From the IMG/VR virus record IMGVR_UViG_3300030330_004861, positions 1-39,080 of that record: a stretch of 39,080 nt of DNA. One strand, written 5' to 3'. Source of the DNA: a virus (lineage: Duplodnaviria > Caudoviricetes). The position numbers and the translations under genes were made by a program. Below the pieces are notes generated by a model. It saw only the letters and a list, made by a program, of their open reading frames with translations. It had not been told where the DNA came from and did not search any database. Below, piece after piece: positions 1 through 39,080 of the stretch; the first letter of the stretch is position 1, and each line of letters opens with the position of its first letter.

Positions 1-40
1 GGCGTTACCCCCGGGGCGTCGTACTCGGCGCTGGGCCGGT

Positions 41-136
41 TTATTCGTCGGGCAGGTGCCGGACAATTTTCCACCAAAACAACGTGAAGGCGAAGGTGAG
101 CCCGATCACTGTCGGCGGGTAAAACAGCCAATCCAT
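41..136 (-). CDS. 31-aa putative membrane microprotein (MDWLFYPPTVIGLTFAFTLFWWKIVRHLPDE)
   Basis: Read by hand (below ORF-track cutoff); TGATG overlap with the upstream gene; single hydrophobic segment. Confidence 0.55.
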   Translation of the reverse strand: MDWLFYPPTVIGLTFAFTLFWWKIVRHLPDE

Positions 137-594
137 CAGGACACTGATACACTGGCGGACGCTTCTACCGTAATGTCGTCGATCTCTATCTCAACCGATA
201 GCATGTCGGCGACCGCCTTCGCCAGTTCTTCGATATTGTCTGCAGAATCGTCGGCCCGGTCGGCGAGTATCGTTTCGACCGCGCTTTCAATGGTGCCCCG
301 GTATTCGATCTCCTGCGCTACGTCTTCGGCGGTCGGGATTTCCTCAGCGGACTGCTCCAGCGATTCGACGCGGTCGCGCAGGTCGTCGAAGTCGTCGGCT
401 AGTTCTTTAAAGACTGGCAGCGCTGCCAATGCATCGGCGAGCGCTTGCAGCGGCGCAAGCGCTTTCTCCAGTCCGTAAGCGCGGCGCGTAGCAAGTTCTA
501 ACTTTTCCCGCAAAGCGTCCGCGCTGTCGTCCGGCGAATTGGTCAAGTTATCCAGTAGATCGATAGTGCCGGTGTCGTTTGTGTCAATAGTCAT
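136..594 (-). CDS. Hypothetical acidic coiled-coil protein
   Basis: 152-aa ORF with strong RBS CACGGAGAAAG and its own promoter/leader. Confidence 0.75.
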   Translation of the reverse strand: MTIDTNDTGTIDLLDNLTNSPDDSADALREKLELATRRAYGLEKALAPLQALADALAALPVFKELADDFDDLRDRVESLEQSAEEIPTAEDVAQEIEYRGTIESAVETILADRADDSADNIEELAKAVADMLSVEIEIDDITVEASASVSVS

Positions 595-629
595 GGTTTC
601 TTTCTCCGTGTTAATCGGGCGTGATTGCC

Positions 630-666
630 CGCCGCCTTTATCGCATAGGCTCGCATATCGTGCAAA
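630..666 (-). promoter_or_regulatory. Putative promoter with tandem TATGCGA operator repeats
   Basis: TTGCAC then TATGCGA x2 at 10-nt spacing (plus-strand tcgcata at 641 and 651), directly after a terminator; -10 box ambiguous. Confidence 0.5.
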
Positions 667-668
667 CG

Positions 669-694
669 AAAAAGGGCGGCCCGAAAGCCGCCCC
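669..694 (-). terminator. Rho-independent terminator after the DUF932 gene
   Basis: GGGGCGGC-TTTCGG-GCCGCCC-TTTTT. Confidence 0.8.
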
Positions 695-720
695 GATTTC
701 GTCGGTTATGTCGCGGGGTT

Positions 721-1848
721 TTACGCGGCCAATTCCAGCGCGGCTTTGTAAGCTTTCTGCTTAAGCTTTCCGCCCGTGCCATCGCCGAACAGGTTCGACG
801 CGATGTTATGCTGGACGCCCCGATTCTTGACCGGCTTCTGGTCGGCCAGCCATGTCACGGTGTTAAACGCGCCCCATAACGTGCCTTCGGCGCTGCCGAG
901 ATCATGGCCGGGGTTGATGCCCACTGTCGGGGCGGTCGTCACGTCGTCCGGCAGGTCGGCATTGGAGACGCCCCGGGCGATTTGGTCCAGTCTGTCGGCG
1001 ACGAGTAGCGCAACGTCGGCGGCGTCGTCTTTCCCGACGGGAAGAAAATCGCGGCCCCGGAAATACGCCAGCGCTTTGCGAACCCCTTCGGACTGGCGGA
1101 CCTTGCCGTTGGGCTCGGTCTTTTCTTTCCCGCCGATCACAGTCCGGAAATAGTCCAGAGCTTCAACGTCAGACAAAGCGCGGGCCGCTAAACGGCGGGC
1201 CGTTGCAACGTACGCCCCGAATTGATCGTCCTGTAAACCGAGCGCCGTTTCGACGGCGTATGGGTCCAATTCAACGCGGTGATCGTGCCGGAATATATCG
1301 GCGTCTTTTTCCGATAGAGCGAACGTCAGCGTGTTATTGCAAACAACGCGGGTGGACACGTTCGCGAACGTGTTCGCGTCTTTGCCAGTATGGCGAACGG
1401 TAAACAGGGGCCGCGCGGCTATCGCATCGCCCGGGCCGATCTCTTCGACGCGGTCGGTCTCCAACTGGACCCATGCCGCTGCGCCGTCGAACAGCGCGCC
1501 CGCCGTGACGATGTCGAAGCCGTGATGGTCTCGGAGTCGGTCCGCCATTTCGAGGATCGAACTGTTCTGAACCGGCTGCCATTGCCCGGCGATATAAGGG
1601 CCTGTGACGTGGTTATTATCGGTCCGCTCTATATAAAAAGAGTCCGGAATCGGCGTCCCGTCCGCCCGGTGATTCGGGCGACATGCGACCTCGTAATTGA
1701 GACCGGCGGCGTCGGCCCATGTTTCAATTGACGCGAGGGGCGCAACGGTTTGGGGATTTGTTTCCGGGGCATGCCATGGGGCCGCGTCGGTCTCCCTGTA
1801 AGCCATTGCGATACGTCCATCTTCCTGTGTGGCAAGTTCATGTGACAT
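721..1848 (-). CDS. DUF932/DUF945 family phage/plasmid protein
   Basis: Motifs MSHEL..MAY..PWH, RVVCNNTL, GTLWGAFNTVT; start moved to ATG 1848, which follows RBS CACGGAGAAA. Confidence 0.85.
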   Translation of the reverse strand: MSHELATQEDGRIAMAYRETDAAPWHAPETNPQTVAPLASIETWADAAGLNYEVACRPNHRADGTPIPDSFYIERTDNNHVTGPYIAGQWQPVQNSSILEMADRLRDHHGFDIVTAGALFDGAAAWVQLETDRVEEIGPGDAIAARPLFTVRHTGKDANTFANVSTRVVCNNTLTFALSEKDADIFRHDHRVELDPYAVETALGLQDDQFGAYVATARRLAARALSDVEALDYFRTVIGGKEKTEPNGKVRQSEGVRKALAYFRGRDFLPVGKDDAADVALLVADRLDQIARGVSNADLPDDVTTAPTVGINPGHDLGSAEGTLWGAFNTVTWLADQKPVKNRGVQHNIASNLFGDGTGGKLKQKAYKAALELAA

Positions 1849-1938
1849 TTGTCTATTTCTCCGTGATAAAAAAACGGGGCAGGATTGCCCCGCCCCAGTG
1901 TTCTCGCATAAAGTCGCGTAAGGTGTCAACGGTTTATT

Positions 1939-2664
1939 TTATGCCGCGATAACCCGCCCGATATCGCCCGCAATGTGGGGACGCAGAATAGTATGCGGGC
2001 GCAGCGTTTTGACGAACGCCCGGTGCGCGTCGGCGTCGGACTGTTTCGGCTTTTCGCGATTGGATAAGCCGCGCCAGTGCAAGGCGACGTTACCGCCGCC
2101 CGCATAGCATCCGCCCCGCTCGGCATTGTCTCCGGCTTTTCGTTTCGACGCACCGTGCGCGGTAAATACGATGAAATACTCGCGCTCGGCGCGGGAACAT
2201 AACGGGCGGCCATTGCCGCACCGGGCGCAACCGATACCGGTTTTTTCGTCGGGACAACGTACGCCCCGAACGCCGTTCGCGGTTGTTACCTTGTCACTAT
2301 CGCGCCCGCGCCAATAATCGGCGGGCACGACGGCGACGCTGGCATTGCCTAGCGCGGTCTCGTTTGCGGCGGCTTCAAGGGTCGGGGCGGAGTAATTAAA
2401 AGTACACTGCGCCCGGTCGCCGGTATTGCGTTCGGCCCATAGGTGCGGGGCAAAATGCGTGAACAAAAAAGCAAGCCCGCGCTTCGGTACGGAATGACGA
2501 ACGGCGCTTTCATACTCGCGGTCTATCTCGCGGGTTTTCGTTTCGACCGGTTTAAGAGGGCAGGTGTCGGGGCACGTTCCGTACATGTCGCCGGGGGCGG
2601 CGCGATACGTTCCGGCGATCCCGGCGGTTTTTTTGGCGCGGCTGGCGGCGATACAATTAAGCAT
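1939..2664 (-). CDS. Cys-rich phage protein (Gp88-like, possible Fe-S/Zn binding)
   Basis: TCPDTCPL, FTH, CP..CARC..LC, FTAHG, GCYA, LRPHIAGD motifs; start MLNCIAAS at 2664. Confidence 0.6.
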   Translation of the reverse strand: MLNCIAASRAKKTAGIAGTYRAAPGDMYGTCPDTCPLKPVETKTREIDREYESAVRHSVPKRGLAFLFTHFAPHLWAERNTGDRAQCTFNYSAPTLEAAANETALGNASVAVVPADYWRGRDSDKVTTANGVRGVRCPDEKTGIGCARCGNGRPLCSRAEREYFIVFTAHGASKRKAGDNAERGGCYAGGGNVALHWRGLSNREKPKQSDADAHRAFVKTLRPHTILRPHIAGDIGRVIAA

Positions 2665-2809
2665 TTTTCTTCCCCTTGCGGATGCGTTCAAGCAACAAGC
2701 GTTGCGTTGTGGCGGCTGATGGTTTCGGGTACTGGCCGAACCGGGCCGGGCCGTTTTTCTTCGCCCGGGTGCGGTAGCGGTTAACAAATTTCGAATAGCT
2801 TTTATACAT
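2657..2809 (-). CDS. 50-aa basic hypothetical protein (MYKSYSKFVNRYR...)
   Basis: Read by hand; GGAGG RBS; overlaps both neighbours as in an operon. Confidence 0.5.
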   Translation of the reverse strand: MYKSYSKFVNRYRTRAKKNGPARFGQYPKPSAATTQRLLLERIRKGKKNA

Positions 2810-2978
2810 CGGCCCGCACCTCCCGATCATTCTTCAATTCCAGTCGCCGTGCGAGTTGGCACGTCCTGACTGGGACATGCTCGACCTCTCGTTTCAAAGC
2901 ATCAATCGTGTTAGTAAGGTCGTTGATCTGGTGCGACAACTGCTTTACCTCAATTGCCAATCTTTCGGTTAGCGTCAT
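2802..2978 (-). CDS. 58-aa coiled-coil hypothetical protein (MTLTERLAIEVKQL...)
   Basis: Read by hand; RBS CCACGGAGAAAAACC and upstream promoter. Confidence 0.7.
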   Translation of the reverse strand: MTLTERLAIEVKQLSHQINDLTNTIDALKREVEHVPVRTCQLARRLELKNDREVRADV

Positions 2979-3012
2979 TTGGTTTTTCTCCGTGGTATGG
3001 GTTAACTCCCAT

Positions 3013-3052
3013 ATACTAGGGCAAGAAAAAACCCGGCGTCAATACCGGGTTT
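3013..3052 (-). promoter_or_regulatory. Overlapping terminator and sigma70-like promoter
   Basis: Hairpin AAACCCGG-TATTGACG-CCGGGTTT+TTT with TTGACG in the loop; TAGTAT 18 nt downstream; TATGGGA motif follows. Confidence 0.65.
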
Positions 3053-3059
3053 AATCTTT

Positions 3060-3188
3060 TTAATAACCGCGTCGTCGCGTTCGTCGTCGCGTTGTGCGTC
3101 GCATTGCACGGGGCGGTTTGGCGTTCGCGTATTTTTTCCAGTCGGGGCCGTATAGCAGGCGGCCTAATAGGCTAAACAGAAACATCAT
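3060..3188 (-). CDS. 42-aa Arg-rich microprotein (MMFLFSLLGRLLYGPDWKK...RRRGY)
   Basis: Read by hand; GGAGG RBS and ATGA overlap with the upstream gene. Confidence 0.6.
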   Translation of the reverse strand: MMFLFSLLGRLLYGPDWKKYANAKPPRAMRRTTRRRTRRRGY

Positions 3189-3448
3189 GCGGCCTCCGTT
3201 TCACGGACAACGGCGCAGCCGTCGATATACCGATCCTGCACTTCGGTCCACCCCGCATGATTAAGCCGGTCGGGGCCGTCCGGGTCCATCAACGCCGCTA
3301 GAAGGTCATAATGATCCGCGTCGGGCAGAAGGTTTCCGTACAGGTCAAAAAACCGGGCGTACCGTTTTTTATCGTCCGGGTCGGATAAATCGATTTCGGT
3401 ATAATAGCCCTCAAGGCTTAGTTCGGTAATGTCGATTCTAATTTTCAT
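3185..3448 (-). CDS. Hypothetical protein
   Basis: 87-aa ORF with RBS CCATGGAGAAA; ends in -EAA. Confidence 0.7.
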   Translation of the reverse strand: MKIRIDITELSLEGYYTEIDLSDPDDKKRYARFFDLYGNLLPDADHYDLLAALMDPDGPDRLNHAGWTEVQDRYIDGCAVVRETEAA

Positions 3449-3578
3449 CGCTAAATTTCTCCATGGTTTTGCGATTGATGCGAGATGTAACGAAAGCTAT
3501 TGCGCCGAATATCACGAATCCCGTCCACGCGATAATCAGGTAATCGACGGCAAAGCCGGTAAGGGCGTCATACTCCAT
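3438..3578 (-). CDS. 46-aa putative single-pass membrane protein (MEYDALTGFAVDYLIIAW...)
   Basis: Read by hand; TAATG coupling; hydrophobic segment. Confidence 0.5.
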   Translation of the reverse strand: MEYDALTGFAVDYLIIAWTGFVIFGAIAFVTSRINRKTMEKFSDEN

Positions 3579-3772
3579 TAGCTTTCACCGTGAACAGGGC
3601 ATCCGGGGTCTAGCGTCGGGCTGACGCCCGGCGGAACGCATATGCAGGTGCAATCGGACCCGCCGTCCGGCCACGCTGCATCAAGCGCTCCGGACTCTAG
3701 GCCTTCCGGGCCACAATAACGATACTCTTCGGCGTAAAACGCATCGCGCCGGTTTCGGTTGTCATACTCCAT
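3578..3772 (-). CDS. Small hypothetical protein with CxC..CPxH motif
   Basis: RBS ACGGAGG and promoter upstream. Confidence 0.6.
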   Translation of the reverse strand: MEYDNRNRRDAFYAEEYRYCGPEGLESGALDAAWPDGGSDCTCICVPPGVSPTLDPGCPVHGES

Positions 3773-4277
3773 GCCTTAGTTCCTCCGTAAGGTTGTTGGA
3801 CTCGTCTGTTATATGGGATCGTATCGGACATATCAACCCCATAATTTCGTCCCAGTTATAGGGCGCTTCGACAAAGAGATCGGGCGGGCAGTCGGTGCCT
3901 TCCATTCGAACGTCGATAGCCTTGGAGGCGTGGTAGACTCGGACGGTGTCGGTCTGCTTCGCTTTCGACTGGCGGACCAGTATCCACGCGCTGCCGTTTT
4001 TGTGGAGGTCCATCCACGTCACCTGATGCGGCGATAGCTCTATCGCCTTGCCGCCCGTGTGCTTCAATTCAACAAAATGAAAGAGGCCTAGTTCGTCTTG
4101 GATTACAACGTCAGGAACCCCCGGCGTCGCCCACGTCTCCAGCCTCGTCATCGTCAGCTTGCGGCGGCTCTGCGATATCCCCTCCTTCATCGTCTTCCAC
4201 AAGCCGCTTTCGCGCTTTGCGGCGGTTCGAGGTATTGTCCGGCTCTTCGGGAGTGATGTCGATAGTGATCGGGGCAT
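3762..4277 (-). CDS. VRR-NUC-like PD-(D/E)xK nuclease (possible Holliday junction resolvase)
   Basis: ESGLW...PGVPD...FVELK...LSPHQVTW motifs; start uncertain, overlaps terS. Confidence 0.75.
   Translation of the reverse strand: MPRSLSTSLPKSRTIPRTAAKRESGLWKTMKEGISQSRRKLTMTRLETWATPGVPDVVIQDELGLFHFVELKHTGGKAIELSPHQVTWMDLHKNGSAWILVRQSKAKQTDTVRVYHASKAIDVRMEGTDCPPDLFVEAPYNWDEIMGLICPIRSHITDESNNLTEELRHGV
3808..3836 (-). promoter_or_regulatory. Sigma70-like promoter inside the 3' end of the nuclease gene
   Basis: TTGATA-N17-TATAAC with TCCCATA motif overlapping -10. Confidence 0.65.
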
Positions 4278-4773
4278 AGCTCTGCTTTATCTCCTCTAGG
4301 GCTTTCAGTACTTCGTCTTTCGACATGGAGTCTATCGACCCGTGGCGAATCTCGCTTTTGCTAACGTAGATATCGCCCTGCGCTTGACCGCGACGATACT
4401 CCGCTTGGACCGCCGCGCTGTACGCGCCGTTTTGAAGCGCCATGTCTCGGATCGTTTGCAGGTCGCGCAGATGCCGCTGATAGGTTACCCCGAACTTAGC
4501 GTCCAGTTCGTCGCGGTAAGCCCGGATGGCCGCCACAACGTGTGGAGAGCGATCAGGGTTCGTAAGTTCGTACGCCCGGCTATGGGCGCTGTTGGCGGGG
4601 TAGCCTGCGTTAATGGCGGCTTCCCTCAACGTGATCTGCCCGTCCTTACTGACTAGTTCTTTGACAAACAGTTCCTGCTTCCGAGTCAGCTTTGTGTTGA
4701 CGCTGACCTTCTTCCGGCCCCGGGTCTCAACCCAGTTTGGGTCGTCGGATTTGCGTACGGTTTTGCGCGGCAT
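4111..4773 (-). CDS. terS: Terminase small subunit
   Basis: LTRKQELFV..AAINAGY..SA..RAYEL N-terminal HTH typical of Terminase_2 proteins; acidic tail. Confidence 0.8.
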   Translation of the reverse strand: MPRKTVRKSDDPNWVETRGRKKVSVNTKLTRKQELFVKELVSKDGQITLREAAINAGYPANSAHSRAYELTNPDRSPHVVAAIRAYRDELDAKFGVTYQRHLRDLQTIRDMALQNGAYSAAVQAEYRRGQAQGDIYVSKSEIRHGSIDSMSKDEVLKALEEIKQSYAPITIDITPEEPDNTSNRRKARKRLVEDDEGGDIAEPPQADDDEAGDVGDAGGS

Positions 4774-4823
4774 GGCGGGGTTTCTTTCGATAGTTAATCC
4801 GCACTAGGTTTTGACACAAAACG

Positions 4824-5045
4824 CCTATTATATATAGGGCCTAAATCAATTTTTTGACAAAACCATTCGCTCGCGCGGGTTATACCGCATATTCCATGGA
4901 ACACATGGAACAGAATCCGCTACATATGGAACAGCCTTTGTTCAGTGTTTTCAACGTGTTACTTGTTTTTGTTCCGTTGTTCCGCGTGTTCCACCCCAAA
5001 AATATTTTTTTTCGGAAAAATGATTTCAGCCCTATATATAATAGG
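4824..5045. repeat. Origin-like region: 17-bp perfect inverted repeat enclosing inverted iteron arrays
   Basis: CCTATTATATATAGGGC (4824-4840) and its reverse complement (5029-5045); ATGGAACA x3 (4896, 4905, 4926) facing TGTTCC x3 (4970, 4978, 4987); AT-rich. Confidence 0.75.
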
Positions 5046-5050
5046 GAAGA

Positions 5051-5368
5051 TTAAAACAGATCTCTGAGAAGAACCGTGGGCCGTGATTGGTGGTCTTTAT
5101 CCCCTAGTTAAAGAAGATATGGACGTTAGGTAACTGTGCAGGTATTCGCCCAAATGCTCGGTTGCCTCGGTGTCGTCCAGATTGTAATAAGGATACTCGT
5201 TGTACTCGGCACTAAACGTCCATGTTTTAGGGGCCGTTTCCTGAAGTTCACAGACTTTATGCCGTTTGCCGTTCTTTATCTTAACTAGTTCGTATTTTTC
5301 GAGTTCGTATTTTTCCATGGGTTTTCTCCTTATGAAAAGCCCACGGCTCATCTCAGAGATCGTTTTAA
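5051..5368. repeat. ~31-bp imperfect inverted repeat enclosing gene 5097-5318
   Basis: 5051-5081 vs 5339-5368; 2 mismatches and 1 indel. Confidence 0.85.
5097..5318 (-). CDS. 73-aa hypothetical protein with tandem EKYEL
   Basis: RBS AAGGAGAAAA before ATG 5318; AT-rich. Confidence 0.7.
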   Translation of the reverse strand: MEKYELEKYELVKIKNGKRHKVCELQETAPKTWTFSAEYNEYPYYNLDDTEATEHLGEYLHSYLTSISSLTRG

Positions 5369-5370
5369 CT

Positions 5371-5914
5371 CCAACCTGTTAAGAGACCCGTGGGCCGTGA
5401 TTAAGGGTTAGTGGTCGTTCAGTTCGTCTACGAGTTCACGCAGGTCGCTTTCTGCCTTTTCTTTTTCTGCGCTCTCGTTCTTTTCTATCCAGTACTCGAC
5501 ATTCTCTTTGATGTCGTTAAATGTCTGGTCCATCCATTCTTCATGGTCTGGGTGGTCCGGATTCATGTCGCCTTTTTTCATCGGCCTGATGGTCCGGCCT
5601 TTGCAGAAGAACAACCCTATCGGGGTTGGCCTGTCTTCCGGGGTGGCTTCGTAGTGGAAGCCGCCAAGCTCGCCGCAGTTGAGCGTTTCGCTTGGGCCGT
5701 ACATTACCCTGACGGCGATGCCGTCTTTCTTCCCAAGGGTATTGGCACCGTATTCTTTTACTGCGTTTTTGATGGCAGTTACGGGGTCAAGGGCCTTGGC
5801 CCACCCTCCGTAGTAGCCGCCCGAGAGGGCGAGGAAGGTGTATCCGTTTTTGAGTGTATGATCTGTCATTTGGTTCTCCATGGTTCGAGGCCCACGGGTC
5901 ACTCAACAGGTTGG
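5371..5914. repeat. 26-bp imperfect inverted repeat enclosing gene 5408-5869
   Basis: 5371-5396 vs 5889-5914; 2 mismatches. Confidence 0.85.
5408..5869 (-). CDS. Hypothetical protein
   Basis: Start MTDHTL at 5869 after RBS CCATGGAGAA. Confidence 0.75.
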   Translation of the reverse strand: MTDHTLKNGYTFLALSGGYYGGWAKALDPVTAIKNAVKEYGANTLGKKDGIAVRVMYGPSETLNCGELGGFHYEATPEDRPTPIGLFFCKGRTIRPMKKGDMNPDHPDHEEWMDQTFNDIKENVEYWIEKNESAEKEKAESDLRELVDELNDH

Positions 5915-6031
5915 TGTCGTATTCACAATGTCCAAGAGCGGCGGCGCTTTCGCCGGGGGTCAGAGAGGCGGCCATCGCACTGCGAAAGTTAGTCCGCTTC
6001 GCCCCGGTCGGGCGCTTCTTTATTATGTCGT

Positions 6032-6077
6032 ATAATACCACATCTTATCCCATATGTAAATGCGACATATTGTCGCA
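6032..6077 (-). promoter_or_regulatory. Sigma70-like promoter with upstream palindrome
   Basis: TTTACA-N17-TATTAT with TATGGGA in the spacer; palindrome TGCGACA-tat-TGTCGCA at 6061-6077. Confidence 0.7.
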
Positions 6078-6096
6078 CCCTAAGTCACTGATTTCA

Positions 6097-6630
6097 TTAC
6101 GTTTTATCCCACTTGTCTGCGGCAGTCAGCATCGCCCAGTTAAAAGCCAGCGTGATGCGTTCTCCGGGCGCGGCATCAACCGAGTGAGGGAGCGAGGCCG
6201 GGAATGTAAGAACGTGGCCCCGGGCGTTATAGAAGACGGTGCCGCCGACGATAATTTCGGAGTCGCCGAAATAGACGACGGACGCGTAATCTGTTCCCCC
6301 CGAAACGTGAGCGTGTTCTTCGACGTTCTCGCCGGGCTTCAGAAGGTTGCCCCAAGCGTCCAGAATGTCGATACCACTGAAGGCCCTTTCGTTAAGGGCC
6401 CCGGATTCCCGCAGCCGCTCGCCCAGCATATGGACGTACTCGTGAAAGATTTCGTCGTCGTTGAATTGCCGCCAGTCGGTCATCTGACCGTGGACGTTCG
6501 TGACGTAGTCGTTTGGGCCGACGGTCTCGCGGATCTTTCTCTCGAAATGCTGGAGGTGCGCCTCGGATAGAACCTTACACCGAACTACTCGGGTCGGGGC
6601 CAGTATCCAATGCGTCTCGACAAGTTCCAT
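6097..6630 (-). CDS. 2OG-Fe(II) oxygenase (TIGR02466-like)
   Basis: WGN..PG..HAH, SVVY, FPASLPHSV, RITLAFN. Confidence 0.85.
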   Translation of the reverse strand: MELVETHWILAPTRVVRCKVLSEAHLQHFERKIRETVGPNDYVTNVHGQMTDWRQFNDDEIFHEYVHMLGERLRESGALNERAFSGIDILDAWGNLLKPGENVEEHAHVSGGTDYASVVYFGDSEIIVGGTVFYNARGHVLTFPASLPHSVDAAPGERITLAFNWAMLTAADKWDKT

Positions 6631-6645
6631 GGTCTTTTCCTTATG

Positions 6646-6682
6646 AAAAGGGGGAGAGGGTCAGTAGTCACCCCTCTCCCCC
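6646..6682 (-). terminator. Strong intrinsic terminator
   Basis: GGGGGAGAGGG-loop-CCCTCTCCCCC-TTTT. Confidence 0.8.
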
Positions 6683-6687
6683 GTCGT

Positions 6688-6830
6688 TGCGGTTGCAGCC
6701 TTTACCCTGTCAGACGCCGGGGAGAAAGCACCGGCGGGAACCCTGAGCGTTGACGGAGACTGTAACCTCCGCAGGTCTGCTTCATTACTTTCGCACCGCA
6801 TCAGCAAAAGCTAAATTAGGGTTCCTCCAA
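6688..6830 (-). ncRNA. Candidate structured RNA in the 3' UTR of the SspB-like gene
   Basis: Nested stems GGTTACAGTCT/AGGCTGCAACC, GTCA/TGAC, CGCCGG/CCGGCG with loop TGCTTTCTCC; also GGAACCCT/AGGGTTCC; no convincing ORF. Confidence 0.45.
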
Positions 6831-6833
6831 AAA

Positions 6834-7547
6834 CTATTGATCCCGAAAATCGCTGAGCCAGAACAACCGGCCATCTTCCGCGAGACGCCCCATTTCGTCC
6901 TCTCGCGCCTCTTGGGCGGAAAGGTTGCGGTCGAACTCGGAAGCGACCTCGTACTCTTTCTTGTGGCACGGAGCGCAGATGAACTCCGGATATTTCCCGT
7001 CAGGGCCCGGATTTTCGAGTTCTGCCCGCTCCTGCTTTGAAGGAGCCTTTCCGCAATGAGAGCAGACAAGGTCAATTTGCGCGGGGTTGCCGCTCATACG
7101 AGCCGACTCGCGCAAATCGTCCTGAACTTCCTGCGATGCCAAAAACCGGTCAAGCTTTTGCATCTCGGTCAGCGAAGAAAAGACGTGCCGGAAGCCCGCG
7201 TTGTCGCTGACTTCTAGCAGCGAGCTAAACGGCACCCGGATACGTTCGGGTCCGCCCGCGAAGGAGAGCGAAACCTCGAAGGCCTCGTGCCATACCTCCA
7301 GACCCCAGAAAGCATTCTGAAGAACGATGGTTAGCTCGTCCGGACTAGCCTCGAACAGGTGTTCGGGCATCTTCACTCCGCGTTCGCGGGTGTCGAACCG
7401 AAAGTAGATCCCCGTCTCGCCTATCTCGGGAATGCTGCCTATCTCTTGATAGGCCTGAAGGATGTCACGAAGCTCATTTCGTACGGCTTCGTCCATACGT
7501 TCGGCCAGAGTCAGGGACTCGTTGTCGTTATTCAAAAGCATGGTCAT
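6834..7547 (-). CDS. sspB: SspB (alphaproteobacterial-type ClpXP adaptor)-like protein with C4 zinc finger
   Basis: YFRFDT..GVKMPEHL...PDELTIVLQNAFWGLEV...FEVSLSFAGGPERIRVPF matches the SspB-alpha pattern; C-terminal CSHCGK..GP..ICAPC. Confidence 0.8.
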   Translation of the reverse strand: MTMLLNNDNESLTLAERMDEAVRNELRDILQAYQEIGSIPEIGETGIYFRFDTRERGVKMPEHLFEASPDELTIVLQNAFWGLEVWHEAFEVSLSFAGGPERIRVPFSSLLEVSDNAGFRHVFSSLTEMQKLDRFLASQEVQDDLRESARMSGNPAQIDLVCSHCGKAPSKQERAELENPGPDGKYPEFICAPCHKKEYEVASEFDRNLSAQEAREDEMGRLAEDGRLFWLSDFRDQ

Positions 7548-7562
7548 GTTTTTTCTCCTTAT

Positions 7563-7748
7563 CTATATGACCCACTGCACCTTGGCGCAGTTTTGTTCCA
7601 GTTCCGTGGCCCGTGCTCGGAGACGCTCGGCCTCCGCTTCGTCGCCACCTGTCCACTCCGCATCAGCCGCACGTTCGCGAAGCTTTCGGACTAGGTACTC
7701 GTTCGTCACGAGACGCAGCCCGAGAAGGTCTGCCGCACTATTCGACAT
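7563..7748 (-). CDS. Hypothetical protein
   Basis: Short ORF in a tightly packed operon. Confidence 0.55.
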   Translation of the reverse strand: MSNSAADLLGLRLVTNEYLVRKLRERAADAEWTGGDEAEAERLRARATELEQNCAKVQWVI

Positions 7749-7926
7749 TGTTGTCGGCCCCCCCAAGCTTATAGGCCTCGCTTATCATAATCTCGCGGAG
7801 CCTTTTCATCTCAGTAAACGGTATGATGTCAGACTCCGTCTTCAATTCGATATAGCGGGCGAACGCTTCAGCTAGCTTAGGCGACCTCTGCATTAGTTGC
7901 AGAATGAGATACCGTTTATTCGACAT
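7738..7926 (-). CDS. Hypothetical protein
   Basis: Start MSNKRY; overlaps neighbours. Confidence 0.6.
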   Translation of the reverse strand: MSNKRYLILQLMQRSPKLAEAFARYIELKTESDIIPFTEMKRLREIMISEAYKLGGADNNVE

Positions 7927-8197
7927 ATTCCACCAACCAATCGTTCTTCTGGTTATCGGCACCGCAGGCCGGACACTTCAACCTTGACCAAGCGAAGTGA
8001 TGGACCTCGGTCCAAGTGCCGCATTCCGGGCAGTAAATCCGCTTGGGCTTTTTACCGGCGCGGGTGTAGCGGTTGACGTTGACGAACTTCTTCGGCTCTT
8101 TTTCCAAAAACTCGGAGAGCGCATCGCCGCGCTTATCGTTTGACAACGATAAAACGCGGTTCAGCTTTTTCCGCCAAAAACGAAGCGGGTGCATCAT
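7916..8197 (-). CDS. Zinc-ribbon protein
   Basis: CPEC...CPAC; ATGA overlap with the upstream gene. Confidence 0.65.
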   Translation of the reverse strand: MMHPLRFWRKKLNRVLSLSNDKRGDALSEFLEKEPKKFVNVNRYTRAGKKPKRIYCPECGTWTEVHHFAWSRLKCPACGADNQKNDWLVEYVE

Positions 8198-8403
8198 TCG
8201 TCCGCATCGCCGAGGGCGTCAACCTCGGACCTAGAAATATTGTAGAGCGTCTCCATCCGGTGAGAGATCAGCGACTCAATCACCTGCCGACGGCTAAGCT
8301 TTGAAATGCCGGTCTTGGCTTCGAGATAAGTCCGAATCTCGTCCAGCGTTTCGACCGTTTCGGCTGGCAGCGCAATCGTCGCTGCGATGTATTTTTTATC
8401 CAT
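8194..8403 (-). CDS. Putative ribbon-helix-helix DNA-binding protein
   Basis: TIALP..TVETLDEIR...SRRQVIESLI pattern; first gene after a promoter with operator repeats. Confidence 0.55.
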   Translation of the reverse strand: MDKKYIAATIALPAETVETLDEIRTYLEAKTGISKLSRRQVIESLISHRMETLYNISRSEVDALGDADE

Positions 8404-8432
8404 AAAAACCTCCGTGGTGTTGGGGTAAAAAC

Positions 8433-8467
8433 AATGGGACCGTATGGGATAAGTTTTACCCTGTCAA
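8433..8467 (-). promoter_or_regulatory. Sigma70-like promoter with tandem TCCCAT(A/T) repeats
   Basis: TTGACA-N17-TACGGT; repeats at 8433 and 8443. Confidence 0.7.
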
Positions 8468-8995
8468 GTCCCTTTCTTCGGACATGGCCTCTTCGATACG
8501 GAGGGCCTCGCGTTCGAAGTCCTCTACGTAGGGATAAAGCAAAAACCGCTTTACCGGCCACTCGTACGAGCGCTCCACGTCGTACGGGTCGTTGCGGTCG
8601 GTGCGGCCCCAGTCGGAGACGCCCACCTCTCTCCTGCCTAGCATGGCCTCCAGCGTGTCTGTTTCCGGGTTCGGACTAAAAACGGGTATCCAGCCCCATG
8701 CGTCGGTCCACCCAACGATCAAAACTGACGAAACGCCGTTCTCTTTTCCCAAGGCGATGAGGTTGTCAATTTTGTCGGCGGAAATCAGGTAAGTTTCGTA
8801 CTGATTGTGCAAAATCTTCCGCTTCTTCACCTCAAAAATTATCGGAGGATACTCCGTTGAATAATCGTATGAAGAAAGGTCCGCGGACCGCGTATATTTG
8901 GGCGGGGCCAGCGGGTTAAGCTGAAACACCGCCTGCCTAATGAGGCTCTCCTGATTCTTCAGGTCTTGGGCGGTCTGGTAGATAGGACGCGACAT
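8456..8995 (-). CDS. Putative PD-(D/E)xK nuclease-fold protein
   Basis: YD...FEVKKR, YETYLISADK, C-terminal GRTDRNDP. Confidence 0.6.
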   Translation of the reverse strand: MSRPIYQTAQDLKNQESLIRQAVFQLNPLAPPKYTRSADLSSYDYSTEYPPIIFEVKKRKILHNQYETYLISADKIDNLIALGKENGVSSVLIVGWTDAWGWIPVFSPNPETDTLEAMLGRREVGVSDWGRTDRNDPYDVERSYEWPVKRFLLYPYVEDFEREALRIEEAMSEERDLTG

Positions 8996-9068
8996 CGGTC
9001 CTCCCGTGGGTTGTTGAATGGGACGCCGCCTTTAGCAGTTGGGGGATCTAGTCGTCAACAAAAAACGA

Positions 9069-9584
9069 CTACATCGGAATCCAGTTAAAATTAATAACGC
9101 GACGGAAAGGCACGTCAGTCGCGCCCCAAGACCCGTGGCGCGTGGACGCCGGGAACTGAACGAAGCGGTTTGCGACCGCGTCCACTTTCTCGCCGCTCTC
9201 GAACTCCGTCGGGCCATTACAGGTGTCGAGGTAAAGGATGCCCGTTCGGCAAATGTCTTCTCGGTCCGTGTCGATATGAAAACCACCGAAGAACGGTTCG
9301 GGCCCGGAATACAAAAGAAGGTTCGCCTTTATTCGGATCAGGATGAAGGCGTTCAGATTTCGAATCACGGGGTCTAGTACGGACGAAAAGTCCGACATCC
9401 ACTCGCCCCGTAGGTAGAAGACGTGGCTATGCTGCATGTTTTGAAGATGCGTGTCGAAGCCGATCTCGTTAATGTTACTGAGGTGATAGACCCACGGAAA
9501 GTTTTCTCCGGGTTTTGTAGGGCCGTTCAGTATTTCAAAGTCCTCCGGACTCAGAAAGTCGTCCGTTACCTCAAGCTTCGTCAC
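9069..9584 (-). CDS. 2OG-Fe(II) oxygenase-like protein
   Basis: RIKANL, FHID, ILYL..CNG.T.F, NRFVQF..RHG, RRVINFNW. Confidence 0.8.
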   Translation of the reverse strand: MTKLEVTDDFLSPEDFEILNGPTKPGENFPWVYHLSNINEIGFDTHLQNMQHSHVFYLRGEWMSDFSSVLDPVIRNLNAFILIRIKANLLLYSGPEPFFGGFHIDTDREDICRTGILYLDTCNGPTEFESGEKVDAVANRFVQFPASTRHGSWGATDVPFRRVINFNWIPM

Positions 9585-10374
9585 TTCTCTGCACCTGATC
9601 CTCGGTAAACAGGGCGATGTTTCCCGATATTGACCTGCGGTCGGCCTCTTCCTGCCGGTCAGAGTTCAGGCTCGCTCTAAAAGGGTAGACCATGTGGTTT
9701 AACCAGTGAGGAAATATCACGAAGCGCCCCGGCTGGGGGTCCATGGACATTACCTTGGAGGTTCGGAACTCCGAGTGCGCTGTCTGGAGGGTCGGCCCGT
9801 TGACGAACGTAATGCACCCGTCAAGCTGCCCGGAGGAGCTTTTTAAAGTTGGCGCTTCGGTGTTTCGCATATTCTCGGGCACCCGAGTCCAGAAGACAAA
9901 GCTCAAGCCTGCCGCGGTGCGCTTACCGTGATCGTGAATCGGGTTGTAGTCGCCCGGCAGGCTATCAACCACCCAAGCTTCGTAGCAATTAGCGGCGACG
10001 TAGGGCGGGTTGGGGTCATCTTGCATCGCGTAAAACCGCTGGACGTACTGCATAGCCATGCTCTCGGCGATGCCGTAGATTCCGTGGAAGGGGTCGCACC
10101 ATTCCTTGTCGAGATAAAGCTGTTCGCCGTTGTGGATTTGACCCACAAGCTGGTCCGAATAGTCTTTCTGCTTTTGAGCCTCTTTTAGCTCATCGATTTC
10201 GTGGTTAACGCCTCTGTAGAACCAGAGAGGCAGCGTCGTTTCAAGAATCACAAAGTCCGTCACGAAGTGCGTTTTGATGTCGGCGTTAAAAGTTCCTTTG
10301 TAGTCTCTCTGCGGCTGCCCTAAGTCGCGCACCGCGCCGCCCGTCTCTCTCGAAAAAACCTGCGCTTTATCCAC
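9571..10374 (-). CDS. 2OG-Fe(II) oxygenase (TIGR02466-like)
   Basis: YNPIHDH, DGCITF, IFPHWLNHMVYPF, RRSISGN. Confidence 0.85.
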   Translation of the reverse strand: MDKAQVFSRETGGAVRDLGQPQRDYKGTFNADIKTHFVTDFVILETTLPLWFYRGVNHEIDELKEAQKQKDYSDQLVGQIHNGEQLYLDKEWCDPFHGIYGIAESMAMQYVQRFYAMQDDPNPPYVAANCYEAWVVDSLPGDYNPIHDHGKRTAAGLSFVFWTRVPENMRNTEAPTLKSSSGQLDGCITFVNGPTLQTAHSEFRTSKVMSMDPQPGRFVIFPHWLNHMVYPFRASLNSDRQEEADRRSISGNIALFTEDQVQRSDEA

Positions 10375-11101
10375 CGTATTTTCCTTCCATGTCCTGTTGG
10401 TAGAAGCTTAAAAAAAGATCTTTCGCGGAGCCGACACCGAGGAACACGCGGTCGTACTCTTGGTCTAACTCGGAGGCGTAATTCGCTGCTAAAGAAAGCA
10501 TCCCTTGATAAATCACCACCTTTGCAACCTCTTCCGCGACAAAAACGTCTTCGTCCATTTCCGTCCTGTCCAACAAGTTTCTTCGCCACACGGCCATAAC
10601 TTGATCGTGAATTGAAGCTTTCATTTCGTTTAAAAAGTCGTCGTAAATGTCTTCGAGCGACGTTTGATCAAGTTCGTAGCCCCGGTCTCGTTTCGGCCTC
10701 AACGGTATAACATTGTCTGGAAGCGGTCTCATTTCGAGAGCGTTCGCATCGTCGATCAATAAAAGCGCTTCTCGCGTTTCAGGGTCCGCACAATCTCTAA
10801 TGTGTTCTCGCCGCGGCAACGGCATGGTGCCAAATAAAAAGGCAAGCTCCTCGGGCTTTTCTCCGATCATGCTTCGAACCTTATCCCGGTCTTCATGCCC
10901 CACCACGGCAATCGGGTAACTCGTGGTGCCGTAAACCGCATGGAACAAACCGGCTACGGCAACTTCCCATGGCGCGTCTTTTTCCAGAAGTATTCTGTAC
11001 GTTCCAACCAAGTGATCGAACAGGGTCTTGTCTCCGTGAGGATGTTCTTTGCAACCTAAGTTTTCTAAAAAGCCGAACAGGATCTTTTCGTGGTTACTCA
11101 T
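10367..11101 (-). CDS. DUF6817/HD-like domain protein with a C-terminal extra domain
   Basis: H..KTLFDHLVGT, AGLFHAVYGT, IGEKPEELAFLF; start MSNHEK after GAGG. Confidence 0.7.
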   Translation of the reverse strand: MSNHEKILFGFLENLGCKEHPHGDKTLFDHLVGTYRILLEKDAPWEVAVAGLFHAVYGTTSYPIAVVGHEDRDKVRSMIGEKPEELAFLFGTMPLPRREHIRDCADPETREALLLIDDANALEMRPLPDNVIPLRPKRDRGYELDQTSLEDIYDDFLNEMKASIHDQVMAVWRRNLLDRTEMDEDVFVAEEVAKVVIYQGMLSLAANYASELDQEYDRVFLGVGSAKDLFLSFYQQDMEGKYGG

Positions 11102-11273
11102 CCGCGACTTCCTCAATCCACCCGGCTTGGATAATCATTTTGTGCGTGTCTTCTTCCGGGTCGTATTTCTCCGGATCAAAAGGCTCGTGGTCCGCGGGAC
11201 GGTCCGGATAAATCGTAGCTATAACTTTCTGGGGGTTGCCGTCAGAATCAATTACCGTGATGGGCATCTTCAT
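11094..11273 (-). CDS. 59-aa acidic hypothetical protein (MKMPITVIDSDGNP...)
   Basis: Read by hand; GGAG RBS; fills the gap between genes. Confidence 0.55.
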   Translation of the reverse strand: MKMPITVIDSDGNPQKVIATIYPDRPADHEPFDPEKYDPEEDTHKMIIQAGWIEEVADE

Positions 11274-11481
11274 GTGGTATCTCCATAATAAACTCTGCGT
11301 CCGGGTATTCGTCTCGCACCTCGTCCACGGTTTCGTAAACCGTCTCGTAAAACATCTGCTGCCCTTCGCCGTAGCAGAAGGGGCACGGTCTGGCGATATC
11401 TAAAGTTTCGCTGGCTCTTCGAACAAGCTGACCATACCCCTCGCACTCGCGGCAGGGCAGCGTCACTTCGAACGTAGGCAT
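11248..11481 (-). CDS. Small protein with DnaJ-type CxxCxGxG zinc motifs
   Basis: CRECEGYG and CPFCYGEG. Confidence 0.7.
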   Translation of the reverse strand: MPTFEVTLPCRECEGYGQLVRRASETLDIARPCPFCYGEGQQMFYETVYETVDEVRDEYPDAEFIMEIPHEDAHHGN

Positions 11482-11537
11482 TAGAGAAACAGGGTTCGAA
11501 TCAGGTTTTCGAGAAAAATAGTGATTAGCTGTTCCAT
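11481..11537 (-). CDS. 18-aa hydrophobic peptide (MEQLITIFLENLIRTLFL)
   Basis: Strong RBS AGGAGAAAG; TAATG coupling to the next gene. Confidence 0.5.
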   Translation of the reverse strand: MEQLITIFLENLIRTLFL

Positions 11538-11546
11538 GTCTTTCTC

Positions 11547-12659
11547 CTATTTAAATGCAGGCCCGGTCACCCACCCCACGAGCGAGTGTCTGGTTCCTTT
11601 GGTTACGGGGGTTACTTCGTGTAGTGCGTAGCTTGGAAAGAACGTGATAGCGCCTTGGTCGCGGTCCGCGGGCTTTGAGTCGCTGTCGAGATGAACGATC
11701 AGGTCACCGCCCTCGTACGAGTCCGGCGGAGATAGCTGAACACTGAAACTTAACTTACGGTGGTCCAGCGTCTCGTTGTCAGGCACCCCTGCATCGACGT
11801 GCCTTCCGTAAAAGCCCTTGTCGCCGTTCTTATATGTTCCGAACTGAAGGTTCTGGATGCTTCTAAGGTCGAACTGGAACCCGCTTTCGTTAGCAGCCAC
11901 TACCTCACCGCAAAGCGTTTCAAATATCCAGCGGTTCTCAGGTACGTCGGAGTAAAGAAATTGAACGTCGGTCACGCGTACCTCGTCATTAACAACTCCG
12001 GATCCAACCTCCGCTGGTTTTTTCTCAGAAGCGCGGCCCTTCTGTTCTCGACATGCCGACACTATCTCAGCGCACTGACTGACGCTGAACACGCCCCGCT
12101 TATGAAAGGTTTGAAAGTTGGGGATTTGGTACAGGCCCCACTGAAACGTGTGAGGCTTTTCAACAGGAGGCGGTGCCTCTACGGCCTTTCCTTCTTCGAA
12201 GTATACTCTCCATTCGATATGCCATGTTTGCTCAAAAGGCTCTCTTTCGAAAACAACATCCTCGTCATAAAAAACGGCGACGCCCGGGCGCATGTTTATT
12301 TCTTTGCCTTCGGCGGTCGTAAGCCCCCAGTCCTTCCATACGCCCTCGCAGTATGAAGACAGACAAAGCTTTAACCAGTACCTTCGAGAGGTCGCCTTGG
12401 GTGCTTTTTCACGAATACCTCCCGAATCGGGGGGTTTTATCAAAACGCATTCTTGTGAGGTAACGACGAGGCTTTTTCCGATGGAGTCTCCCAGCTTTTT
12501 TGCAGCCTGCTCCGCGTAGGCTTGCAGTATGGACATTCTGCGCTGCCGCTTTGGCTCAATAGAGCCGCCAGATCCCACGACAAAAAGGGCCTTAACGATT
12601 TCTCCCCGCTCATCGCTGGAGATAAAGTCGTTCATTTCAATCAAAAGGGGTTCGCTCAT
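11547..12659 (-). CDS. PKHD-type 2OG-Fe(II) oxygenase with an extra N-terminal domain
   Basis: HVD, RKLSFSVQLS..YEGGDL, FPSYALHEVTPVTKGTRHSLVGW. Confidence 0.9.
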   Translation of the reverse strand: MSEPLLIEMNDFISSDERGEIVKALFVVGSGGSIEPKRQRRMSILQAYAEQAAKKLGDSIGKSLVVTSQECVLIKPPDSGGIREKAPKATSRRYWLKLCLSSYCEGVWKDWGLTTAEGKEINMRPGVAVFYDEDVVFEREPFEQTWHIEWRVYFEEGKAVEAPPPVEKPHTFQWGLYQIPNFQTFHKRGVFSVSQCAEIVSACREQKGRASEKKPAEVGSGVVNDEVRVTDVQFLYSDVPENRWIFETLCGEVVAANESGFQFDLRSIQNLQFGTYKNGDKGFYGRHVDAGVPDNETLDHRKLSFSVQLSPPDSYEGGDLIVHLDSDSKPADRDQGAITFFPSYALHEVTPVTKGTRHSLVGWVTGPAFK

Positions 12660-12838
12660 TCGTCTGGCTTCCCCTCTTCGATAGTCTCGCCCATTTGCGT
12701 CAGCTTCGCCGCCATGCGCCCATGATCCATTATCATTTTGCGAACCATCTTACGCGGAACAGCGACGTTTTTTGAACGGCCTTTCTGCGTGATAGCAGCA
12801 AGCTCGTGGTATTCGTCCTCGGCGGTGTAAAGTTTCAT
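12656..12838 (-). CDS. Hypothetical protein
   Basis: ATGA overlaps on both sides. Confidence 0.6.
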   Translation of the reverse strand: MKLYTAEDEYHELAAITQKGRSKNVAVPRKMVRKMIMDHGRMAAKLTQMGETIEEGKPDE

Positions 12839-13020
12839 CCTCTTTGCACCCGCTTCCATGCGGCACGAAGAGCCTCGGCCTTCAAAAAACCTTCGGGGTC
12901 TTTTAGGCCCCCACTTTCCTGCAAGCGCTCGGCTTCCATCCGTACGGCCTTATCCACCCACTTCACCGCTTGAGCCCAGTTCTGGACCTCTTCGACGGCG
13001 TTAATATACTTGCTTTCCAT
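12835..13020 (-). CDS. Hypothetical protein
   Basis: AAGGAG RBS; first gene after a promoter. Confidence 0.65.
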   Translation of the reverse strand: MESKYINAVEEVQNWAQAVKWVDKAVRMEAERLQESGGLKDPEGFLKAEALRAAWKRVQRG

Positions 13021-13047
13021 GGTCATCTCCTTGGTTAAAGACAGCCC

Positions 13048-13076
13048 CTTATAATCTCCCATACTTACAGCGTCAA
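13048..13076 (-). promoter_or_regulatory. Sigma70-like promoter
   Basis: TTGACG-N17-TATAAG with TATGGGA in the spacer. Confidence 0.7.
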
Positions 13077-13077
13077 C

Positions 13078-13156
13078 AAAAAAAACGCCCCCGCACTGAT
13101 GGGTAAGTGCGAGGGCGTTTTACAACCACGGAGAAAACCGGTTCACGCATGAACCG
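13078..13156 (-). ncRNA. Candidate trans-acting anti-RBS small RNA (~80 nt)
   Basis: Own promoter; 5' hairpin CGGTTCA-TGCG-TGAACCG; unpaired GTTTTCTCCGTGGTTGT; terminator hairpin with T8; no ORF. Confidence 0.7.
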
Positions 13157-13162
13157 ATAGAA

Positions 13163-13191
13163 AACCTATGCGATACGCTTCGCTAGGTCAA
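13163..13191 (-). promoter_or_regulatory. Promoter of the candidate sRNA
   Basis: TTGACC-N17-TAGGTT with TCGCATA overlapping -10. Confidence 0.65.
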
Positions 13192-13355
13192 CCACCTAGT
13201 CCACTAAATATCCCAGAATTTTTACATTCGTCGCAGATGAACATGCCCTTTTGCACAAGCTTTACCTTTTGGCACGTCAAGCATTTTTTCCGTACGTGGG
13301 TGCCGCGCTCTATTCTACGATCTTCAATCTTTTTTTGTTCTTTGGAAGAGACCAT
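13188..13355 (-). CDS. 55-aa zinc-ribbon protein
   Basis: MVSSKEQ...CLTC...ICDEC (3' part of track ORF 13188-13625). Confidence 0.55.
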   Translation of the reverse strand: MVSSKEQKKIEDRRIERGTHVRKKCLTCQKVKLVQKGMFICDECKNSGIFSGLGG

Positions 13356-13759
13356 CGGTAGAACACATGCTTGTTTATCTGGACGACACGGTGCTTCGTT
13401 GCTGCCCAGCTTGGTAGCACATAGTCGGCGTGATAGAAAGTCGAACCCTCGGTTGGGTCCATTATCGTCCGTGACAGTACAAGTTCCGAGATCCGTGTTG
13501 CGCGGAGCTTGGACGCCTTGTCTCGCATCTTGTCGCTCTTGCCATCGCAATAGAAAGAGAACTGACACTTGTGGCGGACAGGCGCACCTGACCGATAGAC
13601 AGGCCCCTGCTTTACAACACTGCAAACGTCGTTTGGAAACCGCCGGTCCTCTACGCGGTTCATTATCACGGAGGCGACGGCCACCTGACCGACCATGGGC
13701 TCTCCTCTCGCCTCGAAGTATACGGCGGTGGCGAGGCAGAGGAGTGCGGAGGCAACCAT
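13310..13759 (-). CDS. Cell wall hydrolase, SleB/Hydrolase_2 family
   Basis: CLATAVYFEARGE, VIMNRV..FPNDVC.VV, CQFSFYCDG, FYHA.YV.PSW, HVFY. Confidence 0.92.
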   Translation of the reverse strand: MVASALLCLATAVYFEARGEPMVGQVAVASVIMNRVEDRRFPNDVCSVVKQGPVYRSGAPVRHKCQFSFYCDGKSDKMRDKASKLRATRISELVLSRTIMDPTEGSTFYHADYVLPSWAATKHRVVQINKHVFYRWSLPKNKKRLKIVE

Positions 13760-13893
13760 TACCGGCCTTGACCCCGGTACTTCTTGAAGCCGAGGCGCTT
13801 GTGCTTGTTCTTGGGCCGCGACAGGTGGCTAGAACCTATCGACGTGCGCTTTTTAATCGGCTTCTCGCGAAACTGAGCAACTACCTTAGCCAT
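13759..13893 (-). CDS. 44-aa very basic protein ending KKYRGQGR
   Basis: Read by hand; TAATG coupling to the hydrolase gene; YRGQG terminus recalled from other small phage proteins. Confidence 0.65.
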   Translation of the reverse strand: MAKVVAQFREKPIKKRTSIGSSHLSRPKNKHKRLGFKKYRGQGR

Positions 13894-14080
13894 CGGCGGA
13901 GTCGGTCGATAGAGTTACCTTCGAGGCTTCAATCGGATGGCTCTGACGAAAAACCTCAGATTCGGCAATGTGGATCTGAAGCATGCCGCTGATGCTGCGC
14001 CCCTCTTTCTGAGAGCGCTGCTTTACCTCGTGGTATGTCTGGATTGGCACCAAAATGCTTTTCCACTTGGTTGTGTCCAT
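13886..14080 (-). CDS. Putative ribbon-helix-helix (Arc/CopG-like) regulator
   Basis: MDTTKWKSILVP..TY.EVK..S.KEGRSISGML; AAGGAG RBS before ATG 14080. Confidence 0.65.
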   Translation of the reverse strand: MDTTKWKSILVPIQTYHEVKQRSQKEGRSISGMLQIHIAESEVFRQSHPIEASKVTLSTDSADG

Positions 14081-14107
14081 GTCTGGTCTCCTTATTGAAT
14101 GTACGCG

Positions 14108-14136
14108 AACATATAGGAGTTCCTGCGGTCTCGCAA
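14108..14136 (-). promoter_or_regulatory. Sigma70-like promoter
   Basis: TTGCGA-N17-TATGTT directly after a terminator. Confidence 0.55.
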
Positions 14137-14137
14137 G

Positions 14138-14162
14138 AAAAAACCCCGCCCGAAGGCGGGGT
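14138..14162 (-). terminator. Intrinsic terminator after polA
   Basis: ACCCCGCC-TTCG-GGCGGGGT-TTTTT. Confidence 0.88.
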
Positions 14163-14193
14163 AAGTTCAGGGAGGTAATTGCGGAGGAGAACA

Positions 14194-16086
14194 CTACTCC
14201 GCTTCGCCCCAACTAGCGCCAAGCTCTATGTCGCAACGGCTGGGGACATCTAATTCTATCGCATCTGTCATTATATTTGCAATAGAAAGCGCCTCTTCTT
14301 TTCCGGTGACAGAAACCGCTAATTCATCGTGGATTTGAATCAGAGGAATCTTTCCAGTTTGGTACACGTCCACCATTGCCTGCTTTGTCATATCCGCGGC
14401 AGACGCCTGAATAAGCCGGTTCAAGGCCTTATAGGTGTAGGCCCGCTTCAGTCGAGTCGTCTGACCGTATTGGCGCACGGCTTCGTGATACGGCAGGGCC
14501 TTGTTCATTTCGAATGTGTCCGGTTCCCAGAGGTCAAACCGGCACTTGCGGCCTTTTAGGGATCGGATAGACCCGCCACTGTCTTTGTCGTTGAGCCTGT
14601 CGGTTACGCCGCGCATCAGCATCTTCACGAAGGGAACGCGCTCGTGATACTGATTGACCAGTTCCTTCGACTCTTCGATAGGGATGTCCAACTGCTCGGC
14701 CATCTTCCGAGCCCCCATCCCGTACATCATACCGAGATTGATGGTCTTTGCCTGCTTGCGGCTGATCTGAGCCATCTCGGCGACCATCGTGTGGAAGTCC
14801 ATCTTCGGATCTTCCCGATACCCCGTAACGAACTCTTCGACGCCGCGCAGCGGAACGCTACGAGCCTTGCCGAAGACCGAGGCGTAATGCACCAAGATCC
14901 GTGGTTCCTGTTGCGAGAAGTCAATACTCGCCCACTGCTCCCCTTCTTCCGGTAAGAACAGCCTCCGAATCATCGGCCCGAGTTCCGGGTCTCGTGCAGG
15001 AATTTGCTGGAGGTTCGGGTTATTCATCGATATCCGACCCGAGACGGTGCCTCCATCGTCGGACCTAATCTGGTTTATGTGACCGTGGATGCGCCCGTCG
15101 TCGCCGACGTGCTTCATAATGCTGCTAATGAACGTGCCCTGAATTTTGTTCAGCGCCCGCGCTTCGACCACCATTTTTGCCAGCGGATGTTCGTGGCTCG
15201 ACAGGAACGCTTTCGTGAAACTGGGAGCGCCTGCCGCGGTCCTTGGGTAGGACACCGAGAGCTTGTCGAAGGCGTCTGCCAGACTTTTGGCGGCCCAGAT
15301 CTCGACGTGGTTGCCGACCAGCTTTTTAATTTCCGCCAGCGTGTTCTTCTCGCGACGTATGAGCGAGTCCCGTGCCTTATCTGCCTCGTCTAAATCTACC
15401 CGAACGCCACGAGAGGTCATGTCAACGAGACAGGGCAGGAGATTATGCTCTAGGTCAACGATCTCCTGAAGGCCCTCCTGCCCGACTTTTACTTTAAAAA
15501 AGTTCCAAAGTTCCAAGGTCAATTCAGCGTCAGTCTGGGCGTAGGGCCCGACGTGCATAGCGGGCAGCTTCCACATTTCAGCCTTCGGGTCTAACCCAAA
15601 CTCTCTCGCCGCGGCGATTAGCTCTTTCTCAGACTTAACCTTGTCGAGATAGTCATACGCTACGGAGTTCAACGAGAACGACCGGCGGTTTTCGTCCAGA
15701 AGGCTGGCGACTACCATAGTGTCGATAATGCGCCCGTTGACCTCTATGCCGTGGGCCCGAAGCCAACCGACATCGTACTGCGCGTTGTGGAAGATCTTAT
15801 CGGCGTCCGTGGAGCAGACGCGCTTCATCCAGTTTTCGACCAGCCGACGATCTAGGTTACCGCCGCCTAGATGCCCTATCGGGTAGTAAGCGCACCACCC
15901 GTCCACGGCGACGGCGTACCCGACGACCTCACCGTTTTTGACGGGCCAGCCCGGACCCCGCTGCATAAGGTCCGGGTCGCGTGTTTCGAGGTCAATTGCA
16001 ATCTGCTTTGCGCTAGACAGGTCCGGAAAGTCAGAAGGCGGAACCCACTCGCTTTTCGGCGCAAACATAGCCATCTGAAGGCTCAT
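14194..16086 (-). CDS. polA: Family A DNA polymerase with 3'-5' exonuclease
   Basis: Exo motifs DLET, HNAQYD, YAQTD; polymerase motifs DFSQQEPR, RKQAKTINLGMMYG, QIHDEL. Confidence 0.96.
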   Translation of the reverse strand: MSLQMAMFAPKSEWVPPSDFPDLSSAKQIAIDLETRDPDLMQRGPGWPVKNGEVVGYAVAVDGWCAYYPIGHLGGGNLDRRLVENWMKRVCSTDADKIFHNAQYDVGWLRAHGIEVNGRIIDTMVVASLLDENRRSFSLNSVAYDYLDKVKSEKELIAAAREFGLDPKAEMWKLPAMHVGPYAQTDAELTLELWNFFKVKVGQEGLQEIVDLEHNLLPCLVDMTSRGVRVDLDEADKARDSLIRREKNTLAEIKKLVGNHVEIWAAKSLADAFDKLSVSYPRTAAGAPSFTKAFLSSHEHPLAKMVVEARALNKIQGTFISSIMKHVGDDGRIHGHINQIRSDDGGTVSGRISMNNPNLQQIPARDPELGPMIRRLFLPEEGEQWASIDFSQQEPRILVHYASVFGKARSVPLRGVEEFVTGYREDPKMDFHTMVAEMAQISRKQAKTINLGMMYGMGARKMAEQLDIPIEESKELVNQYHERVPFVKMLMRGVTDRLNDKDSGGSIRSLKGRKCRFDLWEPDTFEMNKALPYHEAVRQYGQTTRLKRAYTYKALNRLIQASAADMTKQAMVDVYQTGKIPLIQIHDELAVSVTGKEEALSIANIMTDAIELDVPSRCDIELGASWGEAE

Positions 16087-16328
16087 TTTTTCTTCCTCGC
16101 TCGTCGCGCTGCGGGACGGGGCCTGCCCCGTCGTACGCGAGCCTTCGCTACCGCAGTTTTTTCCTCATTAGGCATTCGCCTCCGAACTGACCGAAGAAGG
16201 TCTTCAGAGATGTTCATTGCCGTGGCCGTTGAGATAGGCACCATGAAATCGAGGCCTTTTTGCTTGTCCACGATGCGGAACTTTATGGGCTCGTCAGGGC
16301 CCTCGTCGTACGGAATAATTAGTGGCAA
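16083..16328 (-). CDS. Hypothetical protein with basic tail
   Basis: Overlaps both neighbours in the replication operon. Confidence 0.55.
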   Translation of the reverse strand: MPLIIPYDEGPDEPIKFRIVDKQKGLDFMVPISTATAMNISEDLLRSVRRRMPNEEKTAVAKARVRRGRPRPAARRARKKK

Positions 16329-17884
16329 AACTGATAAGCCTCCCTAGATGATTCGGGCTCGACAAGGAAAAGGTTTTCCTTTGTGCGAGTTATCCCAACA
16401 TAAAACGTCCGGTGAAGGTCGTTACTGCCCGCAGTATCTTTCTCCGCCTCCCGTAAAGCAGCATAGCTACAGTCTGTATAAAGAACGACGTTTTGAGCCT
16501 CGCCCCCTTTTGCTCCGTGAATCGTGGAGACCGTGATTCGAGGCTTGTGAGCCAGTTCTTCACCCCGCCTTTCCGCCGCCTGAATGTAGGCAATCTGCCC
16601 CTCCGGAGCTTTCGTCAGAACCGTGGGCCACGGATCGTCTTGAGAAACCAAAAGACCTTCGGACTCGGCCAGTACATCATACCCGATTTCTTCCTCGTCA
16701 TCGACATTTGGTAGGGTCTTGTATCCCCGCCGAACGCCTACCCCCACCTCCAGAAAAGAGTACATGTTTCGGGCCTTTGATCCCGTTACCTTTTCGCCTG
16801 CCTGCAAAGCTTTCCAGCAAACCACGGCGTCTATCAGCTTCTGGCTGCCCTTTTTCCGACCGTGCTTAGTTTCGAAAAGATATCCGGCTTGCGATAGCAG
16901 AATTTCAGCGTCTTCCAGCATGTAGTTGCACTGCCCTAGCACAAGCCAGTCGCTCTCCGCCATTTCGGGTAGTATCGACTCGATACCCCTGATGTACTGG
17001 ACGGAGCCGTCGATACCCTGCGGCTCGTACTTTTTAGGCAGCCGCCCTTCAACGCGAGAGACCACGCTTTCGGCTAATTCGTGAACCCTTCTCGGAACAC
17101 GCCAGCTTGTTGCTAGAATTTCCGAGGCCCCTTCTAGGCCCAAAAACTGTTCAACGTCTGCGCCCGCCCACCTGAATATGGCTTGATCGTCATCGCCCGC
17201 CACGATTACGCGGTTGGCAGTTTTTTCGGCGATTTTATGAACGACGTGCCATTGGAGCTTCGACAAGTCCTGCGCCTCGTCAACGAAAACCGTATCAAAA
17301 GTCGGGCAGGTACTGTCCGCCAGTTCAATAAAGAGGAGGAGCATGTCGGTAAAGTCATAACGACGCTCACCCGACTTGTAGTCCTCATACACCCTGCTCA
17401 GGTAATCGACCAAGGGCCAAGACTGGTTGTTAGTGACGCCCCACTCCTCGTAAGCTTGCCGCAGAGGGATCTCTTTAACCTTCGCCATGTTTATAAGACC
17501 CATGACCGTTTCCTTGTTGGGAAGAGCAAGGCCAAAGTTTTCAGCGTCCGGGTTAGTCGCGGTCGCTTCAAACTCAAAGCCGGTCAGGTCAGTCATGTCT
17601 CTCCAGTTTTCTTTATCCATCAACTGGTCGAACTTTATGCCGCTGTGCATAAAACAAAAACTGTGCAGCGTCCGAAAGTAGGGCAGATCATCAGGGCCCA
17701 TGTTGAGCCGTTCCAATGCTCGGTCACGGGCTTCATAGGCCGCCTTCTTTGTAAATCCGAAGTAACCGATTCGTCCGGGAGCGACGCCACTGTCGATCAG
17801 GTCAGCGACCATGTTAATAAGGTGCGTTGTTTTGCCGGTGCCGGGCGGACCGAAAACGCGCAAAAATTTAGAATGGGATGTCAT
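16319..17884 (-). CDS. UvrD/Rep-like superfamily 1 helicase
   Basis: GPPGTGKTT, TLHS, VDEAQD, GDDDQAIF, STIHGAKGGEA, YVGITR. Confidence 0.93.
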   Translation of the reverse strand: MTSHSKFLRVFGPPGTGKTTHLINMVADLIDSGVAPGRIGYFGFTKKAAYEARDRALERLNMGPDDLPYFRTLHSFCFMHSGIKFDQLMDKENWRDMTDLTGFEFEATATNPDAENFGLALPNKETVMGLINMAKVKEIPLRQAYEEWGVTNNQSWPLVDYLSRVYEDYKSGERRYDFTDMLLLFIELADSTCPTFDTVFVDEAQDLSKLQWHVVHKIAEKTANRVIVAGDDDQAIFRWAGADVEQFLGLEGASEILATSWRVPRRVHELAESVVSRVEGRLPKKYEPQGIDGSVQYIRGIESILPEMAESDWLVLGQCNYMLEDAEILLSQAGYLFETKHGRKKGSQKLIDAVVCWKALQAGEKVTGSKARNMYSFLEVGVGVRRGYKTLPNVDDEEEIGYDVLAESEGLLVSQDDPWPTVLTKAPEGQIAYIQAAERRGEELAHKPRITVSTIHGAKGGEAQNVVLYTDCSYAALREAEKDTAGSNDLHRTFYVGITRTKENLFLVEPESSREAYQFCH

Positions 17885-19400
17885 CCATCTCTCCGGTGGT
17901 TATGGGTGACGCAACCTCGGCAGATTTTGCTAAGAATGCGGGGATTTTATAGACGCTGACTGTTTCAGTACCTACGCGAAGTTTTGAAGCTTCCCCACCA
18001 ATTTCGCGAAGTCTCTGAGCCAGCTTGTGGCGCTTATACTCGAAGAATTTGTTTCGTTGCAAGAAACTTTCGAGATCTCGAAGCCGAAGGTACGTAACCG
18101 AACTGGTTTCGTCCGTCCACGGCTTGCCCAGATGTATCTCGTCACGAGACTGCGCCGTCTGGTGATTGACGCAGAAATCGCGGAGATATTCATAGAAGAT
18201 GCCCCGAGTAGATTCCTCCTCGGCCACCGGAATAACTGCGGCGCTGTTGTCCCGCAACTCCCCTAGCAGAGCGGCAATACGGTTCTCCCAGTTATTTTTG
18301 GTGGACGAAGGCGGCAGGAAGTTTATCTGCTCCATGCAAGCCTTCTGAAAGGCGGGCTGCGATAACAGCCCTTCACTGTCTAGCTCAATAGGCACCCCGT
18401 TCACGTCCAAGAACCAGACCGGGGGTTGGCTGTCGTACTTCCGAAGATTCGCCATTGCTGCCGAGGCAGCCCCACCAACGCCAAACTTTCGAGTAAGGCA
18501 GGTGGGCCGGTCGCAGTAGGCATTTATCGGCGCATCGTTGCACCTATAAGCGTAGTCCTTCTTCTTCAACTGGTTGACGACTACGCCCATCTCGTTCAGT
18601 CCGAGGGGCGGGTTTAAATAGGACATGTTCCACTGCATTAGCTCGGTTTCCCAGCTATCGGGGTAGGCTTTTTGCAGGTACACGCCGATGTTAAAAAGGC
18701 CGTTGTTACGACCACCCTCTGCTATTTTTTGAGGCAGAAGCACCTGAAGGCACGGCGGACCATCCACCATAAAGTCGTTTTTCTTGGTCACCGACAGGGC
18801 CGCTATTTGCTCCGGAGTTTGAGCCCTGTCCGCGCAAAGTTCTAGAAACTCCTCCAGCGTCGCCGCGCTGCCGTCAACATTGAAGGCGTGTCTCAGGCTG
18901 TCTTCGTGACCGAAATACGGCAGGTTTATCGCGGAGCCCACGTCGCCGCGCTCCACGTTAATTACTTCTTGCTTTGGGAATATCTCGGCCTCACCCAGAC
19001 CCATTGCCGAAGCGATTTTACGCAGAGCCTCTCGCATCTTTGCAGCAGGCATCCAGTCGGTGCAGAAAAGATAGCAGTGAGCGCCGCCGCTCTTACTGCG
19101 GTCTACGATCAGCGGCAGCTTCTTCTCTTCGAAAAAGTCAATCAGCTTCTTGTGGTCTAACGGATACCTGTCGATATCGATGCACCCAAAGCGCACATTC
19201 GAGTCCGCATTCAACAAGAAGATGCCGATGCTTGTTTCCCCATCCAGATGACCGCGGTAGTGACCCTCGGTCAGCGGCTCCCTTTTTGTTTGATATGTTG
19301 CCTCGTTCTTTCCCGAACCATTGACGGCTTTGGGCACCATTTCCAAATACACGGAATCGAGACCCTGAAAGAACGACGCAAATTTCTTTACGTGTTCCAT
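17868..19400 (-). CDS. AEP-type primase with PriCT-like domain
   Basis: CIDID, RSKSGGAH, INLPY, EGGRNNGLF, Cys cluster; ends DDIPF. Confidence 0.8.
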   Translation of the reverse strand: MEHVKKFASFFQGLDSVYLEMVPKAVNGSGKNEATYQTKREPLTEGHYRGHLDGETSIGIFLLNADSNVRFGCIDIDRYPLDHKKLIDFFEEKKLPLIVDRSKSGGAHCYLFCTDWMPAAKMREALRKIASAMGLGEAEIFPKQEVINVERGDVGSAINLPYFGHEDSLRHAFNVDGSAATLEEFLELCADRAQTPEQIAALSVTKKNDFMVDGPPCLQVLLPQKIAEGGRNNGLFNIGVYLQKAYPDSWETELMQWNMSYLNPPLGLNEMGVVVNQLKKKDYAYRCNDAPINAYCDRPTCLTRKFGVGGAASAAMANLRKYDSQPPVWFLDVNGVPIELDSEGLLSQPAFQKACMEQINFLPPSSTKNNWENRIAALLGELRDNSAAVIPVAEEESTRGIFYEYLRDFCVNHQTAQSRDEIHLGKPWTDETSSVTYLRLRDLESFLQRNKFFEYKRHKLAQRLREIGGEASKLRVGTETVSVYKIPAFLAKSAEVASPITTGEMDDIPF

Positions 19401-19410
19401 GGCTATCCTG

Positions 19411-19436
19411 AAAAGGGGCGACCCGAGGGCCGCCCC
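19411..19436 (-). terminator. Intrinsic terminator/attenuator between SSB and primase
   Basis: GGGGCGGC-loop-GTCGCCCC-TTTT. Confidence 0.7.
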
Positions 19437-19442
19437 ATATGG

Positions 19443-20222
19443 TTAAAAGGGAATGTCGTCTGACCCCGCGGGGGCTTCGCCTTCGTGCTTAACGACTACG
19501 TCGCCGCTAGACACTGTCTCGGCAAAGTCTTTTGCGCGAGTGAAGAGCGCCTGCGAGTCGATCAGCCCTTCTCGGCTGATTTCCCAGCCGTGCCACGAAC
19601 CCTTGCTGTTCTCTTCCGAGACCGTCTTGAGGTCGTACACGTAAGCGTAGCGAGGCGGAGAGAAGACGTTACCGTTTGCCCCCTTCTCCTGCGCTGCGGC
19701 AGCCATGGAGTTCCACTTGCGGGACTTCTTCAACTGCGTTGATTTCATCGCAATCAGTGCAGTCTCGGCAGTGCCGTCATCGTTAACGACCAGAACAAAA
19801 TGCTGGTGCGTTTCTTCGATGTAGTCACCATCACCGCCGACGACGTAGTCCTTATTATCTTCTGACGACCTCTCGGTCTTGGGCATAGCTTCGCCCGGAG
19901 AGAAGATGTTAAGGGGTGCGCCGGAGCCTTGGCCCCGCGGAGCCCACTGGATAAAGCGCTTCTGAAAAGCACACGAAACAACCCGGATACCGTCTTTGCC
20001 TTTGTAGACCTGCCCGGTTACCGTGTTGTAGATGTCACCCTTACGGGCATCCTCGCGCTCGTCCAGAATCGGGTCCAGCCCGCTCAGGATTTTGATAAAC
20101 GGAAGAGCAAGATCGTCCTGCGTCAGGTTTTCAAGCCCTGCGCCGGACTGCTCTTCAAACATCGACATGAGATCAGCGGGTGCGACCTCCTGCTTCTTCT
20201 TAGTAGCAACTGCGTTCGCCAT
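19443..20222 (-). CDS. Putative single-stranded DNA-binding protein
   Basis: DDLALPFIKIL, MKSTQLKKSRKWNS, NSKGSWHGW; acidic DDIPF C-terminus; position in the replication module. Confidence 0.7.
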   Translation of the reverse strand: MANAVATKKKQEVAPADLMSMFEEQSGAGLENLTQDDLALPFIKILSGLDPILDEREDARKGDIYNTVTGQVYKGKDGIRVVSCAFQKRFIQWAPRGQGSGAPLNIFSPGEAMPKTERSSEDNKDYVVGGDGDYIEETHQHFVLVVNDDGTAETALIAMKSTQLKKSRKWNSMAAAAQEKGANGNVFSPPRYAYVYDLKTVSEENSKGSWHGWEISREGLIDSQALFTRAKDFAETVSSGDVVVKHEGEAPAGSDDIPF

Positions 20223-20224
20223 GG

Positions 20225-20812
20225 TTATTTACCTCCTTTAATGACGGCACGTTGGCCCACCCAAGCTCCGAAGAGATCTGTGGGAAATTCATCACCGTTC
20301 TCGACGCGCTCCTTAACGAAAGCCCGTAGTGTCGAGGGGTGAACTTCAGTCTTGGCTTCAGCGACATAGCCTTTTTCTTCAGCCATATCAAAAAACGCCT
20401 GCGCCTTTTTATCTTCGTTTTGTCCGAAGCTGCATGACACGGTGTTCTTGATAATGTCGCCGTAACCGTTTTGCCTCAACCACTCGTAGACCTGCGGGCG
20501 GTCGTCTTTCTTCGGTGCGGCAGAATAAGTCTGCTTCACCGAGATTTCGGAACCGTCGTCAAGCTTAAATGATTGAAGCCCGAGTTCTGAAAACAACGAG
20601 GGCATTGCTTCGTCGGTAAGCCGTCGAAGCTCAGCCCTCTGGTCTTTCAGCTTTTGCTCGGTGGCCTCAATTTCCTGTTCTTGAAGCCGGATCTGGCGGG
20701 CGCAGTTCGACACGCTAGCCAGTGCGTTTTGCCCTAAGCGTTCAACATTTGAAGAAGCTTCCGCTTCATGCTGCTCTTCGAGGGCGTTCAGGATGTCAAA
20801 TTGATCGTTCAC
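20225..20812 (-). CDS. Phage replication-module protein of unknown function
   Basis: MP..F.ELGL..FKL.DG, WLR.NG.GDIIKN, VHPSTLRAFVKE; strong RBS. Confidence 0.75.
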   Translation of the reverse strand: MNDQFDILNALEEQHEAEASSNVERLGQNALASVSNCARQIRLQEQEIEATEQKLKDQRAELRRLTDEAMPSLFSELGLQSFKLDDGSEISVKQTYSAAPKKDDRPQVYEWLRQNGYGDIIKNTVSCSFGQNEDKKAQAFFDMAEEKGYVAEAKTEVHPSTLRAFVKERVENGDEFPTDLFGAWVGQRAVIKGGK

Positions 20813-20855
20813 TTTTTCTCCTTTCGTGTTTCGTGAAGCGACCCCGTTTCCGGGG

Positions 20856-20895
20856 TTGACGGGTCTTACCTACTCGCTTAATTTCGCATAGTCAA
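20856..20895. promoter_or_regulatory. Overlapping divergent sigma70-like promoters
   Basis: Plus TTGACG-N17-TAATTT; minus TTGACT-N17-TAGGTA; TATGCGA/TAAGCGA repeat at 10-nt spacing. Confidence 0.7.
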
Positions 20896-20906
20896 CAGGA
20901 AAAAGC

Positions 20907-22352
20907 ATGGCCTATAATTTTCAGACAGAACCTTTCGCCCACCAGCTTACGGCTCTCCAAGATTCGTGGGCCGCGGACTATCACGCGCTCTTCATGGAAA
21001 TGGGAACGGGTAAGTCCAAGGTGATTGTCGATACCATGGGCAAGCTTTACGAGTCCGGCAAAATAAATGCGGCGCTGGTCGTAGCACCAAAAGGTGTCTA
21101 TGACAACTGGGTTCAGAAGGAGATTCCGGTTCATCTGCCCGAACGCATCGCTCGAAAGGTCGTGCGCTGGCGTGCCGCTAAGACAAAAGCTTTCGAAGAA
21201 GAGCTTTACGATCTGGTGATGAACCCGTTCGACGGGCTGAAAGTTTTTGTGGTGAACATCGAAGCGTTCAGCACTGGCCGTGGTGCCGAGGCGGCGTACG
21301 TGTTTCTGGAACAGAACCCGGATAACCTGATGGTCGTAGACGAATCGACCACCATCAAAAACCGCAAGGCCATGCGAACGAAGAACGTCGTCAAGGCCCG
21401 ACAGATATCCAAGTACCGCCGTATCCTGACCGGCTCACCCATCACGAAAAGCCCGATGGACCTGTTTTCGCAGTGCGATTTTCTGGACCCGGGGGCACTG
21501 GGCATCCGCTCGTACTACGCTTTTCAGAACCGATACGCGCTCGTTCAGCGTCGCCAGATGGGTCACAAGTCTTTTCAGGAAATTGTCGGCTACCGTCGGT
21601 TGGACGAACTGACAGAAAAGCTGGACAGCTTTGCGACCCGGACGCTGAAGGAAGACTGTCTCGACCTGCCGGACAAGCTTTACATTCGCCGACATGTGCC
21701 GCTGACCAAGGAGCAGCAAAAGCTCTACGACCAGATGAAAAAGCTGGCGCTCGCTGCTTTGAACGATAAGTCAATAGCCACCACGCAGAGCGTCCTCACT
21801 CAGATCATGCGGTTACAGCAAATTTGTTGCGGGTTCTTTCAGCCCGACGACAAGCCTATCGAAGACTTAGAAAACGGCAGGCTTCAGGAACTTCTCGACG
21901 TGTTAGAGGACGCGCAGGGCAAGGTCATCATCTGGGCGACGTTTACGCATAGCCTTCGCAAGATCCGGGATGCGATAGCCGAGGTGCACGGTCCGCGTTC
22001 CGTGGCTACCTATTATGGCGAGACGCCGCAAGACGAAAGACAAGAGACCGTTAACCAGTTTCAGGATCCGGACAGCGAGTTGCGTTTCTTCGTCGGCCAG
22101 CCACGGACCGGGGGCTACGGGATTACGCTAACGCAGGCGACCACCGTAGTTTACTTCTCTAACAGCTACGACTTGGAGATCCGCCTACAGTCCGAGGACC
22201 GCGCACATCGGATCGGCCAGAGGAAGCCGGTGACCTACATCGACCTCGTGTCGCCCGGCACTGTGGACGAAAAAATCCTACAGGCGCTAGAAGAGAAAAA
22301 CATACTCGCCGGTCAGGTTCTTGGGGAAGAGGTTAAAGGCTGGTTAAAATGA
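20907..22352 (+). CDS. SNF2-family (SF2) helicase
   Basis: MEMGTGKS, VDEST, LTGSP, QSEDRAHRIGQ. Confidence 0.93.
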   Translation: MAYNFQTEPFAHQLTALQDSWAADYHALFMEMGTGKSKVIVDTMGKLYESGKINAALVVAPKGVYDNWVQKEIPVHLPERIARKVVRWRAAKTKAFEEELYDLVMNPFDGLKVFVVNIEAFSTGRGAEAAYVFLEQNPDNLMVVDESTTIKNRKAMRTKNVVKARQISKYRRILTGSPITKSPMDLFSQCDFLDPGALGIRSYYAFQNRYALVQRRQMGHKSFQEIVGYRRLDELTEKLDSFATRTLKEDCLDLPDKLYIRRHVPLTKEQQKLYDQMKKLALAALNDKSIATTQSVLTQIMRLQQICCGFFQPDDKPIEDLENGRLQELLDVLEDAQGKVIIWATFTHSLRKIRDAIAEVHGPRSVATYYGETPQDERQETVNQFQDPDSELRFFVGQPRTGGYGITLTQATTVVYFSNSYDLEIRLQSEDRAHRIGQRKPVTYIDLVSPGTVDEKILQALEEKNILAGQVLGEEVKGWLK

Positions 22353-22828
22353 TATACAGCAAGAGGGGCCATAATGTACTTGATAGAGTGTGGGACTACC
22401 GGTTCCCGAATGAAAAAGACCATTACAAGTCGCAAAAGCAAAAAGACAAATACCTTGAGAATTGGAAGCGCAACGCGACGATGCTGAAAGAACACAAGGA
22501 AGGGTCTAGCGCCCTAGATCTTTCCAAAAAATATAGTTTGTCCTTGAACTGGACAAAAGCGATTTTGAAACGAGAGGAGCTTTTACAGAGCTACTTGTCC
22601 AGTATCCCAAAGGAAAAAGTGACCGTGTCAGATTTGGGGCCTTTTCGGTTACGAACCGGAATGTGCTTAGAAAACGAAAACCTTATTCATCTGCCAATCG
22701 AAGAGTTCTATCGATCTCAGAACGCCCAGTCTCTTTTAAGAATACCCAATTTCGGCAGAAAGAGCCTACGTGAGATAGCCCTATGCTTAGAAGAAGAGGG
22801 TTACGATATATCCAAGTTTACTCTCTAA
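22349..22828 (+). CDS. HTH plus RNA polymerase alpha-CTD-like protein
   Basis: LRT.MCL.NEN...LLRIPNFGRKSLREI matches the RpoA C-terminal domain; RN..M....EG.S..DLSKKYSLS is HTH-like. Confidence 0.75.
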   Translation: MIYSKRGHNVLDRVWDYRFPNEKDHYKSQKQKDKYLENWKRNATMLKEHKEGSSALDLSKKYSLSLNWTKAILKREELLQSYLSSIPKEKVTVSDLGPFRLRTGMCLENENLIHLPIEEFYRSQNAQSLLRIPNFGRKSLREIALCLEEEGYDISKFTL

Positions 22829-23277
22829 GCGTTTAGGCCCTTGCTGTAGCCGACGCCTTTGACATAGGTCAAAACCTCGCCACGCGGCTTGTCAGCTATG
22901 CTGCAATGCACCCAACCAGAGTTTGGATTTCCGGGCATGTAGCATTCCAAGATAAGCTGGTCAAAACCAAGGTTATCTTGGACCCACTCAGCCAGTTCCA
23001 AGTTGTCGATGCCGGGCACTTCGAAGTCTGCCGCCTGTCCTTTTGCGTGTTGAGACTTGCGGCTACTGCCGATTGCTTCGCAAAGTTCCGGTGACCGGTA
23101 TCCGGACGACGGAGAGAAGGGAATGCCGTAGTGTTCTCTTACGGGCTCCAGTATGTCCCGGCAAAGCCGTTCCATGTAAGCTACCGCGAACGAGTCGGGG
23201 GTATTGTCGATGCCCATGCGCGTTGCGGTCTGGCTTTTAACAAGTTCCCGCAACGTGAAGTGTTCTGACAGGTTCAT
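22825..23277 (-). CDS. Peptidase M15A endolysin
   Basis: SSGYRS, SQH..GQAADF, WVH zinc ligands. Confidence 0.9.
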   Translation of the reverse strand: MNLSEHFTLRELVKSQTATRMGIDNTPDSFAVAYMERLCRDILEPVREHYGIPFSPSSGYRSPELCEAIGSSRKSQHAKGQAADFEVPGIDNLELAEWVQDNLGFDQLILECYMPGNPNSGWVHCSIADKPRGEVLTYVKGVGYSKGLNA

Positions 23278-24122
23278 TATCTTTTTCCGTAAAGGGAGCC
23301 TATACCGCTTTGTAGTCGCACTACGCCGCCTTCAGCCATCTGCGCGTTGAAAGCGTCTTCCGCTTCTCGCTCCGCGGCAAGATCTGCTTCCGTCATGGTG
23401 TTATATCCGAGGTTTGAAAAAAGTCCGGTGGGGGCTTCATAGTCAAGGACACCTGCTTGCTTAGCCATTCCCGTACTAAGGCCGGGGAGGCCTAATTGAT
23501 CTGCGATGGCGTTAGCGGCAAGACCGAGACCCGGCACCGTCACGTCCGCCGCCCTTTGAGCGAGGAAAGAAACTAGGCCCATAGGACTTAAATCTAACCC
23601 GGAAAGAGCGAGACCTTTTACGTCGGCGGCGGACATAGTCGGGCCTCGTTGTTCGACGGTAGGAAAGGCTGGATCCTCTACGTTTAGCGACAAACCCAGC
23701 TTGTCTAGTCCAAACTCATCAATGCGGCCCATGTCAAACGCGTCTTGAGCGGCGCTGGCAAGACCTGCTTGCTCAGCCGCCTCCTGTTCAGAAGTCTGAG
23801 CGCCTCCAAACGCGGAGAACCCGGCCACTGAAGCGGCTTCCGCTGCCGCGTTGGCCGCCGCTGCATTAGCGGCCATGGCGCTTGCATCAAACCCAGAAGC
23901 ATCGGCTGCCGCCGCATCGGCTGCCGCCGCAGATGCCGCCTGATCGGTTGCAGACATGCCCACGTCATATCCGGCTTCTTGGCCTTCGCCTCCGCCGCCT
24001 CCGCCGCCTCCGCCGCCTCCGCCGTCGCCTCCAAAGCACCAACGAAACTTATCCTGCCATTCGCCGTCTACTGCGTGGCGGCTTTTCCGGTAAGATCTTT
24101 CAAGTAGCGTGAGCGAATCCAT
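23277..24122 (-). CDS. Gly/Ala-rich putative virion/ejection protein with WCFGG-polyGly motif
   Basis: Low-complexity composition; C-terminal MAEGGVV motif shared with neighbouring virion proteins. Confidence 0.6.
   Translation of the reverse strand: MDSLTLLERSYRKSRHAVDGEWQDKFRWCFGGDGGGGGGGGGGGGEGQEAGYDVGMSATDQAASAAAADAAAADASGFDASAMAANAAAANAAAEAASVAGFSAFGGAQTSEQEAAEQAGLASAAQDAFDMGRIDEFGLDKLGLSLNVEDPAFPTVEQRGPTMSAADVKGLALSGLDLSPMGLVSFLAQRAADVTVPGLGLAANAIADQLGLPGLSTGMAKQAGVLDYEAPTGLFSNLGYNTMTEADLAAEREAEDAFNAQMAEGGVVRLQSGIGSLYGKR
23989..24032. repeat. 9-bp tandem repeat (CCTCCGCCG)x4 encoding poly-Gly
   Basis: Directly visible. Confidence 0.9.
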
Positions 24123-24579
24123 CTTTCTTTCTCTTATCTATTAGCTTGAAGACGCCCGGCGTCCAGCGAGCATGTCCGCCTTTAGCAGGCCGCCGCCACA
24201 AAGCACCGTCCTTCGGATAAACATACAAGTATTTTTCAGTCAGATCATTCTGAACTTTACGTGCAATCTTTGCGGCGTTCTGGTAGGGCGCGATAAAGTC
24301 GATGACCCAAAGTGTTCCCTGTTTGTGGTCCGTGGCCCAATCTTCGGGCTGAAGTTTCCGCGTTCCTTTAATGTAGCCCTCGGATGCGACGTTCGTTAGA
24401 AAGGCGTGAGAGTACATCCCCTCCGGCACCCCTACGTCGTTGTAGAAGATAACCAGACGCTCGTTCCTCATCGCCGGAAAGATCAGTCGCTCAAGATCCT
24501 TGATGTAGAAGTCCCGATGCAACTCAGATAGAAGCATCAGGTCAATCACATCACGGAAGGCTTTCCGGTCGCTAAACAT
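24100..24579 (-). CDS. RTX toxin-activating lysine acyltransferase (HlyC/TAAT family)
   Basis: L..SELHR, PA....L, AFL, LQPEDW...G.LWVIDFIAPY with catalytic S/H/D retained. Confidence 0.85.
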   Translation of the reverse strand: MFSDRKAFRDVIDLMLLSELHRDFYIKDLERLIFPAMRNERLVIFYNDVGVPEGMYSHAFLTNVASEGYIKGTRKLQPEDWATDHKQGTLWVIDFIAPYQNAAKIARKVQNDLTEKYLYVYPKDGALWRRPAKGGHARWTPGVFKLIDKRKKDGFAHAT

Positions 24580-27500
24580 CAGCCTACGTTTCGGCCCGCA
24601 CCAAGTATCGGGTCATCCGGGAACAACGTAGCCAGTCCGGCTCGCTGTTGCGGATTAGCTTGGCCCGTGGGCCGCGGAGCAGGGGCCGCCGGTTGTGTTG
24701 CGGCGACACGCTCTGCCAGAGTCCTGAACTGCGGAACTTGGACCGAGGACTGGTCGCCCAATCCGCGGGCAGGAGCGGGTGGTTGAGTTGTGTTCGGTTC
24801 TGGCGCGGGCGCGGGCGCGGCGTCCGCTTCTCCGATTATTGAAAAATCGTAGCCTAAACCCATGTCCGACAGGTCTTCCTCGCTTATCACACGAGGCGCT
24901 GCCGCCGCAGAACGGGCGAGAGCGTCTGCTCTTTTACCTTTACCGAGATCAAAAAAGCTTCCCACCTGTTTCTGTAGTCTTTTGCCTATGTAACGCAATA
25001 GGCCAAGCTTTTCATCGGGATTTCTAGGTGTCGTTAAAGCAGCCTGAAGAAGAAGATCGTCATCTAATATCTTTTCAATGATGGCGTGTTCTCGCATCAT
25101 TGGTATGTGTTTAGTAATTTTTTCGGCTAGCCGAATTGCTGCTGAGCTTTCAACTATGCCGGTGCCTTGTCCGGGCCTGCCGGGCATCAAATACGCACCT
25201 AAACGAGCCGCGCTTATTCTCATTAAATAATCTTGCAAAAAGCTTGTTTCGGTGGGGTCAACAAAGAGCCCTTCTCGCGCTACGCCGTTTTGAAAAAGCG
25301 CTTGATGCTCAAGCAGTTTTTTATACCTTTCAAGCTCCGGTCTCGTAATAATTTTATTTTCAACCATTACGTCGGACAAGGACTCTCGTCCGTACTTCAG
25401 TCCTTGGTTTTGAGCAAAAAGTAAATTAAACGCTTTGTTAGGATCGAAAGATCCGTCACCACCCGCTCTTACAAAAATATACTCTAATATGTTAGATCGA
25501 AGACCCTGAATAGCTTCTTTTTCGCTGGGTATGTCTCCGTCTCTAGCCGCTATTTTTATGCTGTTAACAATACTTTTGAGTCGTCTCGCGCCTTCTTTAT
25601 CGTTCAAAGCAGACTGAATTGTGTACATAGGCGTATCGGTGCCTAAAGCTGTCCCTAAAGAAAAGTCTTGAGCGACCTCTTGTTTCAAACCGTCAACGTC
25701 ACTTCGCGCTTTCTGAAGAAGCGTCAGGCCGGACTCCCCACCCTTACCTATCAGGTCGTTAATTTCCTTATAATAGTCTTTGCCTAAAATTGTGCGGCGT
25801 GTGCCGTCTTCCGCATCAAGATCTTTTTTGATCTTTTCCAGTGCCGGCAACAACGCCTTGTTTTTTCTATCTTCGTATTCTCTCAATCTTGTATTGAAGG
25901 AAACTTCAGACTCGTTTGCCGCCCTCTCAGGCAGCGGGTTTTTAGCCTCAAAGTTGTCTAGACTTTTTTGAAGCGGCACGACTATGTCCCTAGCTAAAAC
26001 CTCCCTGATAAGGGAGTCTGTGGTCATAACCTCTGTGTCTAGGTTTGCGGCAAACTCCTCTGCGTTGAAAGTAACTTCCCCCCTTTCGTCTGGATATTTA
26101 ATTTTAATGCTGTCTCGCACCCTGTCTGGATCTGCCCCGGGACTAAACAGCTCTTCTTTCTCAAGGCGGTAAGCCGTGTCTTTCAAATACCGACCGGAGG
26201 CTAAAACGTCTTGCACGCGGCCAAGAACCGCTGTGTCATTGCCCTGTAAAAGTTTTAAGCTTACTTCCTCTGGATCAATAATGCTTTCGTCGTAGCCTTT
26301 TTTAGCCGCTGAGCGGCCTAGAACGGTTCGTATTAAGGCGTCATTGAAACCTTTATAAAAATCACGGGCTTCTGCGTATTTAACCCCCGAGTCACCCAAA
26401 GTGTTGTTGATGTCTTCGTAAATGTTCATCTTCAATCTAGCCGCAAGAGCGTATGCCTTGCCCGAACGACCACGTTCTCTTGATGCCCATTCGGTCATGG
26501 ACTCTAGGAAATTTGTAAGTTCTTTAGGATCTACTCCGTCCGGCTGCCCCGCCGCATTTGCGTCTCTTTGAATAGATGCCTGTAAGGATCCTTTTTGAGC
26601 GGTTAAAAGCCTTGTAGCATCCCTAACCGTTTTAGTGCTGCCTTGGCTTGGCATTTGATCGATAATGCTCTGAAGAGCGGCAACATTTTCAGGGGTAGCT
26701 AAGGGCTCCCCTGCGGCGTTTAATTCCAACTTTGGGATAGGAGGGAGTTCACCGGACTCCTCCTCCGCCAGTAGTTGATTTAGCTTTTTCTTATAAAGAT
26801 CTAGGGTTGTTTTTCCTCTTGCGGAGGTGGGCCTGCCTGAGATCTCTATTATTCTTCTTAAACCCTCAACGGGGTTTTCCATTTTATCAAAGTTTCTATC
26901 AAAATCGGCCAAGCTGTTAGGGCCTGCCCGGTTGTACGCGTCGTCAAAAGCGTCGGTTGCTTTTGCGAGTTTAGACCCGGACGCGGACAAGTCCGCGTCC
27001 CCGCTGACTATCCGTCTAAAGAAAGAAAGGCCTTCGCTATCAGAAAGTTCTATAAGACTGCGCTCCAAAAGCTCTTCTGCCTTGGAGATAGGCACAGAAC
27101 CCGGCGCACCTAGCTGAGATTTAAAAAGGTTTATCTGGTCAACTGCTTCTCTGAAAAAGGCGTCTTTTGAAAGACGCGCTATCTGTGTCTCATTAAGATT
27201 AGCCAAAGCATCGTCAAAATCTCTAATAAAACGCGGAAGCTCTATTTCTTGGCCGCCCCTATCAAGAAAAGCGCGAATAGGCGGAGCATCAATAGCCGCT
27301 TCTCGGTACAGACGGCCCGCTATTGCCTTGCCGTATGCAATCTGTGTTTCAAACGCTTTTAACAAAGCGGATGACAAGTCCACCTGTTTTTTTAAGTCTT
27401 GGTCTTCTTGTCCGGCAGAAAATTTAGTTCCCACTCGTCTAGCAGCGTTCATGGCAGTTTCTGCTGCGGAGACTAAATTTTCGGTTGCGGCAACCTCTAG

Positions 27501-29111
27501 CTGGTTTCTTCTAAGTGTAGAAGCAACTTGCATAGCTTCTTTATCACCCGAAGCGGAAAGTATTTTTATCAAAGCGGTTTGGAGACGAACAGCGTCCCCG
27601 AACTGTTTATCTCTGTCTTGAAGCCTTTTTTGATTAGTTTCGAAATAGTTTTGAAGCGCAGACAAAGCCGCCGAGCGAACGCGAACACCCGTCGGCAAAG
27701 CGTCTAGAGGGTTTTCTCCGTGAAACTCCGGGCCCAAAATAACATTTAAGGCTTGCCTAGACTCATCGTCTAAGAAATTGTCGCCCTGTCCTATTCTTCT
27801 AGCAACCGCTGTGGGGTCTTCTCCCATCTCCACAAAAAGATCTAAAAGCTTTTGAACAGCTATACGACCTTCCCTTGTTTTTAAAAGATTTTCGTTGTTC
27901 TCCAACCGCTTTCGGTCAAGGAAAGACCGACCACGTTCAATTACGTTTTCGACGCCGCTCACTGCCATACCGGAGACACCGCGGAGGTATTCTTTCGGAC
28001 CAACAAAAAGGGCCCGTGTGGGGCTTATTTTAAAAAGCGTCGGGGCAACTTGTTTTATTGCTTGTCCAGATTTGACGCCGAGGTTTGCCACCGAATAGTA
28101 AGGCAGAAAACCCGAACCCAGTTCAATCAAGGCTCGTTTGACGGGATCGTTTGCAGCCTCAAGCTGGGCGACGCCGGTCCCTGCGGTCAGGGCGTAAGCT
28201 GTTTCTGCCGCACCAAGTTTCCCGGGATTGTTTTTGCCATACCGAGCTAAACGAGGCAGGGCATCGTCAGCAAAAGCGGCAAGCCTTACGGTGCGTGGTA
28301 GCTTTTGGCCTCTGGTTGAAAGCGCTGCCAGTTCTGCGGGACCAATAGTTGGAAGAAGGCTGTTGTTTGCATCTCGAATATTTGCCACAACCCGGCCCGG
28401 CCCCTCCGCCGCCGTTCGAAAAGCAAAGTATTTGCTAGCTTGCGGCAGAAAAGCCGGAATGCCTCCGGTTATCTGAGCCGCCGTGCGAACTCCTTCTAGT
28501 AAGTTTTCCTCACCCGGCAAAAGCCTTTGATTGTCTGGAATCAAATCCTCAATCAAGGGCTGAGTAAGTATGCTAAATCCTATAGCGCCTAGTGCGCCGC
28601 CCGTTAGCCCCGCTACGGGCTTTGATAAAAAACCGGCAGGCGGGAAAAAGGGCGTGGGAACGTAGAGAGGTGCTGCTTGAAAAGCTAATCGTCCGGTTTG
28701 TAAGGCGGCTTGCGTTCCCCCTATTCCTTCGATCAAGCCCTTGCCAGCGGATTTAAGCAGGTCTTCTAGTCCTGCGGCTTCAACACCAGCTAGTTTAGAA
28801 GACAGGTAGTCTCTCTTTTCTGAAGTTGTTTTTTCTCGGTAGGCGTCTCGCTCAGACTCTGGCACGAGAAGGTTAAAAACTTCGCCCTCGCCCGAAAAAA
28901 GCGATATTTCATCAAAACCTGATTTTTGACGATAAAAGGGCATGCCCCCCAGAACATCAAGCGTGTTAGCAAAAAAAGCGTCTCTTTGCTGCTCTACGTC
29001 CGGTTCAACCTCTTCCCCATCTATAATGACCGGGTTTTTTGCCGTCTTTAAAAGAGCGGGCAAAATCTCTGATCTAATGGTGGGGTAGGCAAGAGGGTTT
29101 TCTTCGCTCAC
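24579..29111 (-). CDS. Large putative internal virion/DNA ejection protein (1510 aa)
   Basis: Size, helical composition, position at the end of the structural module; no catalytic motif recognised. Confidence 0.6.
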   Translation of the reverse strand: MSEENPLAYPTIRSEILPALLKTAKNPVIIDGEEVEPDVEQQRDAFFANTLDVLGGMPFYRQKSGFDEISLFSGEGEVFNLLVPESERDAYREKTTSEKRDYLSSKLAGVEAAGLEDLLKSAGKGLIEGIGGTQAALQTGRLAFQAAPLYVPTPFFPPAGFLSKPVAGLTGGALGAIGFSILTQPLIEDLIPDNQRLLPGEENLLEGVRTAAQITGGIPAFLPQASKYFAFRTAAEGPGRVVANIRDANNSLLPTIGPAELAALSTRGQKLPRTVRLAAFADDALPRLARYGKNNPGKLGAAETAYALTAGTGVAQLEAANDPVKRALIELGSGFLPYYSVANLGVKSGQAIKQVAPTLFKISPTRALFVGPKEYLRGVSGMAVSGVENVIERGRSFLDRKRLENNENLLKTREGRIAVQKLLDLFVEMGEDPTAVARRIGQGDNFLDDESRQALNVILGPEFHGENPLDALPTGVRVRSAALSALQNYFETNQKRLQDRDKQFGDAVRLQTALIKILSASGDKEAMQVASTLRRNQLEVAATENLVSAAETAMNAARRVGTKFSAGQEDQDLKKQVDLSSALLKAFETQIAYGKAIAGRLYREAAIDAPPIRAFLDRGGQEIELPRFIRDFDDALANLNETQIARLSKDAFFREAVDQINLFKSQLGAPGSVPISKAEELLERSLIELSDSEGLSFFRRIVSGDADLSASGSKLAKATDAFDDAYNRAGPNSLADFDRNFDKMENPVEGLRRIIEISGRPTSARGKTTLDLYKKKLNQLLAEEESGELPPIPKLELNAAGEPLATPENVAALQSIIDQMPSQGSTKTVRDATRLLTAQKGSLQASIQRDANAAGQPDGVDPKELTNFLESMTEWASRERGRSGKAYALAARLKMNIYEDINNTLGDSGVKYAEARDFYKGFNDALIRTVLGRSAAKKGYDESIIDPEEVSLKLLQGNDTAVLGRVQDVLASGRYLKDTAYRLEKEELFSPGADPDRVRDSIKIKYPDERGEVTFNAEEFAANLDTEVMTTDSLIREVLARDIVVPLQKSLDNFEAKNPLPERAANESEVSFNTRLREYEDRKNKALLPALEKIKKDLDAEDGTRRTILGKDYYKEINDLIGKGGESGLTLLQKARSDVDGLKQEVAQDFSLGTALGTDTPMYTIQSALNDKEGARRLKSIVNSIKIAARDGDIPSEKEAIQGLRSNILEYIFVRAGGDGSFDPNKAFNLLFAQNQGLKYGRESLSDVMVENKIITRPELERYKKLLEHQALFQNGVAREGLFVDPTETSFLQDYLMRISAARLGAYLMPGRPGQGTGIVESSAAIRLAEKITKHIPMMREHAIIEKILDDDLLLQAALTTPRNPDEKLGLLRYIGKRLQKQVGSFFDLGKGKRADALARSAAAAPRVISEEDLSDMGLGYDFSIIGEADAAPAPAPEPNTTQPPAPARGLGDQSSVQVPQFRTLAERVAATQPAAPAPRPTGQANPQQRAGLATLFPDDPILGAGRNVG

Positions 29112-29141
29112 CGGATATCTCCTTGACCTTGACGAAGGTAC

Positions 29142-32100
29142 TTAGAACGGACTGTCATCTGTTTCTCCTTGACCTTCACCTTGCCGCTCCCGAAGAGCTT
29201 CTATGTCAGATTGAGTTGCAGACGTTCTGGAAGCTCTAGTTCCCGGAGGCAGCACATCTGGCATCATAACGAGAGCGTTTTCGATTGCAATCTCAGCGTT
29301 CTGAAGCTGCGTTGTAACCGCTTTTTCTAAATCACCTTCTGCTAACTTTCTTCGAATGTTTACCAATTCAGACTGCAAGCTATCTTTAAATATACGAAGC
29401 TTGCCAAGTTCGATCCGACCTGTTGTCAAAAAAGCGTCTACGTCAGGAAGCAACAAGGCAAGTCTGCTTTGCTCTCCTTCTGCAAACCTTGGGCTGTTAG
29501 CCGCCGCTATACGGTACAGGGTTGCAAATGCCCGCACGTAGTTTCGAGACTCTTCCAGTTCTGGGAAAAGGGTGGGCTGATAAAAACCAAGAGTACCTAC
29601 GGCGGCGACACCCCCAGCCACTTTTCCGAAAATACTTTTAACTCTGGCGTATGCTCCAGTGGCTGACCGAACAGCTTCAGAAATACTTAAAGCATTTCGG
29701 AAATGGTCTCTTTCTCTTCCGGCTTGGAAAAACGCGGCTCTACCGTCATCGCCGAGGCCGCGGCCCTCTCGTAAAGCTCGTATGTTATTAATGTGCAGTT
29801 GGCGACGGTTTTCTCTTTGGGTTAGATCATCTATCGCGTTCAGTTCTGCTCTGAAGGTTCTATCAACATAGGCCTCTACCTGCCGGTCGCTCTGGAAGTT
29901 GTTTTGGAACTGGTCTCCAAGTCGCTCAAGAACGGTCTGTTGATAAAGGTCTCTACGCTTCTTCCTCTGCTTCGCTTTTTGCGAACTGTCGTAAGCAGTT
30001 TCGCCGGAAATGTCTATGTAACCGGCCTGAACACTGTCGGGGACAACTTGATTAGTTCTTAGGTCCGTCCAACGCTCCTCGCCTTTTTTCCTACGCAGCG
30101 TAAATACGTCTTGTGTTCGGCTGTTAACAAATGTTGCAAATTCAAATTCATCGGGCTTCCCTACCGCACCCTCTATAACAACTTGGCGACCCTGTGGATT
30201 ATCATCGGTTGGCGGGTACACAAACGCCAGCCGCCCGTCTGCTAGCGTCTTGATGTCGGGGTCGCCGGGGATAACAGCCTTGTATTCGAAATCCCCGTTT
30301 TCGTTGGCTTTTAGCTGATAAAGGCCACCGTTGATTTCTTGGAGCCGTGTCGGTCCTTTACCCGTGAAAACAGGCTTGTATGATCCCGGGACGATGCTGT
30401 TGTCGGCGTTTTTGGCGAACTGAAGGATTATGTCTTCGCCAAACGCCCCTTTAACGGTAACTGTGCCGTATTCTCCGGACAGCGTATAGCTGTTCGGTTC
30501 GCCATCCGGTCCCGTCCCTTCTTTAACGGCACCCGTTTTTTGGTTGACAAGAGAAACCTGAGTCGTGCCGTCTCCAAGTTTACGCGTTTGCCATTTAAAG
30601 GCAGGCTGTGAAGTTATTACATTGCCGCCACCCGGTCCTTTAAGGTAGACGACTTTCTTATTCGGCATACTAAGAGCGCCTATTTTAGTGCCGTCCCCCC
30701 TCTCTATTTCAATAGGAGTGCCTTTTGGGTTGCCAGTTACAACAAGCTTGCCGCCGTCCTTAACGGGCTCAGTGACAGTGACGGTCTTAAAATCCCATCG
30801 CCCCTCCGTAAGCGGCTTATCCTGAGTTCCCTGTAGTCTTAACGTGGTTTGATAACGAACTTTAGTACCGTCTTTCTGCTCTACATCAAAAAAGCTGGTC
30901 TTTCCTTCTACGCCCGCTTTATGTTTCCGCCAATCTTGTATGTTTTGAGCGGCCCTTTTCTGTGAGGCCATACGCTCTTTAGCCTTTGCGGCAGCTATAG
31001 CAGCCTGCCTGTCGTTCTCTGCTTTACGCGCCGCGGTTATTTCGGTTTCAGTTGCTGTAATGGACGCGAGCTTGAGTGCGCGGTCCGAGGCCCGTTGCGC
31101 GGCCCTCTGCTTCGCTATCAAATTAAGAGTGTTCTGACCAAGCCCTGTTTCAGTAGCCGCCCGCCCGGCTTGAGCCAACAGGTTTTCGCCGACTTTCGGG
31201 GCCTGCATCAGAGAGAACCCGAACTTTGCCAGATCCTGAAAGAACTGTGCCTGCGCCAGATCCCTGTCTTCCTCCGCACCCGTATCGCCCATCAAAGCCT
31301 TGTACTGTGCAAGTCGAGCAGCGGCAGTGGGGCCGAAGTCTGGAACGGAAGACGCTCTTGCAGCCGGAGCCGGAGCCGGAGAAACATCGGGTAAACTTGC
31401 AGCGGCGTCTATATAACTAGCAGCCCCCACCAGTTTTTTCGCTTCATCTGCGGGTAAATCCTGCAAACGAAGCGGAAATCCAAACTGAGTCGGCCCTAAA
31501 GCTGCGGGATTTACATTAAAAGTATCACCCCCGTTAGAGAAGCGGCGGACCTCGCCGCCCTCGCTAAAATTTACAGGGGGCACTCCCCCTTCCGGGGGTG
31601 GCGCTGCCGCCATCTGCATTATGCCTCCGGCCATGTCGCCCGATACTGGCACGTTCATAGCGCCCTGCGCCATCGGGCCAATACCGCCGGTATCGACCTC
31701 GGTCTCCTGTGTTCCTTCAGCACCCAGCATCAGCATCACCGGCTGCACCAGAGCCAGAACCGAGTCCGGCGTCTCTGCGGCATCTTCCGGGCCAACGACC
31801 GCTGCCAGTTCGCTGCGGCGCTCTTCTTCCGAGGCCCGTGTTCCGCGGACCGCGTCCATCATGCCTTCAAGCGTGTCTGCCTGTTCAGGGTCGCTGAAGT
31901 TGTTAGCCGCGCCCTCTAGTATGGCTACCACGTTCGGGTCCATTTGCGCGGCGATACCAGCCGCGTCCATAGATCCGAGGTCCGCGGGAGACGGAGCGCC
32001 CATCGCGGCCATCTGATCCATAGGCATATCAGGCACCGGACCGCCTGTTTGCAGGCCAATGTCGGCTAAGGGGTCCACCGTTTCTGAGGAGAACCGGCCA

Positions 32101-32726
32101 CTGGGGTTAGGCGCAAGCTCCCTAATCTCAGCGTCTGTAAAATCCTTGTCGCTTAACATCATTCGGTAAGCGTTGTTTATTTCAACCTCGTTTAAGGGGT
32201 TGGGTGCTGGGGACAGGTCCGACTGAAATATCCTGTTCAAACGCTTTAGCATGTCTTTCGTTACTTCAGGACTCTCGTCTGTTAAGGGCTCTCCGGGTTG
32301 TCTTGTTGGCCCCGGAGGCGGAAAAAAATCGGTCATACGTCCGTCAGGCCCTCGTACAACGCCGGGTGCATCTTCACCGATGCCGCCGATAAAGCCGCCT
32401 CCAAATCTCTCAAGAACGTCACGAAACAACGGCACCATCGGCAGTGTTGGAGACATTTCAACGATATCAACAAGGTCTCTTCGGTTCTTCGCAACAAATT
32501 CGGCAGTGCGGCCATCTCTTATTGCGGACTGTAGTTGTCTAGCCAGATAAAACGGAACAAGGTCTTGGTTTAATGACGTAGGAACGCCTCCACCTTCGTC
32601 CATCGGCAGGACGCCGCGACCCATCAGAATATCTTTCTGCGTGACTTTACCGTCGCCGCTGAGATCGGGGAATGCCGCTCCCCCTTTGGCAAACATCTGA
32701 CGGCTCATTACATTTCTATTCATCAT
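29142..32726 (-). CDS. Putative internal virion protein with N-terminal EF-hand-like loop
   Basis: PDLSGDGKVTQKD; multiple xxGG motifs; position. Confidence 0.6.
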   Translation of the reverse strand: MMNRNVMSRQMFAKGGAAFPDLSGDGKVTQKDILMGRGVLPMDEGGGVPTSLNQDLVPFYLARQLQSAIRDGRTAEFVAKNRRDLVDIVEMSPTLPMVPLFRDVLERFGGGFIGGIGEDAPGVVRGPDGRMTDFFPPPGPTRQPGEPLTDESPEVTKDMLKRLNRIFQSDLSPAPNPLNEVEINNAYRMMLSDKDFTDAEIRELAPNPSGRFSSETVDPLADIGLQTGGPVPDMPMDQMAAMGAPSPADLGSMDAAGIAAQMDPNVVAILEGAANNFSDPEQADTLEGMMDAVRGTRASEEERRSELAAVVGPEDAAETPDSVLALVQPVMLMLGAEGTQETEVDTGGIGPMAQGAMNVPVSGDMAGGIMQMAAAPPPEGGVPPVNFSEGGEVRRFSNGGDTFNVNPAALGPTQFGFPLRLQDLPADEAKKLVGAASYIDAAASLPDVSPAPAPAARASSVPDFGPTAAARLAQYKALMGDTGAEEDRDLAQAQFFQDLAKFGFSLMQAPKVGENLLAQAGRAATETGLGQNTLNLIAKQRAAQRASDRALKLASITATETEITAARKAENDRQAAIAAAKAKERMASQKRAAQNIQDWRKHKAGVEGKTSFFDVEQKDGTKVRYQTTLRLQGTQDKPLTEGRWDFKTVTVTEPVKDGGKLVVTGNPKGTPIEIERGDGTKIGALSMPNKKVVYLKGPGGGNVITSQPAFKWQTRKLGDGTTQVSLVNQKTGAVKEGTGPDGEPNSYTLSGEYGTVTVKGAFGEDIILQFAKNADNSIVPGSYKPVFTGKGPTRLQEINGGLYQLKANENGDFEYKAVIPGDPDIKTLADGRLAFVYPPTDDNPQGRQVVIEGAVGKPDEFEFATFVNSRTQDVFTLRRKKGEERWTDLRTNQVVPDSVQAGYIDISGETAYDSSQKAKQRKKRRDLYQQTVLERLGDQFQNNFQSDRQVEAYVDRTFRAELNAIDDLTQRENRRQLHINNIRALREGRGLGDDGRAAFFQAGRERDHFRNALSISEAVRSATGAYARVKSIFGKVAGGVAAVGTLGFYQPTLFPELEESRNYVRAFATLYRIAAANSPRFAEGEQSRLALLLPDVDAFLTTGRIELGKLRIFKDSLQSELVNIRRKLAEGDLEKAVTTQLQNAEIAIENALVMMPDVLPPGTRASRTSATQSDIEALRERQGEGQGETDDSPF

Positions 32727-33727
32727 CCGAATAATCCTGCTTTACTGGCTCCCGCAAGTGTACTGCCGACTGCCGTCAACCCGCCAACAACTTGCTGGAA
32801 GGGCGACGCCTGCGGTACGGAAGCGCCAGTCAGTGACTGTTGCGTGGTGGGTGCGCCTTTGTAAATGTCGCTCAAGAAGCCGATACGCTGGAACGGCTCG
32901 TAGGATTCTTCTATCGCACTCTTACGGGCAGCGTCTATAGCCATCTGGTCCAGTTGACGCGCTCTTTCTCCAAGGTCGAATCCGAAGCTGACATCTTTTT
33001 GGCCGAGGTTCTGGAACACTTCACCAATGCCCGCTTCGCGGAGACCAAGGTTGCTGAATGCCTCGCCCTGACCCAGCGCTGTCCGGGCCAGTGTTTCACC
33101 AGCACCAATATTCAGGCTTCCAATGCCTTGGCCCGCGCTTAGTTGTCGGGCTCTTTGAGCCGAAAGCTGTTGCTGCGCGTTTAGGAAGTTCTGCGCCTGC
33201 GCTTGAGCGAGAGCCTGTGCCCTGTTCCGGTCTATCTCTCTTTCAGCAATCTCGGCGCGACTGCCACCAAACGCGCCTGCGCCCGTGGCCTGTCCCCGAA
33301 CTTGGTTTTGCTGGATGTCAAAGCTGCGGTTTATCTCGTCAGCAAGAGCCTGTTGGAAGGGGTTCATATACTGAGCAAGTTCATCACCGGCAGCGGCCTG
33401 CGCTCCGCCCTGCATCAAGGCGGTGCCCGCTTGTACGCCTCCGGATATCAAGGGTTCGGCCAAGCCAAACGCTGCTTCAGCCGGTACTCGTGCATCGCTA
33501 AGGAGCCCTCGCGCACGGTCTAGATAGGGCTCAAACCCACCGATGCCCGCTGCGGCGCGGTCCTGAGCAACTCGCTGAAGATCTGAAAACTCTGCTACCT
33601 GATAGTCGGGGAGATCGACCGGAGTACCGGAAAGCTCTTGGGCATCTTTAAGAAGCGCCAGCTTAATGGCTTCAATTTCAGGCGCTTCCCGAACAATCTG
33701 TTCTTGAATCTGAGTTGTTGTAGCCAT
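32723..33727 (-). CDS. Putative DNA transfer/pilot protein
   Basis: Gln/Ala/Gly-rich, YMNPFQ, GAFGGSR, hydrophobic Gly-rich C-terminus. Confidence 0.65.
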   Translation of the reverse strand: MATTTQIQEQIVREAPEIEAIKLALLKDAQELSGTPVDLPDYQVAEFSDLQRVAQDRAAAGIGGFEPYLDRARGLLSDARVPAEAAFGLAEPLISGGVQAGTALMQGGAQAAAGDELAQYMNPFQQALADEINRSFDIQQNQVRGQATGAGAFGGSRAEIAEREIDRNRAQALAQAQAQNFLNAQQQLSAQRARQLSAGQGIGSLNIGAGETLARTALGQGEAFSNLGLREAGIGEVFQNLGQKDVSFGFDLGERARQLDQMAIDAARKSAIEESYEPFQRIGFLSDIYKGAPTTQQSLTGASVPQASPFQQVVGGLTAVGSTLAGASKAGLFG

Positions 33728-35475
33728 TACGCCATCCTCTCGCCGCGGGCCTCAAGGTTCCGCATGACGCTGTACATGTTGTTAATGCCCTGTTGTAAGT
33801 TGCCGTTACCGGCACCCTTAACGGCCTTTGTCGTAAAGATAAACTCGCCCGGCATGACCATGGCTTTTACGCTGTCCTTACCGGGTATGCCCTCGTCAGG
33901 CATGATACCCCCTGTCCGCCGAGGGAAGACCCCACCACCGTCTTCAGCAAACATTTCAGGGAAGCGGTCACGAAGGCTTCGGTTAAACCCGAAAGACGCA
34001 GGTGCTGTCGCGACCCGCGTCTGTCTTGGTGACGTTATCGGAGCCTGAAGGGCACTTGGCGGTAGGCGGTTGGCCGCCACCAAAGCCTCGCGCTGCGCTG
34101 GCGTGAGTTTGTCAACTACGTCCGGCTCCTCCATCTCTGGAACTTCGAACAAAGAGGGCAATGCCGCTGCGGTCGCTATACCGCCGCCAATCAAAAGGCC
34201 TCTGTTTTTACCAAAGAAACCGGGCTGCGCGTCTGCTAAAGCCTTTTCTCCCGCTGCTTGGGCGGCTTTATTTACCGCCAGCTTTTGAGCGACAGTTAAG
34301 TCTGAAGGTTTAATATCGCCCAACTGAGCGGCACGGCTTTCTCGAACAGCGTCAGCAAATATCTTTTGACCGGGGCCCTCACTCTTAACCAGTTCGGGGG
34401 CACTGAAAAGATCCGACGCTCTTTGGAAAAGGGTTCGGTCTCCAGTGTTTGTGTTTATATTTTGACTAGGCCCCGGTTGAATTTGGTTCTGAGCGAGGTT
34501 CGCGTCAAACATCATGCCGCTACTGTCCCCTGCGGGCGCTGGCGAGGGCACTGAAACCTGCGAAGCGGCGGGCTTCAACGCAAAATCCGTTCCAACGAAA
34601 TCATCTAGTGCCTCTAAGCTGGGGTTGAAAGCCTTCTCGAACTGACCTGAGACAGTTTGATCGAAGAAGTCCCCGGTCCGACTAAGATCTGCTTGAAGGT
34701 CTTGTAGGCCCGTGGTCGTAGAGGCCTTACCGCCAAGCATGCGGTTTACGCTTGGGCCCGCTATCTTACCGAGGGCTGCACCGCCCGCGCCCATCGCACC
34801 GCTAAGAAGAATGTCTTCAATGTCACCGCCGCCCACTGCGCCGCGAGCCATGCCGCCAAGTGCGCCTGCCGCCACGTCGCCAACAGCGGGCGCTATAAGA
34901 CCAGTAGCGCCGCCAATAGCCGCGCTAAACAAGGCGTCTTTAATGCTGCCGCCCCCGGCCAACGTCCCGATGCCGCTTGAGATAGCGCCCGCCGCAATGG
35001 TGCTTAGGCCCAAGCCCGCAGGCCCGAGAAGCGCGGTCCCTGCTACGGTAATTGCAAGCGGCGCAACCTTTTTAAGAACCTTGCCTACGCTCTTGACGGC
35101 TTTCTTTATGCCACGAAAAACACTTTTAAAGAAAAACTCAAGCGCCCCGGTTTCGGGGTTGATTGCGTTCTCACCGCTGCCAACGATATATCGTTCCGGA
35201 TCTTCAACACCCATGTCCCGCAAGTGACCAAGGATGGACTCCTTGAGTTCCGGCATCTTGTCGAGAAGGGGCTTCGGTACAATTAGTTCGCCCGTCTCAA
35301 CGTGAGCTAAAGCGTCGTCTCCAAACCGGCCCAGCTTCTCCATGCGCTCACGAATAGCGCCGAGGTCCGCGATTCCTCCCGCGTCGCCAACGGACTTCTC
35401 GTACTCATAGATGTCGTTTTCATCAAGAGCCAGACTTTGAAGTCCCGAAGACTGATATGCTGGGTTAACTGACAT
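33727..35475 (-). CDS. Putative internal virion/ejection protein
   Basis: GRFGDDALAHVETGE, INPETGALEFF, Gly-zipper hydrophobic segment, GKDSVKAMVMPGEF. Confidence 0.65.
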   Translation of the reverse strand: MSVNPAYQSSGLQSLALDENDIYEYEKSVGDAGGIADLGAIRERMEKLGRFGDDALAHVETGELIVPKPLLDKMPELKESILGHLRDMGVEDPERYIVGSGENAINPETGALEFFFKSVFRGIKKAVKSVGKVLKKVAPLAITVAGTALLGPAGLGLSTIAAGAISSGIGTLAGGGSIKDALFSAAIGGATGLIAPAVGDVAAGALGGMARGAVGGGDIEDILLSGAMGAGGAALGKIAGPSVNRMLGGKASTTTGLQDLQADLSRTGDFFDQTVSGQFEKAFNPSLEALDDFVGTDFALKPAASQVSVPSPAPAGDSSGMMFDANLAQNQIQPGPSQNINTNTGDRTLFQRASDLFSAPELVKSEGPGQKIFADAVRESRAAQLGDIKPSDLTVAQKLAVNKAAQAAGEKALADAQPGFFGKNRGLLIGGGIATAAALPSLFEVPEMEEPDVVDKLTPAQREALVAANRLPPSALQAPITSPRQTRVATAPASFGFNRSLRDRFPEMFAEDGGGVFPRRTGGIMPDEGIPGKDSVKAMVMPGEFIFTTKAVKGAGNGNLQQGINNMYSVMRNLEARGERMA

Positions 35476-35484
35476 GTATTTTTC

Positions 35485-35706
35485 TCATGCTTCGCCGCTA
35501 ATAGCTTGCGGCATTGTCACACATATTACCGCATCCTTTCTCTCCTTGCCAGTCCAAGGATTGCCGCATTCCGGGCAGTTTCCGTCAGGATATGAAGCCT
35601 TTTCATCAACCGTATCTACGACGTTATCGCAGGAGGCGCACTTAATTGTTTCGGTGCTAGTGGACGGAAGCCACCGACCACCGTCAGGCATAACAATAAT
35701 ACTCAT
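35485..35706 (-). CDS. Small zinc-ribbon protein
   Basis: CASC...CPEC; ATGA overlap. Confidence 0.65.
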   Translation of the reverse strand: MSIIVMPDGGRWLPSTSTETIKCASCDNVVDTVDEKASYPDGNCPECGNPWTGKERKDAVICVTMPQAISGEA

Positions 35707-36002
35707 GGGGTTAACACCGTAACAGAACCAACAGAAGCCGTTCCAGCGACGCCAGCCGGGTGAGGGTTGAATGCGCGGGTAATCTTGACGAAACCGTCAG
35801 ATTGAAAGAGGCCGCCTACCTCTAACCCGCTGTCGTTGTCGGGTAAGTTCGTCATCACGAAGGTCGTTGCACGGCCCTCGCCCGGCTGTTGCGTCTGGTC
35901 TACAAAAACACCGAAAGCGCGTATAACGTCCGCGAAATACGTCTGTCGGTACTCTGTCGGCGGAATTGCAAATTGCGGTGGGACAAGAGAGCGGCCTGTC
36001 AT
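35703..36002 (-). CDS. Small structural-module protein
   Basis: PPTEY...LP..DSGLEVG.LF; ATGA overlap with the tail tubular gene. Confidence 0.65.
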   Translation of the reverse strand: MTGRSLVPPQFAIPPTEYRQTYFADVIRAFGVFVDQTQQPGEGRATTFVMTNLPDNDSGLEVGGLFQSDGFVKITRAFNPHPAGVAGTASVGSVTVLTP

Positions 36003-37819
36003 CGCCTACCGTCCTGTCGTATATCAACACGAGGCGAGCCTAACCGCCACGTTACGCCTTGGTTGGCGGACTCTATCCTAAGGCCTAAGCCACGCCCTCG
36101 TATACGAACATGGTTTTGCGTTTCGTCTGCCGTGACCGTTGACGCGTAATTCTGAGTAAAGCCGGTCCCCGGAAAGTCCTCGGCCTTCAAAGTAAACGTA
36201 ACCTCTTTAGAGGCCGTGTCCGGCGTCGTAAGAAAACTGATGTCAGGCACAAGGCGGCGAATAAACCCGAACTTTTCACCGTCAGATATGTCTATGGGGC
36301 TGGACTCTATGTGCGCGGCTAAAGCGGAGCCGTCGTCATCTGCGCCAATTTCATGGTTAAACAGATACTGACTGTTTGAGCTAGCAGCAATCGGGTTGGA
36401 CTTCAAACCGCGGTCTAGCCACGCTGACCGTTGCAGGTTGCCGAAGTACCAGACTTTTTCGTCATAGTTGTAGATGACGTACTTGTCGTTGTTCTCGGAT
36501 CCGGCAGAAGAATAGAACCAGATAACTTCTCCAAACTCTGAGTTTACCCCCGCAAAAACCTTGTCCGACTGCGTTTCGTTAAAGTCGTCAAACACGGTGT
36601 CCCGAACAGTGCAGGGAAGATCCTGCACCTGCCCGTCGTAGACATAGAACCTGTTTTTGCCCATCCAGAACACGGAGTCATTTACCGCAACGGCGGAGTT
36701 GGCTCCCATGATGGTGGTGTTAGCGGCAAGCTGGTTGATGCCAAAAGTAAACGGCGGACCTATAAACTGCATAGAATGAGTGGACGCGTCAGTAAAGACT
36801 ACGATTTCGCGGCGTGTCTCGACCGCTTGAATTATCTCAGAGCCCGACCCTACGACCAGATCTCCCGCAGTGTTTGTGGCAGTAGGCTCCCACGTTGTCG
36901 CGCTTTCTTGGTCTGAAAACCGTACTAAAAGCTTGTCCTGATCCGCACTTCCCAGTGCGTTACAGCCAAAAGCAATAACGTGTCTATCTCTGTCGGAAAC
37001 AATAATCTGCCTAGCTACGGTGGGCGCGTTTGCGTCTAGCGTGGTTATATCCACCGCCCTTGAGTTTGTGCCCAAAGATTTGTCCCAATAATAAACCCTA
37101 GAGTCTCTAAGATTTATAATAAGATCTTCGCCAAAATTATCTTGGCTCCATACTCGAAGGGATTCGCCCCCTGCGGTCGTTGTCGCTGCCGAGCCCCACG
37201 TACCCCGTCCCCAAGTCCCTGCGCCCCAGCCGGTTCCGGGAACAACCGCGTTAGTGCCGACGTTTATCTGATACTTGGAAGTTACCGAACCCCCGCCGTT
37301 ACCGGTGTCAGACGAATTTGCAGTTGCCGTCGCCGTAATCGTATAGGTGTCTGTGCTTGGAACGGTTTGTATTTCATATTCTTGGTTCAGCACCGCAGCC
37401 GTTATATTACCCCCGAGAGAAACAGCGCCGCTGAAAGTAACAAAATCGCCGACGATTGATCCATGACTAGCGTCCGTAACGGTTATGGTGGCAGATCCGT
37501 TTGACGCTGAAAAGGTAGTGGAGTTTGTCGTAGTTTTTCTGAGCGGCGTTACATCAAAAAAAGTTTCGCCTTCTTCAATGTAAAACTTGACGTTTGTTCC
37601 TACGCCCAAGTACCTAGAGTTGTCGATAGCCCGCCAAGCATGAAGAGACCGGCAAGTGCCTAAGATTGTATTTTGAGAATACTTTTCCCAGCCGCCGATT
37701 TTTTCAGGAAAACCAAAACGAAAACGAACCTTGTCGCAGTCGTTCCAGCCCCCCTCGTTGGTGTAAGCCGTAACCTCAGTATTAATACCGGGCTTAAACT
37801 GAAGCTTATTTAAAGGCAT
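35999..37819 (-). CDS. Podovirus tail tubular/stabilisation protein (P22 gp10-like)
   Basis: FKPGIN, KVRFR.G.PEKIGGW, WSQDNFGEDL, RFSDQE, C-terminal WRLG.PR.D...DGRR. Confidence 0.75.
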   Translation of the reverse strand: MPLNKLQFKPGINTEVTAYTNEGGWNDCDKVRFRFGFPEKIGGWEKYSQNTILGTCRSLHAWRAIDNSRYLGVGTNVKFYIEEGETFFDVTPLRKTTTNSTTFSASNGSATITVTDASHGSIVGDFVTFSGAVSLGGNITAAVLNQEYEIQTVPSTDTYTITATATANSSDTGNGGGSVTSKYQINVGTNAVVPGTGWGAGTWGRGTWGSAATTTAGGESLRVWSQDNFGEDLIINLRDSRVYYWDKSLGTNSRAVDITTLDANAPTVARQIIVSDRDRHVIAFGCNALGSADQDKLLVRFSDQESATTWEPTATNTAGDLVVGSGSEIIQAVETRREIVVFTDASTHSMQFIGPPFTFGINQLAANTTIMGANSAVAVNDSVFWMGKNRFYVYDGQVQDLPCTVRDTVFDDFNETQSDKVFAGVNSEFGEVIWFYSSAGSENNDKYVIYNYDEKVWYFGNLQRSAWLDRGLKSNPIAASSNSQYLFNHEIGADDDGSALAAHIESSPIDISDGEKFGFIRRLVPDISFLTTPDTASKEVTFTLKAEDFPGTGFTQNYASTVTADETQNHVRIRGRGLGLRIESANQGVTWRLGSPRVDIRQDGRR

Positions 37820-38108
37820 TCTTTAACTCTTTGTCGTACGGCTTTACGGTGCTTCCCATGAGAGCGGCATTAGTACAAAAACTACTGCCGTCCGGACTAA
37901 AAAACAGGGTAAAGGTGCCCCTACCCTCAAAAAAATAAACGGCGTGTCCCACCCCGTTTACTCCAATAAATTTTATGGCCTCGCCCTGTTCCTTCGTTGA
38001 TTTTACTAAATTTTCCCAATCTTTAAGACATATTAAATTAGCGGATAACGCGGTAGGCCACAGCAAAAAACCGCACATTACAAGTAGATATTTAAGGCGA
38101 GTGAACAA
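37806..38108 (-). CDS. Hypothetical protein with signal peptide
   Basis: Basic-hydrophobic-ALSA N-terminus; two further Cys residues. Confidence 0.55.
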   Translation of the reverse strand: MFTRLKYLLVMCGFLLWPTALSANLICLKDWENLVKSTKEQGEAIKFIGVNGVGHAVYFFEGRGTFTLFFSPDGSSFCTNAALMGSTVKPYDKELKNAFK

Positions 38109-38910
38109 TCTCTTTCCCTAAAAGGTCTAAAGATTTCTGGAGCCAATCCCCTCGGTATTGATAAGTTTCCGGGTCAGCGTCAGACCGCCACTTGCCGTAT
38201 TGCCCCGCTTCTGCGTAAGCGGCATCTATTTCAGCCCCCGTCATGTCCGTTCTTGTTTTTCTAACTTCTTGATAGAAAGAAGGAGGATGGAACGGCGTGT
38301 TGTCGTTATAGTCGGGATCTGGATGCGTTACAAAAAGGTTGCATACGGCTTCGGGTAAATCCTCAAACTGTTCGAATCGACCGGTCAAAGTAGCGGCAAC
38401 AGCGTCATAGTCGAAACTGTCCCCTTTTTGCACAGAGGTAAAATCCGGAGATCCTGCAAGGTAGATATCCACTCCGTCCACCTCTATTAAAGAGCGGAAC
38501 CGATTGTGAGTGTCCGTAGCGGTGTTTTCAACAGATATGCCGACCACAATACCGTCAGGAGATCTGTTGTCTATTTCTTGCCGATATCCCTTATACCTCG
38601 GCTCTATTAGACCCACGTCAACATGATACTCAAACCCCTCGCGGATAGGTCGAAAATCCTCAGAATATGAAACGGGCCACGTTGTTGTCTCATACGCAAA
38701 GTCACGAACATTTGATTTTAGCCACGAGACTATTGCATCTGAGGCAGTCTTTTGCGCCTCGTTTTTTGCGCTTCCGTCCGTGAACTTTTCAACAACCCAG
38801 TCTTCTTCGGCATAAACTGCCGTAATATCGTGTGAAGTATTGGAAAGCCAGTTCCAAAGCGCGAAACTACTGTTCGTCCCGCCTGAAAAGGGTATGAGAA
38901 TACTTGCCAT
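38092..38910 (-). CDS. PP-loop (adenine nucleotide alpha hydrolase/QueC-like) protein
   Basis: ILIPFSGGTNS N-terminal PP-loop with Asp replaced by Asn. Confidence 0.6.
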   Translation of the reverse strand: MASILIPFSGGTNSSFALWNWLSNTSHDITAVYAEEDWVVEKFTDGSAKNEAQKTASDAIVSWLKSNVRDFAYETTTWPVSYSEDFRPIREGFEYHVDVGLIEPRYKGYRQEIDNRSPDGIVVGISVENTATDTHNRFRSLIEVDGVDIYLAGSPDFTSVQKGDSFDYDAVAATLTGRFEQFEDLPEAVCNLFVTHPDPDYNDNTPFHPPSFYQEVRKTRTDMTGAEIDAAYAEAGQYGKWRSDADPETYQYRGDWLQKSLDLLGKEIVHSP

Positions 38911-38913
38911 GTT

Positions 38914-39080
38914 CTATGCCGTCTGTCCTTGAACAGTGCCTTGATTAGTAACCGGAACCGTTCTGCCGTTTTTACAAACCGCGAAGCCCGCTGCGCCGCC
39001 CGCACCGCCGGAGCCCGCGGGAGTGATAATAGGACATTCCGAAGCGCCGCCGTAGCCACCGGCGCTTCCAGCTTGGCCCG
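38914..39080 (-). CDS. C-terminus of a Gly-rich tail fibre/adhesin (partial)
   Basis: ...GSAGGYGGASEC..AGSGGAGGAAGFAVCKNGRTVPVTNQGTVQGQTA*; runs off the window edge. Confidence 0.6.
   Translation of the reverse strand, partial: GQAGSAGGYGGASECPIITPAGSGGAGGAAGFAVCKNGRTVPVTNQGTVQGQTA

Follow-up and report, generated by a model that had tools for sequence, protein, structure and literature searches.

A predicted small RNA complementary to the extended ribosome-binding sites of accessory genes in HTVC023P-type marine phages

Small RNAs such as GcvB, RyhB, and the anti-Shine-Dalgarno (anti-SD) RNAs cuckoo/CcsR use one unpaired seed to reach many ribosome-binding sites (RBSs) and end in an intrinsic terminator. 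They are host regulators with conserved seeds, and the cuckoo/CcsR RNAs carry repeated hairpins with CCUCCUCCC loops. In phage T4, early translation is shut off at the RBS by RegB and RegA, which are proteins. The CI RNA of P4 is grouped with the C4 RNA of P1/P7, being likewise a phage RNA of ~80 nt that acts in trans by occluding an RBS. C4, whose specificity comes from flanking bases, folds into three stem-loops, is processed by RNase P out of a longer precursor, uses its loops for pairing, and serves lysogeny through one operon; it prevents superinfection, and a 4-nt change in the target loop has been discussed as setting specificity (PMC5320573). Other phage antisense RNAs, i.e., Sar of P22, OOP and aQ of lambda, and those of PAK_P4, lower the expression of their own phage's genes by base pairing, but each is described with one target gene and none reads a tag shared by a gene set; phage RNAs described in the same article have single phage targets or host targets (PMC12197685). 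A shared tag is found in cluster K mycobacteriophages, where the start-associated sequence (SAS), a 13-nt extended RBS, precedes non-structural genes only, in many cases with an inverted repeat in front of it, and occurs in one reversed copy per K1 genome that is not tied to a start (PMC3203893). Its role was still unexplained in a 2024 paper (PMC11373665).

The window analyzed here, a 39,080-nt stretch of DNA, is a virus record (IMGVR_UViG_3300030330_004861) at 67% completeness with genes for a primase, a UvrD-like helicase, PolA, TerS, 2OG-Fe(II) oxygenases, and virion proteins. The best cultured matches of its PolA are DSL-LC04 (56%), HTVC023P (53%), and HTVC027P (47%), the next standing at 39%, and the gene order (primase-helicase-PolA, TerS) is that of the HTVC023P-type group. 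According to this relationship and gene order, the window phage is an uncultured member of that very abundant marine group. A host look-up through 11 MAG contigs returned scattered labels and no usable host. The genes discussed below as targets are placed between PolA and the broken end of the record and are mostly small unknown genes, together with DUF932, DUF3924, and PD-(D/E)XK nuclease genes. When ten window accessory proteins were compared with the cultured relatives by tblastn, matches were obtained in DSL-LC04 only. In HTVC027P, gp35, gp36, and gp38 occupy the same TerS-TerL interval and are classed Early (PMC12753301); since they are positional equivalents of the window accessory genes and not homologues, the latter can be called early only as a probable assignment.

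A compact non-coding unit is predicted on the minus strand at 13191-13078. It comprises a sigma-70-like promoter at 13191-13163 (TTGACC-17-TAGGTT, with boxes at 13191-13186 and 13168-13163), a 7-bp 5′ hairpin at 13156-13139, a seed of 17 bases at 13138-13122 (unpaired probability 0.95) that is the complement of an extended RBS, ACCACGGAGAAAA, and an intrinsic terminator at 13121-13078, whose stem begins at 13117 and whose U8 tail is encoded by eight T ending at 13078. All four elements had been claimed in a first-pass annotation made from the letters alone, and all four were recovered in place on the minus strand. With a predicted start near 13156, the RNA would be 79 nt long. The fold of the 81-nt strand has an energy of -36.8 kcal/mol (z -4.9), which none of 200 shuffles equaled, and the terminator was at the top of the terminator scan list. 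The promoter is weak, matching the consensus at 8 of 12 positions; it fell under the threshold of the promoter scan and was thus unlisted. Its -10 box is overlapped by a TCGCATA heptamer at 13173 (minus strand). Directly behind the terminator, a further promoter at 13076-13048 (TTGACG-17-TATAAG, with TATGGGA in the spacer) would serve a 61-aa gene starting at 13020, and its TTGAC, TATG.GA, and TATAAG elements are invariant in 8/8 aligned loci. As far as sequence prediction goes, such a stand-alone non-coding unit with promoter-like boxes and an intrinsic terminator corresponds to a trans-encoded small RNA. Contigs from four sequencing runs were short pieces of relatives, of a kind that shows neither RNA ends nor strand. 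The first-pass annotation had also allowed that the plus-strand copy of the motif might simply be the RBS of a real plus-strand gene, yet no start codon lies 3 to 14 nt past the core. A 274-aa plus-strand ORF at 13168, whose start is ~30 nt past the motif and which runs antisense over the hydrolase gene, was rejected as such a gene. At 14162-14193 on the minus strand, the PolA 3′ untranslated region (UTR) contains a second anti-SD tract (CUCCUCC and ACCUCCC) ahead of the PolA terminator, and CCTCC is present in the PolA 3′ UTR of 37 of 67 distinct related loci.

We then compared this anatomy with that of the described RNAs. No Rfam model matched the window at its gathering score, and the ten weak matches obtained at E values up to 10 were all below cut-offs; the C4 model was neither among them nor found at its gathering score. 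The window RNA consists of two hairpins and a linear seed rather than the three stem-loops (with loops a′ and b′) of C4, and it differs further in that a promoter and a terminator of its own are predicted, that its targets, about eight, are dispersed, and that it belongs to a group described as lytic. The precedent of P1 C4 and P4 CI put forward in the first-pass annotation thus stands in part: with no Rfam match and a differing anatomy, these RNAs are functional analogues only, and the window RNA is not a member of the C4 family. Nor does it fit the description of cuckoo/CcsR, as its seed is single and linear and no Rfam match was obtained.

To score targets, an 11-mer was anchored on the Shine-Dalgarno sequence with G-U pairs allowed, and a start was counted as a target when 10 or 11 of 11 positions paired. 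By this SD-anchored test, 8/28 accessory starts in the window were targets, compared with 0/13 other starts; one probably spurious 35-aa start was dropped, and the accessory count becomes 9/29 if it is kept. When all 16,384 11-mers having a GGAG core were scored in this way, the mean was 0.08 and only the seed complement reached eight, which makes it the single best. CACGGAG alone was modestly enriched in the window (11 occurrences versus 4.9 expected; 2/100 shuffles). The eight targets named in the first-pass annotation were all present, seven of them pairing at 10 or 11 of 11 positions. These seven sites, on the minus strand, lie at 600-612 (152-aa gene, ATG 594), 1856-1867 (DUF932 gene, ATG 1848), 2984-2996 (58-aa gene, ATG 2978; 13 contiguous pairs), 3455-3467 (87-aa gene, ATG 3448; one G-U), 3773-3795 (64-aa gene, ATG 3772; three G-U), 5873-5884 (153-aa gene, ATG 5869; one G-U), and 8409-8418 (69-aa DUF3924 gene, ATG 8403). 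For the 153-aa gene, the RBSs of orthologues track their own seeds. The eighth is a bulged site at 8996-9016 of the minus strand (PD-(D/E)XK nuclease gene, PF24579, ATG 8995) that pairs at 9/11 with a duplex energy of -27 kcal/mol. Additional candidates on the same strand are the RBS of a 59-aa gene at 11277-11292 (ATG 11273; 10/11 paired, three G-U) and that of the adjacent 61-aa gene at 13023-13035 (ATG 13020; 9/11 with one central mismatch, -21 kcal/mol), and the start at 3578 is a further one (9/11). The accessory region also holds an SspB-family gene (PF04386) and three 2OG-Fe(II) oxygenase genes (6834-7547, 6097-6630, 9571-10374, and 11547-12659), none of which has a 10/11 tag match. The earlier remark that the motif is absent ahead of replication and structural genes agrees with the SD-anchored count but not with a bulged seed match (-22 kcal/mol) at the helicase start, 17884, which the simple gene caller had missed and which was hence outside the test. 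The helicase was rejected as a conserved target, strong pairing being found in just 3/18 other loci.

Related loci carrying PolA, TerS, and the ribbon-helix-helix (RHH) gene described below were fetched (239 sequences, merged to 231), with genes called by a simple script and units chosen by eye. Downstream of the RHH gene, relatives show the same promoter-hairpin-seed-terminator anatomy, although their sequences and seeds differ. An automatic count recovered an anti-SD tract together with a terminator at this site for no fewer than 50 of the 79 distinct loci, and for 31 of these promoter boxes as well; known members such as L003 and L256 escaped it, and G003-like genomes seem to be without a seed. 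Conservation of the unit in related genomes, proposed earlier as a check, was thereby observed. Promoter-like boxes preceded 26/33 hand-picked family units versus 53/366 control terminators, and the window seed ranked first among 594 non-coding segments adjacent to terminators, pairing with 22/51 of its own start regions. In the closest relatives the 5′ hairpin is present at the same place with an unrelated sequence. Eight units with seeds of type G showed two-sided changes at 8 of 22 predicted pairs; five type-A copies showed no two-sided stem change, and their 12-nt seed core is invariant. In 4/33 units, part of the seed enters predicted base pairs (unpaired probability 0.19-0.40). A scan of viral contigs for the exact seed gave 95 loci, almost all of them ordinary RBSs or coding sequence of unrelated origin; L140 was the only near-identical genome.

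Seeds and tags were found to change together from one lineage to another, as in the window (ACCACGGAG), L003 (ACAATGGAG), L063 (ACTACGGAG), L013 (ACTACGGGAG), G002 (CACAAGGAGTC), and L035 (TACATGGAG). On a quick PolA tree these seed types, about ten in number and each with RBSs to match, are scattered, and seed and tag alike distinguish the sister groups A and B. Covariation of this sort, which had been suggested as a check, was quantified by crossing 30 seeds with 30 sets of accessory starts (30 of 42 located units, each with at least 11 starts; the seeds are distinct except for one duplicate pair, and two poorly fitting units are included). Pairing was favored within the same genome, with a residual of -3.7 kcal/mol (null standard deviation 0.4; 0/20,000 permutations), and when the test was collapsed to 12 seed types the residual was -3.0 (0/100,000 permutations). 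In 21/28 genomes the real seed ranked within the top 1.5% of the possible 11-mers, its fit was weak in three (L006, L188, and L030), and an SD-anchored target was absent in four (L232, L268, L058, and L257). In L006 and L188, several RBSs resemble the type of the window and not their own seed. Among orthologous genes, the RBS paired better with its own seed in 13/18 families (p 0.002; because the genomes are related, p values given here overstate independence). Shared ancestry would inflate such values, yet it should not by itself keep two distant loci complementary. An unpaired seed that is complementary to several start regions and covaries with them is what a trans-encoded small RNA predicts. 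On these comparisons, the feature is real and lineage wide, and the support for RNA-RNA pairing is strong.

A second, protein layer may act at the promoters of the same genes. The first-pass annotation had seen neither a repressor nor an integrase; none of 48 window proteins of the 67% complete record matched an integrase, in agreement with it, but a candidate repressor is encoded at 13886-14080 on the minus strand. This 64-aa Arc/CopG-like protein matched RHH_5 in 16/16 aligned homologues (E up to 0.05, best 4.5e-8), a PDB sequence search placed the Arc repressor on top (E 2.9e-4), and its N-terminal strand is invariant. In HTVC027P its weak homologue (E 0.023) is gp21, classed Middle (PMC12753301). 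The window has 11 sites (647, 657, 1910, 3013, 3818, 6054, 8449, 9871, 13063, 13173, and 20890) for a heptamer, TATG[GC]GA read in either orientation, and 10 of them are in the accessory region. The heptamer was found upstream of 49/81 targets versus 72/412 non-targets. The protein and the heptamer may form a repressor-operator pair at the accessory promoters.

Given the complementarity and the joint change of seed and RBSs in relatives, one RNA likely shuts off a whole set of genes. We consider it probable that the unit encodes an antisense RNA acting in trans, by which translation of the phage's accessory, presumably early, regulon is blocked, and the analysis supports the silencer interpretation offered in the first-pass annotation. 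The RNA would be made by the host sigma-70 polymerase, possibly also as the 3′ end of an upstream RHH-hydrolase transcript, and would accumulate as infection passes from the early to the middle phase, protected by its hairpin and terminator. Its seed would pair with the phage-specific extended RBS common to the accessory genes, and the resulting duplex of 10 to 13 bp over the Shine-Dalgarno sequence would keep the 30S subunit off. Binding of the RHH protein to the heptamer at the promoters of the same genes could then give a two-layer shut-off of the early program. In contrast to GcvB, RyhB, and cuckoo, the phage seed and its private RBS tag turn over together between lineages, and, unlike RegB and RegA of T4, the candidate regulator is an RNA. 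The tag would also single out, from the unknown genes, the members of the early host-takeover set. Our literature search, which covered little of the subscription literature, yielded no paper on such an RNA in the HTVC023P-type group or on a self-regulon RNA of this kind, nor did it yield the Hfq status of SAR11. In the main text of PMC9599517, neither "small RNA" nor "noncoding" occurs.

The same pairing, taken as real, could serve another purpose. It could be directed mainly against a second, related phage that enters the same cell and whose early genes it would silence, in superinfection exclusion or a dormant carrier state; the seed types would then be specificity groups. This bolder reading, compatible with self-regulation and different from it in purpose only, seems unlikely to us. 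It would fit the spread of about ten seed types over the PolA tree and the difference between sister groups, and joint change of many RBSs should come about more easily under conflict than by drift. C4 of P1/P7 offers a precedent in that it prevents superinfection and a 4-nt loop change has been discussed for its specificity (PMC5320573). On the other hand, one type (UUCCCGUAG) is common to distant branches, HTVC027P is described as lytic (PMC12753301), and the window proteins, from an incomplete record, lack an integrase match. A broader idea, that early genes carry private SD-extension tags read by one small RNA, with lock-and-key groups deciding which co-infecting relatives are silenced, would also explain the K1 SAS; we regard it as speculative and of low probability.

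Silencing by antisense pairing also has to be weighed against an account without any RNA-RNA pairing, in which the motif acts as a DNA tag or as a tag bound by a protein, or was copied along with promoter-RBS cassettes, the reversed copy being just another instance. Targets do stand behind similar heptamer-bearing promoters, so that copying of a cassette could homogenize their RBSs. Moreover, several tags contain ANGGA, which we take to resemble a CsrA/RsmA site, but type-G tags are without it. The mismatches themselves speak for RNA: they lean to G-U, as the first-pass annotation had pointed out, with G-U-compatible transitions at 71/593 sites against 12/226 for the A-C type (p 0.004, for targets chosen by identity only). 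The comparison of C-to-T with T-to-C alone gave 29/199 versus 9/124, G sites being constrained by the Shine-Dalgarno sequence. In addition, type-G seeds keep UUCCCG opposite CGGGAG, with U facing a target G, so that seed and target depart from each other at one and the same wobble position. In many lineages a promoter and a terminator flank the reversed copy, no opposite-strand ORF follows the window copy, and an ORF longer than 33 aa was found in only 1 of 37 core-bearing units (L307). Equal frequency of the tag at all genes would have counted against the silencer, but in six genomes it preceded 29/135 accessory starts versus 2/182 other starts (p 5e-10). An energy-only version of this comparison, superseded by the SD-anchored test, was significant in just 2/8 genomes. 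Outside the family, the seed-terminator pattern was examined at 18 unrelated loci; none had an SD-anchored trans target within the fetched DNA, and in three of them the pattern was simply the RBS of an opposite-strand gene, as the cassette account would have it; hits beyond these 18 were mostly near-duplicates, and on the strength of the 18 we claim no generality of that pattern beyond the family. Taken together, we find a binding tag or cassette improbable. Among unrelated phages, L361, L371, L378, L379, and L381 carry promoter-hairpin-CUCC-terminator units that no start region of the fetched DNA matches.

A general anti-SD molecule aimed mainly at host mRNAs, with the phage matches secondary, is the least credible account and highly improbable, for although every seed has a UCC anti-SD core and 37/67 loci have another C-rich tract in the PolA 3′ UTR, the bases flanking the seed core follow, in each lineage, the RBSs of the phage itself.

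The cultured relatives were inspected by eye for anti-RBS tracts, which is weaker evidence than the tests above. HTVC023P has, behind gp20 at ~6814-6909 of L331 (minus strand; about 10,908-10,813 of MN698239), a hairpin, GCCUUUUUUGUUAGUU, and a terminator; this unit matches four start regions with energies of -15 to -19 kcal/mol, its seed lies partly inside a stem, and no promoter was identified. In DSL-LC04, UUCCUGUAUG precedes a terminator within a 3′ UTR (L332, 32660-32710), opposite the phage's own CAUACAGGAG sites, and HTVC027P has just a 9-nt match behind gp39 (L333, 15270). The antisense reading offers a concrete mechanism, an RNA that reads a private RBS tag, and a cultured phage, HTVC023P, carries a similar unit.

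The RNA-tag design also suggests a direct test for the mycobacteriophage SAS, which closely resemble the target side of the window, share no sequence relationship with it, and have no RNA partner in the accounts given of them (PMC3203893, PMC11373665). A search of the literature for support of a non-coding RNA in Adephagia found none, and a reversed SAS was not found in the right arms of Pixie or TM4. In Anaya (L396:29871) and CrimD (L399:28836), the single reversed SAS sits in the loop of a predicted intergenic hairpin and not in a linear seed, a parallel that we treat as a lead only.

Some variation in the family units was also noted. Extra seed-like copies occur in the 3′ UTRs of accessory genes (L030:16602-16660 and L243, ~13500), and the seed is doubled in tandem in the L300 and L307 units. 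The terminator loops of the family are often C-rich (CCCAUC, UGCCCCC, and UUCCUCCC), others not, and the C-rich ones may offer a second pairing site.
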